Below are positions 1 through 64,000 of a stretch of 64,000 nucleotides of DNA, in pieces. Origin of the DNA: Gekko japonicus. Its lineage: Eukaryota. The DNA lies in NCBI RefSeq assembly GCF_001447785.1, contig NW_015173676.1, positions 1,227,483 to 1,291,482 on the forward strand, read 5' to 3'. Each line of letters starts with the position of its first letter. Position 1 is the first letter of the stretch. The notes beneath the pieces were generated by a model that saw nothing but the letters and a program-made list of their open reading frames with translations, was not told the DNA's origin and searched no databases. Both the position numbers and the translations under genes were made by a program.

Positions 1-497
1 ATGCCGGCCACATGATCATGGAAATGACTTCGGTCAGCGTTGGGTCTTCAGCTTGGAAATGGAGATGAGCAGGGGTCATTTTGTAGAAAAAGAGGTGGAG
101 GAGCACATTAGCATAACTTATTTGCATATGCCACTCCCCCTGACATCACTGGAAGTGTGTCAGAAGGCAACACCCACCGCTCAGGCTCCACTGGACTGTT
201 TTGGATTGCTAGCTATTGGGGGGGACGGGACGCGCAGATCTTCCCTCAGAGGAGGGAGAGCTTGTACCTGAAGGGGGGGGGGGACTCTGCAACTTACCTG
301 GTTACTTCTTGCTCCTTGTGGCCTGACTGAGGGCTGCTGGGAGCAGGGGGCGGGGCTTGCTGCATGTGCCCACCCCCTGGGTTCCTTACTGCCGGAATTC
401 CGCTCCTGTGCGCTCCCGCAGGAAATGACCCCTGGAGATGAGTACCGCACTCTAGAGTCGGATTCGACTGGCTTTTGAGCAAGGGAAACCTTTATCT
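1..497 (+). mobile_element. Sauria SINE 3' part, split by a MITE insertion (pieces 1-69 and 435-497)
   Basis: Removing 70-434 rejoins ...ggccacatga...ttcggtcagcgttgggtcttcagcttggaaatggagatgag|taccgcactctagagtcggattcgactgg...gggaaacctttatct. This resembles the Sauria SINE 3' region and tail as I recall it. Confidence 0.7.
70..434. mobile_element. non-autonomous hAT-type MITE
   Basis: Perfect 12-bp TIRs CAGGGGTCATTT (70-81) / AAATGACCCCTG (423-434) and a perfect 8-bp TSD GAGATGAG (62-69, 435-442). A second family member lies at 54285-54626. Confidence 0.9.
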
Positions 498-3400
498 AGA
501 GAAGCCTTAAACTGGCTGTTTAGAATCACACATTTAAACCCCGTAGCTGTCTTTTAATTGGAAGTCTTAGAAAGCAATGAAGATTTTGAGGGCTCTTTTG
601 CACATTATGCTGAGGCAAACTCAGGTGTACACTCAACGGGGTTGCTGTCAGTTGTGGCATCCTGATGAATGTAATTGTATGTGTCTTAGATTTGTCACAT
701 TCAGGCTTGACATTTCTGTGCTTTTAATATTTTAGGAGTATACTTAATGTAATGTGTGAAGTGACCCTTAAATACCAAGATTATCTTGTTGAGTAAATTT
801 ACACTGAATGGGACCTGGTTAATTGTGTGGAAAGTGTAAGCAGATGCAGTTTTATGCTTTTCCATGAATGATTGGTGCAGTTGCAGGAAGTGTTTGTGAG
901 GCCTGTGGCTGCTATGAATTTCTGAGAAAGGGACACCTCTTGCTTTGTAAAGTGATTCCTTATAAAACAGCAGAAGAATCAGGAGCAAAAAAAGGCAGCC
1001 AAAGAAATCTCACATTCTCAAGGCAATATTGTGCCCAATGGTTTGTTTTAAAATGATCAGATTAACCAAAATTATCAGGATGGGTCTTGGTCACAACAGG
1101 ATTTCAACACCCTTACTTCAATTCTGTCCTCTTTTCCCACTATAAAGCAGGCATAGCTTGAACTGGAATAAGTATGTGCCTGTGCTTCATTTTGTTGTGG
1201 CAATTAAAAATGAAACTGAAAAGACAAACCATGTAGTAAAGGTTATATTTTTAGAACATTTTCTTCTGTATGTTCAGCAAGCAGGAAGTAGAAGTTGTGC
1301 TTTTGGAGTGGCAGATGGAGGTGGAGGGTCTTTTGCCAGTCAGTTACACTTTTCCTTGTGCAAGTGAAATGTGAGAGAAGATACCTTTATTTACTTGAGA
1401 TCTAGAGTGCATTTCAGAAATAATTACATGTTACCTGTAGTCCCTTTATAATCAATGGGCTGCACACCTACCTTTTTTGGAACTGTGCCCCAAACATAGT
1501 ATTTGATGGCTTCAGTTGTTTGGCAAGTAGGGTAATAAGAGGGTGGACTGCTGTCAGGTGCTGCTCCAATAAATAGATCTCTGCAGTAAAGTGGGCAAAG
1601 ATGAGGAAGACCTTTGCTGTCTAGAACTGGAAAGCAACCAAGTTCCTGAATCCCCCAGGCCTTAATCTGTGATGTAGCATGCAGACTTTTCAGGTGAAGT
1701 TGGCAACTTCTTTCTAGGACTGAATAGCCTTGCAGCCTAAAGGAATGTGCAGTTAAGCTGGAATGAAGGATACAAGTATTTTAAAAATGCATATGGAAAG
1801 GCTGACTGCACACTGGTTTAGTTATGTTTTAATATTTGTCTTTTGTTGTTACCCACCTTGGCTCCTGAACTGCTGGGAGAAAAGTGGGGTATACAGATGT
1901 TCTAAAGAAATGCCAAAAGGCTGAACAGCAGAAAGAAGGAACCACACAGCACAGACATCTGGGGAAGGGACAGTCTTGTAGACTTGGAAGCCCAGTCATT
2001 TGTTCCGTCTCCCCAAAGATGTCAGAGGTGGTCACAGAAAGATAGGAGAGTGTAAGGCTCACTCTTTGAAAAGGTATACTGAAGAGGCCAGCCCTGTTTT
2101 CTTCATTAACCCACTTTTGACGTGCTGGTTATTTCACTATTCAGGACAAGGGTTCGCTGGTGTGACTAGCTTGGTGCCTTTGGAGTGGGAGCAAAGCATG
2201 CTTACATTTTTACTGGAGCCAGCAAAGTATGTGGCAGGTTGTTGCCATCTTCAGGCTACCTGCAGACACAAAGCCTTAAGCGATTTTTCTGGACACTTTT
2301 GAACTGTATATATAGCATATTTCCCACGTTTCACTTATGTGTGAATCTGCAGCTTTCTAAATTATAGTAAATAAGTTTATTTGTGGACTCTGGGCACTTC
2401 TCAGTGCCACGACTAGTGTTCATATAAAGCCTTTAAGAGCATTACTGCTTGAGTAAGATCAGACCCATTTAGACTATGCAGGCTACCAGATAGGGTTGTT
2501 TGCTTTCCCTCCTCCTTGTGTGACAGCCAAGCCACTTGCTTTAGTGTGGTATCAAGATGTTGATATAAAAAGCAAAAAAAAAAGTTAGAGAGCACAGTCT
2601 TTATACTAATGATGTCCTGATAATGCTCTCTGATCCCTCAAGCTCTCTCTGCCTAATCTACTGAATGTAATTGATTGATTTTTTTTGCTCATTCTCTACT
2701 CATAGATTGATTTATGTAAGCTAGTAAAGCCTGATATCAGAAAGTGGCCAGTTAAAGAGCAGTGCAAACCTTACACAGTAGTGAGGGCTTGTGTAAGTTT
2801 TTAGAGCACATCCTGCCTCAAACATCGGTTGCATAGGGTAAGTGCAAACCATTTGTGCTTGGGCAGAACGGACATGAAAAGGCAAGCATTCTGTTTCATA
2901 TTTTATCTGGTATTGCCACTTTCTGTCCTACTAACATGTTTCCAGACTTTTGATTTGCTTGTATATAGGGCTCTAATAGGAGGCATGGAGTAGGCCCTAC
3001 CCAGGAAGTTGTTACTGGAGACTTTTGCATTTATTTATTTATTTAATTTCTACTCTGCCTTTCTCACAGAGATGCTAGGTAGATTACAAAATTAAATGTC
3101 CACAATAAAAACTATTTGCATACTACTAAACAACATTAAAGCTACAATAATACCCCTTTCAGAGAAATGCCCTCCCATTCTATGGAACAGTGCTTAGTGA
3201 CCTTTCTGACCTTAGAGATTTGTTTTGCTCCTAAGTTGGAGACAGCTAGTAGTCCATATTCAGGCCTGTACCTGAACTACCTGCAATGGTTTTACATTAA
3301 ATACAGTGCAGTGTAATATTTACAAATACCGCTCAAGGTGTCTGCCTTTGTTTAGATAATGCCTTCAACATTTCATCCAGACATACAACTTAGGCCTCTG

Positions 3401-5173
3401 TTTCACATATCCTAGTTCTGTGTATTCAGACTCTTCATTTTGGAGTGAGCAGCGTTATGCATTGTAGCCTAACCGGCTTGCCTTTCTCTAGGTCTACATA
3501 GATTTGCAGTGGCACTGTTCACAGTGATGGGGTAAAAGTGTAGCTGTAGTCTCATTGGGATGAGGACTGGCTGTAGCCCCACTATCAGGACTGGTGCCTG
3601 TCATGTGATATGGACAGAACATCAGCACTGCACTTGTTTGGGACTACTTTCACAGGAAGATATTCCGTGCAAAGGCATGAGCCTGATATCCCATTGCCTT
3701 TCAGGAAATTTATGCTAACCCGCAGTGCTCCCGAATGATCCCCATTGGCCTAGTTACTCCTTTCTGTCACTGCTGCAATTATTCTTGTAGTTCTGTGACT
3801 CTTAGTAGCAAGATTCCCCCCCCCCAAATCTGTACAGGCTCATTCTATGAGCTGTTGCTTTCTGGAATCCTGAAGGAATACCCTTCCTTTCTGTCACAAC
3901 ATAGTACTTTAAAGTGGCTTATGCTGTGCAAAAACAGTTTACAGATTACCCAATAAAAACAGTGACTTGCCTGCCCTCAGTCCTAGTAGTCCATGTGCTG
4001 TGCAAGACTGGGTCTGTCTGAACCTAAATGTGGGGGCGACGTTCTGCAGTTTTCTCCTCTTGAAGGCTTAAAAACAATTGTGGTGCTTTTGCTGGCTTAG
4101 CGTCAGCTCCCTGGGTGATTCTGCCACATCCCTGCAAATCTGCTCTAAGACACAGCAAATCCACTCACTTTGGATGTTTGCAGAGTGCCCAGCATAAGGA
4201 GCCAAGCTGGCTCATCAGCCTAATGAGCTGGCAGGAATCCTGGCAGCATGGTGGGTGGGTGGTAGAGAGAGGTCTTCCAGGATACTGTGTCCCTTTATCC
4301 TACATAGGAAAGCATGCAAGTTGCTGGGTATGGTAGGAAGACAGGATTGTCAGACCAAGGCAATGGGCTGTGAAGCAAAGCTGGGAGGAAAAGCCGGAAG
4401 CATGATGGGGGGTGGGGTAGATAATAAACACAGGAGTCCTGCAATATTATGCTGGGACTGAAACAGCTCAGCTGTGCTTGAGCAGGAATGTTGGCATGAG
4501 CTGTGGAGCACCTGGATCCATTGTGCTCATCAGGTTACATAGTTGGAGGAAAAGGCTGCCATGCAAACTAGGGCAGGTAGTAAGGGTGGGGCTGGGTAAC
4601 TCAGATGGGAGGGGGGTGGAAGAATTATTTTGTTCAGAATGTGCAGTCTGAAGCCATGTAGCTAGAAGGGAATGGTAAATCCCACTGACTCGTGGAAAGC
4701 ATTTTTGGACAGCCCCTGAGGATTTTGAAGGCCAGCTTGAGTAGCGGGGTCTGGCAACACATCAGAATAGCAAACTTCCCTGACATTGGTAAATGGCTTT
4801 CTGAGCAATTTGGGAGGGGCCACACCTTCAAAGCAGACCACAACAGAAGTCATGGGTTCAAGCACTGACTGCCATCATCAAGAATTTCGGGAAGTAGAAG
4901 AAGAAAAGATCTGAGGCTTTGAAGAGCCACTGGCAGTCAGACTAGAGAACATATTGGGTTAGGTGAACCAGTGTGTGTATGGCAGTTTCATTGGAGCCAC
5001 CTTCTAAGGCAGAGCTACATATTACAGATTGTTTGATTCCTTAAAGGGGCAGGTTTTGCTTTTTGCAAAACTGAACAGCTGGTGTGGCAATTCAAAGAGA
5101 AAAATCACCACTGGAAGGAGGGCCAGTTACCTTTCCTCTTAAACCATTTTCCTGTACAAAATGGTCACCTGAT

Positions 5174-5369
5174 CACATGAAGCTGCTTTATACTTAATCA
5201 GACGCTTGGTCCATCAAGGTCAGTAGTGTCTACTTAAACTGGCAGAGGCCCACCAGAGTCTCAGGCCGAGGTCTTTCACTTCACCTCCTACCTGATCCTT
5301 TTAACTGGAAACACCAAGGATTGAACCTGGGACCTTCTGCATGCCAGTCAGAGGCTCTTCCTCTGAGCC
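5174..5369 (-). mobile_element. tRNA-derived SINE (Squam2-like, family tentative)
   Basis: Reverse complement matches the copies at 16140-16581, 28381-28582 and 41297-41506: B-box-like ggttcaatcc and tail taaagcagcttcatgtg. Confidence 0.7.
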
Positions 5370-7924
5370 TCTGTACATTTGACATGCTATTACCATGCTA
5401 GGGAAAAATACAGATACCTCAGATCTCCTCTTTTAAGAATTCCTACTTCAGATTTCCTCCCTGAGAGCTAGTATTCTTATCCATGTGCTCTGATTCAAGT
5501 TCAGATTCCTGGGTTCCTCATCTTTGTAACAGTGACCATTTCTCTTCTCAACCCTGATTTCTTGTAGTGATGTTCTTTAATCCCTTGAAGGAGCCCCTTC
5601 CTTCCTTTGAACAATTTCATTCTTTGCCCAGATAATTAGAAATTTCCAAATCTGTATCTCCAGCTCACCCCAGAGGCACTGAATAGAATGTCTAGAAACA
5701 GAAATGTGGGGAAAGGTGTCCTGAAGGCGGTGGGGTGAAGTGCGAAAACCATTCTGTCTGTGCCAGACATGAAGATACACCAGAATACATTATGAGATAT
5801 GACAGCCTTCTAAATACAGAGAAATTCTGGGAATTTTTCTAACCAGTTAGTGCTTCACCCCAGTGGATAAATAGTGGTGTTGGTTGTATGTTTTCTATAT
5901 CTTGCATGTGTTAATTGTTAATAACTGTTCCCAAGATTTTCTGGTGGTTTGCTAATGTAAGAAAAAAATAGAGATGTGTTGAGCACACCTAGACTACCCA
6001 GAGTCTGAATGGTATTTAGCTTTCCCTGGATTGTTTATGACCAAAATGCTTACTTTCCCCCAGACACTTCAGTTTTTGCCTGATGTACCCTGCCTTTCCA
6101 AGTAGCTCAATCACATAAAAGCCATCTTAAACACAAAGTAATGTCAGTCACCAAATGATTATCTTAAAATACACCCAATCCTAGCAGTCCCATTAATATT
6201 TAAATTCTGAGCACCATCACCAATACAAAGCGACCAGTGGATTAGCAGTTGGCAAAAGCCTTTTGAAACAAAAGTGTTTGTTATGAGATGGTTTCCACAT
6301 GGGGGCAATTCCTGGTTTTGCTCTCATTGTTACTGCAATGACAGCAGAGCTTCCACACAGAGATTTTCCCCATGCTTTCCTCTCCTGCTTGCCATTTCCT
6401 CCTTCACCACTGAGGTCCTTTAATGCTGGGTGTTTTTTTTAACGGGTAGTAGGCATATTGCTATAGGTAGGACACTTTAACAATATATCTACTACAAATT
6501 TTTAAAATTCAAGAAAAAGCCCACTGGTGATATAGGCAAAGATGGAGAAGAAATTATGTTGCATGTGTGTGCAGAGGTGTGTGGAAATCTACATCTTCCC
6601 ATCCAGACGCTCCTGCTCTCAGTACAATCTTTGTGGATGAAGAGATTGTTAGGAAACCTGAGTTGCTGCACAGGTTCATGCCAGGAGATACCCAAGCTAC
6701 CTCCTTATTACATACTGATGCATTTTAGAAATGGCAACAAAAATATCCTTCACTGGTCCTTTTCCACTGTGGCTGGCTGACAATTATAATTTTATTCTTT
6801 GTGTGTCCCTTACGTGGACTTGCTATCTCATATACTTTGGATGATAAGAAAGCTTCTTGCATCTCCATCTTCTGTCTAGATATCTAACCAGCACAGCATG
6901 TTGATAAACAGGGTTTCTGGCTGTGACTAATCAGAGGAGGAGATGGAGCCAAGTGAAACCATGTAATATTATCATGCAGTCTGCTACTGCTATCCCAAGC
7001 AATGGTCCATTTGCAGGTCATGTGCGAAACACAAGAGAAAAGAAACAGACATTGAACTCAAATGGCCTCTTTCTCCTGAGATTCTCTTTCATTGTACAGG
7101 ACTTCAGGTTGGAAGAAGGCCAAAGCCTCCCTCTTTGTTGCATTTCACCAGATGGGCCCAGCCCCCCTGTTGCTTTTGGTTACCCTTAGCAACACCACCT
7201 CCAAGTGTGAAAAGCATGGCAGCCAGAGCAGGTTCATAGTATGCATCCTCGATGTAGAAAAGATCAATTAATGCCAATTCAACAACAGCAGGAGCCAAAG
7301 CAAAGCAGCCTTGGGTCACATCAGGGTCAAATGGGGCCTTAGGATTTGTTTCCTCCTGCAAGGTAAGGCTACAGGGTATACTGCCAGGATGGAGAGGCAC
7401 ATCCCAGAGGAAAAAAAATGGCCAGTCTGTCAGCCACCCACCTTAACCATTGTAGCATGTTAACTGAAAACATCACCACTACAGGGGAATATCTAGATTC
7501 CAATTCCACACACGAATGAGACAACCCAGACCACTGGCTATACATATATCTTTATGACCTGAGCAGTGGTTGATTTCTGAACAACTGAGGGGCCAGGGCT
7601 TACATCTGCCTGGAATTGGCACCGACCTGGAGGCTCCTATGATAAAGGAGATACGAGATGGGTTTATTCAGATGAGAGGGAAAAGCATTCTACATGCGCT
7701 CTCAGAGGTACTCTGTTAATTCTTCACAAGTTCCGAGACTCCAAATGAAAATTCGTTGGGCTCCCATCTTCTGGAGCGGAGCTCTGGCTCAAGGAAGCTT
7801 TGGATCCCGTGAAGATCTCATCACCGCATCTTTCCCCCTTACGTTATTAGGTTGTTCCCAGGTATCCTTCCCTACTAAAACTTCCAGACAGACTCCCCCA
7901 AAAAGACGAGAAGGGCTGGAAGGG

Positions 7925-8490
7925 ACTGGGGGGGGCGGCGCTGAGCGTGCGGGAGGGCGGGGTTAGTGGCGCGCCCGGGCAGGCCCGATCCGCTCCTGCG
8001 CGTGGCCGTCAGCCCTTCGTCCCGCCTCGGCTCCGCCGTGCTGCCCGGGATGGGGCGCAGGGGCCGCTGTGGCTGCTGGTCGAGCGGCCGCCCGCTTTGA
8101 GGCCGGGCCGGGCTGGGCTGGGGCCGGGGGAGCCGCCGCGCCGTCCCCTGAGCCGCCCGGCCCGGGCGCCGAGAGACGGCGGCACCAAGAGTGCACGGCA
8201 CTGCCGGGGACGAGCAGGCGGTGAGCGGGGCCGCCAACCGAGTTCCCAGTTGTGGGCAGGGGAGGGGGTCGGGGAGAGCAGGGCCGGGCCGGGCGGAGAG
8301 CGAGCCAGCCAGCCAGCCTTGTGCTTTGCCTTCGGCCCGTGGCAGGCAGCCTCCTTTTGTTGTCGGAGAAGGGGCTGGGTGTGTTCCCAGCATGTCTGGC
8401 TTTTTGGTCCCCACACCGATGCTGTCGATTCCTTCGCCTACGGCGTCTGCTTCTGGGCTGTGGGACTCATCCCCAGCCGAGCACCGTCGT
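7925..8490 (+). promoter_or_regulatory. CpG island; probable B4GALT2 promoter and non-coding first exon
   Basis: Very GC/CpG-dense with GC boxes (gggcgggg near 7956). Candidate donor GCG|GTGAGC at 8220/8221. Lies about 7 kb upstream of the first coding exon, which has its own acceptor at 15138. Confidence 0.7.
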
Positions 8491-8839
8491 GGGTTCCTGA
8501 GCTTTGTTTTGGTACGATGCCTCCCTTAGAATGGATAAAATCGGGCTTTGTGTCGACCGGTCGGTGCATGGGTGGCTGTCTAAGGGGCGTAGATGGATGT
8601 TCTTATGTGTACAGCTTGGATGGGTGTTTCTAGGTGTACTTATACATTGACATGTTTACAGGCGGGTGTGTGCGTCTGAGTCAAGGCGTGCCTATCTGTG
8701 TCATATCTCTCTAGGATGCTCATATTTGAGCCCCTCCCCCTGTCAGCCTCCCTCCCCTCCCCTCCCCTCCCCTCCCCCAAGATGGCTCCTGCTCAATCCC
8801 CAAGGCGCTCCTGTTAGCAGAGGAAGACTGGGGGTGTGT

Positions 8840-9143
8840 NNNNNNNNNNNNNNNNNNNNNNNNNNNNNNNNNNNNNNNNNNNNNNNNNNNNNNNNNNNNN
8901 NNNNNNNNNNNNNNNNNNNNNNNNNNNNNNNNNNNNNNNNNNNNNNNNNNNNNNNNNNNNNNNNNNNNNNNNNNNNNNNNNNNNNNNNNNNNNNNNNNNN
9001 NNNNNNNNNNNNNNNNNNNNNNNNNNNNNNNNNNNNNNNNNNNNNNNNNNNNNNNNNNNNNNNNNNNNNNNNNNNNNNNNNNNNNNNNNNNNNNNNNNNN
9101 NNNNNNNNNNNNNNNNNNNNNNNNNNNNNNNNNNNNNNNNNNN
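8840..9143. other. assembly gap
   Basis: Run of N. Confidence 1.
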
Positions 9144-11066
9144 NTCAGGCAGGAGATCCTTGTGGGGGGCGGGGGGCGGGGGGGGGGAGAAACAATGCAG
9201 CCTTTATTTGAGAAAGGGGAGGAACTGCTTTGGGAATTAGGGGCCTCATACTGACTGGGGACACAGGAAAATAATGGAGTGTGTATAGATTTCCTAGGTT
9301 GTATAGTATGTATGAAATAGATGGCTTTGTTGCTGGTATTTGGATCCATTTAGGAAAAGACTTGGCTGGCAGCAGCTCACCTTTCCCAGCACTGCCATTT
9401 GCCCATGGATTGCTCATGAGCCAACTGCTTTTATGTCCCTTGAGAGCTCAGATAGGAATTCCATTAGATTATCTGATCTGAATTTTGAGATTATGGTATC
9501 CTTAGGTACCCTGTAAGGCAATATGTGTCTGAAAAGAAGGCTCTGCACTTCACTTTCCAGTTTTCACAGGTAGGGAAAAGGTGTAACCTTTCAACTAACC
9601 ATGAAAAATTTCTAGGGCATAAACATTTTACACGAAGCACTATTGGCTTGTGGCCATTTTGTTCAACATTAATATTTCTACATGTCAACAAAACACCAAA
9701 ACATTGATGTCTGGTCTTTGATGATTGCCAGACAGAAGAAAGGGCTGAGTTTCCAGATAAATTATTCACAGCCGAGGAGCAGCCCAGCTGCAGTCTGGCT
9801 CCATTAGTAGATGGTTAGCATTGCAAAAAGCCCATCTCTCCAGCTATGTTAAACTATGTTGTACAATGGAATATCCAGCTATATACTTAATCAAGAGGAA
9901 AGGGAATGGAGTGAGACTTTTGTGGCCACCACATTCATGCTTGAAATGGTGGTATTAACCTTTGGCTGTTCAGTTTCTTATCCAAGAGGAGGCTTTTGTA
10001 GTTATCCTAGGGATAGAAGAGCAGTTGAAGGGGCCCCAGCATTGTGCATTAGTCAGGTGTTTTCCTTGCTTCTGAGATGAGCAACTTCTGTCACACCAGC
10101 CAATTTGCTACTTAAGTTCTTTCTGTACTTTCTGACTTCTTCCTATGTTTCTCAGTGAGGCCTTGTGTAAGAGGAAGTAGGTATCTTCTTGAATGTGTTG
10201 TTGGCAATAAAAACAATGTAAATAAATAAAAAAAGAAAAGAAAAAAGGAGCTGAGCCTGAACCCCTAGGGGCCTAGCAGAGTTTCTACCGTGAGAGGACT
10301 GTATTTCATTGGCTGCACATGGAGTCCTTTATGATAGCCAGTAACTTGCTCCAGAGCAAGTAATCTTAAAGAAACTCTAGCACAAGTACTGGCTGGCAAA
10401 AGGGGATCACGTTGTTACAGAAGGCCAGTGCTATCTTGTAGTCCCATTCTTGGACACAAATTATTTGTTTGCTTTATAGTCTGTGCTTCTTGCTGAGACT
10501 CAGGGTGGATTACAAAATATAAAACAGTGCAATCAGGCGGTCTAAGAGCCAGTAAACAATGTAATAGGACCAGGATTGCAAAATTAGAAAACAGTGCAAA
10601 CAAAAAATAGTATAAGACATAACATACCATATACAGTGCAGAGAATAGAATTACAAATGTGGCGATGCAGTAAAGAGCAAAATATTCCTATTTGAATTTT
10701 AAAGGGAATTTTTGGGCTAGCCATTAATAAAATAGCTTTGTCTACCTGGCAATAAACCCCGGGTGAGATAAAGGAATGCTGTGGGGTATTTAAAGCAACC
10801 CCTCCTCCTGCCTTTGATTCTATTGTTGTAAAGTGGCTAGGTTTTGCTGGGTGCACCATCTAATAGAGAGGCTGAACTCCGGGAGGCAGTGGTATGCCTC
10901 TGGGTGCAGGATGTGGGAACAGGAAATGGCTACTGTTGTGTAGATGCACGGACAGGAAGTGGCTACTGTTGAGATTCTGGAGCACAGCTGTCTAGAATAG
11001 GTCAGCACTTGTAGGGCCACTCCTAACTATTAGGAAGCAATATGGTCTTGGTGCAGGCATTGTGTC

Positions 11067-11258
11067 CAATGTTGCCTCTAAGCTGAGTTAGTGTGAGCTA
11101 GCTCACAGGTTTTTAGCCTCCAGCTCACACATTTTAGTCTTAGCTCAGGAAGGATGGCTCCAGAGCAAACTAATTTATTCAGTAGCCAAATCATTTGCAC
11201 AGTAGCTCATAAAGTCGAATTTTTGCTCACAAGATTCCAAAGCTTAGAGGGAACATTG
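11067..11258. mobile_element. MITE (hAT-like termini)
   Basis: TIRs CAATGTTGCCTCTAAGCT / AGCTTAGAGGGAACATTG (17 of 18 match). No clean TSD found. Confidence 0.7.
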
Positions 11259-13140
11259 TAGTCCATTGGAGTCTTACCCTACTGAGGCCGTGACTTCAGG
11301 TGTGGCACAAGGAGTCAGTGGATTTTGCAAGGCCATAAAGCACATCCAAGAAAACAGCTTCATTTCTCCTGTACTACAACAGGATACTGCTGGCTGAGTT
11401 GTCTTCTGCTGTTGGGCCCTATTCATTTGTGTACTTTGGTGGATGTGCCTTGTGCTGGCAGATGAGATACCGACACAATGAGCTGGGCATTAATACCAAA
11501 TGCTTCCTCCCCACCACCATGCATACCATGTAACATTTTATCTTCCACTTGTGTGAATTAGGTCTAAGTGAGGATTCCAATTGTCTAGTAATGTAAATAT
11601 TTTGCCCATGTGTGGTAGATGGTATTCCCAGCTGATTAATTTAAATATAGAAATATGGTCTTGTGAATACTGCATTAGAGAAGAGTTCCCCAGTCCAGCC
11701 CTACGATGTCACCCCACTGCGCTCCCATTTTGCAACCATCAGAGAAACTTCCATAATAAATAGGCCCTTGGTGGGGATGTGAAGAACTGTACAGTGGATA
11801 TTTCCCCTTTCCCAAAGCATAATCATTTGAGATGGCAGTGAGTTCTGGAGTTGACTGGCTTCCTGCTCAGCCTAGAGCCTCAGAAGTCTAAGAGTTGCTC
11901 GTCTAGCCCAGAATGTGAGTTTTATAGTGTGGGAGTTTACTTCTTTCTCTCCCTTCCCATGATGTATTGGGTGGGGGAGTGGACATGTATCCTGTCACAT
12001 CAGTCATTGCAGGATGCTCTAAGCATGCCACTCTGCAAAATCTACCTATGAAGAATGTGTCATGCTGACAAACAAAACACAGGAGAGTTAAGGGTTGTAC
12101 TTGGCCAGATGCTCTGGGAGCAAGCAGAGCATCAGTAGTGCTGCTGACATCTCAGGGGCTTGGGTTGTCCCTAGGATGAAGAATTAGCCAGGTACTCCAA
12201 GCAAAATGATCTGGCATGTCAGAAGCTTTTACCCCTGCTCTGTAGCAGAAGCTCTGTCTTCTTTGCAACTTATGAGGGGGGGGGGTGTTTTGGGAAGGGG
12301 AATTAATTGGGACTAGAGGGAGGGCTTTTCCTATGATCCTAATTATCCCCTCCTCCTGAATCAACAGGATACTCTAGGCTTCAACATGGTCAGAGCCCTG
12401 AAAACATTTATAACATCCTAAACTGCACTGTGATAAGAAAATGAAGCTGTGAGAAACCTGTTTCATGTTGCACATCAGTTAGCCCTAATTTCTTTCTTTA
12501 AAATATGTATATTTCATTTTTAAAACAAAATGTTCACAGGGCTGGTTAGAACACATTTTTAAACCATATAACCAAACTTGCAAATACAGATGTGTAAAGT
12601 AGCATGATCCAAACACCAAAATTACAAATACAGATGCATAAAGTAACATGATCCAAACACCAATAGCAGCGGCAAACAATCTTGTATAACCACCAAAACT
12701 CTGGGTGACTGGCAAATCAACAGAATAGCTCCTAGGTGAATGGGTGTGAGGTAGAAGTTCTACACTGAGGCATCATAACTGAGAATGCAAGTCTCTGAGA
12801 GCCAGCCCCCTGCCACTGATGATGGGAACACACTGAGCAGAACTCAGAAAAAAGTTCCCAGGAAGCAGGCAAGTGCATATGGGACCAAGGGAATTTCATT
12901 TTCTTCGATTGCACTTGCTCTCTCTTACTTGCACTCTCTTATTTTATACTTCCTTCAAAGTGTTCAGGGCAGCTCTCATGCATATCTGCTCCTCCATCTT
13001 GTCCTTATAACAACTCTATGAGGTCAGAGAAGCTGGAAGGTAATGACTGGCCCTTTGTTGCCCAATGAGCTTTATAGCTGTGTAAGGTTTTGAATACGGG
13101 TCTGCCATCCTAACTGCTGTGAACACTGTCTCTTCATTTA

Positions 13141-13422
13141 GAAGAAGAAGAGACGAAATTGGATTTATACCCTTCCCTTCACTACGCAAGGGAGTCTCAG
13201 AGCGGCTTACAAGCTGCTTTCCCTTCCCCTCCCCACAACAGACAACCTGTGAGGTAGGTGGGGCTGAGAGAACTCTGACAGAAACTGCTTTTTTTCAAGA
13301 ACAGCTGTGCCAGAACTACGTCTTGCCCAAGGTCATTCAGCAGGTGCAAGTGGAGGAGTGGGGAATCAAACCCGGTTCTCCCAGATTAGTCCGCGCACTT
13401 CACCACTACACCAAACTAGCTC
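13141..13422 (-). mobile_element. tRNA-derived SINE (Squam3-like, near full length)
   Basis: Minus strand reads agctagtttggtgtagtgg...ctgggagaaccgggtttgattccccactcctcc...cacctacctcacagg...gtaagccgctctgagactcc...(TTC)n tail. Related older copies lie at about 19895-20097, 23633-23855 and 56990-57165. Confidence 0.75.
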
Positions 13423-15206
13423 TAAAGGGAATGGGACTGTGAACTATATTACTGTATATAGTATGTATTAGCTGTATTATCTGTTTGCTGTATGTGTTAT
13501 TCTGCCGCCATGCATTGTCTTATACTTATATAGTATCCTTTTCTGCATATTGTGGTCAATATTTTTTGCTGTTTCAAATTTCTGTAATCTTGTTCCACTT
13601 GCATTGCTTCTTAGATGTCATATCCTATTGATTGCATTGACTTACACTGTGTAATCCGACTTGAGTCTCTATGAAAAAGTAAATTAAACTGCGTCTGAAC
13701 ATTCCATGGCTGCTTTGGGTCCTCAGCAATCCAGGCTAATGACAATGAGCAGGCTCAGTCCTTGTCAGGACTTTTTTTGTGTGGAGGAATATCTTTCTGT
13801 TTTAATTTACACTGTTAGGTTTCTGCATTCCTGGGGAGTCCCCCTAGTTAAGCAGAAGTGCCCAGTTTGTCGGTGGGTGGTTTTACTGATTGGCATGGGA
13901 TTTTTCAAACATCCGAACAGAGGCAAAGGAGCAGGGTATTCAAACCAGCTGATGTCTCACCATACAGTGACTTGACTGTGGCTTGTAAGCCGTGGGCATG
14001 TCACCATAAGTAAGGCATGGGGCATGTGAGGCAAGAAAAGCTTGGGGGTCCCAGCTTACTCTCCACCAGTGCTCTGCTGTCATGAGGCCAAGTCATTGTT
14101 AAAATTGAGAGGGATGCTGCTGATAAGATCAGACGCTCTTGATGCATGTGCAGTTGTACCTTAGTTCCAGCATACCTTTTTCTTCCCCTGGAAAGATCCA
14201 GCTTGAGACAGCAGGATTTCAAAGTCAAAGTGGAATGTCCTCTCTTGAATAGGGGTCATGCTGATAAGTATTCTGTTCCAAATTCTGTAGAACTGGGGGT
14301 GTTTCCGTTTTTAAAAGTGCAATGAGCGCTGAGTGACTTGTGTGCCTGTATGTGCTATAAACCTTTGAAGGAGCTAAGGACTTAAAAAGGCAATTGGATC
14401 TGGGAAGAAGGGGTAGGCAGGTTTGGCGCAAGGGCTCACTTTCTCATGAAATGCCAGGAGCTGAGCCTGGCTAATGTCTAAGCTGTTATGGGAGAGATAA
14501 GAGAGGCCCTGGTTCCCAGGGAGGGAGGCAATGCTCTCCTTGGTTTGTTCTCCACGTGACCCCTAAATCTGCTCATGAGTACCATGCAAGGGACTTGACC
14601 CCTTTTCAGTTTTGCTCTTAAACTGCTGGTAAGTGGGATGCTCTCTTTTTCCTCCTTAGAACACCCTTGGCTGGCTGTCCTTGTGGAGTGCCAGTCCTGC
14701 AGCCCTTTGGGCTGAGCTTGTTCCTTCCCAACGGCCAATATTTCTCCATAGAGAGAAATTATGTCAGGAAGATGATTGGAGTGAAAGAGCTGGCTGAAGT
14801 AGTTTAGAATTGATATCCATAGCCATAGCATAAGCATGCACAGTCATACTGTGGGAAGGTGGGAGAGAGTTGGCAACTTATTTTCGAGAGCGAATGTTGT
14901 CACAACTGGGGTAGGGGAGAGTGTGGGTGGTGAGAGGGGGTAGCACTTGCTTCCCTTTAACAAACAGTAAGTCTCCCTTTAAAGAGTGATGTCTTGAAGT
15001 TGCTGTCAATTTGGTTATTTGTTGGGATGCAGCTAGAAATGTCAAGACATCACAGGAAGGGGTGGGTGTTTGGGGGTTAATGAGCATTTCTTACAGGGAA
15101 GGTGCATTTCCTGACTCCCTTCTCTTTCCCCCCAATAGGCTCGGTGCCTGGGCCAGAGCCCCCTATGCTGTATCCCCCCTGATGCTGGCCAGCCTGTGCC
15201 CAGAAG

Positions 15207-18200
15207 ATGAGCAGATTGCTGGTGGGGGTGACCCTGGAGAGGATCTGCAAGGCTGTACTGCTCCTGTGTCTACTGCACTTCCTCATCATCATGATCCTTT
15301 ACTTTGATGTCTATGCCCAGCGCCTGGACTTTTTCAGTCGCTTCAGTGTGCGCAATGCCTCCCGCACTCTGCCCTATGTTAATATATCTCGGCCTAACAG
15401 CACTGCCGGGCCTCTGGGCCCCGAGCTCCCAGCCCCCAGTGCCAAGTCTGTCAGCAGCAACAGCACCATCACCGAGAAGCCCTTACCTCCCTGCCCGGAG
15501 ATGCCTCCTGGCCTAGGTGAGACTGCAGCTTGGTCTTAGTGCAGATGAGCCCTTCAATTTTTGTGCCTTCTTGTATTGTCAGCCTGCTTTCTTGCTTGGC
15601 TACCTCTCCCCAGCCACAAATGAACCTTTTCAGTAGTTATCCAGCATTAGATCTCCTGAGTTTGTCTCTGCCTGATTAACACCTGTGTCCTCTAGCTTTG
15701 GGCAGAGGAGAGAGGAAGGAACCGAAAGATCTAGGCATATGCAGGACAGACAGTGTATTGCAAATCATGAATATGGCCTCTAGTAGACAATATGATCTTC
15801 ATGATAGTGAAGAAACTATGAAAATATATGGGCAGAGTGTTTTGAGACTTGCATACTAAGGTGTGCTTTGTGTGACATATTTTATGGTTAGATGGTGGAA
15901 TTTTCTATCCTTGATAGCATAGCTCCCTATCCCTTCCCAGAGTTCCTGGTCCTCACGTTCTTGGCCACATGGCACCTCATTCCTTCACATCTTAATCCAC
16001 CCAATCTTTGCCAAAATAGCCCAAATTCTGTGAAAAACCAACCATACAGTATTATGCAATACTGCATAACGTATTCTGTGCAGAGCTTGGGTTTCGTCAT
16101 TTCAATGTTTATAGCAGCACAAAGTGACATCCATGGGACAGGCTGTGGCTCACTGGCAGAGCATCTGCTTGGCATGCAGAAGGCTCCAGCTTCAATCCCT
16201 GAGAGAGAACCATGTTCCCTGAAGGACATCAAAACAACCTGTGCCAGCTGCACAATGTTAGATCTATGGGCTGACTGAGAGGATGGTACACTGAAGGTCG
16301 ACTGCCAGTAGCACCTTTTAATGTTATAATTGTTTTATATTGTTTTAGGATTATCTAAATTATTTACTGTGTGTTTTATTCTTTTGTAAGCCGCCCTGAG
16401 CCAGCCTGGTGAATCAGATAATAAATAAATAAATCTCCAGTTAAAAGGATCAGGTAGGAGGTGATGTAAAAGACCTCCGCCTGAGACCCTGGAGAGCCAC
16501 TGCCGGTCTGAGTAGATGATAATGATGTTGATAGATCAAGGGTCTGATTCCGTATAAGGCGGCTTCAGGTATTCATGTGTTCCCAGCTGTAGTGCGGAAT
16601 CTTCCAGCCACTGGACATTTCTTCAGACAAAACAAAGCACTTTCCCTTCTCAGCTACTGAGACAGTAGTTATATATCATAGAATCATAGAGTTGGAAAGG
16701 ACCTCCAGGGTCATCTAGTCCCAACCCATGCACAATGCAGGAAATTCACAAATACGGCTCCCCCCGGGCCAGGGACCACTGCTCTATGCCCAGAAGAGGG
16801 CAAACCCCCCCCCCAAACCCAGGATTGCTGGCCAAACTGGCCTGGAGAACAACAGCTTCCTGACCCCCAAAGTGTAGATCAGCATTTCCCTGAGCATGTA
16901 AGAAAGGGCCACAATATTTATTTAGAACATTTATATGCTACCTCTTTAGAAACCTATTCGGGATGAATCAGAACATAAATGATAAAAACATAAAATTATT
17001 GAAATTAACAACTATTATATACCAGCAAATAAACCTTAGAAGCATATAAGCATGTAAAAACTCAGATCATAAAACATTTGCCAGCCTAAATGATCCTTAT
17101 AACAGTCCTTAAACTAGAAGCAGATGGTAAAAAACAATTAGAAATACCAAGCCCTAGTTTAAAAGCCTGCCCAGGGGTGGGGGGCTAACTGTTTTATGCT
17201 TGTACCTGAAAAGGGTAGGGAAGGCACCAGGCAAGCCTGAAGGGGGAGAGCATTCTGTCTGTTGCCCGTGAAGTCTGTGTTGGCCAGCATCAGACTGTCT
17301 TGCTACTGCTCCAGATGTAAATGAATGCTATCAGTAGCCTCAGGCTGTGATGATCATTCCGTATTGGAGATAGCAGTGCTACCATATGAATGACTTGACC
17401 AGTCTTGTTCAGTATTGTCTATTCTAATGAAGTGGCTCTTCAGGTTTTTAGACAGGGAGAGGATTTTCCCCCAACATCTCCCACTTAAGATCCTTTAACT
17501 GGCGATGCCAGGGAGTGAACCTGGCATACTTCGTATGCAAAACCATGTGATCTGTCACTGAGACTTTCCTTGACAAAGGTAGGTGATTGCATCCTGCCCT
17601 TTTCCTGCTTGCTGTGAGTGATGCTGATCCTGCCTTGTGTCGGGATAATTCTGAGCCAGTTATTTCACCCTGCAGTTGGTTGTGAAAGTATACAAGACCT
17701 TGTTTGCACCGATGGGCTTAATTGTGCTTTGCCTATTTGCTGCCTCTATGTCTGATACATGTTTGGGTTCTTGGGTTCCTTTTGCTGAACTTTTTCTAGG
17801 TAGAATTTGTCTTAACAGGGACATGAGGATATATCCTATTACAGATAAGTTTAAATTATAATAGGTCAACACTCTCCATAGTGAAAAGTAGTGTTAAAAG
17901 GTCTGTCAAAGATTAATATTTACCTGATTTATTGCTAAAAAATTTCTTCTCCAAAATATAAAGATATCCAGTACAATATTGAGATTAGTTAAATGTTGAC
18001 TGTATATTTGTTCTTGATGATTGATGTATAGATTATGTTGTTATTAGTACTAACTATTTTTTGTTAAAATTGAAGTGGTTCTATCTTACTTTAACAGTTG
18101 TATGCATTTTTAATACTTCAATAAAAAAGTGTTGAAAATAAAAAGAATACAGTGCAGCACTTGCCCCAGACTGAGAGTTCCTATCTATACCTTGTGGCTA

Positions 18201-21200
18201 ATAGCCACTGTTGGATCTCTGCTCCATATGCTTATCTAATTCCCTCTTGAAGCTGTCCATGCTTGTAGCCTCCACCACCTCCTGTGGCAGTGAATTCCAT
18301 GTGTTAATTACTCTTTGGGTGCCCGCGAGTTCTTGTACTGTGAGAAAGGGAGAAAAGTACTTCTTTCTCTACCTGCTCTATCCCATGCATAATCTTATAA
18401 ACCTTACAGCTTCCATTACTTTGTTTGTGCCTTTCCTAACCTGCGGTATATATTTTTTCTGAGCTTCTAGGATTGTAGTTTTAAATAGTCTCCAAGCTTC
18501 CCCAATGGTTTTGATCCTTTCTACTTTTCCTTTCAGTTTCCTCCTCACATGTCCCCTCATATCAGAGAAGTTACCCCTTTTAAAGTGTAGATAATTAACT
18601 CCCTTCTCCTGCAGTGGGCCGGCTCCTGATTGAGTTCAGCTCTCCAATGAGCATGGAGCGGGTGCAGCGAGAGAACCCAGATGTGCAAGAGGGTGGCAAA
18701 TACTCCCCCCCAGACTGTGTGCCTCGCCAAAAGGTGGCCATCCTCATCCCCTTCAGGCATCGTGAGCACCACCTCAAGTACTGGCTGCACTACCTGCATC
18801 CTATTCTTCGACGGCAGAAGGTGTCCTATGGCATCTACATCATTAACCAGGTATGTGGGGAATGATGGTCTGTTGCCAGGGTGGGGGTGGCTGGGCTTAG
18901 TGTGGTGTAGGTAAGGCCTTTAGTGAAGCACTGTTGAAGCCCATTCTTCATGGACTTCTCTGCCCTAACTGGATGTGGAAGCTTTTGTGGGAAACAATGT
19001 GTGAGTTGTTACCAGTGGGTACTTTTTAATGCCACATTTTGCAAAGGCCTGCTGTTTGATGGGATTTTTTAAAAAAATCAGGGAAGGGGGGACAGTTTAC
19101 ACCAAAAAGTAACAAGGAGGTGGCCAGATCAGCTGGGTAAGTATAACAAGCGAAACACTCTTTGGAGCAGGGGTATCAAACATATGGCCTGGGGGCTGGA
19201 ACTGGCCCGTCTATGTCTGTTATCTGGCTGGCAAGCATTGTGGTGGAGGAGGGTGGTGGCAGTGGCAGCAGCAAGAGCAGTGAAAAGAACCGTGTCAGGT
19301 CTGCTGTTTGGAGGGTCCTCCCCCCCTTCCTCTCTCTCTTGGTTGGGCCAGGCTGCACATGTGCAGCCACTGCCCTCCTCCTCCTTCTGTCAGAGGCGGG
19401 GAGTCACCACCTCCCCATCAGTGTGTGTGTGCACTGGGCCTCCCCTTCGCTTCAGAAGCTGCTTCCTTCACCATTGTCATTGCCACCTTCTTCTTCTCTG
19501 CCCACCTCTCTTGCTCTTTCTTTGCCATGATATCAGAGAAGCGGCCATTGGGAGGAGGGAAGGTAGAAGGGTGGTGGTGGTGGGAGCTGCTAATGGAAAT
19601 GTGCATTAAGCGAAGTGTAGGAATGGGAATGCCAGAGTGTGTCTGGGGGGAGGGGTATAAGGGACTGGAGGTATAGAAAGGAAGGGTTGAAGTGCGTCCA
19701 ATGGTGTGTGTGGTGGGAACTGCTCTTGGAAAGCTATGGGAGGGGAGGAGAAATATAGCTGTTCGGGTGAGGGAAGGTGCTGAGTGTTCGTGTTTCGGGG
19801 GGTGGAATGCAAGAGCAGGGATGTAGTTGGAGGCTAAGATAAAACAGGAGTCTTGAGCCCCCTTAAAGACTTCATGAGATTTTGTTGCAGCATTTTTATT
19901 TTCTAGGCATCTGTACCTTGCTTTTCTCCCCAAATGGGGACCCAAAGTAATGTACAAGTATTGTTCTCCCCATCTATGTTTTTGTTCTCACAACAACTGT
20001 GCAGGGGGCATGTTAGGCTGAGAGAGCAACCCAACTTCCATGGCAGAGTGGGGCTTATGAACCTGGGTCTCCCAGTTGCTAGTCCCCATGCTCAAACCTG
20101 AGTGTATGTGTGTCTCTGTGGAAGGTCAGGTCTCTAAATGGGACTGAAGTGCAAGGAAAGGCGTGGTCAGTGGGAGCAGACTCAAGATTTGGGGGAGAGT
20201 GGATGGGTCTGGATGAATCACACAGAGGCAGGAGGGGAAAAAGGACTGATTTAGGAGTTCTGGTTATTGACAGGTGGCTGGTGAATCCACCTAGGGTTCA
20301 TTAATTTTGTGGTGGATTGAGCATGTGCTAAGGATGGTGGCTCCAGTTCCTTGGAGAGTTTATATTATATACTAGCCTGATACCTGTGCTTCGCTATGGT
20401 ATTTAAGTTCCGTAAATCCAGTTATAATACTGATGTGAAATTTGAAATGTGACATTTGTTGTAGGAATTCTAACAGAGAAGATTGTAGTGTAAGAAATGA
20501 AGTGAGGCGTAGGTATTTTTCTCTCTCTCTACTGAAGGACCTCTCTCTAGACCACATTGGTGGTTCTGCCCTCAGGTGCTAGGATGACCAGGCTGCTTGG
20601 TGAGCTCACTCTGGAGCAGGCAACATAGAACTGTCCATTTAAGAAGCAGTTGTCATTTAAGAAGCAGGGGTCATGTTTCTCAGAAATCTCTTCATGGGGG
20701 GGTTGACGTCATGGTAGGAATGTACTCTCCTTATTTTGGGGTTCTTGGTGCAGGGGTTTGGCCTGGGCATTGAATTTGGGGGGAGGGCATACCCCCATTC
20801 TTTTTTTTACAAAAATCCTTCTCATTTATGTTACATTTTAGAACTGGGACATCACTACATATTCAAAACACCATCCAAGCAATCAGATATTAAGCAAGTT
20901 CATATGAACCAGTTTTCTAGAACCCACATTGTGAGAAGTTAAATAACCTAATAAAGGGAACCAGTTTTCTACAAATATGGAGTATATTTCCATTGTGGGT
21001 GTGAGTGTGGCTATGCTGGGTCAGCAGCACCGCTAAGGTGATCCTGCTGGGGCGGTATCCCTGCTGGATTAAAGTACCCTGGTCCTGCTCCTACACCTGA
21101 CAGACACCAGCCTGTCTGGTGTTGGGGGGGTTATGTTTAAAGGTATCACGGAGGCTGGGCCAGCAGCAGAGCTGTCCTGCTGAGCAAACCTTCCCGGTGG

Positions 21201-21726
21201 CTGTAAGCATCCCACCTCCTCTCCGACACCTGACAGACAGCTGCCTGTCCAGTGTAGGAGGGGGGAGGAGTATTAGAAGCCACTGTGGAGGCTGGGCCGG
21301 CAGGATCACTAAGGCGTTACTGCTGGGGCGGGCTCCCTCAGGGCTTTAAGCACCCTGCAACTGCTGCTGCACCTGACAGACAACTGCCTGTTAGGTGTAG
21401 GAGGTGGGAGGAGTGTGTTGGAAGCCATCAAAGAGGCTGGGCCAACAGCATTACTGCACCTCACAGGTGGTTGTTGGCCGTTCCTGATTTCCTCAGCTGT
21501 CATTAGCTGTCTGCAAACTCCTGTAACTGTTGGGGTTTTTTACCTCAGAACACTGAGCTCTGCAGCTGACCAATCAGAGAGTGGGGGGGTGCAGGGAGGC
21601 AGTAGCCTGGCAGCTGCATAGGAATCAATGGGGGGAGCACATTTTCCCCCTTTTGACCCCCTTAGGGGTTGAATTTTTAAAAATCTCTTCTTAGCAAACA
21701 CCTACACCACGGTAGGAGCACTCCTA

Positions 21727-21757
<31 letters not shown>

Positions 21758-24700
21758 AGATATATGTTTTGGGGTGGACCTCTCTAAGTAGGGATGAAAC
21801 CTGCTTCACACACAAAAATGCTCCCAGGGTTGCAGAGAAAAAGTTTCTGATCTAGTGTAGTGGGGAAGTGTATTTTCAGATTGGGAAGAGGACCCCTGGG
21901 ATAACTTGTGCTGGGGATAGACAGCAAAAGTTTCTCTAAGGTGAGAGCCTATTCAAGGCAGATTACACATAGTGAGTCAATACAGTCGACAAAATGGGAC
22001 ACTTACACTGGTCCCCACCTACCAATGAAAGGATGCTACAAATCGCAGGTAGGTGGGGGAGCAGTGTGATACTGTACTGAAGTATAAGCTTTCTGAAGTT
22101 GGCATTAGCAAATTTTACCAGTTTCAGGGTCCGAATTACCCCCAATTTAAGGCTTTTGCTTCAAACATTCTGTCTGTGTTCGGGACAACATGTCTGTGAA
22201 CAGCTCTTTTCTGTAATAAAGGCCAATATATCAAAAGTATGTTCTCAGCTTACAGATGTACACCTAAACAGCATACTCAAGATTGCTACAGCAGAGACAT
22301 TGACTCCAGATTTTGATACAATGATTTAGAACAAGAGGTGCCCGTTATCAAAGACAATTAAATAAAGGAATACTGTAAGAGTGTTAATGTTTTAAGTATG
22401 CTTGTATTTTGAGTAAAACATAATATTGTTAATTGGGTTTGCTTGTGTCCTTTATAACATTTATATCTCTGGCATAACATTTTATGGCACACATGGCCCG
22501 GCCCAACAAAGTGACATTTGTGTCAGATCTGATCCTCGTAACAAATGAGTTCGACACCTCTGTTTTGGAGTGACCCTGTCCTTGTTATTGCCCTACAGCT
22601 TTGTGAAGACACGTTCCACCGAGCCAAACTCTTGAATGTAGGCTTCTTGGAGGCCTTGCGAAATGATGAGAGCTACGATTGCTTCATCTTCAGCGATGTT
22701 GATCTTGTGCCCATGGATGATCGGAATCTCTATCGTTGTTACGATCAGCCTCGGCACTTTGCTGTTGCCATGGATAAGTTTGGTTTCCGGTAAGTGGACT
22801 GGATGGCTCTCTTCTAAATGCTCTCTATAATGTACCGAGTTGTGATGGGAATTGCATCACTTCAGTGGCTGCCTTACCATATACTGAGTCATAACAATGG
22901 CTCATGCAACAGACTTTGTCAGCCTGGTAGTCTTCTGTCAATCCCTCTACATGAGATCCATTAATTGGAGATTAAATGTCTGGCTTAGTACACTTTGATC
23001 CATTTTGAGACACCAGTGGTCTTTTGAAATTGTTCAGAAGCCAGTGATGGAAAGGTAAGAGACCAACAGGAGGGATATGCCCATTTTTATACATGCATAA
23101 CATACCCTTCTAATGTAGCATACTTAAATCTAACCCCCTTTGGAGACTCCTTGGATAGGAAGATCCCTCCTGTAGTGCGTGCTTGCGTACCCTGTGGCTT
23201 GGGCCTGTGAAGGTTTAGAAGCTTATGAAACTCTTTCATCTGGGACACAATTTAGGAACCTTCCTCATTTTGCTAACCCCAGTGCTGCATTTATTCAAAG
23301 CATTTATAGGGTTACCTGGAATTGTTGCATTTTGGAATAGGTTTTACTCTCTTCCTTTCATGATCTGCTGTTCATCTATCCCCACTTCTAGTCCCCCCCC
23401 CCCATTTTAGTCTCAACTCTTCATCTGTCCTGCTTGGCAACTTAGAATGTATTTAATAGTACTGTAGCAGCAAATCTTTGTAAATATTATGACAGATTGG
23501 GGGGAGTTAATATTTTCCCATAAGCTGTCAGAGTTGTAAAAGCATGCTTCCCCTCCCTCTACCCTTTATGTGCATAATAATAGAATGTTAATCTGCCTTA
23601 GTGGTAACAAATGAGGGACAGGAGTTAGAATATTTATTTATTTACTTTTTAAATATCCTGCCTTTCGTCCTAAGGGGGACCCAAAGTGGCTTATATCGTT
23701 CTCATCTCCTCCGTTTTACCCTCACAACAACCCTGTGAAGTAGGGTAGGCTGAGAGTGTGTGACAAGTCCAAGGTCACCCAGCAAACTTCCATGGCAGAG
23801 TGGGGATTTGAACCTGGGTTTCCCAGATCCTAGCCCAGCATTTTAACCACTACACAAGCTTAGCTTCCATTGCAAATAGCATGGGGGGGGGGGGTCTGGA
23901 GATAACCTGGGCCAAGATATTTCGATTCCTTTCATTTTTGGCTCTGGAACTCCCATGATCATCCTGAAGCTGGTGGCCAATTTCGAGATACCTAGTTTTA
24001 TTTTCTGATAAGCTATGTCTACCACAAATGGACAGACAGATGGACATGCAGACCCTTTTATTATTATAGATGTGTAGTAAGAACCAGCAAAGTAATTTGT
24101 TTTGTTATATTTAGTTTGGATCAGGGTCATATGGGGGGGGGGGCTAGATGGAATCTTTGACCGGGGGCCCATGGTAGCTCTCAGCAGCCATGGTTCAATT
24201 AGGAAGAAGAAAGTAGAGAATGTAAGGGAAGCATGATGCAGTGAGCAGTGGCTTTACATCACTGTGTTATTTTTCTGACTTGCGGCCAACGACTAGCTGG
24301 ACCATCCTGGTTCTGTGCTCCTGAGTTCTTTCCTGATCTCTGTCTCTCTCCTGCTTGTCCCTCACAGGCTGCCTTACTCAGGCTACTTTGGAGGCGTCTC
24401 TGGTCTGAGCAAGACACAGTTTCTGAAGATCAATGGCTTCCCTAACGAGTACTGGGGCTGGGGTGGGGAAGATGACGACATCTTTAACCGGTATGTGAAA
24501 GACTGGGGCAAGCAAAGCCAAAATTTTCCTCTTTGGGATGGTTGGTTTTAATAGCCTGCCTTTTCTATTTGGTGTCTGTTGGGATGGATGGATTGGCAGG
24601 GGCCAGTGTCTTTCTCCTGAAGTTTCTTTATTTCATTCCGTTTTTACCCTGCCCCTTTCCTGGCAATTGGGGCTCAGGGCAGTTAACAACTTAAATGCAA

Positions 24701-26905
24701 AACATAAATTGTTTTACAGAATATTTGTATTTTTATTTATTACACTGGTACTCTGGCATGACAATCAGAAAAGCAGGCCCACTAAGACTGCCTCAGTGGA
24801 ATGCCTGGAGGAATAATCCTGCAGAGCACAAGACTCTTCAGGCAGAGATTTCCACCAAGTTGGGGCCATGATCAAAAAGGCCCTTGTTCTGGTCATAAGA
24901 ACATAAGAGAAGCCATGTTGAATCAGGCAAATGGCCCACTCTGTGTCACACAGTGGCCAAAACCTTGATGGCACCTGGGTTTTTTCCACTGTGTGACTCG
25001 TGTTGGACTGGACGGGCCATTGGCCTGATCCAACATGGTTTCTCTTATGTTCTTATGACCAGAACAAGGGCTTTTTTCAATTGTGGCCCCAACCTGGTGG
25101 AATGCTCTGTCTTGAAGTTTAAGTTAAATGAATTATCTGAGTTGGGGGTAGTTGTGGAAACTACAGCTGCTGACATGCAATAACTAAATTCCAAAGTATA
25201 TAGTGGAATATCCATTCAAGAGCACAACACAGAGAGAGCCCAATGGAACACTTGTGCCTGTGATCAATGCAGAGCTGCTCCAGCCATTTGGCTGTCTGAG
25301 GTACTGTTCTCCTGTGCCACCCCAGTGAGGCTCAGGGCAGTACAAATAGTTGTGGGGGTGGGGTGGGAGTCTCTTCTGCCCCTGCAGCCTCCTTTGACCT
25401 GACTAGCAGAGGTACGGGTTTGGGATGTGCCAGTGGGTGCAGACCACAGCCACCACATCTTTTCATCTTGCCACCTTCTGTTGCTTCAACACCTCAAGCA
25501 GGCATTTGGGTAGTGAGCTGGCCCTGGATCAATGAAGTTGGTCCTGAAAGCCTGTAGGCTAACCGGGGTGGGGGTTTAATATCTGGTTTTGTGGGTGGTA
25601 TCAGAATAAAATCCTGCACTTTACTGATCCCTGAGTTGTAACCTCTCTTTGCACAGGATCTCACTTAATGGCATGAAAGTGTCACGTCCTGATGCCCGTA
25701 TTGGTCGCTATCGCATGATCAAGCATGAGCGTGACCGGCACAATGAGCCTAATCCCCAGCGGTGAGTGAGAGCATCTGTGCTCTGTGTAGCCCTTTGTAA
25801 GCCACATGATGAGCTCCTTCAAAGTTTCTGCATAGTCTTCCATTTCTTGTCCCACCTACAAGCCCACTCTCAGTGGGAGAGAAACTTCCTGTAGTAGTAT
25901 CCCCCATACGGCACAGCTAAGGGACAGGAGCCATACAGTTATGTGTACTCCCATAGGACACCCATGAGGTCAATTTCAGCAGCTTCCCTGCCACAGGAGT
26001 TCCGTATTGCTGTGCCATAATGCTGCCATTTTCACTTTGTTTCCCAACTGGCTCTCTGTGGCTTACTCTCAAGAGCAACAGATGTGGATCAGCTAGATGC
26101 AGGTCCAGTAGCATCTTGAGAGACCAACAAAATTTTCAGGATATAAGATTTTGAGAGTCAACGGCCCCTTTGTCAGAGGTAGATCAGAATCTTAGTGTAA
26201 TAGCCATGGTTTTGCACCGTATTTGGCAACCTATGCTGTTCTGGTGCTAGCCAGGGAGCCAGAGACCTCTTGACAAGGCATGTGTGGGTGCGCTGCTGGT
26301 TATACTGTTATCCCACCTTAGTGGTACCTCCGGTGACTGCAGAGCTGCCACAGCCTAACTGAAGTGGGGCAATGTCCTAACTTCCTGTTTGCCTTGGTGT
26401 TCTAAATGCAGTCACTGTTCACGACACTCCCATTGTGCCATGTCTGCCAGCCCACATGTTCTTCAACAGCATTCTTGCTTTTATCTCTTTCCTACACATC
26501 TACCTGTGATTCTCACTATGTGTTCAAAAGAAACAATTTCATCTCAGCGTTACCATGCATGTAAATGAGATAAGGATTGTGAAGTGTTTTCTAGGCTGGG
26601 AAAGTTGTATAAAAATTTTTAATAATATGGCAGACTCTCATGCAGTGTGTGCACTCTGACTGGAAATTCCTAACAGTCCTTCCAGATGACTTGAACAACC
26701 TCTGGATCTTCCATTTTGTGTATTGTAAAACATTCTTTTGGGTTGCCCTGGCAGGTTCACCAAGATCCAGAATACCAAGGTGACCATGAAACGTGATGGC
26801 ATTGGCTCGCTGCAGTACCGCCTGGTGGAGGTGTCTAGCTATCCCATGTACACCAATGTAACTGTGGAGATTGGACGTCCACCACCACGCCCCCCTCGGG
26901 GTTGA
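15207..26905 (+). CDS. B4GALT2: beta-1,4-galactosyltransferase 2 (371 aa, 6 coding exons)
   Basis: Coding exons 15207-15516, 18615-18850, 22599-22789, 24368-24490, 25657-25761, 26755-26905. All introns are GT-AG and in phase (1116 nt). N-terminus MSRLLVGVTLERICKAVLLLCLLHFL (type II TM), IPFRHR, DVD metal motif, WGWGGEDDD and C-terminus GRPPPRPPRG match the B4GALT2 sequence I recall. Acceptor of the first coding exon is at 15137-15138. Confidence 0.97.
16140..16581 (+). mobile_element. Squam2-like SINE interrupted by an L2-type 3' fragment (about 16201-16432)
   Basis: SINE head ggctgtggctcactggcagagcatctgcttggcatgcagaagg...ttcaatccct resumes as atctccagttaaaaggatcagg after an insert. The insert ends in gtaagccgccctgagcc...(TAAA)n, like the L2 tail at 37690-37745. 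Confidence 0.7.
16674..16910 (-). mobile_element. CR1 LINE 3' end fragment
   Basis: atcatagaatcatagagttggaaaggacctccagggtcatctagtcccaaccc is the reverse complement of a typical CR1 (ATTCTATG)n terminus. Confidence 0.7.
18160..18590 (-). mobile_element. CR1 LINE fragments
   Basis: ORF remnant KLKGKVERIKTIGEAWRLFKTTILEAQKKYIPQVRKG is CR1 ORF2-like. The adjacent 18190-18320 segment resembles the CR1 RT C-terminal/3' region. Confidence 0.6.
20372..21760 (-). mobile_element. non-autonomous Helitron nested in the hAT element
   Basis: On the minus strand: A|TCTATATC... 5' end at 21760, subterminal hairpin ATACC-atagcgaagcaca-GGTAT, then CTAG|T 3' end at 20372. Insertion is between A and T and no TSD was seen. 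Confidence 0.65.
21030..21445. repeat. degenerate tandem repeat, about 3 units of 133-143 bp
   Basis: CACCTGACAGACA recurs at 21094, 21227 and 21370 with similar flanks. Confidence 0.7.
23865..24070 (-). mobile_element. Helitron 5'-end fragment
   Basis: Minus strand starts A|TCTATAATAATAAAAG followed by a ctgtctgtc-type microsatellite, typical of non-autonomous Helitron 5' ends. Confidence 0.5.
24843..25109. repeat. long fold-back inverted repeat built from LINE fragments
   Basis: 24843-24937 is the reverse complement of about 25014-25109 with few mismatches, and partial pairing continues towards the centre. The peptide IQHGFSYVLMTRTRAF appears on both strands of the ORF track. Confidence 0.9.
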
Positions 26906-28304
26906 CTCTTTGCTGCCTGGCCCTACCCATGGCCCCATGCATGAGGAGCTGTGTGGATCCCAGCCCTGACTGGTTCAGAGGACTGTGTCCTGGCTAGTAG
27001 GACCTGTCTGCCTCCTTTGTGGGGATGGGGAAAGGCCCACATGACATCTTTGCCTTGTCCCAGCCTTTGGCTGGTCCCCATCCTTCCTCTCACTAGTCAG
27101 TTCCCCACAGTGACCTTCAGCAGGTGGGGAATGAATGTGTTTTACGGTGCCTGGCTCAGTGTGGGGCTTTTGGGCTCTGTCAGGCCCCATTCATGCTTGG
27201 AAGGTGCCAAGAACAGGGGGAGCCTTGAGCAGGTCCTTGACCCTCCCTATGCCTCAGCCAGAGCTCATCCTTTCCCTGAACTCTTTGCAGGGCTGTCTCT
27301 CTTAGGGATTCCAGAAGTACCATGGTCGTCGTCTTCTTCTTGTAGCCTGCAAGACTACTGCCTTTTGAGTGTTCCTTCCATGGCATTGGTCTTATCTGAT
27401 TCTGACTGCTGGCTCACAAGGTAGAAAGGTGGTTCATGTGCCCAGTTGGGGAGAGCTCCATTGAAGTCGAAGCTCTAATGGGCCTGGCCACTGCCCACCC
27501 TCATTCATGGCTTGGTGCTGTCCCCTGCTGGGCCCTGGATGTCTCTTCTGGCTCCAGTAACACAGGGGTGTTTTATATAAAACCCTCATTAGAATTTTTG
27601 AGTGCTTCCTGGGTTAGTGTGGCATGTAGCCAGTCAGCTGGCAATAGGGCAATGGGCACTTCTTCCTCGCAGCAGTTGCTTCTCTGCCCGTGAAAGAGGC
27701 AGGTTGGTTGGGTAGTGATGATGCACCTCGCAGTAAGGGTGGATCCAGAATGGTATGGTTTGCCCTACTCCAGCATGGGCTTGTTGTTCATTTTCACAGG
27801 CACTAAAGGACCACTGGCCATTCATTGCTACAATGCAGAAGGAAGACCAAGCTGGCTTCTGCTAGTTTTCCCTGATCCACTGCCCTATTCCAGCCACTTT
27901 CCCACTCACTAAGCAACCCCTACCCTCTCTACACCATCTGCGAGGCAGTTCTGCCCTCTACCACTCATAGTGCCCTCCTTCTCAAACCCACCATCCACTA
28001 CTGCAGGCCAGGCCCTTGGATCTGGCTGTCAGCTCATGACACACAGTGGCTCTCTCTCTCTCTCTCTGCCTAGTACACGAAGCTAGGAAGCTGCTGGTGT
28101 CCCTTGATACTGGTTACGGTGCCTGGCAGGTAGAATCTCCTGCGTCTGCCCATTTTGGGGTGGCAGCTGGGTGAGGCTCAAAGCCTGGTATTGGCACATT
28201 GCACAGCCTGGGTGTTGGTGACTTTTGTATATTTGAATGTTTTGATCCCTTTTCAAGCCTCTGGTGAATGCAGCACTGGTCACTATGACCAGACTTTTGT
28301 ATTC

Positions 28305-28310
28305 AATAAA
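28305..28310 (+). terminator. probable B4GALT2 polyadenylation signal AATAAA
   Basis: Canonical hexamer 1.4 kb after the stop, just before repeat-derived sequence begins. Confidence 0.65.
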
Positions 28311-28380
28311 ATTTCAAAACTTGGAGACTCCTTGTGTAAAGAATGTGGGTGGGGACCGTACTGGAGGGGAGGGGAAGGTT

Positions 28381-28582
28381 GGGGATGTTGCTCAGTTGGT
28401 GAAGCATCTGCTTCACATCAGAAGGTCCCCAGTTCAATCTCTGGCATCTCTAGTTAAAATGATCAAATAACATGATGTGAAAGATCTTGACTAGGAACCT
28501 TGGAGAGTCACTTCCCATCCGTGTATACAATACTGATGTAGCTGGACCAGTTATTTGACTCAGTAGAAGGCTGTTTCATATG
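28381..28582 (+). mobile_element. Squam2-like SINE
   Basis: ggggatgttgctcagttggtgaagcatctgctt...aaggtccccagttcaatctctggcatctctagttaaaa...ggctgtttcatatg. Confidence 0.7.
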
Positions 28583-28596
28583 TTAGATAACTGTTC

Positions 28597-28995
28597 ATAA
28601 GACATAAGAAAAGCCCTGCTGCATCAGACCACTGGTCCAGTGTCCTGTCACACAGTAGCCAACCAGTTATTATCTCTGTCCAACCTCTATGCAGTGCATA
28701 ATTTATAAATGCGATCGTGTCCCTCCCCAATTAGTTGTTTCTTTTCTAAACTGAAAAGTCCCAGACTCTTCAGCTTTTCCTCATAGGGAAGGTGCTACAA
28801 CCCTTTAATCTTGTTTGCCCTTTTCTGTGTTTTTCCCAGCTCTGCAGTGTCCTTTTTAAGATACAGCAACCAGAACTGCACACAGTATTCCAAATGATGC
28901 CAGTATTCCAAATGATACAAGGGCATTATAATGTTTCCTGTTTTATCTTCAACATTTTCCTTAACCATCCCCAGCACAGAGTTTGCGTTTTTCAA
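28597..28995 (-). mobile_element. CR1 LINE 3' fragment
   Basis: cataagacataagaaaagccctgctg terminus and RT C-terminal remnant HLEYCVQFWLLYLKKDTAELGKTQKRANKI. Confidence 0.75.
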
Positions 28996-29157
28996 CCTGG
29001 TAAAGTCTAAATTACAGAGTTAAAGGTGAGACTGTCTCACCAACTGTGGCATATTACGCATCCCTCTTTTTGACCCAAAACAGGCTCGAGATGGTCTAGC
29101 CTAAATAACTGGGGATATAGCTGTGTAGCCCAGTTGAGACCAGTTGTACTAGGATCC

Positions 29158-29163
29158 TTTATT
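29158..29163 (-). terminator. probable polyadenylation signal of the VWC-domain gene
   Basis: AATAAA on the minus strand about 360 nt after the stop codon at 29520. Confidence 0.55.
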
Positions 29164-29519
29164 GCTTTTTCCACAGTTACATAGGACAAGATGTTTTATA
29201 GGACAATGTTGTATCTCAACACAGCTGCAGTGAAACAAATGGGTAAGAAGTCTGTCTGAGTACTGAGTAATGGTGATGCCTTAAATAAAGGGAAACATTC
29301 AAGGGGCTTACCAGCATAGTCTGTGAAGTAGTCCCATGTATAGTAGTTCATTCTACTCATGGGAGAAAGGCAGCGGGGCTAGGTGTGATGCCTGCTTGTG
29401 CAGGTAGAAGGTTTTGGCTGGACTGAGGGGTTGGTGAACAGGGACTGTTTGTATGGGCAGGGATTTTAGAAATGTATTGCTTTGGTGGGTTGGCTGAGGA
29501 ATTGCTGGGTGTTGCAAGC

Positions 29520-32500
29520 TCAAGCATGGTGTCCAGCTGTAGCCTGGCAGCCTGGTAATAGCTCACATTTGGCTACACGATTTCCTTCCCAGTACCCAGC
29601 ATCTTGGCCATCGTGACACCGGCAATGCATACAGTGCCCCACCCAGACGCTTTCCCCAGAAGGGATGATTTGACGCTGGCTGCCATCAACATAACAGTTG
29701 GGCCCTGTAGAGAAATGACAGCATGTGTTAGAATCTGTCAATATTTACCTTTCAAAAGCCTCTCTGTAAAGCCTAGAAACACAGAGATTCTCCTGAGGGC
29801 CACACAAAGTGTGTCTTATCTAGTATCTACTACCCCAGGTTCTTAATATGAAGAAAAAGTCTCAAGTCTTCTTGGAAAGCTTCTTCCCTTACAGCAGGAC
29901 GGGGGGGGGGGAGATATCTGCTGATGTCAAAGGTGAGTACTACAAACTATGTCAGTCTCTTCGTGAACTCTTAAGCAGATGTTCCCTCTGTTTTATAAGT
30001 TGCCCAGCCTTGCTTGCCCCTTGCCCCTTGCCCCCTCTCTTCAGACAGGAACCCTTAACCGATCATGGACAAGGAGTCAGGACTACCACCCCACATGAAA
30101 GTTATACATCTGGCATAGTTCCGTAGGCAATTCTCTCACCGTCCTTGCAGGTGGGGCAGCAGTGGCCCTTCTCGTAGACAGGATTGACACATGGTGGAGG
30201 AGCACAGTCGGCCACTAGGCAGCGAGCTATGCCATCTATATCACAGGTACACTGTTCACATTCTGATGGCTGTAGGAGAGAAAGGCTGGTCAGGGTGAAC
30301 ATCTGTCCATAGTTTTAGTGTGAGCTAACTGTTGAAAGTGCACTTGCCATGGTTAGACGTGCTTCTTCCTTCCCTCAATGAAAGAAACTACTTGTGACCC
30401 AGTCCAGAAACCATCTTCCCTACTATCTCGGCAGATGTTCATGTGGAAAATAAAATGGGTGGAAAGCATGTGTGAAATGAAATGCTGAACAAATATCCAT
30501 GTAAGGTGCTTGAGGTGGGAGGAAAAAGCAGCCCACTTGAAGCATGTGGAGAGGGAGGAGAAGGGAAAGTCCCAGGGCATGGACGGAAGACAGATAAGGC
30601 AGCAACCTTACTGAAGCTACACGCCTGGCCAGGGCCTGAATGGTAGAACTGCTGGCAACCCCATGTCCACTATCTTGCACGTTCCATGAAGGAAAGAGGC
30701 ATTAACTAAAAATGAGTCATAGTAGTTCTGCTTTTGTTTTGGAAGGCTCTATATATATTGCTCAAAGAGCAAAAGTAGAGGAAAGCAGAGTTCGTCCTGC
30801 AGCTGAAAAATATGTGCACATTACATTCCTAGTTCTAGGTTCATATGTACATCCCTTTCACAGAGGAAGACAGGTTTCAATCCCACCTCTACAACACAGA
30901 ATGGTGTCACTGGGAGTATTGCAGGTAACAAGTTATTCCCAGGACACCCTTATCCTACTCACTGCAGTTCTTGTACAGTCTGTTGTGCAGTATTTGTATG
31001 TATGCAGATCTACACGAGGGCTGATTTATATATTGCAAGAGAGTGATTCTGTAATTCCACATTGTGCCAGCCTGGCCATGTCAGTTTTCTATATCACTGA
31101 AAGGGAGACAGGTGTACAGACTTGTAGTAAACACACGCTTGAGAGATGTGATTGCTGCATGTCTTCATATATGTGCCTTTGCTTCAAATAACTAGCAAAA
31201 AAGTGGGCAGATGTGTGGATCTGAAATCTCTATCTTTTTGTGAAATGTGTAAAATGTAGTTCAAGCTGATTGGTGCAGTTCAGGGATTTCACCAGTAAGT
31301 GGCAGTATCACCCTAAACGAATGATTCTATGTTGGAACCTCTCTTGAAATGAAGAGGTTCTGTCCTGCTCTTTTGCCAACTCTTCCTATCTAGTAGTTAG
31401 CCTACACGCTCAGATATCCTTGCACCTGGAAATGGGAAATTTACAGGTTATACTAAGATAAACCAATGAGCTTAAATGGTGCTGCCAGTAGGTGTGCACA
31501 TGGGTGGGGGACTGCCTTAAGTAGCAGTGAAACCATTAGGATCCCAATATGCTAAATAACAATAGGCCCAAGAATATGGGGATTAAGCCCTCCCACCAGC
31601 ACTGCCAGATCAAACTCTGTTTAAAATACCATGCAGAGGATACTAGCATCTTCCTTCTGTCCCCTCATTTCTCATTCAACCCCTTACTGGCATTCTACTA
31701 CTGACCACAGAACCACAACAGGGAATTGCAGAGCAGCCACAAGTGCCATTACTTTGCTCCCTCTAGAAAGTAAATGTCTTGTATGCCAGTCTTTGTGTCC
31801 CTTTCCTGCCCATCCAGTTCTGGAGCATGTTCACCTTTCCCATTCCCCACCCAAGGGGGAGGCCTCTAGATCCCACCTGCCTGTGTGAAATTCCCTCTCC
31901 ACTCATAGATCTAGGGTAATGAGAGAATCTTGAATTTCAGTATGTACAGCAAAATGTTTTTTTAAATCTCCCATTTTTCTTGATCAATCCAAATTGACTT
32001 TTGTAGTACTAAACATTAATCAGTTCAACAAAGCTTGAGTCCAGTGGCACCTTTAAGACCAACGAAGTTTTATTCAAGGTATGAGCTTTTGTGTGCACGC
32101 ACACTTCCTCAGATACAATGAAATGGAATTCACCAGTCCATACATATAAGGCAAAGGTTGAACAGCAAATTAGCGGACAACACTTACAACATACTTTGAA
32201 TAAAACTTTGTTGATCTTAAAGGTGCTGCTGGACTCAAACTTTTTTCTACTGCTTCAGACCAACTTAACTACCCACCTGGATCTAATCAGTTTTGTTAAT
32301 GACATTTCTTAAGATAATTTGTTTTTTCTAAACCCACCTTAATCCTGCTATTAGCTCTTAGGCAACTGCAAGGTATCCTGATTTCCTGAGCTGCTGCCAT
32401 GTGGCCCCCAAGAGCAGCTAAATCTGTGTAGGTAGGACAACAGAATTTTTAAAAGGATACCATTAAGGTCCTAACTTTTATCTCTGCCTTCCACAAGAAT

Positions 32501-34767
32501 CTTGAGTGTGGCCAAGACTGGTAGATGGAAGAAGCTAAAGACAGATCACAAGGGACAGTCAATAAATTTAGTCTATTTGATAAAACAGGGAATTCACCTA
32601 GGGAGGTGATCTGCCCAATCTGGTCAGCTACATGGACTTGCTCTTTCTGTAGCTATGCACACATTTTTGCATAGCTGCATTCACCCACACATATTTGCAA
32701 GCACTCAATTAACATAATTCCTATTTGCAGTTTTGTTTGCAGAACACTATGACATTTATACTTTTAAATTCCATAAATATGCCAGTTTATACGATATTAT
32801 ATGCTAACTAAGTTATAAGGGATGTACTTTAAATTGTTAAATCAGCAAAATAGGTTTAGACTTGATAGGAATGCAAGCACTGCAAATATTTCAGTTTTTC
32901 TGAAAACTTCAGTGGGGGAGGTTCCAAAAAAATGGGGAGCAGAACTGGGTTCTTTCCATGACTTAATTTTTGGAAATTTCACATCTCTACAGGAATAGAG
33001 ATATACAGGAATAGAGATATTTTATATATATATATATATAAAAAATATGTTTCTTACTTTTTCAAATAACATAAACAATTAAAAAACCTTGAGACTGCGA
33101 CAAGTCAAACAAATTATAAATACAAGTAGGATAACCCAACAATATTCCAAAACCCAGCCACGATAAATAATAAATCTGTATAACAGTATACATTCTGGAG
33201 CAGTTTAGGCTAAAATTCTACCAACATACCTTAAACTTTAGAAAATAGCAAGTTGCTTATATAAAAGATTTGTGGGGATTACCTCATATCCAACCAAATA
33301 ATACAAGGCCAGATACCAGATAGCAACGAATTTAGAATAAGATTGTTGACCTTCCAGGGGTGATAAAGAATGTAACAATTTTGCCATTATAAATTGGTCC
33401 CAAATCTTATCATGCCACTGTGAAATAGTGGGAGGGACTTGGTCTTTCCATTTAGTTGAAATTACTAGTGATGCTGCAGTTAACAAAATAGCAATTAATT
33501 CTCTAGTTGTCTCCCTTGTAAATAATTGTGGGCAGTAATGTAGTAGCATTGCTTCAGGACTAAGAGGAATCTCGATTGTAGTAATCATTTTAATTCGAGT
33601 ACGGATTTCTTGCCAAAATTTTTGAATATGCAAACATTCCCACCAACAGTGCTTATAGGAACCAACTTGACCACATTGTTTCCAACAGGTAGGAGGACTA
33701 GCAGGATAAATTTGAGACAACCGCTTAGGAGTAAGATACCAATAAGAAAGAACCTTTAAAAACTGATATTTTATATTATATATTTTAGAAACATTACTAA
33801 AAGAGGACCATACTGTCTTCCAAGCCAAGTCCGTTGTAGGAAAGCGGAAATTATATATCTTGATCGTCACCCTCTTCGGCAGAACCTGTCTCCCATTAGC
33901 TAGTGGAGGTTCACTGTCAAGTGCTTCCCCACCCTGCTGTGCCCAGTAATGCCAAAGATTGTTTGAGCTGACTCAGATTTTAAAATACCCTGTCTGCAAT
34001 TTTAGCAGTGATAGATAACAACAGCTTTAGGAAAAGGTGTTGTACTGACCAGCAGCAGGCCTAGAAAACAAAAGGGGGTGTTGCACTGGCATTTTTCATC
34101 AAGATTAAAGAGCAAGAAATGACTCTGTGTGTCTCCAAACTTGCTCCTTTGTTAGCATTACTTTAGTCCTAGTTATGAGGAGGCTGGTTTCCATAGTTAG
34201 AAACGCCTGTCTTGTGCACGTAATATAGTACAGTTCTAATCATACCCTCGAGCTATACTATTATTAATGAATGCTTGACAAACACGCTTGGGAAGCAAGT
34301 TTTACACACGCTACTAGTTTCCCCCATCACTCAATTTGACATTTTGGCCTTAATTGATCACTTGCAGACATTAATACCAGAGAAACGGTCACTTCTTCTC
34401 ACGTGTCTCAGTCCAGCCCCCTTGCCAGAAAGCCGTGCGGGCCCCTTACCTGGAAGTGCTGTCCCAACTCATAAACTTGGCCACGGTGTTCACAGCCGAC
34501 ACGTTCGCAGCGCGGGCAGCAGTCACTGGGGTAGTGGCTGACGTGGATGCAGGCAGGTGGCAGGGCGGTGCAGTCCGTGCGAGCGCAGGCTGGCCCTTCG
34601 GGGGTGCACTCGCACTGGGTGCAGTGGTCACTGTCCAGGAAATACCACTCGCCCACGTAGTACAGGCTCCCGTTGGCGTCACAGGTGCTCACGGGCCCCG
34701 CCAGGGCTGGGATGAGCCCCAGAGTCAGCATCAGTGCTAGACTCAGCTGTGCCCAGGGGAGACGCAT
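29520..34767 (-). CDS. secreted von Willebrand factor type C domain protein of the Brorin family (VWC2/VWC2L-related paralogue), 210 aa
   Basis: Exons 34767-34450, 30269-30140, 29704-29520 are GT-AG, phases 0 and 1, with a 633-nt open frame. Protein: signal peptide [23 protein letters not shown], two 10-Cys VWC repeats (CxxCxC...CCxxC) and a 6-Cys truncated third repeat. PSECEQCTC...[31 protein letters not shown] parallels VWC2/VWC2L. In-frame upstream ATGs at 34788 and 34842 have weaker Kozak contexts. Confidence 0.9.
32031..32285. mobile_element. Penelope-like inverted-terminus remnant
   Basis: About 60-bp inverted arms ttgagtccagtggcacctttaagaccaacgaagttttattcaaggtatg / catactttgaataaaactttgttgatcttaaaggtgctgctggactcaa. 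Family name from recall. Confidence 0.55.
33045..33870 (-). mobile_element. 5'-truncated L1 LINE (ORF2 C-terminus plus 3' UTR) in intron 1 of the VWC gene
   Basis: The 210-aa ORF 33870-33238 contains WYLTPKRLSQIYP...CWKQCGQVGSYKHCWWEC...FW, the C-terminal Cys/His (zf-RVT-type) region of non-mammalian L1 ORF2. Confidence 0.85.
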
Positions 34768-35600
34768 CGCTAGACTCAAGCGGGGCATAAACTGGCTAGG
34801 AGCCGTGGCTAATGCGAAGCAGGGGAACGAGGGAAAGGACATCCAGTCCCCCCACGGCCTAACCCACTTGCCGGAGCTCAGAGTCCCACCTGGAGGCTCT
34901 TGCAGAGGCTGCAGCCGATACCCGTAACCCTCCCTGGCCAGCCCTAACGTGCCTCGGCCTTTGTGCCGGCGCCTCCCGCCCCTTACTGAAATCCAAGCCC
35001 AGCCCGTCTAGGGCAGCGCATCCCCTCCCCTCCCCACCGAGACGGGCGGGAAGGACCCGGGCCGTGGGAGGGACCGGCCGAAGAGCCCCCTGCCCGAGCC
35101 TCCTGCGCTGTTCGACTGCACTCAGGCGGCTCCTTGCTCGCCTCCCAACTTCTCCATTCATCCCAATAGCAAGCACCGCGCCCCCCCAAGCCCCACCATG
35201 GCTCCTAAAGGCACGAGCAGGGAGAAGTTCATTAACGGCACCGAAGCCGAAGGCAGGCATCTGTTTGTCTCCGATGAAAGCAGGACAAGCACGGCGTTTC
35301 CTGAGGCAGCATGCGCGCGCACCCACACACGTTCCCCCAGAACTTTCCTGGGATCCCTTTCTCCACCCCGCTCTTAGGTCTTTGCGACGCGGTTGCTTTA
35401 AGAGGCAAAGATTCCGAGGAAAGGGGCGGGGCGTTTCCATGGAGGTGGCGGGTTTATGCTGGCGCGAGGGGGGGCAAAGTATGCGTGTGGCCCGGACTGG
35501 TGGAGGCCAGGCCGTCCTTGGGTCTGTAGAAGGAGTGCGGAGCGGCGCGTCCGACAAAGGGGCAAGACCGCGGGTAAAACTAGGTTAGTTAGGTGATGGG
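34430..35600. promoter_or_regulatory. CpG island; probable bidirectional promoter of the VWC gene (-) and CCDC24 (+)
   Basis: CpG-dense. GC box GGGGCGGGG at 35423-35431, NRF1-like GCATGCGCGC near 35309, partial X-box GTTTCCATGG at 35433. The divergent ATGs at 34767 and 35989 are 1.2 kb apart. Confidence 0.7.
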
Positions 35601-35988
35601 GGCACACTGTCAAGAAGATCTCACAAGGGAAGGGAGGTACGGTGGAGGTTGTGGGTTTATTGGGGGGCGGGACAGTAAAGCAGAATGTGTAGAGTTGGGG
35701 GGGGGTAGGTAGGAGCGGCATAGAGACTGATGTGGGGGCAAGGGGAAATAGGTACCATATTTGCTGATGGGGAAGAACAAGCCGTCTGATCCTCTGGGAG
35801 GGTTATGTGGCGTAGTGGATGTTAGCAGATTGAAAGCAAGGAATTTCTTCCTGTGGCTGATCTATGGCTTGTGCTAGAGTAGTCTGGGTCCCCTATCTTA
35901 TCTACACTTTCCATTCCCTGCTCAATCTGCACCACCTTTTATTTCCTTTAAAAAACAGACCTTTATTCTGAAGTTGAACATTGCCTCT

Positions 35989-38900
35989 ATGTTGCCCTTC
36001 CTTGATCCGTCTGGGCAGCCCTTGCAACCAGTGCCATCGCTCTGGAGGATGGTGGAGGAACAAGTAGCACCCAGTGAGAGGCTTGAGGTGAAGACCATCT
36101 TGGGGGATGATGGTGTGGAACGGAGCTTGGAGCTGCATGCTGAGGTTAAGTACAGGGACTTTGTGCCTTTCTCCAAATGGGGGCTGTAGGCCAGGGAGTT
36201 CTGTGCTTTTCGTTTCCCTATCTTTCGCAGTTGAGAAATGTTCCTGAACTATACCCAAGAGAGCCACAGAAAACAAGGACAACACAAATCCACAACCCTT
36301 CCCCACATTGAATGGGTAGCTTCTTACTAGTGGCGGGTGCTAAAGGAGCATCTGTATGAAGAATCAAATCAAGATTTCTTGAGCTAGAGAGGTAAAACTA
36401 GTTGTCCAAAAAGGGATTGGTTGTTTAAAGGGGCTCCCTTTCCATGCAAACACATGCAGGCTGTAGTAGAGTCACGCTTTCCATTTTATGTGTTGTCATC
36501 TATGTCTGTTTTTCTGATACATGATGTGGAGGACAAATACCCCGTGGACAAGTCCTAGTCTTGGACTTGGTACAATTTAGCACATTATTGCTGAGAGGAC
36601 ACAATTGTAGTGATAAGATTATATCTTTTGCCAAAATTCCTAGGTTTGCCAGTATTCCAAGTTTGGAGTGAATTTTCTTTTTCATTTCAATGCCATATTT
36701 TATGTATGTGATGTTATTTATAGTCTGTCTTTCTCACAGGGACTCAAGGCAGATTACACATAGTGAGTCAGTACAATCCACATAGAAGGCACCATGGTTC
36801 CATAATGTCCCTTTTTGTGTTGCTTTTGAAAGGCATATCAATACTACTGTGACTGACAAGTTTGATGATTTATACAAAAGCGATCTAATATCCATCTGTC
36901 TCTAAAGGAGGACCTGTTGTGACTGTGCTTAACTCATGTTTATAAATGATGCTTAAGTCACTTTTTGTTTTTTGTTTTTATGTAAAGTTAATGAAAATGG
37001 AGTAGTATGTCATCGAAGCCCAGATCATTTCAATCTCCCTCTCTAATATTCCCTTCTGTCATTTTGATGTTCTGACATGACAAAGAGTCTATTATTTCCA
37101 TCCAAATCCTCTTCCCTCCCACCTTTATCACTTTTCTTTTGCTCTTTCTATTTAAAAATATTCTAAGGCAATTTATGATCAGTAATCCTGGAATCATCTT
37201 TGATTTCTGTTTCCCTCTGTTCCCATGTTCAAGCAGTCAACAGATCCTGCTGCTTTTCAGCATCTCTGAGATCTGTCATGGATAGCTAAAATGTGTCCAT
37301 GCTACCTCTCCATACTGGCTCTTCTTCTGGCTGGCCTTCTCTGTCGTTCTTCCCTTTCAGTATTGTTCAGAACGTCTCTGTCCCCCACTGTTATGACTGT
37401 TCCATCGTGTCCCTGCACAGGTTCCCCATCCTGCTGCTCTATACCGGTGCCATGGTTTTCACTTTTGAAGTCTTCCACCTTTAACCCCCAATTGCAGCCC
37501 ACTTCGCCTTCTGTCGTGGAGCTGCCCATTGTTGGAACAGCTTTTCTGTCTCATGAGGGCCCTCTCCAGGTCCTTTCTCAAAACCCACTTTTAAAATGAA
37601 ACTTCTGCTTATTTTACTCTGAGCTTCTTGCTCCTTTCCTGTTATGTGATGCTTCTAGCTTACTTCGTATTGTTGGTTCTTGATTTATTTCCTTTTATTT
37701 TTATCCCGCCCTCCCCGCCAGGCAGGCTCAGGGCGGCTTACAACATATTTGTAATACAATAAAACACACAGTATTTAAAAAGGTAAAACAGTAAAAGCCA
37801 TCATAATTTCAAAGTGTTAGTAGTACAGGTAATAAACGATGGCAGCGTTCTTCCAGCATCCAGATGACAACAACCACCATTGTCCAGGTCCTTGCCAGGC
37901 TATTAGATGTTGATTTGACCCTGATGTTGGTACTAGTATTGGTATTGGGGAGCCTGGTGGAAGAGCTCCGTTTTACAGGCTCTGAGGAATTGTAACAGGT
38001 CCCTGGTGGAAGAGCTCCATTTTACAGGCTCTGAGGAATTGTAACAGGTCCCGCAGGGCCCTGATGTCCTCCGAGAGCTCATTCCACCAGTACAGGGCCG
38101 CCACAGAAAAGGCCCTGGCCCTCGTCACAGCTAGCCTGGTTTCTTTAGGACCTGGAAGGGCCAAACGATGTTGGGACCCTGATCTTAGTGCTCTCTGGGG
38201 AATATGTGGGGAAAGACAGTCCCTTAGGTAAGTAGGTCCTTGACCATATAGGGCTTTAAAGGTAAGAACCAGCACCTTGAACTGAATCCGGTATGCTATA
38301 GGCAGCCAGTGCAGTGCTTTTAGGGCAGGCTGGATGTGCTCCCGCATAGGGAGACACAACAACAGCCTCGCCGCAGCATTCTGCACCAGCTGCAGCTTCC
38401 GGATTTGGGACAAGGGCAGCCCCATGTAGAGAGCATTGCAGTAATAAAATCTTGAGGTCACCATTGCGTGGATCACTGTTGCCAGGTCATTGCTTTCAAG
38501 GAAGGGAACCAACTGCTTAATCAGCTGCAGGTGGTAAAAGGCAGACCGCAGTGGCTGCTACCCGGGCCTCCATTGTTAAGGAGGCATCCAGGAGCACTCC
38601 CAAACTCCTAACCTCCGGTGCTGGCACCAATGGTGCCCCATCGAAGGTCGGGAGAGGGATCCCTAGCCTTGGCCCACTCTGACTCAGGCACAGGACCTCC
38701 ATCTTTGTCGGATTCAACGCCAGGTCCAGCTCTCCCGGACTAGAGTTTTGCTGGCCGTCCAAAAACAGATAGAGCTGGGTGTCATCCGCATACTGGTGAC
38801 AACCCAACCCATATCTCTGGGCAAGGGGGCGCATGTAGATGTTAAATAACATCGGGGAGAGTACTGCCCCCTGAGGCACTCTGCAAACAAGTGGGTGCCT

Positions 38901-41900
38901 TTGGGACAGCTGTTCCCCCAGTGCCACCCTTTGTCTCCGACCCTGAAGGAATGAGGAGAGCCACTGCAAGGCAAACACCTGAATCGCAGTGTCGGCGTGC
39001 CGGTGGGTCAGTAGTTGATGGTCGACCATGTCGAACGCCACCAACTGGTCTAACAACAACAACACTGCCTTACCGCCTCCATCCAGGTGCCTCCGAAGGT
39101 CATCTGTGAGGGTGACCAGGACTGTCTCTGTCCCATGGTCTGGTCAGAAACTGGACTGGAAGGGATCTAGTGCGGAGGTTTCATCCAAAAAACTGCAGCT
39201 GAGTTGCCACTGCCCTCTCAATCAATTTGCCCAGATGGGGCAGGTTGGATACCGGCTGATAGTTGGCTAATTCGGCCGAGTCCAAATATGTTTTTTTCAG
39301 GAGAGGGCAGACCACTGCTTCCTTTAGTGCACCAGGGAACAGTCCCTCAATGAGGGACTTATTGATGATCTCCCATAGTGTACCTCGTAGCCCATCATGA
39401 CCTGCTCTCTTGGGCCGAGAAGAGATCATATCATTGGGTGTTTTGATACACACCCTGGCACATCACTGACACTGTAGAGACATATGCTACCAGTAGTGAA
39501 TTTGTTTCTTTTGCTTTCAGCCTAATATTCACAAATAACACCTTCCAACTTAAGTGTACGCATTTTTCAAAACTTACATGAGAAGCATTGCTAAGGGCCC
39601 ATTCAATGCACACTATTTTTTAATGGTGGAAAGTTCCATCAAGTCACAGGTGACTTATGGCAATCCTGTAGGGTTTTCAAAGTAAGAGACATTCAGAGGT
39701 GGTTTGCCATCGTCTGCCTCCACGTCATGACCCTCGTATTCCTCGGAGGTCTCCCATCCACATACTAAGCATGATCCTGCTTAGTTTCCAAGATCAGGCT
39801 AGCCTGGGCTACCCAGGTCAGGTCACACTATTTTCTAGTAAAGTATTATTGATACTGCTGTAAGTAAGCCACATGTGTATCATCAAATGAGAGAATGCAC
39901 TCATCTGTTTCACTAAGTGCACATGCAGTAGAAACCTGAGGCTAGTTGCTCCTTCCCACTGTGTGGGCCTGTGGCCAATTTTTTCATAAGGCAACCATGT
40001 GTATTCCAACACAGAAGTAAAGTCTGAGTAGGAGACTCATACTCTGTGAAGCACCCCTTTTGGCGTTTGGATCTGGCAGCCTGAGTTGCTTTCTCAGTCC
40101 TGTGTGGATCCTAAGAAAGGGGCAGTATCTCTGTTGTTTGAAGGTGAAATGGTATGGGAGTGAGAAACATTGCAGTTGCCTCAGCCCCTCCTTTGTCTGT
40201 GGGGTCTCCATTTGCCAGCCTCCAGCTCAGCTGCTTTCTAGTGCTTGGCCAGAGCACCTAATCCATGTTAGTCTAGGCCTTTTGTTCTCCAGGCATTCAT
40301 GCCCTTTCCCTATTCAGCGTCCTCCTGACTGGGGCTGAGGAATACCAGTAAACAGCCTGAGGCTTTTCACATGGAAATGGCCCTACCTCCCTCTGAAACT
40401 AGAAGACCAGCATACCCTGACCACCTGGCTGTGGTTCTGACACTCTTTAAAAAACTCTTTCCTGTGACACAACTCTGTGTTTAGGGCCTTACTTGGATCC
40501 CTGTGCCCAAAGCCAAGCGTACAGGTTCCCCCACACACACACAGCAATCCCCATAAGGAGCCCCTCACCTGCATTTTTGTTACTACTTCATCTGAAACCT
40601 AAGGAATGTAGCCAGAGAGTTGCCTGTCTCTCTGCTTTCACTTCCTCACTTGGTTTTTGTCTATGCACCCCTCCCCTCCCCTCCCCTCCCCAATTAGAAT
40701 ATCTGGGAAGCTGCCCAGGGCAGCAGCTGTGCTGTGGCAGTCCCCTTGTGGATGAATGGGGCCAGAAAGGGAGCTGTGGAGCATGTTTGTCCTTCAAGTG
40801 TCCCATATTATGTCGATTGTAGCCAGGAGTATTTTTTGCAGCATGACCTTGTCTTTCCTCACAAAGGAAGGGGGGTGTTGTCCTCAGCATTATGCCTTTT
40901 ATGGAGTATCAGTAGTGCACATGGTATACAGTGCTGTGTCCTCATGCCACCTACTGTGGGCAGTGTTCTGGGCCAGCCAGGAAATGGAGGGTGGGTGGGT
41001 TTATAATGTTCTGAGGATTGGTATTTACGAAACAAAACATCTCTGACCATAGAATGCTTTCCACATAACTCTCAGTTCTGTGTCTTTAGGTAGATCATGA
41101 AAGTGAATTTGTTGTATTCTTCTTTGTTATGTGTTGACCCAAGTGAGCATGAGAGCTTGTTCTGAGACTATATTGTAGGCAGACAGAGAGCACCCAGTCT
41201 GGCAAACCAAAAAGGATCTCCTTCTGCAGGCTTTTGCTTAATTACCAGCACAGCCTGTTGCTGTCAATGGGGACTGATGATGCAGAGTAAACAATGCACA
41301 TGAACACATGAATCTGCCTTATAATGACTCAGGCCATCAATCCATCAAGGTCAGTATTGTCTACGCAAACTAGAGCAGCTCCTCGGGGTCTCAGGCAGTG
41401 GTCTTTCTTTTCACCTCCTACCTAATCCTTTTAACTGGAGATGCTGGGAGTTGAACTTGGAATGTTCTGCATGCCAAGCAGATGCTCTGCCTTTGGGCCA
41501 CAGCCCCTCCTCCGAATTTCCTTCACTGTCTTCTGTCCTCCGTTAACCATCCCTAAATGATGCCATGTTTTTAAAAAAATCTTTTCACTTCCTTCTTCCT
41601 TTTTCATATTTTGCTTGCACAAGCACACACATTCCAAATATCACACACCTAGCAATTTTTTTCTAACACACATTTTAACACCATAATATATTTGTCAACT
41701 GAGTCTAAACATTGTCTTATTATGAAATGTTGACAATTCCCTGAAAAAGAATGAACTCTTCAGTGGTGTGTAAAGAAAAAGCAGAGTGCTGGGACAGGCG
41801 GTTGAGGGAGACCTGAGAAGAGAAGGAAGCAAAGCAGCACAGAAAATAATCAGGGCAGCTGGGAGGAGAGGTGGAACTGAACGAGCAAAGATGAATTCGA

Positions 41901-44900
41901 ATGAGGGGTGGTATCTGAGAAGTGAGAGAATGGAGGGCAAGCAAGGAAAGGTGCTCTTGGTCGTCAAGTCCCAGGGGAATGTGCCGGAGAAGCAAGCGCA
42001 TGAGTGTGACATCTTAACCTTCTCACAACTTTGAGGCAGGGCATATTCTGGGAACCCAGACCCCATCGTTACAGGTGTCACAGTTCTTGGGACCATTGTA
42101 ACTGCCTGCCGCAATATCCAGAACACACAGGCTTTTTATTCCCATGTCCCCACTGTTTGCCCTTCTGACATTGGAGTGAGTTTCTGAAATATTGCTTGCT
42201 GGCATTTGTATGCATTTGTCTCTGTAGTAAGGGGCAGCTAGCTCAATTTGCAGGTAGGAGTAACTGTCATGTTCTGATAGGAATAGGGTTGTCTTTTGCT
42301 ACTGTGTTTGACTCTCTTCATGTAGGGAGGTGGAAGGGGATGATGAGTTGCCTAGGAGAAAGAGTTTGCGGTTTGTGACAGCATGTGCATTGTAGTACAC
42401 TGTCCCTAATCCAGGCTGAATCCTTCTGCACTGACAGGTGCAGACTCTGCTGGAATTCTATCAGGAGATACAGCTGGACCACTCAAGACTGGAACGGAGC
42501 CCTTCACAAGCAGTTGGCAGCTTGCTTGCTGCTCCACCCCACCTTAAGGAGCTGATGAGGGAAGAAATCCGCCTTCTTCTGAGGAGCCTCCAGCAAAAAG
42601 CATTACAGGAGGGCAGGTGGGAAGACCCACTGTAGGGAGAGAGCAGCGGGACCCAGAAAACCCTACATGCTGAAACCTCTTTGAGGAAGGAATGTATCTG
42701 CTTGGTCTCTTGCAGTGCCATCCTAATGTCAGTGTGTTTAGAAGGGCGTAACTGTACTTAGGATGGTGCTGTAACTGGTGGTAGATCTGTATGTGGAGAT
42801 GAGTGTTTTTAATCGTTTGCCCAGGGCAGGCCTGTCTAAGGTAAGCCAGAATGTTATGGTACTGTTCCTGCTATGCTTCCCGAGATCCCAGAACCAGTGC
42901 AGTCTATAATCAGTGCTTGGATGCTTTGAACTTGAATGTGGTTGCCACTCAGTTGGCCAGTGCCCAGCAAGTGGGCTTGCAGAGAGGTGTCTGTGGGGGG
43001 TGTTGAGTGACTCCCTTGTCTGTACTGCAGTCCTGCCATTCCAAAGCAGGTTTCCTGTTTGTTAGCAAAAGTTTAGAGATGGGTGTGTCACTCTAGTGTT
43101 TTTTCTTAGTCATTAGGTGTTTCCCAATTGCATAGGATAGCCCTTTGGGTCCAAGCACATGTTATTTGTCATTCCCCTGGCATCCTCCATGCAGAGATCT
43201 GGTGGTGCACCCCCTCTCCATNNNNNNNNNNNNNNNNNNNNNNNNNNNNNNNNNNNNACTCAGTCCATAGCCTGAGGCTGTGATTATGCCCCTCCCCACC
43301 TCACAGTTCAAAAGGAGCGTTCATCAGAGAACAGGGATCAACCCCTGCAGGAACCCTTGGAGAGGATTGGCTACCTGCCTTGCTCTTCTGCAAACAGTGG
43401 AAAGTTCAGTGGGGGCAGGGAGTGGAATGTACTGGCAGTGGGGGATAGGCTTTTTCCCTTTTAACATCTTAATCACAAGGTGGAGTCCTGTGTGCCCACC
43501 AAAAGGTTCCCCTCATCCTTCAAGCTGTTGGTCCCAGGGAGCACCCTGAATTAGTGCATTGATAGAAGCAGAATTCTACCCTCAATCTCTTTCTCTACAC
43601 TGAGATGGGCACATGCCACGGCTCCTGTACCCTCTCCAGAGGATGAGGGGAGTAAGCCTCTTGGGGCTTCTCTGTTTCATCTCTTAGGTGGAAGAGGTCT
43701 GCATGACTTGTATTCCTTCCAGCTACTAGATGGCTGCTGTACTGGGCGGTGCAACATGCTTGCCTTCTCTCTCATTACAGGGACCAAGACTGTGCCATTT
43801 CTAAATACAGCCCCCATGTGGTCACCTTTGCTCTGAAGGGAGATGCTGGAATTGGAAAGCCTTCCTCTGGGAGCAGTGCCCCCATCTGGTAAGGCCTAGG
43901 GATAGCTCTGTCTTTGGGAAGCAAGACTGCCCATAGAATGTGACCATGGGCTGACATCCCTACTCCAAAACACCTTGGGCACTATGGTTTTGCGGCACCA
44001 CAGGCTGCCCCAGAATTCAGGGCTGCTCTGTGTGTGGAAAGACTGACAGTCTGAAACCTAACAATTATTCATTCTTGGGGGGTGGGGTTGGTGCAGCTGA
44101 ATACTGTCCAATTATTGCCTCTTGTACAGATGCCACAGGGCTTGCCAGTAATTGCTGTGTGTAGTTGTTTCTTGCTTCAGTCCCATTGAGGTATGGGCCT
44201 AGAAATAACTAGTTACAGAACTACATCCAGGCAGCAGAGATGAATAATTGAGCCACTTCACACCCAGTGTATCTTCTTTTCAGTTTAATCAATCTGTCCC
44301 ATCCTTTTGGCCATTTTTTTCAAATCTGTAGTGGAGATTTGGATTGATTTTTGCCCCCAAGCTGATTCCCAGTCTTTGATCTCCCTTTTTTCTGATGGCC
44401 TGCAGGAATCAAATGTGCACATTCAGTTACTTGTTTTCTAATTTGCACTGCTTTCCCCATTTTGCAATAAATACCAGACCTGGAAGTTGTTCTGATATCT
44501 GAGATGAGAGTTTTATTTTATAAATAGAGGTGTTTTTCCTTGAGGAGGTTGCAAATTAGGTTTCTGAAAAATTGTGTAAGCCACAGAAGCACAGGCTGAC
44601 TTTAGCTATCAAGCCAAGGGAGCAACCTGAGAAGACATTTATCACTTCTGTGAACTATCCCAGATAGCTAAAGCTAAGAGTGGTTAGTTAGCATACACAT
44701 TTGTGTTTATTTTCACATATGCCGGATTTTTATGTTTTCTTCCTCTCAAATAAAACTTTCCTTCTGGGTAAGTCTTGCAGCTAGATACTAAGGTGTGCCC
44801 CATTTGTAAGGTTTGCCTAGTGCAGGAATGGCGAGTTGCAGCTATTGAGTCTGTCAGACTACAGAGAGCAGCCAGTTCCGCTCAGGTTGCCTGGTGCCTG

Positions 44901-47900
44901 TAGCTCACCCTATTTCTATTTCCCCAGGCTGCTGTCCTCCAGAGCCGTCAATGACCTGGGACCCCTCTGCAATAAGCTGAATATTAACCATATTGGTGAG
45001 GTAGCCTTTCGACTCCGGTAAGTTTTTGTTTTGTACAACTTTGTTTTCTGCTCCACTTTTTTCTTCTCCAGACAGATGATGTAGGGGGGAAGGAATTGTA
45101 TGAAGTTAACAGGTGCCTGATGTGGATAGCGGAGGGATATATATCAGGACACCTAGCGGCAGAGCCTGGTAAACTCATCCCAAAGCCATGAGCTGGGAAT
45201 GAGAGCATGAAAATGTGTCTCAATAAACTCAGACAGCTTGTATTCCAACCTCTTTTTTCCCCCACCTGTCCCCTACTTCCAACCTGGTGTGTACCATAGG
45301 CATGAAAACACGGAGAATCATAGAGTCCCTTTCCAGTATTTTTTTGCTGTGGGCATATACAGTTCCTGCTGTATAACTTGCCCTGTGCAGGTACAATGGA
45401 TGAGCCAGATCAAGCATGGTTTGTGGCCTCCCATCCCCTACCCTCGGATGTATAAGAGGAGAGGCATCTCTCTCAACTCCTTAGCATTCTGAAGTGTGAG
45501 GGATGTGCCCTCCCAGGGTGAGGCTAAAAAACAAGATGCCTTCTAGGTCAGGGAGCCTGTGGCCCAAGCAGAATGTGGCAGTATGGCAGTTGAGAGTGGC
45601 GTGGGAACCCTGTGCATGGCCTGGGTGCAGAGTCCTTGGGTCCCTGCAGAGTCTCAAGAGAGGATTTGTTGCTGTTCTTCCACACTGTGCAACTGAGCAT
45701 CCTGCATAGGTATCATAGTTGCTTTTTGTAGACCCAAGACTTCCTAGAGACACTTTGCCAGCCAGCAAATTGAGAAAGTCTGAATTGGGATCCCAGCAGA
45801 GTGTATGCTGAAGTATTTCAAAAGTGTCAGTAGTTGTGTCTTTTGCACAGGAAGAGTCTTCTTCTGAAGTACTTTAAAAGTGGGCCAGAACATTTCCTCC
45901 CAAGCACAGATAACTGCTCCTGTAAAGAGGTGGTGGACACCCTCTCTCCTAATTAATTTTTGAATTGCCACACCCCTGTACTGGGGTGGTAAACAACACG
46001 TAAGCAGAGCACACTGTCTTTATAAATTGACAAAGTTGGCATTTGCTTTCTGCCATGAGCCTCTCACACCCAATGGCTTTCATAGGCAATCCCATTTCTT
46101 CTAGGACCCTGCTGGAAGACGAATGCTCTGCTTTGGAAAAGTGCATCTCTCATTTACAGGTAGGGTTTGAATCCCTCCCGTCCCAAGTAAGGCCTCTGCA
46201 GACAAGCTCCTCCCACATGCCGCATCGGTCACGTGCACTTTCAAGGGACAAGGCAAGAGTCTGCTTCTGGAGGCTGTGAGACCAGTTTGCACTTTGCCTC
46301 AGGCCTTCTATCACATCCTTCTTCATCCAGTATTTCTCCCTTCCCCAACCACAAATTGGTCTGTGAATAACTCACAGGTGGTCCCAGGGCCAGCCTGTCT
46401 GCTGGCTTAGAAAATAGGTTGGGTGGACTTGAATTCTTCAAAGGGGGGGGGGGGGCTGACACTGTTGTCATCCCAGCTCCATCTGTTGCTAGTAGTTGGT
46501 GTGACCCTTATTCCCAGAACCGAGTGGGGGGTGGTGGTTAGGAGAGAGACGTGAGTGGCAGGAAAGCTGGGCACCCCCCGGGGGGGGGGGAATAACAGTT
46601 CTATGCTGAGCTGCAAGAGTCCCACTCCCTGGGCCTCTGCTTGTCCCGCTCTGCTTTGCAACGCTAGGCCAGTAATTCCAGAAGCTGGTGAATTGTGCCA
46701 GAATTGCTTGTGGTAGCAGCAGATTTGGCATACTTTAATTTTCAGTGAAACTACAAACTGGTGTCTTCAACCAAACAACCTGCATACTTTGTTGTCCTAT
46801 CCTTGCTGGCCTTCTGCATTGACTAGAATGGCCAGAAGACTGGGAAGCAAAATAAAGTATTCCATATGGGGAGGATTCTCTGTACATCTCTGGGAAAACT
46901 GAAAGTGTCTTCCTCAGCATTCTCCTTCCTTTTGGTTTTGACTGTTTCCTTGTTCCACAGTGTCAGCTGGAAAAGGCGCATTACCAGGCTGCACAGTTGC
47001 TAGAGACGACGCATGAGCCCACCATGGCTGGTATGCAGAGCCCTGGCTTCGTGTCCAGGATAAGAGGAGGAGGAAAGGGAACCATTTCATTGTGCCTGCA
47101 GGCATCATCTTGAAAACAAACTTCTCTCCACAGAACTGCAAGAGGAGAAGCATGCCATGGAGCGAGACTTGCAGCTGAGCCAGTCTCCGCTGTCCCCTGG
47201 TCTTTCCCTCATGCCACAGCTGCTGAGGAGGAGCAGCAACCAGCCTCAGCCTAGGTCAGATGGGAACATCTTAAAAGCAAGGTGACCACTGTGGGGCATC
47301 TGCGGAGCTAGAAGGAATCTGGGGACTAAAGGTGGCAGTTGTGGTTCAGAACCAGTTAATCCTTGTAGGGTGTCCAGCATTCCTGCCAGATTAAACTAAG
47401 GCTGATGGAGTTCATTCTGTACAGGATCAACTGGGGACCCATTAGCTCTGTGGCAGTGTCTGAGGCTGCTCTCCTTTTGGCTTTTAGGTAAGAGCAATGT
47501 TTGGGCAATGCCAGCAGCTTCCTGCTAACCCCCCTCCCTTTATTCTGCAGCCATTTGGAAGGTACTACCAAAGGGCCAGACTTTGAGGAGACCACCCCTG
47601 CTTCTTCACCGAGTCCCAGAAATCAAACTACTTCTGTATCCCATCAGACGCTTCCTTGGAGAAGCCACTCAGTAAAAGGCCTGCAGGGACGGCTGCAGCA
47701 AGAAGAACTCGGGCAAGCATGGAAAGAAAAGGACACTCATTTTCACAGCCCTGGGGCTGCAGCACCACCCAAGGGAAGTAGACTCATTTCAGCCTGCAGG
47801 ATAGCAGTAGCAGGGGTGGTCCCTGCCTTCCACCCAGCACCTCCCCCAGAGCCCTGTCCACTGCCACGCTTGTGCCCCCGTACCAGGCTGCTGCGATGCA

Positions 47901-47914
47901 AAGGGCCCAGCTAG
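35989..47914 (+). CDS. CCDC24: coiled-coil domain-containing protein 24 (about 380-389 aa, 8 coding exons)
   Basis: Exons 35989-36144, 42438-42616, 43781-43888, 44928-45017, 46105-46159, 46961-47030, 47134-47254 (or -47281), 47551-47914. All are GT-AG and in phase. [11 protein letters not shown]...EVKTILG...[24 protein letters not shown]...EGRDQD...[21 protein letters not shown]...LLEDEC and [19 protein letters not shown] match recalled CCDC24. Position between B4GALT2 and SLC6A9 is syntenic. Confidence 0.9.
37685..39400 (-). mobile_element. 5'-truncated, frameshifted L2-clade LINE
   Basis: RT motifs in three ORF pieces: [15 protein letters not shown]; [34 protein letters not shown]; [12 protein letters not shown]...LHWLP. 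3' tail gtaagccgccctgagcc...gggcggga-(TAAAA). Internal 49-bp tandem duplication at 37953-38050. Confidence 0.92.
39625..39821 (-). mobile_element. 5S-rRNA-derived SINE (SINE3 / 5S-Sauria-like)
   Basis: Minus strand cctgatcttggaaactaagcagg...ttagtatgtggatgggagacctccgaggaatac resembles the 5S internal control region, followed by a non-5S tail. Confidence 0.65.
41297..41506 (-). mobile_element. Squam2-like SINE
   Basis: Reverse complement of the family at 16140 and 28381. Confidence 0.7.
43222..43257. other. assembly gap
   Basis: Run of N. Confidence 1.
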
Positions 47915-48274
47915 GGAAACGAGATCACCCTCTCCCCTTTCACCGCTCATGTTCTCCTCCCGTGATGCACTTTGCTAAGGGCAGCTTGTTCTGTTGTTTC
48001 CGGGGTTTATTCGCTACTACTTTGGCTCATCCTCATGTACTGGTCAGGGGAGTTCTGGGGGTTCCAGGAAAGCAGAAGGGCAGTAATGAGTCCCTTTCAA
48101 CACTGGTCATCCTCCTGCAAGCACCCCAAAGGCTGAGATTTTTCTCCTTCTCACCCCCAACCCACAGTGGTCTTTGTGTTAGCATTGTGGGGCACCTATG
48201 ACCCTTAGAGCTGCCCCCCTTTCCCATTCCAACAAAGTAGACTGCACCATCCTAGGCTCAGGAATATAAATTTC

Positions 48275-48280
48275 ATTAAA
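48275..48280 (+). terminator. candidate CCDC24 polyadenylation signal ATTAAA
   Basis: Variant hexamer 360 nt after the stop; another lies at 48421. Confidence 0.45.
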
Positions 48281-50474
48281 ATCTATCAGACTTTAAAAAT
48301 CTACATCTGGGAGAGTCACAGTATGGGAGACACATCACAATTATTGCTATGAACAATAAGGGACGGTAATGGCAGTTGCCATACTTGACATAAGAAGGAA
48401 GGACAGACATGGAACCATGCATTAAATAGTGGAACACTGGTGCAGGGGAGGGAGGGAAAGACTGAGTGCTGAAGTCTTAGGACAAAAGTACCACCCTGGC
48501 ACTGGAGCCATCTGTCCTCCCTCTGTCTGCTCATGATGCAGACATTTGGCACTTAATCACTGGCCACTGTGCCAATAGCACCGGCTGGCCACTGTGCCAA
48601 TAGCGCTGGCTACAACAGTTACCACATGGGAAGGAAACCAGATGTGCCCTTGCTAATGGCATCATGGCTACACTACAGCCATCGTGCATGATCAAGAGAT
48701 GAGTGGTGCCCCCTACATGCACCATTTGGCACTGCAAGGTGACTTAGTGGCATTGCCACAGGGTACAGAACAGGATAGTAACTACCAGGGCCTCCTGTCC
48801 CCTCCACTCAGCATTTCTAGGGCTAAAGTGCAGGCAGCAACACTGAAATGAAAACACAGGGAAGATGAGGCTGGAAGACAGAACCATTAGTAACATCTAC
48901 CCACCTGAGCCAACACAGGCCTTGCTTTGTGTCAGGTCTTGCAGCCAGACATGGGGCCAATGCCTCTGGCCGACCCCTCCACACCTTGGGCAAGGGGCTG
49001 GCAGTTTCTGCCTCCCCACTAATACTGGAGGAGTGGGACGCATGGAGCCCAGGCCTGCCTGGGGACAGCCTATCAGGAAGGTTGTGCTTTGTTTCTTTTG
49101 TGCTTCTCCCAGGTATGTGGACAGGACATGGCACATCATCTGTTCTTAGCACCATGGTTGGCTCTGCCCCTTCCCCTAAAGGATGGAGCAGGGCTAGGTC
49201 CCAATGGGGTCTTGCCAGTACAGTACCCCTCCAGTCAAGTTCATTGCTCCTCTCAGAGGAGGGGCATAAAACAGTGCTTTAGAAAACCCTTCCTACCCAC
49301 CACAGGGCTCAAGAGTCAGGTCCCCAGGGTCAGTTTCAAGAATAATGGGCTTGGATGAGCACTCAGAAGATGCTGTAGGAGTACTGGTGCATTGGCTTGC
49401 ACATGTTGCCCAGCACATATGATACTGCTCTGGATTTGTATCACGGTCACATGGTGCATATAGATGCTTGGTGTGCATGTATGTGTGCGAGATGGTGCGT
49501 GTTTAAAAACTAAACATGGGTTCGTAGTTCTGGATGTGTGTGCATGTGAGATTGTATGTGTGCTGCATCCACACATATGCATGCAAACTAGGTTAGGTTA
49601 GATTGAAATACGAGCATGTGCCTGACTTACAATGCTCCCACCTACTCCCTGGGAGGGATGTCTCACCCATGCTGCCCTCCAGTTGTTCATCTGTTAAACC
49701 TATTAAATAGTTTCTAGCAAGAGTATCTCTTTTGCTGGGCACCATGACTAGAAGTGCATATTGATAAGGATGGGGGAGCTACCTCACCTGTTTGAGAAAT
49801 AAGATAGGTGAAGAAGCTGGGAAGGTATGTGCAGTTGTGGGTGATGAGCAGTCTTCAATGCATCTTCTGGAAGAACTCACACATGGGACAACAACTGCCT
49901 AGCCCAAGGCCAAGCTTTGCCAAGAATGTCGGGATTACATTTACAGCTACTGCCCAAACCTCTTGCCCTATCCCCCCCCCCCCAGTTTCCCATTCATTTC
50001 TCTTGGGGCCAGTCCCCATGGCCCTGATCCAGGGCAGTAAGGGGCATGCTGTCCCCAATGGATTCCAGATCCCCTGGGCCTAGGTGCAGCTGCCAGAAAC
50101 CACCCCAAAAGGGGCTGCTGACCCACTGCGGCACCAGCCTACCCTCCTCCTGGTACCCTTTTAAGGCATCCCAACTATTCAGCCAGTACACACCCTCCCC
50201 CTTTCTGACCCCTGGTCCTGGCTGTGAATTGGGGCCCTCTGAACATTACTGTAAACATGAAGGTTACAAGATGGCACAGGGGCACTAATGAGGTGGGTGG
50301 GGTGGGAATGCACAGCCACCCCTCCAGAGTCCGGCACAGCCTGGGAGCCAGGGCTCCCCCACCCAGTGGGGGGCGCTGTAGTGTATCTGAGCAGAGTAGG
50401 GTTCGGAGGACCAGGGCAGATGGGAAAAGGGGAGGCGCAAGGAGGGCTCCCTGCCCTGCCTCCCAGGCTAAGGT

Positions 50475-61312
<10,838 letters not shown>

Positions 61313-62450
61313 CTGCCAAAAGAGGACAGTCAATGACTGCGACGAGGCAGGGGGAGCCTCAACACCGGCGCTCCGGGCCTCTGGTTCTCCTCTGCTGCGT
61401 TTCTAGGCGAGCGTCCCCCGCCGAACTCGCACCGTGAAGGCGTGGGGGGGGGGGGGGGGGGGCTAAAAAAAGACGGCGGCAGCCAGATACCCAAATACTT
61501 ATCATCACGCTCACATCCAGAGCCCGGCGGGACATTTCCCCTTCTGCTGCCCTAAGAAGTCATATTCCTTCCCCAGCGGGAGAACAATCAAGCAAGGGCG
61601 GGGCTTTTGATTGTGCTGATGGAGCCGCTACCCCCTGCCCGCCAGGATGAATGGTCCTGGGTCAGGCTGCAAGGAGCTGGCGGCTGCAACACATACAAAG
61701 CAGGGATGAGAAGAGTCAGCACAAAGGCGCTTCTGTTCTCCCTTCAGTGCCTGCACATCGATCTGGCCCAAGAACATCCAGGCATGAGGAACAGATCCCC
61801 CACCACCACCGCTGCCACCACAGCACAGAATATCAGAGCACTGGGTGGATCAGACCACCTAATCTAGTCTCCTATTTCCAGGAGTGGCAAAATGGGAAGG
61901 CCTGAAGCAGGGCGGGAAGGCCATCACCCGCCCAAGCACTTGGCGTTTGGGGGCACCCTGACCCTGGACAGTTATTTACTTGTTAGGCTTATGAATTTTC
62001 CGTCCACAAGGAAGTTCCACTTGATTAAGAGTCAGTGATAATGCCTATCTTCTATAATGGCAATTTGCTTGCCATTTTGAAATCTTCATAGCCACTGACC
62101 ATCACCATGTGTTGCTGCAAAAGCTAAGGATTCATTGCGTGAAGGAAGAACAGATGAACACCTGGGCAAACAGGGACTTTTGGAATTTTCCTTCAGCTCT
62201 TGGAAAGGAATACAAAACATGTTTTCTGTCCACTTACAGTGAAATACTAAACAATTACACTGTTCAATGTCCATTTGAAGTTAAGGGGCTTAGAAAGGTG
62301 TAACCCTGTTTAGGATCGCACTGTATGGAGGCGTACTTACCTTCTTAATGTATTTATTTTAATCACCTTTTGTACTCATAGTCAAGGTAGTGGAAATGAT
62401 TTTTTTGGTCCTTTCAACAAATTATTTATGTGGTGGCAATTCTAATCTAT

Positions 62451-62951
62451 GGCTGCGGTCACACGGATCATTAGCCATGCTACAGAGATGGAAGATAGGC
62501 GGATTTTCCGGGCGCGATCACACCGCCACATCTGGGAAGCATAGAGCTCCCGTGGCTCACCTGAGGCTTCCCGCCAAAGATGCGGGGTAAAAAACTAGTA
62601 CCTCCGAGGTACTAGTTTCCAGAAACCGCGGGGCAAGGGCAGGCGTCTGATCGCGTTTCCGGTGGCATCCAGCGCCCGCCCATGTCCCCTCGCAAAAAGG
62701 TTCCCCCCCCCAAGTCTCCATGGGATGCGCACAAGCACCCAACGGAGCATGCACACACTTTAAAAAAACACAACCCCATTTGCCGCAGCACCCCGCTTCT
62801 TTGCCTGTGGTGTGATCGGCACCTCCCCCCTAACCACGGGACCTCGAGGGACCTCAACAGGACGTCTGATCGCGCAGCCGCACATTATTTTGCTCCAGGG
62901 CAAACAGCCATGCTCCCCCCCCCCCATTTTCCAGCCCGTGTGACCGGAGCC
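62451..62951. mobile_element. PIF/Harbinger-type MITE
   Basis: TIRs GGCTGCGGTCACACG / CGTGTGACCGGAGCC (14 of 15) with a 3-bp TSD TAT on both sides and a CpG-rich interior. Confidence 0.8.
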
Positions 62952-64000
62952 TATTTTATTCAGATCTAATCTAATAAAGTTATAGTAGTCACTATGTGGA
63001 AACAGGTTGTTAACAATTAATTTGAATTTAAAGGGCATGCTCTTTTGCTTTGTTGCTCATCATACATTGTCAATGAAGACAGAAAATGAGTGGAGCTGTC
63101 AGTATTTCACAGAACAGTGAGAGAAGTAGGAGAAAACTAATGTTAAATTTACTGCACCACAGAAGGGGCACGGAATAGATCCTGGCAGTTCCCTTCTATT
63201 TCCTCACCCATGAGACAAGAGCAGCTAGTGAATCTGTAGTGACAGAATGCAGCCAGAAGAGGAAGCCTGACTCCTCATTAATCACAGCAACTCAAAAGGT
63301 CCAGTCTAATGCTGGGCCATGTGGAGAAAACTCAGCTTGGAAAATTGATATCAAGTAATCCAGGCCAACAGCTCTCGATGACAGTTTGCTTGCTACCTAC
63401 CCGCAGTCTGAGAGAGCCAAATGAGGGCCATGTAGATCCAAATTGCCTTTGGAGGAGTATGCTACTTCCAAAACTGATTTAAGGCACCCAGCCCTACACA
63501 GAGCCCAAGCACCAAATAGGATAGGATGCCAACATCAAGCATAATCGCACTCTTTAGAGGGGGAAAATGATGCCTTTGTCCTCCTAGCTCTATCCTGGCA
63601 CTGCTAGTTCCGTGCCCAATGACAACAATAGCAGTGTTCTGATCAAAGGGAAAAGGGATACCTCTCAACAGCATGGCCTGGCTGGCTCATGCGGAACATC
63701 TGCCTCTGCACTGAAGCAGTAATGCCCTGATGGTTGTTGCTCCTACCCTGCCCTTTGCTATTTGTTTTTGTTTTGCATGAGACTTCAGGATCGGTTTTCA
63801 GAATCCTGAGATTTCAGTCCCTAAATCCACTTCCCCATCTTGTTTATAAATCAAACAGAAAAATCAGATGCTAGAGAGGGCTCCTGAATCTCCTCTTTTC
63901 TATCCTTCTCTTATAACTGATCAGAATAATTAGCAGAATTATTGCAGTGAATGGAATGTGGGGGGGAGTGACTTATGAACTCAGGATTGTGAACAGGGAG

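Follow-up and report, generated by a model that had tools for sequence, protein, structure and literature searches.

The window, a 64,000-nucleotide stretch of Gekko japonicus DNA, contains three minus-strand exons that splice into an uninterrupted frame of 210 amino acids (211 codons with the stop). The coding exons, their introns and the features that flank them are as follows.

22542-22790 and 24297-24548, plus strand: two exons of a B4GALT neighbour (Glyco_transf_7N, 68.4 bits; Glyco_transf_7C, 76.5 bits; WGWGGEDDD motif)
29158-29163, minus strand: candidate AATAAA polyadenylation signal, 357 nt past the stop
29520-29704, minus strand: coding exon 3, 6-Cys C-terminal domain; 60 complete codons and the stop (29520-29702)
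29705-30139, minus strand: intron 2, 435 nt
30140-30269, minus strand: coding exon 2, remaining 9 Cys of the second VWC domain; 43 complete codons (30141-30269)
30270-34449, minus strand: intron 1, 4.2 kb
34450-34767, minus strand: coding exon 1, start Met, 106 aa; putative signal peptide, VWC1 (10 Cys) and the initial Cys of the second VWC domain
34768-34842, minus strand: upstream in-frame extension of 25 codons used in the NCBI 235-aa model, within ORF 34408-34842
34251-35750, no strand: CpG island, GC 0.57-0.66, CpG observed/expected 0.61-0.77 compared to 0.23 for the whole window
within 35878-36186, plus strand: CCDC24 exon (Pfam CCDC24, 18.1 bits, below cut-off; profile positions 1-25)
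42435-42632, plus strand: CCDC24 exon (Pfam CCDC24, 49.7 bits; profile positions 23-83)
53768-54217, minus strand: SNF-transporter exon, from a Pfam scan of the flanks

Gene model and genomic neighbours

All borders of the gene follow the GT-AG rule. The donor of exon 1 (CAG/GTAAGG), the acceptor of exon 2 (a polypyrimidine tract followed by CAG/CC), the donor of exon 2 (ACG/GTGAGA) and the acceptor of exon 3 (TTTCTCTACAG/GG) are canonical. Exon 1 ends in phase 0 and exon 2 in phase 1, where the split codon G/GG gives Gly. The introns are thus placed after ...QHFQ and inside the Gly of ...CKDG/PNC. A further ORF of 210 aa within intron 1 (33238-33870) has a repeat-like look and no Pfam match.

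The NCBI prediction for this species, XP_015278445.1 ("VWC2-like", 235 aa), contains all three exon translations contiguously, which shows that an independent pipeline picked the same junctions. We searched the exons one by one and used XP_015278445.1 for whole-protein comparisons. The three-exon, 210-aa ORF described in an earlier note on this DNA was reproduced exactly in the exon translations, and at the level of sequence the gecko gene is confirmed as real and intact. The NCBI model differs only in its start, an ATG 25 codons further upstream. Position -3 is T at the upstream ATG and G at the downstream ATG. Other gecko orthologues are 210 aa long, and a Met was aligned to M26 of XP_015278445.1 in every aligned sequence (40 orthologues). 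The 25-codon extension is probably 5' UTR.

The exons of the neighbouring genes were found by a motif scan and a stop-to-stop ORF scan with Pfam. The B4GALT gene is oriented tail to tail with the gecko gene, and CCDC24 lies head to head with it across a common CpG island. The two CCDC24 exons match consecutive profile positions, the one within 35878-36186 being the first recognisable coding exon. The gene had been placed between B4GALT2 and CCDC24; Pfam supports a B4GALT-type gene and CCDC24 at these positions, and we infer from gene order that the former is B4GALT2. The 20 longest start-to-stop ORFs of the flanks, scanned with Pfam, yielded only an RVT_1 fragment and the one SNF exon. The CpG-island promoter and polyadenylation signal reported earlier were both recovered, the latter as the AATAAA at 29163. 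The island covers exon 1 as well as the gap before CCDC24 and is probably a divergent promoter common to both genes.

Domain plan, predicted fold and relatives

The gecko protein contains 26 Cys in a 10+10+6 pattern and an NGS N-glycan sequon, both of which had been read correctly from the sequence. Its N-terminus, judged by inspection only, has Arg at residue 2, a hydrophobic core and A-L-A before Gly; there is no other hydrophobic stretch. Only 5 residues separate the predicted signal cleavage site from the first Cys. Each exon matched a family-specific Pfam domain above the cut-off of 27 bits. Exon 1 matched VWC2L_1st (PF23333) with 54.1 bits, exon 2 VWC2L_2nd (PF23334) with 39.4 bits and exon 3 VWC2L_C (PF23331) with 55.2 bits; with XP_015278445.1 the first two scores were 54.3 and 50.9 bits, and Pfam VWC (PF00093) scored 53.1 bits. 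These matches bear out the proposed membership of the VWC2/VWC2L family.

The core of the protein was predicted by AlphaFold2 with a pLDDT of 85-95 and is all-beta. Foldseek matched it best to the VWC arrays of NEL/NELL, and also to VWC domains of collagen IIA, CCN3 and Crossveinless-2 (in the BMP-2 complex). The chordin-type matches were 3bk3_C (TM 0.63 on target), 5nir_B (rmsd 2.9 A, 58 columns) and 5nb8_A. When exon 1 was compared with PDB sequences, all matches were weak (Crossveinless-2, E 0.2-0.3). The gecko protein thus has the VWC fold in common with VWC1 of Crossveinless-2/BMPER and other chordin-type CR domains, but these proteins have other domain numbers and partners, and their sequence similarity to it is weak.

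VWC2L (Brorin-like) agrees with the gecko protein in its three Pfam domains and their order, in the 10+10+6 Cys pattern and in having three coding exons; the core identity of the two is 41%. The VWC2L isoforms P0150 and P0122 break after ...EEFK and ...CKNG, points homologous to the gecko introns. VWC2L differs from the gecko protein in an acidic stretch of ~30 aa ahead of its first Cys, in VWC1 deletions of one and two residues, and in the lack of an NGS sequon. Its gene adjoins IKZF2 rather than B4GALT2. VWC2 (Brorin), whose genomic neighbour is IKZF1, has the same domain plan and a core identity of 40%, but is extended by about 150 aa at the N-terminus. The Brorin coding region has two introns (PMC5407822), as does that of the gecko gene. 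The Ciona intestinalis VWC2-like protein, XP_026691205.1, also has the three-domain plan. Its identity to the gecko protein is only 34%, yet across both VWC domains the two align without gaps and with the same Cys spacing, and a ...YW.G...C...C tail is common to both. The N-terminal region of the Ciona protein is longer.

A third Brorin subfamily: phylogeny and distribution

Phylogenetic trees were built with the Ciona protein as the outgroup, so they do not place it exactly relative to the three vertebrate groups. A clade of VWC2, VWC2L and their cyclostome relatives was recovered in two trees with support of 100/99 and 100/100, and the gecko protein fell outside it. It also fell outside the VWC2 clade (100/100) and the VWC2L clade (96/81 and 91/81). 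An AU test rejected a grouping of the gecko protein with the VWC2L clade, which was 170 lnL units worse (p-AU 1.25e-7). Gekko japonicus also has a canonical VWC2L, XP_015264087.1, which grouped with squamate VWC2L (99/87) and lies on another scaffold (455 kb) than the gene studied here (1.94 Mb). Together, the exclusion from the VWC2+VWC2L clade, the AU rejection and the separate gecko VWC2L mark it as a member of a distinct and ancient third subfamily, in agreement with the earlier suggestion of a distinct paralogue. We label this subfamily C3; its fish members are named zgc:113531.

Within C3, the gecko protein was placed in a lepidosaur clade with support of 100/96. The monophyly of C3 was weakly resolved (77/54 in one tree, a polytomy in the other) and was not rejected by the AU test (p-AU 0.41). 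The turtle C3 sequences have a skewed composition and were misplaced in the trees. C3 proteins scored 128-140 bits against the Ciona homologue, compared to 105-122 bits and more gap openings for VWC2 and VWC2L.

In protein databases, C3 orthologues were found in lampreys, sharks, rays, ray-finned fishes, lungfish, amphibians, tuatara, squamates and turtles. The similarity search gave C3 orthologues E-values below 1e-29; VWC2 and VWC2L proteins first appeared near 1e-6, and a few multi-VWC proteins and fragments lay between the two ranges. Identity to the orthologues, which are about 205-230 aa long, was 60-96% for exon 1 and 63-96% over the full length of those aligned. The gecko protein is 93-96% identical to those of other geckos and 79-90% to those of other lepidosaurs. 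Across 40 C3 orthologues, ranging from sharks to geckos, none of the 26 Cys varies, and at least 90% of these proteins retain the NGS sequon. Two ENA proteins, P0389 and P0390, had been considered as outgroups or invertebrate relatives; they were placed inside teleost C3 and are mis-modelled fish genes.

About 130 named C3 orthologues among the annotated proteins searched included no named mammal, bird or crocodilian, in contrast to VWC2L, which is present in mammals and birds. Judged from protein lists rather than genomes, the absence from mammals fits a loss in that lineage, and C3 is apparently missing in birds and crocodilians too. GC-rich regions of birds are often absent from assemblies. 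The earlier note had proposed a paralogue kept in reptiles and probably lost in mammals. The mammalian part of this proposal is compatible with the protein lists, but since C3 ranges from lampreys to turtles it is not a reptile speciality.

Two explanations would make the gecko gene less than a functional member of a third subfamily. A translocated VWC2L or VWC2 orthologue would account for the NCBI name and for the core identities of 40-41%. It is refuted by the trees, by the AU test and by the separate VWC2L of the same species, and many other species, such as Fundulus, Chrysemys and Sphaerodactylus, hold both a C3 and a VWC2L-type gene; we give it practically no credence. An untranscribed or decaying relic, its frame intact in the gecko only through recent history, would be in keeping with the disappearance of the gene from other amniote lineages, as judged by protein lists. 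Against this stand the frame that is open over three exons with perfect splice sites, the high identities to geckos and other lepidosaurs, the invariant Cys residues, and the presence of a CpG-island promoter and a polyadenylation signal. We therefore regard a relic as very improbable.

The members of C3 already carry generic database names. The fish zgc:113531 proteins and those named "VWC2-like" in amphibians, reptiles, sharks and lampreys belong to the same orthologue group, with no substantive difference from the gecko protein, and the name of XP_015278445.1 bears out the expectation that automated pipelines would label the gene in this way. A literature search on zgc:113531 and possible third-Brorin names found no paper on any C3 member. 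The gene is already annotated, yet uncharacterised.

Proposed function and significance

Considered as a whole, a functional three-exon gecko gene of the C3 subfamily, with a BMP-binding mechanism proposed by analogy, is in our view very likely the best explanation. The product would be secreted and, once the signal peptide is removed, measure about 187 aa, with a pair of chordin-type VWC domains of 10 Cys each and a half-VWC tail of 6 Cys. C3 probably separated from the VWC2/VWC2L lineage before the split of lampreys and jawed vertebrates, its sequence has stayed nearer to the single Ciona homologue, and it has probably been under strong constraint for more than 400 million years.

Brorin is a secreted BMP2/6 antagonist that inhibits BMP2/6-induced Smad phosphorylation (PMC5407822). 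Because of this activity, we propose that C3, like Brorin and Brorin-like, may bind extracellular BMP ligands by means of its VWC domains and block their access to receptors, a proposal for and against which the chances seem about equal. The VWC fold alone does not predict BMP binding, since it also occurs in many domains that bind no BMP. C3 is without the acidic N-terminal extension of VWC2 and VWC2L, and has a conserved N-glycan site just past the first Cys. In the published complex of Crossveinless-2, the corresponding N-terminal part of VWC1 reportedly contacts BMP-2.

A functional, secreted C3 protein whose main partner is not a BMP but another receptor, a matrix component or synaptic receptor complexes, the last of these having been reported for VWC2 and VWC2L, is a somewhat less probable, though serious, alternative. 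A review of AMPA-receptor auxiliary proteins is said to mention Brorin, and VWC2L was found to bind the scavenger receptor CD36 in a CRISPRa screen (PMC9578707). The start of VWC1 in C3, with its glycan site and no acidic extension, is consistent with such a partner, as are the top structural matches to NEL/NELL, proteins with VWC arrays that bind partners other than BMPs. On the other side, BMP antagonism is the only tested activity of the two characterised family members (PMC5407822), and VWC1 of Crossveinless-2, which binds BMP-2, is also among the fold matches. More speculatively, and in our judgement rather unlikely, C3 could be the least-changed, ancestral-type chordate Brorin, with VWC2 and VWC2L as its fast-evolving derivatives. 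The latter two would then have gained their N-terminal extensions, and the conserved N-glycan at the start of VWC1 would mark a ligand specificity of C3's own. By losing C3 independently, mammals and archosaurs would have given up a layer of extracellular control over BMP, or another ligand, which most vertebrates would still keep.

To our knowledge, all work on the Brorin family counts two genes; the family has been treated in this way because mouse and human have two. Recognition of C3 as the third subfamily means that most vertebrate lineages carry another Brorin member, an older and more strongly conserved one. In practical terms the gain is modest. The gene needs a name of its own, separate from the blanket "VWC2-like" label, and the start codon of the gecko model needs correcting. 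Its probable loss in mammals, and apparent loss in birds and crocodilians, offers a natural experiment on how BMPs are regulated outside the cell. In zebrafish and frog, the phenotypes of brorin and brorin-like knock-downs and knock-outs may be buffered by the unstudied paralogue, and the biology of C3 is amenable to testing in zebrafish or Xenopus.

Gene model and start codon

C3, our label for a third Brorin subfamily (the zgc:113531 orthologue group of fishes), is encoded in Gekko japonicus by three exons.

Coding exons of the gecko C3 gene and the upstream extension of the NCBI model
34768-34842, minus strand: upstream extension of the NCBI model, 25 codons before the conserved Met
34767-34450, minus strand: coding exon 1, 106 residues, Met first
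30269-30140, minus strand: coding exon 2, 43 codons and 1 base
29704-29520, minus strand: coding exon 3, 2 bases, 60 codons and the stop

The three exon positions proposed in the earlier note were borne out, as translations and splice borders agree. The exon-intron borders read CAG/GTAAGG, a pyrimidine tract with CAG/CC, ACG/GTGAGA and TTTCTCTACAG/GG, and the codon split by the second intron (G/GG) encodes Gly. The mature protein has 26 cysteines in a 10+10+6 arrangement, and an AATAAA was found 357 nt past the stop codon. The exons were queried individually and whole-protein analyses were run on P0001 (XP_015278445.1), the NCBI protein of this gene. Exon 1 was 100% identical to P0001, the record of which is on a 1.94-Mb scaffold. 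P0001 contains all three exon translations contiguously (residues 26-131, 132-174 and 176-235), and therefore the NCBI pipeline picked the same two junctions. The introns sit at the same places as those of VWC2L (Brorin-like), the alternative isoforms of which part exactly after ...EEFK and after ...CKNG. The coding region of Brorin (VWC2) has two introns (PMC5407822).

XP_015278445.1 is 235 aa long and uses an upstream in-frame ATG at 34842 as its start. Its N-terminus is doubtful because the other gecko orthologues (Paroedura, Gekko kuhli and Heteronotia) are 210 aa and the context of the upstream ATG is poor, with a T at -3 compared to a G for the downstream ATG at 34767. A Met was aligned to residue 26 of P0001 in 40 of 40 orthologues. 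Signal peptides function best when at the extreme N-terminus. Judged from these sequences, the start at 34767, which is the ATG of the earlier note, is favoured over 34842, and the extension in XP_015278445.1 is probably false, burying the signal peptide.

A 210-aa ORF was also observed within intron 1, on the gene's own strand (33238-33870, minus), where the sequence is AT-rich. A Cys/His-rich motif in this ORF seems to resemble the tail of LINE ORF2 proteins, and no Pfam match was found for it.

Position of C3 in the Brorin family

All three exons matched family-specific Pfam models of their own and exceeded the gathering score of 27 bits: exon 1 matched VWC2L_1st (54.1 bits), exon 2 VWC2L_2nd (39.4 bits) and exon 3 VWC2L_C (55.2 bits). 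The whole protein P0001 gave the same outcome. When exon 1 was searched exhaustively with HMMER, 13 representatives were returned at E below 1e-29 with 62-84% identity; VWC2 and VWC2L appeared only near E 1e-6 with 35-45% identity, and a few multi-VWC proteins and fragments lay between the two groups.

Two maximum-likelihood trees were built using the model LG+C20+F+G4. VWC2, VWC2L and their cyclostome relatives formed one clade (support 100/99 and 100/100) on a long stem (4.1 and 2.2 changes per site), and every C3 sequence was placed outside this clade in both trees. The gecko C3 protein was found inside a lepidosaur C3 clade (100/96), beside that of the gecko Paroedura (100/97). Monophyly of C3 was weakly resolved, with support of 77/54 in one tree and a polytomy with turtle and lamprey rows in the other, and was not rejected (p-AU 0.41). 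Constraining the window protein into VWC2L was 170 log-likelihood units worse and was rejected (p-AU 1.25e-7). The canonical VWC2L of G. japonicus, XP_015264087.1, is on a separate scaffold and joins snake VWC2L at 99/87. Together, the trees, the AU test and the presence of the species' own VWC2L exclude a translocated VWC2L or VWC2 orthologue, and the distinct paralogue claimed by the earlier note is upheld.

Lampreys carry three family members, C3, a VWC2L-like and a brorin-like protein (P0437, P0226 and P0270), and the three-way split therefore took place before cyclostomes and jawed vertebrates diverged. For the hagfish Myxine, only a VWC2L-like protein was observed among the matches listed. 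The Ciona homologue was matched by C3 proteins at 128-140 bits compared to 105-122 bits for VWC2/VWC2L. A Logan assembly contains a further, unnamed homologue with three domains, for which the scores were 119-138 and 84-96 bits; the C3 alignments to both also had fewer gap openings. This suggests a less derived state for C3 than for VWC2 and VWC2L.

The C3 gene is neither a new kind of system nor an unannotated gene, with models already in GenBank for Gekko japonicus and more than 100 other species. Fish C3 genes bear the placeholder name zgc:113531, used for lungfish, gar and teleost C3 in UniProt and NCBI. Our literature search found no paper naming zgc:113531 or any third Brorin, and the Brorin literature handles the family as two genes; C3 is therefore a new, uncharacterised subfamily of the Brorin family.

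Distribution and constraint

Named C3 members, collected by word-based searches and cluster look-ups, come from reptiles (geckos, lizards, snakes, tuatara and many turtles), amphibians (frogs, salamanders and caecilians), fishes (lungfish, gars, many teleosts, sharks and rays) and lampreys (Petromyzon, Lampetra and Lethenteron). The GenBank names of some are misleading: the Platysternon megacephalum protein is entered as 'lysine-specific demethylase 3B' and that of Rhineura floridana as 'brorin-like' (P0386 and P0362). The caecilian Rhinatrema bivittatum has two 215-aa C3 proteins, XP_029473681.1 and XP_029474255.1 (P0011 and P0363), possibly a local duplication as both are on one 128-Mb chromosome record.

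No mammalian, bird or crocodilian C3 was found among the ~130 named members in the protein lists, and VWC2L of many mammals and birds is present in the same protein database. This pattern fits a loss of C3 in mammals and archosaurs. The mammalian loss proposed in the earlier note thus agrees with the protein lists, absence from which is consistent with loss rather than proof of it.

In the turtle C3 proteins (P0065, P0322 and others), VWC1 is enriched in Ala, Arg, Pro and Gly, and identity to gecko C3 is no more than 65-69%. These proteins failed the composition test (skewed, GC-type) and were misplaced in the trees. GC-skewed genes are often absent from bird assemblies. If C3 does exist in birds and crocodilians, GC-biased evolution as at the turtle locus could account for its being missing from their protein sets.

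Across 40 C3 orthologues from sharks to geckos, which are 63-96% identical to the gecko protein, all 26 cysteines and ~50 other positions are invariant, and the NGS sequon is retained in at least 90%.

Genomic neighbourhood and possible function

Features neighbouring the gecko C3 gene
22542-22790, plus strand: B4GALT-type exon (Glyco_transf_7N, 68 bits)
24297-24548, plus strand: B4GALT-type exon (Glyco_transf_7C, 77 bits; WGWGGEDDD motif)
34251-35750: CpG island, CpG observed/expected 0.61-0.77 compared to 0.23 for the whole window
within 35878-36186, plus strand: CCDC24 exon (Pfam profile positions 1-25)
within 42435-42632, plus strand: CCDC24 exon (Pfam profile positions 23-83)
53768-54217, minus strand: sodium:neurotransmitter symporter exon (Pfam SNF, 129 bits)

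The two CCDC24 exons cover consecutive profile positions. Since B4GALT and CCDC24 are on the plus strand and the C3 gene is on the minus strand, C3 lies tail to tail with B4GALT and head to head with CCDC24. The SNF exon is probably SLC6A9, judged by its neighbours. The human 1p34 order B4GALT2-CCDC24-SLC6A9 presumably matches that of the window, and we know of no human gene between B4GALT2 and CCDC24. If the SNF exon is SLC6A9, the human-type order would be conserved and the C3 gene would be an insert or a survivor. A single CpG island spans the space between the C3 gene and CCDC24, the first coding exons of which are ~1.2 kb apart. The island looks like a divergent promoter for both genes and, if real, could couple their expression.

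The first long CCDC24 intron holds a reverse-transcriptase fragment (RVT_1, Pfam, 50 bits; 38520-39065, minus), a decayed retroelement. Three N runs (8840-9144, 43222-43257 and 56327-56356; 371 bases in total) were present; that at 43222-43257 falls within CCDC24 and none overlaps the C3 gene.

Brorin and Brorin-like have both been described as neural, chordin-family antagonists of BMPs, and Brorin inhibits the Smad phosphorylation induced by BMP2 and BMP6 (PMC5407822). An AlphaFold2 model of the gecko C3 protein, made from an input alignment of 40 orthologues, was all-beta with a mean pLDDT of 77 (85-95 across residues 51-200). The top Foldseek matches were the tandem VWC (chordin-type cysteine-rich) arrays of NEL/NELL, followed by individual VWC domains from three proteins: collagen IIA (rmsd 2.9 A, 58 columns), CCN3 and Crossveinless-2 (VWC1, taken from a complex with BMP-2). 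The C3 protein may also have partners other than BMP-type ligands. CD36 is a reported binding partner of VWC2L (PMC9578707), and VWC domains often have other ligands. The N-terminal edge of VWC1 also differs: VWC2 and VWC2L have an acidic extension before VWC1, whereas C3 has none and carries a conserved N-glycan site instead. In the published Crossveinless-2 complex, it is this edge of VWC1 that reportedly touches BMP-2. The likeliest function of the gecko C3 protein, judged by its homology and fold, is to sequester BMP-type ligands outside the cell via its VWC domains; we would put the chances of this at about even.
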